In this document: one piece after another, positions 1 to 20,000 of the stretch
Position numbering within the stretch: position 1 is the stretch's first letter
How the letters are laid out: each line of letters opens with the position of its first letter
Virus record (IMG/VR): IMGVR_UViG_2808606796_000002
Source of the DNA: an uncultured virus (IMG/VR IMGVR_UViG_2808606796_000002)
Taxonomy: Duplodnaviria > Heunggongvirae > Uroviricota > Caudoviricetes
Reading direction: 5' to 3' (one strand)
DNA: 20,000 nt
Notes under the pieces: generated by a model
Told to the model about the DNA's origin: nothing
The model's input: the letters and a program-made list of their open reading frames with translations, nothing else
Database searches by the model: none
Position numbers and translations under genes: made by a program

Positions 1-178
1 CATCCCAGCGGTCGACGGAAAGCGCCCAGGCCAGATACGGCAGCAGCGGCGCAGGACAGGTCTCCGGGTTCCAGAGCTGACGCAGTGGCACCGGTACACG
101 GGTGAGTTCCGCGCAGGCTTTCGCGGCCGCCAGCTCAAGCGGTGATGAACCCACCGGCAACAGGCGGACGCTATTCAT
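1..178 (-). CDS. I: P2 gpI-like baseplate/tail protein (5' part only, runs off the window)
   Basis: ATG at 178 overlaps the gpJ stop. It translates as MNSVRLLPVGSSPLELAAAKACAELTRVPVPLRQLWNPETCPAPLLPYLAWALSVDRWD, the typical gpI N-terminus. Confidence 0.92.
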   Translation of the reverse strand, partial: MNSVRLLPVGSSPLELAAAKACAELTRVPVPLRQLWNPETCPAPLLPYLAWALSVDRWD

Positions 179-1079
179 CGGAGCCACCGATAACGAGGCG
201 ATAATCGGTGCAGTACGAGGCCTGCGTGTCATCAAGCACGATATCGGCCAGCGGTTTTGCCAGTTCGACGCGCTGCACGCCTTCCACATGCAGGGCGGCA
301 TAAATGGCAGACTTGCGAATATCGCGCCCGAGGCGGTGCTGCGCACTGATGTAAGCCTTGAGTTTCGCTTCGGCAGCCTGCCTGACCGGCTCCATTTCCG
401 GGCCGGGATAAAGGTAAAGCGTGGCGTCGATTTCATAGTCGACAATGACCGCTGACTGCACCGTCACTCGGTCAGCCACCGGGCGCACGTTCTCATCATT
501 CAGGGCAAGACTGACGATATTCACCAGTTCGCTACTGGCAGTGCCGTTGCCCTCACGCGACAACACGGAAATGGTGACGCAGGCGGGTGACGGGCTGATT
601 ACCGACACATCCGCGACACGCCCGTCGGCACTGCGGCCATGAAACTGATACGCGCCGACCGGACCGGCGACACTCAGCCCTTCAAAGGACTGCTGAATGC
701 GCAGACGGAAATCACTGTCGGATTCCATCACGGCCAGCACCGGCGGGATAGCGGTGTCATCGGCAGGCGTAATGACCAGGCGGGTGACGTTATTATTTGC
801 GCCAAGCACATCGAGGTCATTTTCCCTGGAAAATGCCAGCATCACCGCCAGCGCCGACTCGTTGATGCGCTGGCGCAGCAGCAGCTCACGATAGGCGTTT
901 TCCTCCAGTAGTTTCACAATCGGCTCGGACTCCAGCGACAGCGTGCGGGCGATCGCTTCCTGCTCCTCTTCGGGATAGAGGGAAATCAGCGTCGCTTTGC
1001 GCTCGGCGAGTAAGGTTTCATAGTCCAGCACCTCGACCACATCCGGGGCGGGTAACTGGCTCAGGTCAATGGTTGCCAT
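171..1079 (-). CDS. J: Baseplate assembly protein gpJ
   Basis: 302 aa, MATIDLSQLPAPDVVE...EGLSVAGP; W-J-I synteny. Confidence 0.96.
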   Translation of the reverse strand: MATIDLSQLPAPDVVEVLDYETLLAERKATLISLYPEEEQEAIARTLSLESEPIVKLLEENAYRELLLRQRINESALAVMLAFSRENDLDVLGANNNVTRLVITPADDTAIPPVLAVMESDSDFRLRIQQSFEGLSVAGPVGAYQFHGRSADGRVADVSVISPSPACVTISVLSREGNGTASSELVNIVSLALNDENVRPVADRVTVQSAVIVDYEIDATLYLYPGPEMEPVRQAAEAKLKAYISAQHRLGRDIRKSAIYAALHVEGVQRVELAKPLADIVLDDTQASYCTDYRLVIGGSDE

Positions 1080-1083
1080 AGTG

Positions 1084-1434
1084 TCAGCTCAGGGGGATGG
1101 TTAAGGAAAATGACGCGCCACCGGTGCCGGTGCGCACGCCGGTGATGTCGACAAATAATGTGCCTGCGGTGGTGCTCTCAAAGGTGATGGCCGTCAGCCG
1201 GATGCGTGGCTCCCATTTCAGGATTGCCATGTAGCAGGCGGACATAATTTGCAGGCGCAGTGCCGGGTTATCGGGCTGGTCAATCAGTGCCGACAGCAGC
1301 GAACCGTAATCGCGGCGCATCACGCGTGAGCCAATGGGGGTGATAAGAATGTCGCGCACGCTCTGACTGATATGTCCGGAATCGGACACACTCAGACCAG
1401 TGGCACGATTCATGCCGAGATAACGCACCGTCAT
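1084..1434 (-). CDS. W: Baseplate wedge protein gpW (gp25 family)
   Basis: 116 aa with ILITPIGSRVMRRDYGS and WEPRI motifs. Confidence 0.95.
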   Translation of the reverse strand: MTVRYLGMNRATGLSVSDSGHISQSVRDILITPIGSRVMRRDYGSLLSALIDQPDNPALRLQIMSACYMAILKWEPRIRLTAITFESTTAGTLFVDITGVRTGTGGASFSLTIPLS

Positions 1435-2072
1435 TGCGTCCCCTCCGTCCGGCTTCCGCCACGCTCGACGCCACCGTGCTTATGGTCATCAACCTGCACA
1501 CCGTTGGATTTAAAGGTGCCGCCGCTGTGCTCGATATTGCCGCTCATCCTGCCGCCTTGCTTAACTTCCAGCGTGCCGGTGGTGAGCTTACTGGTGCAGA
1601 CCACTTCCGGCGTATCGAGGGTAATTTTCTGGCTGGCCTTAACCGTCACCACCGGCACAGTGACGACAACAGATTCAGACGCCGTGACCGAGGCGGTTTT
1701 AATGCCTGATACGGTGAGTGCGCCGGTTTCCGGTTCGTACTCCATCACGGCACCATCAGGGAAAGAAATATGCAGCGCGTCAGCAGAGGCTGATGGCGCG
1801 GGGTGGTCATCGGAATAGATGCCCGGCAGGACAAAAGCGGTGTCCAGCTCGCCGCCCACCGCCAGCACTAATATCTGCTCGCCGACAGACGGTGCCCACC
1901 ATGTACGCGAGCGACCGGCGCGGGGCGTTAGCCAGTGAAGCCAGTCGGTCGTAATCCCGCCGGTTTCAACACGACATAACGCCCGCGCGGTATCGACATC
2001 GGTCACGATGCCGGTGCGGATAAGATTGCGCATCTGGCGCGCAACTTCCTGGAGTGATGAGAGAGTATTCAT
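1431..2072 (-). CDS. V: Baseplate spike gpV
   Basis: NLIRTGIV, WWAPSVGEQ and the C-terminal HKH metal-binding motif. ATG at 2072 (213 aa) is preferred to the longer ORF start. Confidence 0.94.
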   Translation of the reverse strand: MNTLSSLQEVARQMRNLIRTGIVTDVDTARALCRVETGGITTDWLHWLTPRAGRSRTWWAPSVGEQILVLAVGGELDTAFVLPGIYSDDHPAPSASADALHISFPDGAVMEYEPETGALTVSGIKTASVTASESVVVTVPVVTVKASQKITLDTPEVVCTSKLTTGTLEVKQGGRMSGNIEHSGGTFKSNGVQVDDHKHGGVERGGSRTEGTQ

Positions 2073-2120
2073 AGGGGAAAGGATGCCGCCCGGAGCACCA
2101 GGCAGCAATGCATAAGCGTA

Positions 2121-2140
2121 TTGTCAGAAGTGACACAACA
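2121..2140 (-). promoter_or_regulatory. Probable late-promoter (pV) activator site of Ogr/186-B type
   Basis: TGTCA-GAAG-TGACA dyad. The 10-mer TGACACAACA (2131-2140) recurs in the O/P divergent promoter region (8646-8655). Confidence 0.5.
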
Positions 2141-2146
2141 TGGAGG

Positions 2147-2890
2147 TCAGTCGTTATATACTTTTTTGATTATTTCCATACATTCAGCGTGCGCTAAATT
2201 ATGGTCATCAAACTCTTTATTAAAAAAGAAGAAAAATGCTTTTTTCACTTGCGGTATTTCGATAAAAATAAATTCATCAACTTTATGAAAAAAGTGAAAG
2301 CTTTCATTGCTTGTTTCAAATATCAAAAGAGAGTTTGATTTCTTAGCCTTCCTTTTCTTTATTAGCTCTCTCCTGCTTTTTCTGATGGTATTAAAAACTT
2401 TATGTGGAGTAGTGTCTATCTCACCCCAGAACATGGCGACAGGGATATCAGAAAGGAAAGGTATATATTCCTTCCCCTTATAACGAAGAAATTTCGACCT
2501 AAGATCCATTAGTTGCAATTTAAACCCAAGATATTGCAACCACCAAATAATGCAATCGACTTCAAATTGATTGAGGTCTCCGCCATTTTTTTCTAATAAT
2601 ATTCTTTTGAGATTATCCTCAAAAGCACCAAGCAATTCTGAATTACAAACCCTACAAGCTGGAATTGTGGTTTTGATGTAACTAGAAGATTGATTGTTTT
2701 TGGTGTTAACGAGGGATTTATTTTGGTTAGCTTCGAAAGCCCATTGAGGTATGACATGCTCTCGAGTAATTTCATTTTCACTTCCACACAGCACACAGAT
2801 ATCCGTCCCGTGTTCTGAAATAACCTTATTCATTACTAATCTTTGCGAAGCCTTTATTTTAGCTCTCAGCAAACTAAATTTCTCATCCAT
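2147..2890 (-). CDS. AT-rich accessory protein with an N-terminal Zn-binding HNH nuclease domain
   Basis: 247 aa; CVLC...TREHVIP...IPACRVCN. It is much more AT-rich than its flanks and is inserted between S and V. Confidence 0.8.
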   Translation of the reverse strand: MDEKFSLLRAKIKASQRLVMNKVISEHGTDICVLCGSENEITREHVIPQWAFEANQNKSLVNTKNNQSSSYIKTTIPACRVCNSELLGAFEDNLKRILLEKNGGDLNQFEVDCIIWWLQYLGFKLQLMDLRSKFLRYKGKEYIPFLSDIPVAMFWGEIDTTPHKVFNTIRKSRRELIKKRKAKKSNSLLIFETSNESFHFFHKVDEFIFIEIPQVKKAFFFFFNKEFDDHNLAHAECMEIIKKVYND

Positions 2891-2900
2891 TGTTAGGCCA

Positions 2901-3362
2901 TTAATTCTTAAAAGATTCCGACAGCGTAATTAATAACTCCTTTTCAATCAGCTGTATAGATGTTTTGTCGATGCCCAATAATGGTCTAGCCTCGTACTGC
3001 ACACTCTCACTGTAGCGGTTAGGCTTATCTTTTAACCCTTCCTGATGCACCCGCGCCATACGCTGCACCCGCCCGGTAAACTCCACCACAGCAGCCTCAT
3101 TGGTGCCTTTCGCTTTCATATACCGGTTGGTGCGCAGCTTCGTGAACATCTGACGTTTCACCCGACCTTTTTTGCCTTTCACTGGCTGGCGTTTCCGGGC
3201 GGCATACGGTGTGCCGTCCGGTGCCTGCTGGCGCTTGATGCGTTGCTGCTGCGAGGTTCTGAGTTGTTTCGCAATCTCTGCCGTCATTCTGCGGCGCGCA
3301 GCCGGTGACAGGCTGGCAATCAGCCCGGCGAGTTTATCCTCGAAAGGCTTGAACTCATTCAT
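2901..3362 (-). CDS. S: Tail completion/virion morphogenesis protein gpS
   Basis: 153 aa, RIKRQQAPDGTPYAARK...RVHQEG...RPLLG. Confidence 0.93.
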   Translation of the reverse strand: MNEFKPFEDKLAGLIASLSPAARRRMTAEIAKQLRTSQQQRIKRQQAPDGTPYAARKRQPVKGKKGRVKRQMFTKLRTNRYMKAKGTNEAAVVEFTGRVQRMARVHQEGLKDKPNRYSESVQYEARPLLGIDKTSIQLIEKELLITLSESFKN

Positions 3363-3822
3363 ACCACTGACTCACCAGCTCGCCATGCGCATAAAGCTCC
3401 ATTGGCCGCGTGACGTTCTCCGGCAATGGTGGCTCGGCTGCATGTTTCACGTGCAGCGCTTCACCTTCCTGCCTGACCAGCGTGCGCTCAGTCAGCATCA
3501 GGCTGATACTGACATCAACGCTTTCGTCATCGTTGATATCGGCGATATACGTGAAGCCTCTTTTCTTACCCTCGTCAGTGGTCATGATGTCGGGCTGGTT
3601 TTCCCGCAGCCAGGCATTGACCGGCACGATGAGATAATCCAGATCGCCGTGATAATCCGTGACCACGATGTTGAGCGTGTACTGATTTTCAAACGACAAC
3701 GAGGTCGCAAGGGTTGCAGCAATTTTCCCGCTGTCGATAAAAATGCGCAGCATGTCCGGGTTATTACGCAGCACCGGCGCTGCATCACAAAGGGCTTTGC
3801 GTAAATTGGCGGGCTTGAGCAT
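3355..3822 (-). CDS. R: Tail completion protein gpR
   Basis: MLKPANLRKAL...WLRENQPD...LTER; ATG at 3822 gives 155 aa. Confidence 0.93.
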   Translation of the reverse strand: MLKPANLRKALCDAAPVLRNNPDMLRIFIDSGKIAATLATSLSFENQYTLNIVVTDYHGDLDYLIVPVNAWLRENQPDIMTTDEGKKRGFTYIADINDDESVDVSISLMLTERTLVRQEGEALHVKHAAEPPLPENVTRPMELYAHGELVSQWYE

Positions 3823-4075
3823 CGAGTTCGTCCTGGCAATGTTTTGTGGTTTCAGTCTGGGCTGCACAACTCACCAGTGCCGCCTCAAGCTGGCGAATGT
3901 CCGCGCTTAAATCGCCGTTAGTGCGCGGGCGGCTTGCCGGTATCTGGCACAGCGCCACTTTCGGACAGCCACTGTAAATAATCGGCGGTGGTGGTGAAGG
4001 CGGGGCGGGTGTGCAGCCGGATAATGTCATCAGGCAAATCAGACTCATACCACTCACGCAGCGCTTTATTTTCAT
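3785..4075 (-). CDS. lysC: o-spanin lipoprotein (LysC/Rz1-like), overlapping lysB in another frame
   Basis: Lipobox LSGC followed by a Pro-rich segment and TNGDL; overlaps the 3' end of the i-spanin. Confidence 0.88.
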   Translation of the reverse strand: MKIKRCVSGMSLICLMTLSGCTPAPPSPPPPIIYSGCPKVALCQIPASRPRTNGDLSADIRQLEAALVSCAAQTETTKHCQDELDAQARQFTQSPL

Positions 4076-4343
4076 TGAGTAACCTCGTCACGGTGTTGCC
4101 ACGGTTCGCCGCCAGGGTATTCGCGGTGGCGAGTTTATTGCGTAAATCAACCTGAGCCTGCTCGTTACGCTGCCGGAGTCTGGCGGCAACATCGAGCTGA
4201 TTGCGCAGCATGGTTATCTGGGTTTTCTGCTCTCCGGCAACACGGTTGGCCTTTTCAAACGAGCGGGTGAGCGTGCTGTTTTCGCGCTTCATCCACACCA
4301 GACCGGCGACGGCCAGTAACAGCAAAATCATCAGCGTTTTCAT
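3918..4343 (-). CDS. lysB: i-spanin (LysB/Rz-like)
   Basis: N-terminal TM, coiled coil and RLLNENKALREW...LPDDIIRL; lies downstream of the endolysin. Confidence 0.9.
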   Translation of the reverse strand: MKTLMILLLLAVAGLVWMKRENSTLTRSFEKANRVAGEQKTQITMLRNQLDVAARLRQRNEQAQVDLRNKLATANTLAANRGNTVTRLLNENKALREWYESDLPDDIIRLHTRPAFTTTADYLQWLSESGAVPDTGKPPAH

Positions 4344-4848
4344 TGCACCCCCTTCAGGCAGTAAGCACGCTCACGTGCGCGGCGGTTTTCCAACCCGGTA
4401 TTTCTGACGCCATTCACAAACACCCAGCGCGGCAACTGATCACAAACCTGCCACCACTGATGACGCTTGATGTAACTCACCATCGTTGAGCGACAGGCCG
4501 CCCCGGTGCCGACGTTAAACGCAAAACTGACCACCGCGTCATACACCGGCTGCGGCATATCGACCGGCACGCAGACAGCAAGGCGGCGCTCAACATTCAG
4601 CACGTCGCTGACCAGGTTCTGCGCGGCCTGCTGCTCGGTGATATTGCCTTTCGGGGTGACGCCTGCGGTGTGACCGATGCCCGATGTCCAGACACCGGCG
4701 CTGCACTGGTACGGTTTCAGGCGGCACCCTTCGAGGTCAGCAATCAGCGCCAGCCCGTGGGTGAGGTTTTCAGTAAGCGGAAATCCGGCACCAGGACGGC
4801 GAGCGCCAGCACCACGGCCACGCTGCAACGTTTAACGATTGATGCCAC
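4340..4848 (-). pseudogene. SAR endolysin (P1 Lyz-like muramidase), frameshifted by an apparent 1-nt deletion near 4758
   Basis: GTG at 4848 gives MASIVKRCSVAVVLALAVLVPDFRLLKTSP-TGWR* (TGA at 4744-4746). The catalytic part GLALIADLEGCRLKPYQCSAGVWT continues in the -1 frame. The span is 509 nt, one short of a multiple of 3. Confidence 0.85.
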
Positions 4849-5053
4849 GTATCACCCCCTCATCCAGCCCCATTGCGCGCAGATAGCGGAAGGTCTGACG
4901 GCGATACCAGAAATTCACCAGCGCGGTGAAAATCGCACAGCCTCCGCCGACATACAGCGCCATTTTTTCCGGCGTCTGCGTCCCGAAATACGCCAGCGCC
5001 ACCGACAGCCAGTAGGTGACAAACGTCGTGATTTTTTCCATTGTCAGTCCCAT
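4832..5053 (-). CDS. Holin (HP1/186-type)
   Basis: 73 aa with hydrophobic segments and FTALVNFWYRR; lies immediately upstream of the endolysin. Confidence 0.88.
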   Translation of the reverse strand: MGLTMEKITTFVTYWLSVALAYFGTQTPEKMALYVGGGCAIFTALVNFWYRRQTFRYLRAMGLDEGVIRGINR

Positions 5054-5247
5054 AAGTTCAGCGTCTCCGCAACAGGGGAAGAATCGATATCCGGCAGCTC
5101 AACAGCGGTGCCGTGGGGCATTTCTTCGCCCATATCGGCGAGACCGGGATTTGCCAGCAGCACCGCTTCGACCACGCCCCCGGTGCGCCCGTAATGGCGC
5201 GCACAGAGTGCATCCAGCGTGTCGCCCTGGAGGGCAATCACCCTCAT
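5044..5247 (-). CDS. X: Tail protein gpX (LysM-like)
   Basis: ATG at 5247: MRVIALQGDTLDALCARHYG...ANPGLA...LNLWD, 67 aa. Confidence 0.93.
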   Translation of the reverse strand: MRVIALQGDTLDALCARHYGRTGGVVEAVLLANPGLADMGEEMPHGTAVELPDIDSSPVAETLNLWD

Positions 5248-5744
5248 CAGATTTGCCCGATGATGCAGCGTGATTTCCCCTGCAACCGGGACACCGCCCA
5301 GCGCATATCGCGCCACAGCTCATCAATGGTGGTTTCCACGTCGTCGGCTTTTTTGTCGCCTCTGGCGCTCGCATCCACGCCGCGATAACGCTCGTAAAGG
5401 GTTGCGGTGGTCATCGCCACCACAGCGCGCAGGTAGTAAAAACAGCGCACGCTTTCGCCGTCGAGTATTTCGGCAGGTACATCGGCCAGGCACTCAAAAC
5501 CGAGTGCCATCTGCGCGCTGCGGTACTCGAATAACTCGGCGTTGGTCTCGGCGATACCGTCCTTAATCGCCACCCGCAACCGCTCCGGGGTGACGGTGTG
5601 CTCAAGGCGCATCAGCTCCCGGACGCGCACCGGGTCGACTGCCGGGAAAAAGAAGGTGTTGCTGATAACCGGCTCGCGCACCGGCGGCGGGGGAATAACC
5701 ACACCCGGCGAAACATCGGGCTTGCTGATAATCACTGTCGTCAT
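5247..5744 (-). CDS. L: Head completion protein gpL
   Basis: 165 aa, NTFFFP...YERYRGVDAS...RWAVSRL. Confidence 0.92.
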   Translation of the reverse strand: MTTVIISKPDVSPGVVIPPPPVREPVISNTFFFPAVDPVRVRELMRLEHTVTPERLRVAIKDGIAETNAELFEYRSAQMALGFECLADVPAEILDGESVRCFYYLRAVVAMTTATLYERYRGVDASARGDKKADDVETTIDELWRDMRWAVSRLQGKSRCIIGQI

Positions 5745-5835
5745 GACAACCTCAAAATAGGTGGACGGTGGACGCCGGTATCGATGAAGGACGAACCTGT
5801 CTCAACCGGCGTGCCGTCCGGCGCGGGGCGCATTC

Positions 5836-6588
5836 TTAACCGGTGGTTTTATCCACTTTGCGGGGGCGACCGCGTTTGCCTGGTGTGGTCGCAGGTTTAC
5901 GCGCTCTGGGTTTTGTCTTTAGCTTTTTAACCGGTGCGGGTTTCGGCTTAAGCGCACTTTCGAGACGCTCAATGTCCTTTTTCACCCCCGCCTGTGCATC
6001 GAGCTGCATCGCACGCTTGAGGTGCTCCAGCGCATCCGCCAGCAGCCCGGCGTCACGCAGTACCAGCCCGGTAATTTTGTGCAGGCGTCCGCGCACTTTG
6101 TCGGGCATATCGGCGGCACTGGTCAGCGTCTGGGTTGCCAGCAGCAGCGTAATATCAACCGGCTCACCGGCGGCGTGAGCACGCATGGCCGCCAGTGCCA
6201 CATCCTCTGCCAGCACATACGGCGTGGTGCGCTTGTGCAGGGCGGGCATGGTGAGACCGTACTGCATCGCGTAGCGGGCAATTTCCAGCGCACCGGCAAT
6301 GTCACCGGCATCGAGCTTCCACAGCATGACGGTCATCACGATGTCATCCTGCGCGCCTTTGCCCTCACTCAGCACCCCGGCAACCCACGGCGCATAGGAC
6401 GGCAACAGCGCGCGCTTTTTGTCCGCCTTGCGCTCAATGGAATGAATGGTTTTTAACGTGCGTTGGTCGGCAGCCAGTTTGACCAGCATCTGCTCGTAAG
6501 CACTTGCATGGCGCAGCGGGTTATCGTCCCGCTGCGCGGTCACAATGGCCGAGACCCGCATCATGTGACGTGCGGCGGGACTCGTCAT
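5836..6588 (-). CDS. M: Terminase small subunit gpM
   Basis: 250 aa, MTSPAARH...QDDIVMTVMLWKLDAGD...GVKKDIERLE. Confidence 0.94.
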   Translation of the reverse strand: MTSPAARHMMRVSAIVTAQRDDNPLRHASAYEQMLVKLAADQRTLKTIHSIERKADKKRALLPSYAPWVAGVLSEGKGAQDDIVMTVMLWKLDAGDIAGALEIARYAMQYGLTMPALHKRTTPYVLAEDVALAAMRAHAAGEPVDITLLLATQTLTSAADMPDKVRGRLHKITGLVLRDAGLLADALEHLKRAMQLDAQAGVKKDIERLESALKPKPAPVKKLKTKPRARKPATTPGKRGRPRKVDKTTG

Positions 6589-6591
6589 GGC

Positions 6592-7665
6592 TTACGCCTC
6601 CTGCGCCGGTTCATCTTTCGGCGGCTCAGGGAACTCACCGAGCGTGATGTTTTCCACCAGGCAACCGGCGGCGTAGTCTTCAATCACGTAATCAATGTTC
6701 ATTGATTCGTAGTTTTCGATGCGGTCGAGCTTGCCGTTCTCATCAATGATGCGGCGGTGACTGTCGTCCATGTAGTAAATGGACAGGTTTTCCAGCGTGG
6801 TGACCATCAGGCCATTGGCCGGGAAGTACGGTACGCGCACCGCGGGCAGATTACCGATGCGTTTCTGGCTGACAATCACATCCGCCGCCATCGCTTCGGT
6901 GTTGGCCTGGTCCTGGTTCACAATCGGGAAATATTTGTCCGCCAGCAGCTGACGACCGCAGATGACAACTAAATCCGGATCTTCCTGATACCACGGCGCA
7001 ATCAGGTTGTTGGTCGCATCCATCACCAGCGCGTCGAGGTTGGCAAAATCGCCGTGTTTACCCACGCGGATCACATCAGAAATAATGCTGCCATCATCGG
7101 CGGTGACTTTATCCATCACGCGCGCTTTCGCTTCGTTGCGGTACTTCTGCAACCAGCCGACGGCTACATCCTGCAACAGTGGATTTTTGCTGCGGTCAGA
7201 GGTGGCCGCACGCTTGATACCGTTGAAACCGGCCATCATTAAATCGAGCGACTGACGCTTGATAATGGCGTTGCGAATACGGAGCTGAAAGTCCTGGAAA
7301 CGCGCCCATAAATCCAGCGTGCGGAAACGAATATGGAAATCGAAGTTAATCTGGTCACATTCGTATTTGTTGGACTCCAGCGCGGTGAAATCTTCGGTTT
7401 TGCGTTCGTCACCGCTGGCGGTATCGGCGGTGCTGGCAATCGAGCCGGAGACACCGACACCGATTTTTTCACCCTTCATTTCCGCGACCGGCACCATGTT
7501 GATGCGGGTCAGAAAGTCGGATGACTCCTGCATGGTGTTCATCAGGGTCTGTGTGACGGACGGGTCGACGCTGAATTTTTTGGTCATATCACCGGCGTCG
7601 ACGTTGTTGAGCTTCGCCACCTGGGTGAGATAGGCATTAAATTTAAATCGGGTCTGTGGCTTCAT
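6592..7665 (-). CDS. N: Major capsid protein gpN
   Basis: 357 aa, TRFKFNAYL...NPLLQDVAVGWLQKYR. Confidence 0.97.
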   Translation of the reverse strand: MKPQTRFKFNAYLTQVAKLNNVDAGDMTKKFSVDPSVTQTLMNTMQESSDFLTRINMVPVAEMKGEKIGVGVSGSIASTADTASGDERKTEDFTALESNKYECDQINFDFHIRFRTLDLWARFQDFQLRIRNAIIKRQSLDLMMAGFNGIKRAATSDRSKNPLLQDVAVGWLQKYRNEAKARVMDKVTADDGSIISDVIRVGKHGDFANLDALVMDATNNLIAPWYQEDPDLVVICGRQLLADKYFPIVNQDQANTEAMAADVIVSQKRIGNLPAVRVPYFPANGLMVTTLENLSIYYMDDSHRRIIDENGKLDRIENYESMNIDYVIEDYAAGCLVENITLGEFPEPPKDEPAQEA

Positions 7666-7701
7666 TGTTATTCCTGAATGAGTGTTGGTTTTGTTCCGGG
7701 C

Positions 7702-8556
7702 TTAGCAGTTGGTCAGCATCGAGTCGCCATTGCCGCCGCTCGACGGTTCACGGCGGCGCTGCGCAAAGCTTTCGGTTTTATCGAGGGAGGTTTCCAGCGC
7801 TGACAGCTTTTGCTGGCTTTCTTCAAGCTGAGTGATGAGTTCGCCCTTGAGGGTGCTGAAGGATTGCTCCATCGCATTCAGGCGCTGCTCGGTGGCGTCG
7901 TGGTTGGCCTGCACCTGCTCGGTGACCACCGTTACCGCCTCATGCACGTCGTTAAAACGTGCATCGTCATCCGCCTGTTTACGACTGAAAATACCTTTCA
8001 CGGTGTCGGTCAGTTTGGTCAGCAGGGTGTCGGGCTGGTCTTCAAATTCCAGTTCGGCCAGGGTGGCGACAGAGAACAAATCTTCCGGGCGTTCTTTGCG
8101 GCCAGAAAGCGGATTGGTTTTCGCTCGGGAGCAAAATTCCAGATATTCCGTGCCGAGGCTTGCCGGGTCGTCAGTGACCGCGAGGCCAATCAGATAGCAC
8201 TTGCCGGAGTTGGAGAAATTCGGGCGAATTTCCATGGAGGTATAGACCTTCTGGCCTTTACCGACCATTTCGACCAGGTTCGCCAGCGGAGTGATGCGGG
8301 CGAACAGCGCGAGCTTGCCGTTCAGCGCTGAATCATCATCAATGGTTTCAGCTTTCAGCTCGGTGACATCGCCGTATCGGCAGAAAGGACTGTCGGGTAA
8401 CACACTGGTGATGTGTTCGAGGTTGATGCGTGCGCCGTAAACACGTGGGTCGAATGAATCGGCCATTTCCTGAATGTCGGTGCCGCTGATGACGCGACCG
8501 TCACAGGTGTCACCTTCGACGCCGATGCGGAACCATTTAGAAACTTTTTTTGCCAT
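7702..8556 (-). CDS. O: Capsid scaffolding/protease gpO
   Basis: 284 aa, SKWFRIGVEGDTCDGR...INLEH...GLAVTDDPASLGTE. Confidence 0.96.
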   Translation of the reverse strand: MAKKVSKWFRIGVEGDTCDGRVISGTDIQEMADSFDPRVYGARINLEHITSVLPDSPFCRYGDVTELKAETIDDDSALNGKLALFARITPLANLVEMVGKGQKVYTSMEIRPNFSNSGKCYLIGLAVTDDPASLGTEYLEFCSRAKTNPLSGRKERPEDLFSVATLAELEFEDQPDTLLTKLTDTVKGIFSRKQADDDARFNDVHEAVTVVTEQVQANHDATEQRLNAMEQSFSTLKGELITQLEESQQKLSALETSLDKTESFAQRRREPSSGGNGDSMLTNC

Positions 8557-8719
8557 GGTCAGGAGTCCTGAGTGTGGGTGATTGGGTCAGGCTTAGTTTC
8601 CAGACTCCACACCCGGCCTGCCATTCATCCCGGATGGCTTACCCCTGACACAACAGCACCTTAGCGCGCATCCATCCTCGCTTCAGTAGCCTTGCATCAT
8701 CGAATAACGCGAGGCAATC
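8557..8719. promoter_or_regulatory. Divergent late promoter region pO/pP
   Basis: Intergenic region between divergent O and P, as in P2; contains the TGACACAACA shared with the region upstream of V. Confidence 0.65.
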
Positions 8720-10492
8720 ATGACCATCACCACAGACACCTCCCTGACACTTGACCCACGTCGACAGGCGTCACTGCTTTACTGGCAGGGATTTTCCGTG
8801 CCGCAGATTGCTGAAATGCTCGGCCAGAAACGCCCGACGGTGCAGAGCTGGAAACAGCGCGACGGATGGGACGGCATTGCGCCGATCACCCGCGTGGAAA
8901 ACAGTCTTGAAGCGCGCCTGATTCAGCTCATCACCAAGACCAAAAAAGACGGTGGCGACTTCAAGGAAATCGACCTGTTAGGCCGACAGATTGAGCGGCT
9001 GGCGAGGGTGAATCGCTATAGCCAGACCGGCAGTGAAGCGGATTTAAATCCCAACGTGGCGAACCGCAATAAAGGCGAGCGTAAGAAGCCGAAAAAGAAC
9101 TATTTCAGCGATGAAGCTATCGAAAAACTGGAGGAGATTTTCTTTGCCGAATCCTTTGAATATCAGCTCGGCTGGCACCAGGCGGGACTGCAACACCGTA
9201 TCCGCAATATCCTCAAATCCCGCCAGATTGGCGCGACGTTTTATTTCTCGCGTGAGTCGCTGTTACGTGCGCTGAAAACCGGCCATAACCAGATTTTCCT
9301 CTCGGCCAGTAAAACGCAGGCGTATGTGTTCCGTGAGTACATCATCCAGTTTGCGCGCCTGGTCGATGTTGACCTGACCGGCGACCCGATTGTCATTGGC
9401 AATAACGGCGCAAAACTGATTTTCCTTGGCACCAACTCCAACACCGCGCAGAGCCATAACGGCGACCTGCTGGTTGATGAGATTTTCTGGATACCCAACT
9501 TCCAGAAGCTGCGCAAAGTCGCCAGCGGCATGGCCTCGCAACAGCACCTGCGTTCTACCTATTTCTCGACACCGTCCACGCTGGCGCATGGTGCGTACCC
9601 GTTCTGGTCAGGCGAGCTGTTTAACAAAGGTCGGTCGGATAAAAGCGAGTGTGTGGATCTGGATATCAGTCACGCGGCGTTAAAAAACGGCGTGGCCTGC
9701 GCCGACGGTCAGTGGCGGCAGATTGTCACCATTGAGGATGCGCTCGCCGGGGGTTGTGACCTGTTTAATCTCGACACCCTGAAACGCGAAAACAGCGCCG
9801 ATGATTTCCGCAATTTATTTATGTGTGAGTTTGTCGATGACAAAGCCTCGGTGTTTCCGTTCGAGGAGCTGCAACGCTGCATGGTCGACAGCATGGAAGC
9901 CTGGGCGGATGACTGGCAGCCGTTCGCGACGCGCCCGTTTGGTTATCGCCCGGTGTGGATTGGTTACGACCCGTCACACACCGGCGACAGTGCCGGTTGT
10001 GTGGTGCTGGCACCGCCAGTGGTGGCCGGAGGTAAATTCCGCATTCTGGAGCGCCACCAGTGGAAGGGGATGGACTTTGCCACACAGGCTGAATCCATCA
10101 AAAAGCTCACCGAAAAATACCACGTCGAGTACATCGGTATCGATGCGACCGGCATCGGGCAGGGTGTTTACCAGCTCGTCAGAGCGTTCTACCCGGCAGT
10201 GCGGGAAATCCGCTACAGCCCCGAGGTGAAAACCGCGATGGTGCTCAAAGCCAAAGACACCATTGGCCGGGGATGCCTGGAATACGACGTGAGTTACACC
10301 GACATCACCGCCTCGTTTATGGCAATCCGCAAAACCATGACCGGGAGCGGTCGCAGTGCCACCTATGAAGCCAGCCGCAGTGAAGAAGCCAGCCACGCTG
10401 ATGTCGCATGGGCGACCATGCACGCGCTGTTAAATGAGCCATTAACCGCCGGAAGCGGTCAGGCATCCACCTCAATTCTGGAGTTCAACTGA
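8720..10492 (+). CDS. P: Terminase large (ATPase/nuclease) subunit gpP
   Basis: 590 aa, Walker A-like LKSRQIGAT, Walker B LLVDE, nuclease motif IGYDP. Confidence 0.97.
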   Translation: MTITTDTSLTLDPRRQASLLYWQGFSVPQIAEMLGQKRPTVQSWKQRDGWDGIAPITRVENSLEARLIQLITKTKKDGGDFKEIDLLGRQIERLARVNRYSQTGSEADLNPNVANRNKGERKKPKKNYFSDEAIEKLEEIFFAESFEYQLGWHQAGLQHRIRNILKSRQIGATFYFSRESLLRALKTGHNQIFLSASKTQAYVFREYIIQFARLVDVDLTGDPIVIGNNGAKLIFLGTNSNTAQSHNGDLLVDEIFWIPNFQKLRKVASGMASQQHLRSTYFSTPSTLAHGAYPFWSGELFNKGRSDKSECVDLDISHAALKNGVACADGQWRQIVTIEDALAGGCDLFNLDTLKRENSADDFRNLFMCEFVDDKASVFPFEELQRCMVDSMEAWADDWQPFATRPFGYRPVWIGYDPSHTGDSAGCVVLAPPVVAGGKFRILERHQWKGMDFATQAESIKKLTEKYHVEYIGIDATGIGQGVYQLVRAFYPAVREIRYSPEVKTAMVLKAKDTIGRGCLEYDVSYTDITASFMAIRKTMTGSGRSATYEASRSEEASHADVAWATMHALLNEPLTAGSGQASTSILEFN

Positions 10493-11526
10493 TGGCGAAG
10501 AAACGCAAACATCACGCAGCAAAAAACACAATCACAACACCGGCTGCGGCACCGCAAAAAATGGAAGCCTTCACCTTTGGCGAACCGTCGCCGGTGCTCG
10601 ACCGTCGTGACATTCTCGATTACACCGAGTGCGTCGGTAACGGCAAATGGTTTGAGCCGCCGGTGAGTTTTACGGGACTCGCCAAAACACTGCGTGCCGC
10701 CGTTCACCACAGCTCGCCGATTTATGTGAAGCGCAATATTCTTGCCTCAACATTCATTCCGCACCCGCTCTTATCGCAGCAGGATTTCAGCCGTTTTGCG
10801 CTGGATTTTCTGGTGTTCGGTAATGCCTTTTTAGAAAAGCGCATGAGCGTCACCGGCAAGCTGTTAAGGCTGGAAACTTCACCGGCCAAATACACCCGCA
10901 AAGGCACCGCCGAGGACGCGTACTGGTTCGTACAGTCGTTTGTCACCCCGCATGAGTTTGCGCCAGGTTCGGTGTTCCATTTACTGGAGCCAGACATTAA
11001 TCAGGAGCTGTACGGTCTGCCGGAATATCTCAGCGCGCTTAACTCGGCCTGGCTGAATGAATCGGCCACGCTGTTTCGCCGTAAGTATTACCAGAACGGC
11101 GCGCATGCCGGTTACATCATGTATGTGACTGATGCCGCGCAGAGCAGCACCGACGTGGAGGCGCTACGCGAGGCGATGCGCAGTTCAAAGGGATTAGGGA
11201 ATTTTAAGAACCTGTTTTTCTATGCCCCAAACGGCAAACCGGACGGGATTAAAATCGTGCCGCTCAGTGAAGTGGCGACTAAGGACGATTTCTTTAACAT
11301 CAAGAAAGCCAGTGCAGAGGATTTAATGAGCGCGCACCGTGTACCACCGCAAATGATGGGGGTCATCCCCAACAATACCGGCGGGTTTGGTGACGTGGTG
11401 AAAGCCGCACAGGTGTTTGTGCGTAATGAGCTGACGCCTTTACAGGAGCGAATTAAAGAGGTGAATGAGTGGATTGGTGCAGAGGTGATCCGCTTTAAAC
11501 CTTACGAACTGGCACCCGCCGAATAA
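10492..11526 (+). CDS. Q: Portal protein gpQ (PBSX family)
   Basis: 344 aa, EAFTFGEP...YGLPEYL...SAHRVPP. Confidence 0.97.
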   Translation: MAKKRKHHAAKNTITTPAAAPQKMEAFTFGEPSPVLDRRDILDYTECVGNGKWFEPPVSFTGLAKTLRAAVHHSSPIYVKRNILASTFIPHPLLSQQDFSRFALDFLVFGNAFLEKRMSVTGKLLRLETSPAKYTRKGTAEDAYWFVQSFVTPHEFAPGSVFHLLEPDINQELYGLPEYLSALNSAWLNESATLFRRKYYQNGAHAGYIMYVTDAAQSSTDVEALREAMRSSKGLGNFKNLFFYAPNGKPDGIKIVPLSEVATKDDFFNIKKASAEDLMSAHRVPPQMMGVIPNNTGGFGDVVKAAQVFVRNELTPLQERIKEVNEWIGAEVIRFKPYELAPAE

Positions 11527-11536
11527 CTCTGATATC

Positions 11537-11560
11537 AGCCGCTCATGTAGCGGCTTTTTT
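11537..11560 (+). terminator. Intrinsic terminator of the PQ operon
   Basis: AGCCGCT-catgt-AGCGGCT followed by a T run, 10 nt after the Q stop. Confidence 0.85.
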
Positions 11561-11681
11561 GCGCCCGCGATTCACTTCCCCTGATTCAACAACATGCCGC
11601 CCACAGATGATACTTCCCTCTAAACTCAGCGGCATGTCTTAAAACATCAGTACAATACAATAAGGTGATCAATAATATATC

Positions 11682-12422
11682 TTATTTAATAATATTGTGT
11701 TGAATCGCATAGTGTTTGCCTGTCGTTGTAAGCCACACATCCTTCTCAGTATCTTGAGTAATTAAACCTAATGACTTCGCTTCTTCGATATATATATCGA
11801 ACATAATTCTGGACATAGGCGCATGTTTAACCAGTTCACCATAATAGACATAATCTCTGGTTTGGCGCTCAAAAAGCGCGGTAACTATCTTCATGACTAC
11901 TAGAACACCATCCCCCGTGCGGTTGGGAGGGGTTTGAGAAATAGGAGTAAAGGGATTATTTGCAACTAATGGTTTTTCATAAAGAGGAGCATTGTGCAAG
12001 GCTCTTATCAGTTCATCAAAAGAAAATTCATATTGATCTGGGCGCGAGAAATCTAAAAAAAGTTTCGAGCGGAGGAAGTTTGGAACATCCTGACTCCCGC
12101 TTTGACGAATTAATGGGATTACCTTATTTGAGTCGATCGTCTTTAGCATATCAGCTGTAACAATCATTTTTTCGTATCCTACTCCGCCAGCACCTGAGTT
12201 CGCTTTTTCAACGTACTTGTCCGTGCAAACCATGAGTACACGGTCTGCGGTGCTTAATCCTTGCTCCATAAAGTGAGGAAGATCATCTCCTGGCTTCAAA
12301 TCCCATTGGTCAAGAAGGGCATCAACACCGTTGTTACGAAGGCGAGTAGCAAACTCAAGAACCCATTTTTTATGTTCTTGAGAATCATGTGAGTATGAAA
12401 TGAAGGCTTTTGGAATAGACAT
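11682..12422 (-). CDS. TIR/SEFIR-domain protein with a probable C-terminal winged helix; candidate anti-phage protein
   Basis: KAFISYSHDS...LRNNGVDALLDQWDL...RVLMVCT...GVGYE...VIPL. The C-terminus is YGEL...EAKSLGLI...WLTTTGK. ATG at 12422 has an AGGGGA RBS (246 aa). AT-rich. Confidence 0.85.
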   Translation of the reverse strand: MSIPKAFISYSHDSQEHKKWVLEFATRLRNNGVDALLDQWDLKPGDDLPHFMEQGLSTADRVLMVCTDKYVEKANSGAGGVGYEKMIVTADMLKTIDSNKVIPLIRQSGSQDVPNFLRSKLFLDFSRPDQYEFSFDELIRALHNAPLYEKPLVANNPFTPISQTPPNRTGDGVLVVMKIVTALFERQTRDYVYYGELVKHAPMSRIMFDIYIEEAKSLGLITQDTEKDVWLTTTGKHYAIQHNIIK

Positions 12423-12538
12423 TACTTCCCCTGTAAGAAGTTTTAACAACATTTTTAACTAACTGATTCAATAGGACACACCATTATTCAGAGCATCTGC
12501 ATTCAGCTATGTTGGTTTGATAAGTTAATAACTAAGTA

Positions 12539-12568
12539 ATAGTAAAGCTCCGATGTTTATTGGTGCAA
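12539..12568 (-). promoter_or_regulatory. Possible sigma70 promoter for the TIR gene
   Basis: TTGCAC-N18-TACTAT on the minus strand, about 115 nt upstream of the ATG. The match is imperfect and the region is AT-rich. Confidence 0.3.
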
Positions 12569-12712
12569 CTTAAACTCTTGGAAGTTTGCGACATTCAATT
12601 AGCGCTTAAAAGCACGAAGCGGGCATTCAGCACTTCCTTCCAATAAAGGGGAGAACATCAGACGAAGTTTGAAGCAGTACAAATAATAAAATGGAAAGCG
12701 GCTCAGCGCGCA

Positions 12713-12731
12713 ATGCTATCCCCGCCACGCC
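12713..12731 (-). other. cos site (19-nt cohesive end)
   Basis: The minus strand reads GGCGTGGCGGGGATAGCAT, closely matching the recalled P2/186 cohesive ends (GGCG[A/T]GGCGGGGAAAGCA[C/T]); located between A and Q. Confidence 0.9.
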
Positions 12732-12918
12732 TGCCCGCTTCATGGGTCGGTTTTAATGCAGGTGCAACAGATACAACAAAGCCCGCCAGAACTGGCAGGC
12801 TTCGTTATAAACGATCCATTTACGATCATGCGATTCCATGCACTATATGCATGCACGCGTTTTAGCGCGTGAAATGGGGTTTTCTGCAAAAATGGATGTA
12901 AGATTTTCTGCAGAAAAA

Positions 12919-13104
12919 TCACTTCGCTTCGTAGTAAACATCATCACTTTCCTGATTCTCATTTTCACTGTTTGCCAGGTCTGCAATCAGCGAAAGCGCC
13001 AGCTTTAAATCTGATGGTTTGCAATTCGCAATCAGTGATACCTCAGCGATAAATTGCACACATGCCCACTTATGTTGGGCGCGGCTGGTCTCTTCCATCA
13101 GCAT
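12919..13104 (-). CDS. Short Tum-like SOS-inducible antirepressor
   Basis: 61 aa; VQFIAEVSLIANCKPSDLKLALSLIADLA resembles the N-terminus of 186 Tum. It lies downstream of A and is preceded by a LexA box. Confidence 0.7.
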   Translation of the reverse strand: MLMEETSRAQHKWACVQFIAEVSLIANCKPSDLKLALSLIADLANSENENQESDDVYYEAK

Positions 13105-13125
13105 GAGTTCCTCTCGATAAATTCA

Positions 13126-13141
13126 CTGTATGAATATACAG
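13126..13141. promoter_or_regulatory. LexA (SOS) box
   Basis: CTGTATGAATATACAG (CTG-N10-CAG, AT-rich core), 21 nt upstream of the tum-like ATG. It overlaps a candidate -10 (TTCACA-N16-GATACT on the minus strand). Confidence 0.9.
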
Positions 13142-13218
13142 TATCATGTGCGGTTAACATTTGTGAAGGAAATTATCATCCCGTGACTGGAATTATAGTC
13201 ATGAAAACAATAGATAAT

Positions 13219-15573
13219 TTATTCTTGCCTGAAAGTTGCGCAAATTCGCTGCCTCGTTTTATCGTTTCCGAAAAGGCGCTCCCACGCAGCACGGTCAGCC
13301 TTCTTGAGCATCTCCGCATACTGGCCGAATGGGTCATTAACAACCTTGTTTGTATCAACGTTGTGCATTCTTTCCATACCTTTCCAAAGCTTTTTAACTC
13401 TCGATGCCGTGGTGTCTGGTTTCGTAGCGATTAAATCGCCATTAGCTGTGCCTCTATACCAATTGCCATCGATAGACATTTTACTGCCAGCGATAAGATG
13501 CAGAGCTGTACCACGGTTTATGGTTTCACCAGTTTGTTCCTTAGCGTTCTCAATGAGCAAGTTCACCGCCTTATCGTTAGAAATATCGGGGTAGGGTGAT
13601 GAATGCAGCCGTTTTGGCTTCTTCACTGTTATTCGTTCCGCTAATTTTCGTCTGGCCGACCGGCTCAGAGGTTTACTTAGGTCAATCTCTGACGGGGAAG
13701 GGGGCGCTGCGAAAGTCTCCCCCGTACAGTTATTGACAGAACTCCGAGAGGGCGAAGGATCGCCCTGAAGGTCAACGTCCAAATCAAGGGCAAGTTTCGG
13801 GACAATCTTCCACTGAATGAGTCGGGTTAAAATCGGTGTATCACTGCCGACGGTGGTATCAAAAACACCTTTAATACGCGTGCTTTCCTCGCCGTACTCG
13901 TTGAGAGTTTCGGATGATTCATACCAGGTACGCACCTGCAATTCGTCACGGCGCACAAACGGGCCGCCCTGCGCGTTGACGTAATCAGCCCATTGACCAG
14001 CATCAGCAGCATCATGTACAGCGGCAAACTCAACACTGAGCGCGTGAGCGGTTTCGGTATCAGCCATTTTTCGCAGCTCACGATAAACCGTCACAGGAGC
14101 ACCGCCGACAAACTGAAACTGACGGATACGCCAACGAGCCGCCCAGGCAGCAACCGCCGGAGCCATTTCTTTTAGTAGCTCACCGTTTTCGTTATCGCGT
14201 TCATCATCAAGGGCAAAACCATCAATGTTTTTACTGATGTATTTCGCCACATAGCCGGTGGCGCTGCCTTTTTCCGGGGCGATAGCTTCGGCATGAAAGC
14301 GAGCCTTACGGGCTTTATCACTCACCAGCTCGGCAGCATCTTCCTGATGCGCATATTTCAGCATGACGGCGCGCACGCGAGAGACATCCTCGGGACGCAT
14401 GAATATCAGCATGTGCCAGTGTGGTGTGCCGTCGTGATGAGGTTCTGCAACCCGGATACCAAAAATGCGCAATTCAGCGCGGTGAAGTTTGGCGCGAATA
14501 CGCGACCAGACTGAGGTTAAATAGCTTTGCGTATCTGAGGGGCTGGCACCGTTCCACTTGCTGTTGCGGTAGCCTGCTTTGGTTGTGGCATGGTATTTCG
14601 ACGGCGCGGTCAGGGTGTAAAATTCGCCCACATAACCCAGCTCGTTTGAGATCTTTTCAAACCCGCTGATGCGCGTCATTAATTCCCCGCGACGGATGGC
14701 AGGATTAGCCACACTGCCATCGTATTTATCAATCAGACTGATGCGGTTTCCTTCCTCGTCCTCGAGATCCATTCCTTTGAGAAACTCACGGGTACGGCGT
14801 CTTTGTTCACGCCATTCAGCAACGCATGATTTGCTGGCGTAGGGAGTGTGTTTTTTACTGACATTTCCCAGGGCGATTTGCAGATGTTCACGCCATTCAG
14901 AAGCGACACGGCGTAAACGCCCACGCCACCATTTTTCATTGACCATGCGCAACACCGCAGGGCCAATATCATCAAGGGAAACTAATTTAGTGGTGACGCG
15001 TTCCCACAATGGCGGCTGACACCTGAAATGACGGGCAATCTGTGCCGCACGCATATAAATCGCATACAGCACTTTTAACCTGCCGACATCGCCCTCGATA
15101 GTCCCGATCTCACCGTTAATGTAATTCGCAATATCAGCGGCCAGCAGTTCAATGTCGGCTTTGGACATATCCTGCAGGCGGTTATATCGGGCGGTCAGGT
15201 TCACCAGTTTTGAGGCAAGAAAACGGATGTCCGGCGCATCAAAACGACCGCCAAATAATTGCTGTGAAAGGTGGCTGTCGATGCCGGAGATTTGATAAAT
15301 ACCGGCGACCAGCTCAAGCCGTGGCAATGCTCGCCTGACAAACGTCACGAGGTGAGCATTGGCTCGTTGAGCACCGAAGTTACGCTCTAAATAATCGACC
15401 CGACGATTAATATCGTAGCGCACACATTCTGGCTGTTTAGCCAGTGCATCACGCGCACGCAGCAACGCCGCAATTTCTCGATCACGGCGATGCTGTTCTT
15501 TGTAGGTCAGATAGGGGCTGGCAATCGCCTGCCGTGCTGCGTTCCACGGCCAGGCGAAGTTAATGCGGTTCAT
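13219..15573 (-). CDS. A: Rolling-circle replication initiator gpA
   Basis: 784 aa; FYTLTAPSKYH, HUH region EPHHDGTPHWH, and two-Tyr motif YVAKYISKNI. Confidence 0.96.
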   Translation of the reverse strand: MNRINFAWPWNAARQAIASPYLTYKEQHRRDREIAALLRARDALAKQPECVRYDINRRVDYLERNFGAQRANAHLVTFVRRALPRLELVAGIYQISGIDSHLSQQLFGGRFDAPDIRFLASKLVNLTARYNRLQDMSKADIELLAADIANYINGEIGTIEGDVGRLKVLYAIYMRAAQIARHFRCQPPLWERVTTKLVSLDDIGPAVLRMVNEKWWRGRLRRVASEWREHLQIALGNVSKKHTPYASKSCVAEWREQRRRTREFLKGMDLEDEEGNRISLIDKYDGSVANPAIRRGELMTRISGFEKISNELGYVGEFYTLTAPSKYHATTKAGYRNSKWNGASPSDTQSYLTSVWSRIRAKLHRAELRIFGIRVAEPHHDGTPHWHMLIFMRPEDVSRVRAVMLKYAHQEDAAELVSDKARKARFHAEAIAPEKGSATGYVAKYISKNIDGFALDDERDNENGELLKEMAPAVAAWAARWRIRQFQFVGGAPVTVYRELRKMADTETAHALSVEFAAVHDAADAGQWADYVNAQGGPFVRRDELQVRTWYESSETLNEYGEESTRIKGVFDTTVGSDTPILTRLIQWKIVPKLALDLDVDLQGDPSPSRSSVNNCTGETFAAPPSPSEIDLSKPLSRSARRKLAERITVKKPKRLHSSPYPDISNDKAVNLLIENAKEQTGETINRGTALHLIAGSKMSIDGNWYRGTANGDLIATKPDTTASRVKKLWKGMERMHNVDTNKVVNDPFGQYAEMLKKADRAAWERLFGNDKTRQRICATFRQE
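13726..13748 (-). other. Replication origin (gpA nick site) inside gene A
   Basis: The minus strand reads CTCG/GAGTTCTGTCAATAACTGT, matching the recalled P2 ori CTCG/GAGTCCTGTCAATAACTGT. The predicted nick is at 13744/13745. Confidence 0.8.
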
Positions 15574-15797
15574 ATCGCATTCTTGTAGTGCTGGTTTTTC
15601 AGCTCGGCGATTTCCTGACAGGTAATGCAGTGCGTGACACCGGGTACCACAGCGCGACGTGCTTCGGGAATAGCAGCGTCACATTCTTCGCAAAAGAACG
15701 CACTGGCGGCACGCTGAGGCTGAGGGCGAGCGTGTTTAATATTGCGTGCCAGTTCTTCATCTACACGCTGCTGTACTAAATCCATTGAGTCGGCCAT
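15570..15797 (-). CDS. TraR/DksA C4 zinc-finger protein
   Basis: MADSMD...CEEC...IPEARR...CITCQE. Confidence 0.92.
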   Translation of the reverse strand: MADSMDLVQQRVDEELARNIKHARPQPQRAASAFFCEECDAAIPEARRAVVPGVTHCITCQEIAELKNQHYKNAI

Positions 15798-16027
15798 TAG
15801 TGCAGCTCCATTGCTTGATGGCGATATGTCTCGCTTTCCTGAAAAAGTAAATCCAGCACTTCATTTATCTCAAGCTTATTGGCTCTAATGTGGTTCGCTA
15901 AATTCAGAAGTCGAGAGGCCATTACCTCTGCTCTGGCGCGTCGCTCCTCACTTTTTGCTTCTGCGAGTAGCTGTTTAAGCTTGGATACTTCATTATTCCT
16001 TGCATTACTGCTTTCGGTATTACGCAT
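15797..16027 (-). CDS. Conserved P2/186 early protein (DUF2732-like)
   Basis: 76 aa, LLAEAKSEERRARA...RLLNLANHI...LLFQESE; AGGAG RBS. Confidence 0.75.
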   Translation of the reverse strand: MRNTESSNARNNEVSKLKQLLAEAKSEERRARAEVMASRLLNLANHIRANKLEINEVLDLLFQESETYRHQAMELH

Positions 16028-16097
16028 ATATCGCTCTCCTAAATTGGGGCAAAAGAATGCCTGGCGGGTTTACGCCTGATTTTCTGGAATGGATTAA

Positions 16098-16481
16098 TTA
16101 CTCAGCTAAATAGCAATCGTGTTTTGAAAATCTTGTCGGGAGTAAACTTCCCCAACGGGTAATTTCATTCATTGAACGGATAATCAGTAAACGTCGCTCC
16201 TGGTCGAAAAATTCAAAGGGCTTACCGATTTCATCAGGTTTAAATGATGATGGTTCCAGACGGTTAGCCAGTGTCAGGACAACGAATTTAAAGTTATTGT
16301 CGAGCTTATTAAAATTGCGCAGCGCAGTGTTGTTGGTCGCTTTTAATTGCTGGCGGAAACGCGCGAGACATTCGTCACCGGTCATTTTTAACGGGGCATC
16401 AATCCGAGCATGTATCAGATACACATTGTTAAACGCCGTTTGTGGTGCCTTTATGGATTCAGCCAGAGCAGCACTTTTCAT
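16098..16481 (-). CDS. Early protein, weakly similar to DUF5347 / P2 gpB C-terminus
   Basis: 127 aa, coupled to the upstream gene; the family call rests only on weak recalled similarity and position. Confidence 0.5.
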   Translation of the reverse strand: MKSAALAESIKAPQTAFNNVYLIHARIDAPLKMTGDECLARFRQQLKATNNTALRNFNKLDNNFKFVVLTLANRLEPSSFKPDEIGKPFEFFDQERRLLIIRSMNEITRWGSLLPTRFSKHDCYLAE

Positions 16482-16675
16482 TTAGTCCTCCAGCGCTTAA
16501 TCAGCCTGGTAACGAGTGATGGCTTGCGAGTACGCAGCCCATTTAACAATGCAGACTGGTCGCGGCTCGGGTGCCAGCGATGTTTGTTCTCACCCATAAT
16601 CCAGCCGTGTCCATAACTCATGGAAGGGCTTTGGCGTTTCAGTAATGAAGCGAATGACGGTTGCATATGCATCAC
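16478..16675 (-). CDS. fil: Fil-like protein (DUF2724)
   Basis: PSFASLLKRQSPSMSYGHGWIMG...RWHP; directly follows cII, as in 186. Confidence 0.8.
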   Translation of the reverse strand: MMHMQPSFASLLKRQSPSMSYGHGWIMGENKHRWHPSRDQSALLNGLRTRKPSLVTRLIKRWRTK

Positions 16676-16676
16676 C

Positions 16677-17186
16677 TCAAATCAGACCGAATGAAGCGCT
16701 TAAACCACTGACAGTATCAACCACGCTATTCATGGCAGGATTGGTCTGTAAGCGTGCGTGCATCGTCATTGCAGCAAGAGACAAATAGCGAATACCCGAA
16801 TTGACACTCTCAACCATCGAATGCTTGCGGCACGCTGTAAGCTTTTCATCAGATACTGCACCTGCCGCAATCAGGCCTACTTCGGCAGTTGCTTTAAGAG
16901 CGTATAACTGGAGTTTGTCATCGGCTAATTCGTTAACCGGCACGCATGGCAGGCAATGCAATTGAGCCAGAAATCCATCAACTAACGATGGATCTTCAGT
17001 GACGTCAGTGATAGCCATCAGCTCAGGAATATTCAACTGATGCGGCTGCTCTGGATTTAACTTGTTGCGTAGCACCTGAGGGCGCATACCGAGTTTTTCC
17101 GCTAGTTCAGCCAGGTTGTGCTTTGTAGCGAAATTGCGACAGGCATCTTCATAGTGGGGCTGTTTAGAAACTTGATAATCAAACAT
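16677..17186 (-). CDS. cII: 186-type CII activator of lysogeny establishment
   Basis: 169 aa, MFDYQVSKQPH...LRNKLNPEQPHQL...LPCVPVNE. Confidence 0.93.
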   Translation of the reverse strand: MFDYQVSKQPHYEDACRNFATKHNLAELAEKLGMRPQVLRNKLNPEQPHQLNIPELMAITDVTEDPSLVDGFLAQLHCLPCVPVNELADDKLQLYALKATAEVGLIAAGAVSDEKLTACRKHSMVESVNSGIRYLSLAAMTMHARLQTNPAMNSVVDTVSGLSASFGLI

Positions 17187-17213
17187 GGTTGCTCATCCTT
17201 AAACTTGCATAAT
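17160..17213 (+). promoter_or_regulatory. pE-like CII-activated promoter
   Basis: The inverted repeat CTGTTTA-N13-CAAACAT covers the cII start (the 186 CII half-site is ATGTTTG). A -10 CATAAT at 17208-17213 places the half-sites near -57 and -37. Confidence 0.65.
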
Positions 17214-17218
17214 CAAGT

Positions 17219-17620
17219 TTATCGTTTGATGTAGCGACAATTGACTGCATGCTGGCGATTCTTTTCACGCCATGCGGCAACGTTAATCAATGCGTTACCA
17301 TGTTTTTCCATCACATCTTTACGTGATTTACCGGTCTCTTTGCAGGTGATTGTGCGAGTGACCTTTGTGGTGGGAGTTGGGGCAAGAAGTACAACGCCAT
17401 TTGCAATCCACTTTTCAAGCAGAGAACTACTGATGCCATTGGCAGCGCAAAAGTTTTCTTTGGACATGGTAGGGGAATTAGCTAGTGCTGCGGCTTTTTC
17501 CAGAGCCTGATCAAGAGCAGTATTGATGGCAGGAACTAACTGGGCTGCGATGCTTGCAATGAAGTCAGGGGAGGCCAGCATCTGAGATGTGAGCTGAGAG
17601 TTTGCATTTTCAGTATGCAT
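17219..17620 (-). CDS. Apl/Cox-like excisionase-repressor
   Basis: First gene of the lytic early operon, divergent from cI; winged-HTH-like MSKENFCAANGISSSLLEKWIANG...LINVAAW; GGAG RBS. Confidence 0.75.
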   Translation of the reverse strand: MHTENANSQLTSQMLASPDFIASIAAQLVPAINTALDQALEKAAALANSPTMSKENFCAANGISSSLLEKWIANGVVLLAPTPTTKVTRTITCKETGKSRKDVMEKHGNALINVAAWREKNRQHAVNCRYIKR

Positions 17621-17678
17621 AACGCAGTATCTCCGTATTAATGGTTGTGTTCTATGGTGTTACATGTGGTGTGTATTC

Positions 17679-17707
17679 ACTTTAGATCCCTTTTTTGTTT
17701 GTGTAAA
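17679..17707 (-). promoter_or_regulatory. pR-like lytic early promoter
   Basis: TTTACA-N17-TAAAGT on the minus strand, upstream of apl. Confidence 0.6.
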
Positions 17708-17733
17708 CATAAAAAAGAGATTTGATAAAACTT

Positions 17734-18576
17734 ATGCGAATTGAAAATGCGATCGCACCTGAGGTTCTTGAAAGGATTTTGTCTGCATATGGTTTTAAAA
17801 TGCAGAAGGAGCTTGCAGAAAAACTAGGTATTGCAAGTAGCAATGTAGGCAGCTGGATACAAAGAGGGCACGTTCCGGGAAATGTAATTGTCCAATGCGC
17901 TTTGGATACAGGCGCAGATGTGAATTGGATTGTGACCGGTGAGCTTGCAAAAGCAAGTTTAAGTCCGAGGGTTCAGGTAGGGCAAGGCAAAGCCTTATAT
18001 GAAGAGATCATGTCAAATGGTGGTAAACCAGTATTGCGTCGCATAATGGATGCATATGGATTTACCATGCAAAAGCAACTTTGTGATTTACTTGAAATAT
18101 CCTCGGGTACTGTAAGCACATGGGTAAGACGTGATTATTTCCCTGGTGATGTTGTTGTGGCTTGTGCTCTAGATACTGGAGTGTCACTGCAATGGTTAGC
18201 CACCGGGAAAGGTACGCAATACATTGAGAGTGCCGCTATACCTTGTGGCTCGTTAATTCCACGCAAGAACCTGGCAGCAGGTGTTCTGCATGATGCAGGG
18301 CAATGGAATATAGATTTAGGTTTTATATCTCACTCCATAGATGAGCCACTATTCTTATATAGCAGTGCTTCTACGTGGATAGTTGATTTAGGTGTGGTGG
18401 AAATTAGTAATGGTCGCTGGTTACTGGGAATTGATAATAAATATGATGTCTATGATGTCACACTTTTGCCTGGTAGGAAAATTACAGTTTCAAATAAAAC
18501 CTCAAACTTTACCTGTGGTGCTGAAGAAGTAACAACTACCGGTAAAGTGGTTCTAACTATGGAATATAATTTTTAG
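17734..18576 (+). CDS. cI: 186-type CI immunity repressor with two tandem HTH domains
   Basis: 280 aa from ATG 17734. It has two repeats (RILSAYGF...CALDTGADVNWIVTG and RIMDAYGF...CALDTGVSLQWLATG) followed by a 186-like oligomerisation CTD (GRWLLGID...GKVV). Confidence 0.92.
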   Translation: MRIENAIAPEVLERILSAYGFKMQKELAEKLGIASSNVGSWIQRGHVPGNVIVQCALDTGADVNWIVTGELAKASLSPRVQVGQGKALYEEIMSNGGKPVLRRIMDAYGFTMQKQLCDLLEISSGTVSTWVRRDYFPGDVVVACALDTGVSLQWLATGKGTQYIESAAIPCGSLIPRKNLAAGVLHDAGQWNIDLGFISHSIDEPLFLYSSASTWIVDLGVVEISNGRWLLGIDNKYDVYDVTLLPGRKITVSNKTSNFTCGAEEVTTTGKVVLTMEYNF

Positions 18577-18591
18577 AAAAAGGAGAATTTA

Positions 18592-19176
18592 ATGATATAT
18601 ACGTTTGCTCTTATTGGATTGATCAGTACTGTATGGGCTATACGCAGTATTTATTTGAAAGGAAATTGCAGCTATATTAATTTAGCAAAATCGTTATTCG
18701 CTATAATATATTTTACTGCTGCGGTTGTAATGGTGAAGGTTGACCCGCTTGTAACTATTGTTATGCTGTTGTTGGGATCTGCCATTGTTAGTCGTTCTAA
18801 CCAAATCTATAAGTCTCAAAACAGTGCAGGTAAAGATCTCTCCAATGAGCATAAATCTATATTAGTAGACATTGGTGCACCAAAAAGAATGACTTCTTTT
18901 AGCTCCTTACCTTCTAAAAATTTCACTTTGGGTATGGATGCAGGCGGTTTAAAAAATATTGCATTCAATTACGTCAATGCTAATGGTGAAAGTAGTTTTA
19001 GGGATGTCGATGTGAAGAAGTGTGATGGTAATTATATTGAAGGTTACTGTCATCTATCTCATAAATTTAAAACTTTCCGGATTGATCGTGTTGAGGGAGA
19101 TGTCATCCTGCGTGATACTGGTGAAATGATGAATGCCTACGATTGGGCCGATGAGTTAACATCACACAAGTTATAA
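18592..19176 (+). CDS. Membrane protein with a C-terminal WYL-like domain
   Basis: Three N-terminal hydrophobic segments; C-terminal IAFNYVNANGESSFRDV...YIEGYCHL...KTFRIDRV; AGGAG RBS; starts 15 nt after the cI stop. Confidence 0.78.
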   Translation: MIYTFALIGLISTVWAIRSIYLKGNCSYINLAKSLFAIIYFTAAVVMVKVDPLVTIVMLLLGSAIVSRSNQIYKSQNSAGKDLSNEHKSILVDIGAPKRMTSFSSLPSKNFTLGMDAGGLKNIAFNYVNANGESSFRDVDVKKCDGNYIEGYCHLSHKFKTFRIDRVEGDVILRDTGEMMNAYDWADELTSHKL

Positions 19177-19226
19177 TGTGATTACTAGTGTAACCATTAA
19201 AGTTCAACTTTTAAAAGCGCATAACA

Positions 19227-20000
19227 ATGTTAAACCAACACGTTTTAGAGTACTGCTCATCAATTTATGATTTCCTAAAAGGATTGCCTCTTTCACTCTT
19301 TGCTGCAACCTTTGCAATCTATTTTGCTTATATGAAAATTTCTAATAAAGTAGCATTTTCATATTCGGTAAGCTTTAGGGAAAGTGGCGATAAACTGACG
19401 GATTTTATATTAAAAAATCAGAGAGATAAAACATATAGTATTAAAAAAATACTTTGTAAGTTAAATGATGGTAACTTAATTATATTAAAAGATTTCCAGC
19501 CTCCGCTGTTACTTAAGCCCTTTGAAACAGCATTGGTAGAATTTGATGATGTAAGCATGTGGCTAGATAAGGAGGGTGTGAAATACCATCCCGACTATTC
19601 AGAGTTGTTTGAGATTACACTCCTTCTACATAGTGGAGGAAGTGTGAAATGCATTAATAAATATCACTCAGATTATAAAGAAGCTACAATATCACCATAC
19701 GTCTCAAGATTTGATGGATTAATCTTAACGCAAAATATGAAATTTGTTATGAAAGTGGTAACTGATAACAAAACTAAAGATTTAATAATTTATTCACATG
19801 GTTGGATTGAAGGTGATGCTTATTTTGGTGGTTATAATTGTTTGAATAAAGAGGATGTTTCTTTATATAGAATAGTTGAAATTATATCAGAAAAAAAATT
19901 TAATTTAAGCTGGGATTACTATGTTGTATTTGAGATAAATGATTTCCGCGTAAAAAAAGTTTACGATAGCAGATGCCAGGTCGAACTTAGTAATACCTAA
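19227..20000 (+). CDS. Unknown AT-rich protein with one N-terminal TM helix
   Basis: 257 aa and complete (TAA at 19998-20000). GLPLSLFAATFAIYFAYM is followed by beta-strand-like sequence. No family recognised. Confidence 0.7.
   Translation: MLNQHVLEYCSSIYDFLKGLPLSLFAATFAIYFAYMKISNKVAFSYSVSFRESGDKLTDFILKNQRDKTYSIKKILCKLNDGNLIILKDFQPPLLLKPFETALVEFDDVSMWLDKEGVKYHPDYSELFEITLLLHSGGSVKCINKYHSDYKEATISPYVSRFDGLILTQNMKFVMKVVTDNKTKDLIIYSHGWIEGDAYFGGYNCLNKEDVSLYRIVEIISEKKFNLSWDYYVVFEINDFRVKKVYDSRCQVELSNT

Follow-up and report, generated by a model that had tools for sequence, protein, structure and literature searches.

The window (the whole stretch of 20,000 nt that was analysed) came from a P2/186-like prophage, in which the gene of principal interest, ORF1, is an accessory (moron) gene. 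The features under study occupied positions 18592..20000, behind the immunity repressor; these and their neighbours were as follows:

16677..17186, minus strand: cII (CP76-type) activator gene (Pfam PF06892, E = 3.8e-44)
17219..17620, minus strand: apl/cox-like gene, divergent from cI, in the lysis-lysogeny switch region (phrog_3554, E = 1.9e-32; phrog_575, Cox-like excisionase, E = 5.1e-4)
17722..18576, plus strand: cI-type immunity repressor, 284 aa, with two Phage_CI_repr HTH domains and a CI C-terminal domain
18592..19176, plus strand: ORF1, putative membrane-anchored WYL protein, 194 aa
18592..18798, plus strand: residues 1-69 of ORF1, three predicted transmembrane helices (hydropathy, AF2)
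18958..19125, plus strand: residues 123-178 of ORF1, predicted WYL core including the FRIDR motif, basic residues and a Cys-His pair
19227..20000, plus strand: ORF2, predicted single-pass membrane protein, 257 aa, complete

The repressor matched PF07022 (Phage_CI_repr, E = 1.5e-51) over two stretches, PF16452 (Phage_CI_C, E = 7.3e-18) and the transcriptional repressors of phrog_4 (E = 3.1e-53), and is the first gene of the lysogenic transcription unit. ORF1 began 15 bp after the cI stop codon, preceded by a Shine-Dalgarno sequence (AAGGAG), and a gap of 50 bp separated it from ORF2, in the same orientation. The final three bases of the window were the ORF2 stop codon, and therefore ORF2 was complete. 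G-C content was 50.6% for the window and 41.4% for cI, against 35.9% for ORF1 and 30.6% for ORF2; the first-pass annotation had described two AT-rich, co-oriented genes behind cI, and both proved real and as described. It had also placed them in a 'cI-int slot'. The position behind cI was correct, but the integrase of the present prophage was found at the opposite prophage end, on the other strand, with none behind ORF1 and ORF2; the genes around ORF1 were cI, ORF2 and host genes (a solute-binding protein and a SulP permease). A megablast search with positions 17700-20000 produced no matches among phages and E. coli genomes.

No terminator-like sites were predicted between cI, ORF1 and ORF2, and the gap between the two ORFs contained neither a terminator nor a promoter-like site, while a strong hairpin followed by a T-run occurred approximately 100 bp 3' of ORF2 (dG = -16.8 kcal/mol, z = -5.5). 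The distance from cI to genes of the ORF1 type (hereafter TM-WYL) ranged from -1 to 17 bp in the 11 loci measured. The location of ORF1 directly behind cI, as first annotated, with no predicted terminator between them, fits co-transcription with cI, and ORF1 is probably expressed with the repressor in lysogens. Low-level transcription of both repressor and integrase was seen under all conditions in BTP5, a 186-like prophage of Salmonella (10.1101/787010). However, H-NS can silence AT-rich prophage cargo (bioRxiv 10.64898/2026.09.05.749240), and so constitutive expression of ORF1 is not assured.

Transmembrane regions of ORF1 were called from hydropathy, positive-inside counts and AF2 helices. 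Kyte-Doolittle analysis identified hydrophobic segments at about 1-20, 29-48 and 52-69, and AF2 placed helices at 2-21, 27-47 and 52-93, within a model that was poor as a whole (mean pLDDT 55.6). The loop at 18-33 carried charges of +3/0, and residues 68-85 carried +3/-1; the predicted topology has the N-terminus outside and places loop 1, like the C-terminal part, on the cytoplasmic side. Within the membrane part, R18-S19-I20, K33, F36, Y40, F41 and G62 were invariant in the alignment of family members (A1).

The remainder of the protein resembled a WYL domain. ORF1 matched Pfam WYL (PF13280) over residues 123-168 (E = 5.7e-4), where its 20.3 bits just missed the gathering cut-off of 21.8 bits, and the PADLOC WYL model PDLC01457 (E = 1.9e-6). 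All 18 of the 18 family members matched Pfam WYL at E ≤ 0.01, the best at 4.8e-6, and distant relatives exceeded the cut-off (29.1, 33.1 and 27.5 bits). Every named cluster nearest to ORF1 in the Atlas carried WYL, as did its structural neighbours there, at TM scores of 0.28-0.42 for a poor AF2 query. By these profile matches, ORF1 is assigned to the WYL domain superfamily. In a wider alignment (A5), the core residues F125, Y127, G132, R137, D140, G151, Y152, C153, F162, R166, R174 and G177 were invariant and H154 nearly so; K142, K160 and R163 were invariant in A1. Makarova et al. 2014 (PMC4012209) predicted that a cysteine and conserved basic residues line the ligand groove of WYL domains, and the ORF1 family retains the corresponding R137, C153, H154, R166 and R174. 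Sequence matches in the PDB were weak, namely the WYL regions of BrxR (7t8k, E = 0.11) and PafBC (6sj9, E = 0.36), both aligned on the same motif.

No HTH family in Pfam was matched by ORF1 at E ≤ 1, and only some 16 residues, forming one short helix (182-191), followed the core, leaving no room for WCX. The original description of transmembrane segments joined to WYL, with neither HTH nor WCX, was thus borne out by three hydrophobic segments, by the profile matches and by the lack of an HTH match. The AF2 model contained four strands at 136-179; since the model is poor, the WYL fold, like any oligomer, is putative. A Foldseek search of the PDB with this model returned nothing at E ≤ 1e-3, and the wide VIA-align list was filled by the helical N-terminus without recovering WYL structures, which made it uninformative on the fold. 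Matches in PHROGs comprised families of unknown function and one annotated 'DNA ligase'. ORF1 contained no enzymatic or other recognisable effector domain, and PADLOC held no dedicated model for it, its sole matches being to generic CRISPR-associated WYL models.

Nineteen homologue clusters were found, including that of ORF1 itself. ORF1 was kept at full length and 40-67% identity across 18 clusters, with the invariant residues of A1 falling in both the membrane and WYL parts, which argues for selection on the protein. All 11 viral contigs had the relative directly behind a cI-type repressor, as did three other genomes and Yersinia phage vB_YenM_201.16; this finding comes from a search seeded with ORF1 and does not imply that every cI has an ORF1 relative behind it. 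Among 301 genomes of the same virus family, 13 matched the A1 profile and 95 carried a cI-type repressor; A1 also matched one distant Gemmatimonadota sequence among genome contigs. A separate, narrower profile (A4) matched no viral or metagenome contigs. TM-WYL genes accompanied different types of cI (186-208 aa and 284-312 aa) and were always lower in G-C than the neighbouring cI and int, as in L019 (0.463, 0.358 and 0.486 for cI, TM-WYL and int respectively). Broken copies were common, affecting 3 of 11 viral loci (L014, L015 and L016) and 6 of 12 genome matches, which were truncated or contained stops; hence it is dispensable, and perhaps neutral. Our literature search found no description, from prophages or P2-like phages, of a WYL protein anchored in the membrane, and passages on WYL fusions in Makarova et al. 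2014 (PMC4012209) mentioned no membrane form. From sequence comparison, the ORF1 family appears as a recurrent first gene behind cI in enterobacterial P2-like prophages.

ORF2 had one hydrophobic segment (20-36, Kyte-Doolittle) and no Pfam match, in agreement with its initial description as a single transmembrane segment followed by unrecognised soluble sequence. It matched phrog_14996, of unknown function, essentially over its full length (E = 2.7e-25; residues 2-240 on profile positions 2-239 of 260). AF2 modelled the protein well (pLDDT 91.4, pTM 0.74), with an N-terminal helix, an Ig-like beta-sandwich (about 40-147) and a small C-terminal alpha/beta domain. Structure searches of PDB, wide and viral sets recovered generic beta-sandwich matches only, and none by Foldseek at E ≤ 1e-3; for an archaeal type IV pilin-like or Ig-like sandwich as the candidate fold of ORF2, the best Foldseek match was 8fk7_A (E = 2.4e-3, TM = 0.44), and the best VIA match was the CupB2 chaperone domain (Z = 7.3, rmsd 2.5 over 76 residues), which is inside the tool's stated background range. 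A search for homologous proteins had returned ORF2 itself only, before an exhaustive search of representatives identified 132 relatives at E ≤ 1e-3; tblastn against phages gave no matches. The ORF2 family was absent from 300 genomes of the same family and occurred in 3 of 399 of the class, in unrelated contexts.

The first-pass annotation had joined the two genes in one defence or exclusion system, and here the comparison with other loci went against it. Relatives of the two genes were not neighbours in any of the 11 viral loci, 10 of which were informative, as one contig ended just after ORF1; nor did any of 12 other ORF1-positive genomes contain an ORF2-family match anywhere. In four loci (L019, L022, L025 and Yersinia phage vB_YenM_201.16) int directly followed cI and TM-WYL with no other gene between. 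Overall, homologues of the two genes were essentially never linked. BLASTP showed no similarity between ORF2 and the genes downstream of ORF1 relatives. One of these encoded a 209-aa membrane protein, which followed TM-WYL in six viral loci and in one genome (G135); the idea that it was a diverged ORF2 was rejected on that lack of similarity and on its independent occurrence. ORF2 is best regarded as independent, interchangeable cargo, occupying a second slot, of variable content, that separates ORF1 from the attachment site.

A survey showed the position behind cI to be a hotspot of defence genes. In the best 30 cI loci, the gene directly behind cI was int in 12 cases and TM-WYL in 2; other cargo occupied the position in 8, and 7 of these 8 other-cargo loci matched PADLOC models. 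Matches with clear E-values were PD-Lambda-1, PD-Lambda-5_A, NsnA/PD-T4-2, AriA and, twice, PDC-S48 with PDC-S20; PDC-M34B was a weak match (E = 1.2e-7). The matches include PD-Lambda-1/SNIPE (L043, where the cargo matched both PD-Lambda-1 and DUF4041), PD-Lambda-5, PARIS-like AriA, NsnA and a KAP NTPase. A cI-int hotspot was described in K139-like Vibrio phages (Rousset et al. 2022, PMC9122126), and these observations extend it to enterobacterial P2/186-like prophages, where the slot behind cI is a rich source of defence genes. The slot also contained a second WYL protein without HTH, in which the WYL-like part is joined to a BRCT part that matches the PADLOC candidate PDC-S48. This WYL-BRCT gene was directly behind cI in 5 of its 8 strong matches, in five genomes. 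It preceded a KAP NTPase (PDC-S20) in two loci and the 209-aa membrane protein in G200 and G167.

The reading that we favour, and to which we give about an even chance of being correct, is that ORF1 is a single-gene, lysogen-expressed membrane WYL sensor, probably anti-phage, and that ORF2 is independent cargo. It begins from what was directly observed, namely that the gene is real and conserved, with a distinct architecture and a constant position, in a slot that is a defence hotspot and with no linkage to ORF2; it adds that ORF1 would be expressed in lysogens with the predicted topology, a ligand and an anti-phage phenotype. ORF1 would be a small inner-membrane protein whose three helices keep a minimal ligand-binding domain of the WYL type on the cytoplasmic side, and it would work without a fixed partner. 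The domain may bind some negatively charged ligand arising at the membrane in the course of infection, most likely single-stranded or incoming phage nucleic acid. Binding would then either block genome entry or make the helices assemble into oligomers and depolarise the membrane, and the superinfecting phage would fail. The defence role first proposed for this locus was thus a reasonable guess, given the PADLOC genes in other-cargo loci, but not in its two-gene form; 'guilt by location' is itself weak evidence of an anti-phage function.

Alternatively, HTH-less WYL proteins behind cI, whether TM-WYL or WYL-BRCT, may be shared, modular sensors of nucleic acid, or adaptors, that arm whichever cargo effector follows, this being ORF2 in the present case and elsewhere the 209-aa membrane protein, the KAP NTPase, PDC-S19 or an HNH nuclease. 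Two unrelated architectures share the first position behind cI, and their WYL cores align (hhalign probability 84%, E = 7.6e-6). The 209-aa protein follows both types, and a TM-WYL relative precedes PDC-S19 in L027 as WYL-BRCT precedes the KAP NTPase; WYL regulators, moreover, classically head defence loci (PMC11662680). However, both WYL types also occur with int directly downstream and no cargo at all (L019, L022, L025, L033 and L083), and the 209-aa protein has no WYL neighbour in G128, where it lies after int, nor in G179 and G224, whose contexts are not those of a prophage. Two insertion slots side by side can account for the adjacency, and we consider such a modular arrangement unlikely.

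A similarly low probability is given to a role in prophage housekeeping, by which the WYL domain of ORF1 would sense the single-stranded DNA of damage, as in PafBC, DriD and CapW, and modulate repressor activity, induction or excision, the anchor sequestering or releasing a partner. The tight coupling of ORF1 to cI in the operon is consistent with this, and the WYL domains of CapW-type repressors bind ssDNA and so sense DNA damage (PMC11662680). In addition, the stretch of this prophage from gene A to the portal gene showed no obvious Tum-like antirepressor ORF, as judged from an ORF listing without profile search. Against this, the family was patchily distributed relative to cI (13 genomes against 95), was associated with several cI types, was lower in G-C than cI and int, and had frequently decayed, all of which fit cargo better than a regulatory gene of the phage core. 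No ORF1 relative was present in phage 186, which serves as the model of this switch.

The two-gene module, with ORF1 as sensor and ORF2 as partner or effector, was judged very improbable. Its adjacent, co-oriented genes, with the short gap described above, both encode predicted membrane proteins, and there is a possible second co-occurrence, in that an ORF1 homologue (P0005, 48% identity) and an ORF2 homologue (P0153, 47%) are each recorded on an 18,087-bp contig from the same source. The failure of the two families to coincide elsewhere, the scarcity and scattered contexts of ORF2, the four loci with ORF1 relatives alone before int and the unequal G-C content of the two genes weigh against it. 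Nor is it at all probable that ORF1 is cargo that is neutral or in decay, or that it serves lysogenic conversion in a way that has nothing to do with phages (e.g., in envelope or stress physiology), as its frequent truncation or interruption, its lack of an effector domain and the generic sandwich of ORF2 with no functional match might suggest, given its full-length conservation with invariant residues in both parts and the dominance of defence genes in the slot.

The favoured reading of ORF1 as a self-sufficient membrane sensor allows a broader proposal, offered tentatively and with a rather modest likelihood. HTH-less WYL proteins, comprising TM-WYL and WYL-BRCT, may constitute a class, so far unrecognised, whose genes come first after the repressor in P2-like prophages. 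The TM-WYL form may correspond, with WYL as its sensor, to the CARF/SAVED membrane effectors (e.g., Cam1); it would be a single protein that is immune sensor and effector at once, gated at the inner membrane face by phage nucleic acid itself, with no second messenger or partner, and would give the lysogen entry exclusion or abortive infection. To our knowledge, WYL domains are known almost only from soluble transcription regulators, as ligand sensors, or as accessory domains of enzymes. If the proposal is true, a membrane-tethered WYL domain in lysogens would be a minimal, one-protein coupling of nucleic-acid sensing to the membrane; it would add to the known effector designs and offer a compact means of probing WYL ligands in vivo. 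If ORF1 had no phenotype, the finding would be one of ordinary prophage cargo.

Among known systems, ORF1 shares with the wHTH-WYL-WCX regulators (BrxR, CapW, PafBC and DriD) the basic/Cys signature of the WYL domain and an association with anti-phage loci. Unlike them, it has neither HTH nor WCX and its N-terminus is a three-helix membrane anchor, and therefore it cannot be a DNA-binding transcription factor of that type. The WYL-BRCT proteins are similar in lying directly behind cI in P2-like prophages and in having a WYL-like core without HTH, but they are soluble, with the WYL-like part N-terminal, BRCT C-terminal and no membrane anchor.

The lactococcal Sie2009 and S. thermophilus Ltp are reportedly repressor-linked exclusion or abortive-infection genes of temperate phages. 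We know of no WYL domain in these or in rexAB and bstA. The lambda rexAB and BTP1 bstA genes, of the same kind, are accessory genes co-transcribed with the repressor or adjacent to it, and are expressed in lysogens (10.1101/787010). ORF1 is comparable to all of these as an accessory gene adjacent to or co-transcribed with a repressor, and several of them are likewise small membrane proteins; no sequence similarity was found between ORF1 and proteins of these types.

Cam1, Csx23 and Cap15, ligand-gated membrane effectors of signalling defence systems, combine N-terminal transmembrane helices with a small C-terminal ligand-binding domain, and ORF1 has the same design. Effectors of this kind depend on a ligand-making cyclase (type III CRISPR, CBASS). 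No cyclase, Cas or CBASS annotation occurred among the scanned genes next to ORF1, whose relatives were flanked by cI, int and other cargo. The sensor also differs, being CARF, SAVED or a beta-barrel in those effectors and WYL in ORF1, although WYL was considered functionally parallel to CARF (Makarova et al. 2014, PMC4012209).

A further comparison concerns SNIPE/PD-lambda-1, a membrane-bound nuclease that cleaves phage DNA during injection and occupies this kind of slot (PMC13190303). Like ORF1, it has an N-terminal membrane anchor and a cytoplasmic nucleic-acid-binding part, predicted in the case of ORF1, and it is found as cargo behind a 186/P2-like repressor (L043). Unlike SNIPE, ORF1 has neither DUF4041 nor a GIY-YIG (T5orf172) nuclease; Pfam and PADLOC scans detected these in neither ORF1 nor ORF2, while the same scans did find them in L043. 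As ORF1 has no nuclease, any block would be non-catalytic or would act via the membrane. SNIPE thus offers a precedent, in that a protein tethered to the membrane can act on DNA as it enters, and would favour the same interpretation of ORF1.

ORF1 is best explained as an autonomous accessory gene that would be expressed in lysogens. It belonged to a set of three co-oriented genes that together filled the final 2.3 kb of the window, and profile matches placed apl/cox-like and cII genes divergent from cI.

17722..18576 (+), cI: ORF; 186-type repressor with two Phage_CI_repr HTH domains and a CI C-terminal domain (Pfam)
18592..19176 (+), ORF1: ORF, 194 aa
19227..20000 (+), ORF2: ORF, 257 aa

ORF2 was complete, since its stop codon was the final triplet of the window. 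An AAGGAG box preceded ORF1, whose start lay 15 bp past the cI stop, and G-C content fell from 41.4% in cI to 35.9% in ORF1 and 30.6% in ORF2 (window, 50.6%), which bore out the first-pass description of two AT-rich, co-oriented genes directly behind cI. No terminator-like site was predicted among the three genes; a strong hairpin (dG -16.8 kcal/mol, z -5.5), accompanied by a T-run, lay approximately 100 bp beyond ORF2, outside the window.

Hydropathy identified three hydrophobic segments within residues 1-69 of ORF1. Its positive charges were concentrated in the loop at 18-33 (+3/0) and past the third segment (+3/-1), a distribution that predicts an outward N-terminus and a cytoplasmic C-terminal domain. 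The C-terminal part scored slightly below the cut-off for Pfam WYL (E 5.7e-4, 20.3 bits; cut-off 21.8 bits), and ORF1 also matched the PADLOC WYL model (E 1.9e-6) and phrog_6785 (E 5.7e-11). Homologues recovered by word-indexed search formed 19 clusters, counting ORF1 itself; the few with annotation were WYL domain-containing proteins from Erwinia and Pantoea. Conservation across 18 aligned family sequences extended over the full length, with invariant residues in the membrane and WYL parts alike; all 18 matched Pfam WYL at E <= 0.01, and remoter relatives exceeded the cut-off (27.5-33.1 bits). R137, C153, R166 and R174 were among the invariant residues of a wider alignment, with H154 nearly invariant; this set corresponds to the pattern of basic residues and cysteine that is assigned to the WYL ligand groove in Makarova et al. 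2014 (PMC4012209). A profile search of PDB sequences produced weak matches only, to the WYL regions of BrxR (E 0.11) and PafBC (E 0.36), over the same motif, and the nearest Atlas clusters were all WYL-bearing, at lead-level scores. AF2 gave a poor model (pLDDT 55.6) that was uninformative in fold searches, and the WYL fold is a prediction from sequence profiles only.

A domain profile search found no HTH domain in ORF1 and only ~16 residues followed the WYL core; therefore, ORF1 is not a wHTH-WYL-WCX regulator. Hydropathy and the Pfam, PADLOC and PHROGs profiles thereby upheld the initial reading of about three TM segments joined to a WYL-like domain, without HTH or WCX. A rival explanation of ORF1 is a part in the prophage's own regulation. 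No description of a membrane-anchored WYL protein (TM-WYL) in prophages was found in the literature; no membrane form was found among the WYL fusions listed by Makarova et al. 2014 (PMC4012209), and PADLOC v2.0.0 has no dedicated model for TM-WYL.

The first-pass annotation had proposed that ORF1 and ORF2 form a two-gene defence or exclusion system; such a true pair is kept as a rival reading, but it was not supported. A search with the ORF1 alignment identified relatives in 11 viral contigs. Each immediately followed a cI relative, and apl and cII lay upstream; eight copies were intact and three were truncated or split (L014, L015, L016). ORF2 relatives were absent from all 11, one of which stops right after ORF1. 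The next gene encoded a 209-226-aa membrane protein in six contigs and a 274-aa protein in one; two contigs had a 74- or 133-aa gene plus a 244-aa gene, and another had an opposite-strand gene, then int. None of these downstream genes was similar to ORF2 by BLASTP. The ORF1 profile matched 12 of 300 other genomes of the same family, where three loci had the order cI, TM-WYL, int (L019, L022, L025), six matches were N-terminal remnants or stop-bearing copies, and three covered the WYL part only, in other proteins. By comparison, the ORF2 profile had no match in these 300 genomes; among 399 further genomes of the class it matched 3, with unrelated surroundings. The order cI, TM-WYL, int was also present in the cultured Yersinia phage vB_YenM_201.16 (Peduoviridae), where TM-WYL is annotated as hypothetical. 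Overall, ORF1 does not need ORF2. A tentative lead towards their co-occurrence, contrary to the other loci, comes from P0005 and P0153, homologues of ORF1 and ORF2 respectively, each recorded on a single 18,087-bp contig from the same source.

Five loci (L021, L023, L024, L026 and L029, from genomes G045, G203, G075, G218 and G019 respectively) contained 82-109-aa ORFs matching the ORF1 membrane part only, some with stops behind, in non-prophage contexts with no cI within 1.5 kb; these are probably remnants of decayed prophages. At L027 (G026:C100), a short XRE-like HTH gene preceded a 224-aa TM-WYL relative (27.5 bits against Pfam WYL), after which came a DUF3644 protein matching PADLOC candidate PDC-S19 (E 4.6e-66). 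On one viral contig, the 209-aa membrane protein succeeding the ORF1 relative was itself followed by a 404-aa HNH nuclease (L011:7280..8494; Pfam HNH_2 E 2.6e-12, PADLOC HNH E 1.3e-26).

ORF2 appears as ordinary cargo from a function-unknown family (phrog_14996, E 2.7e-25), with no Pfam match. An exhaustive search of representatives returned 132 proteins at E <= 1e-3, mostly 240-265 aa, and 104 of these were used as AF2 input. The confident model (pLDDT 91.4, pTM 0.74) predicts a long N-terminal helix (4-38), a beta-sandwich (~40-147) and a small alpha/beta domain. Structure searches gave generic Ig-like sandwich matches only; the best Foldseek match was an archaeal pilin (E 2.4e-3) and the best VIA score (Z 7.3) was within the tool's stated background. 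In 74 of 104 members, positive residues were more numerous on the C-terminal side of the helix than on its N-terminal side, a bias that weakly suggests a cytoplasmic C-terminal part.

The window occupies G000:C3:2074855-2094854 of its own genome. Host genes past ORF2 (solute-binding protein, SulP permease, GNAT, rsmF and MlaD-repeat protein) included no integrase; the closest was a minus-strand gene adjoining ogr and D, ~12 kb to the left of where the window begins. An exact 19-bp direct repeat, the putative att core, occurred 110 bp past the 3' end of int and 120 bp past ORF2, where it overlapped the terminator-like hairpin.

L005:6448..6466, outside the window: 19-bp direct repeat copy flanking the prophage
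L002:1975..1993, outside the window: the other flanking copy

The prophage is therefore ~32.5 kb long, in the order attL - int(-) - ogr(-) - D ... A - cII - apl(-) / cI(+) - ORF1 - ORF2 - attR, and after circularisation int and the cI operon would point towards each other at attP. Phage 186 differs (cI - int - Orf69 - attP), having cI and int adjacent without an intervening gene; here, int is inverted relative to P2/186 and sits at the end opposite cI, beside ogr. Because of this difference from 186, the original term 'cI-int slot' was inexact for this prophage, although right for its relatives. Immediately left of the putative attL, L005:3529..6207 contained tail-fibre-like genes and a UmuD-like fragment (named by eye), which looks like part of another prophage, so that two elements appear to abut. 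Elsewhere in the genome, G000:C3:4237735-4239233 held a second cI-type repressor, a 197-aa ORF, with an integrase match starting ~0.9 kb downstream on the same strand (coordinates only); the pair resembles a canonical cI-int arrangement lacking a WYL gene.

Phage_CI_repr was present in 95 of 301 genomes of the family, and the gene directly downstream and co-oriented was scored for the 30 best cI loci. This was int at 12 loci, TM-WYL at two (one being the window's own) and other cargo at eight, with no clear gene at the other eight. PADLOC models matched seven of the eight 'other cargo' loci, and Pfam domains agreed. The cargo comprised PD-Lambda-1 with DUF4041, NsnA/PD-T4-2_A (GmrSD_N) and AriA-like AAA_15 (all PADLOC/Pfam), and, by PADLOC, PD-Lambda-5_A, BRCT PDC-S48 then KAP NTPase PDC-S20 (two loci) and a weak match to PDC-M34B. 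The slot that follows cI is a hotspot for defence genes. In K139-like Vibrio phages, Rousset et al. 2022 (PMC9122126) describe a hotspot located between the cI and int genes, SNIPE (PD-lambda-1) is described as a membrane-bound nuclease cutting phage DNA during injection (PMC13190303), and rexAB and bstA are presented as a recognised accessory class co-transcribed downstream of cI (10.1101/787010). Wherever int came next, TM-WYL had lower G-C content than both neighbours (0.442/0.373/0.485 at L022), which fits inserted cargo.

A second HTH-less WYL protein occupied the same slot. In two genomes, a soluble 157-170-aa protein lay between cI and the 209-aa membrane protein; hhalign matched its N-terminal part with the TM-WYL profile over the WYL core (probability 84%, E 7.6e-6), and its C-terminal part was a BRCT domain. 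This WYL-BRCT family matched 10 of 301 genomes, eight strongly. Five of the strong matches were directly behind cI, followed by KAP NTPase (2), the 209-aa protein (2) or int (1); two adjoined ogr at the other prophage end and one was fused into a 402-aa protein. Given the placement of both types, WYL proteins lacking an HTH recur as the first gene behind cI. A rival reading makes WYL a common sensor serving variable cargo; TM-WYL and WYL-BRCT each also occur without cargo downstream, and the 209-aa protein was also found after int and in non-prophage contexts.

Further cargo was observed in the prophage. An AT-rich gene at 11682..12452 (-), between the portal gene and replication gene A in the P2 old/tin hotspot position, encoded a 256-aa TIR/SEFIR protein (Pfam TIR_2 E 2.8e-22, SEFIR E 4e-17; PADLOC bSEFIR E 2e-80). 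Left of the window, L005:14614..15852 (+) (G000:C3) encoded a 412-aa FRG-domain protein (PADLOC candidate PDC-S15, E 1.9e-100) in the Z/fun position, flanked by the tail sheath and tail fibre genes on the other strand; with this gene, cargo occupies three or four slots.

ORF1 would be made in lysogens from the cI operon, and its ligand-binding WYL domain would then lie against the membrane on the cytoplasmic side. The case for an anti-phage role, argued from position and analogy, is evenly balanced. Against it, gene copies were often decayed, the protein has no effector domain and AT-rich cargo may be silenced by H-NS (10.64898/2026.09.05.749240); one rival reading is that ORF1 is neutral cargo. 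Were ORF1 anti-phage, its sequence would be compatible with either entry block or abortive infection. SNIPE offers one analogy, in which ORF1 might act on entering DNA while tethered to the membrane. Cam1, Csx23 and Cap15 are membrane effectors with small ligand domains, and by analogy with the Cam1 type ORF1 might instead cause ligand-gated depolarisation.
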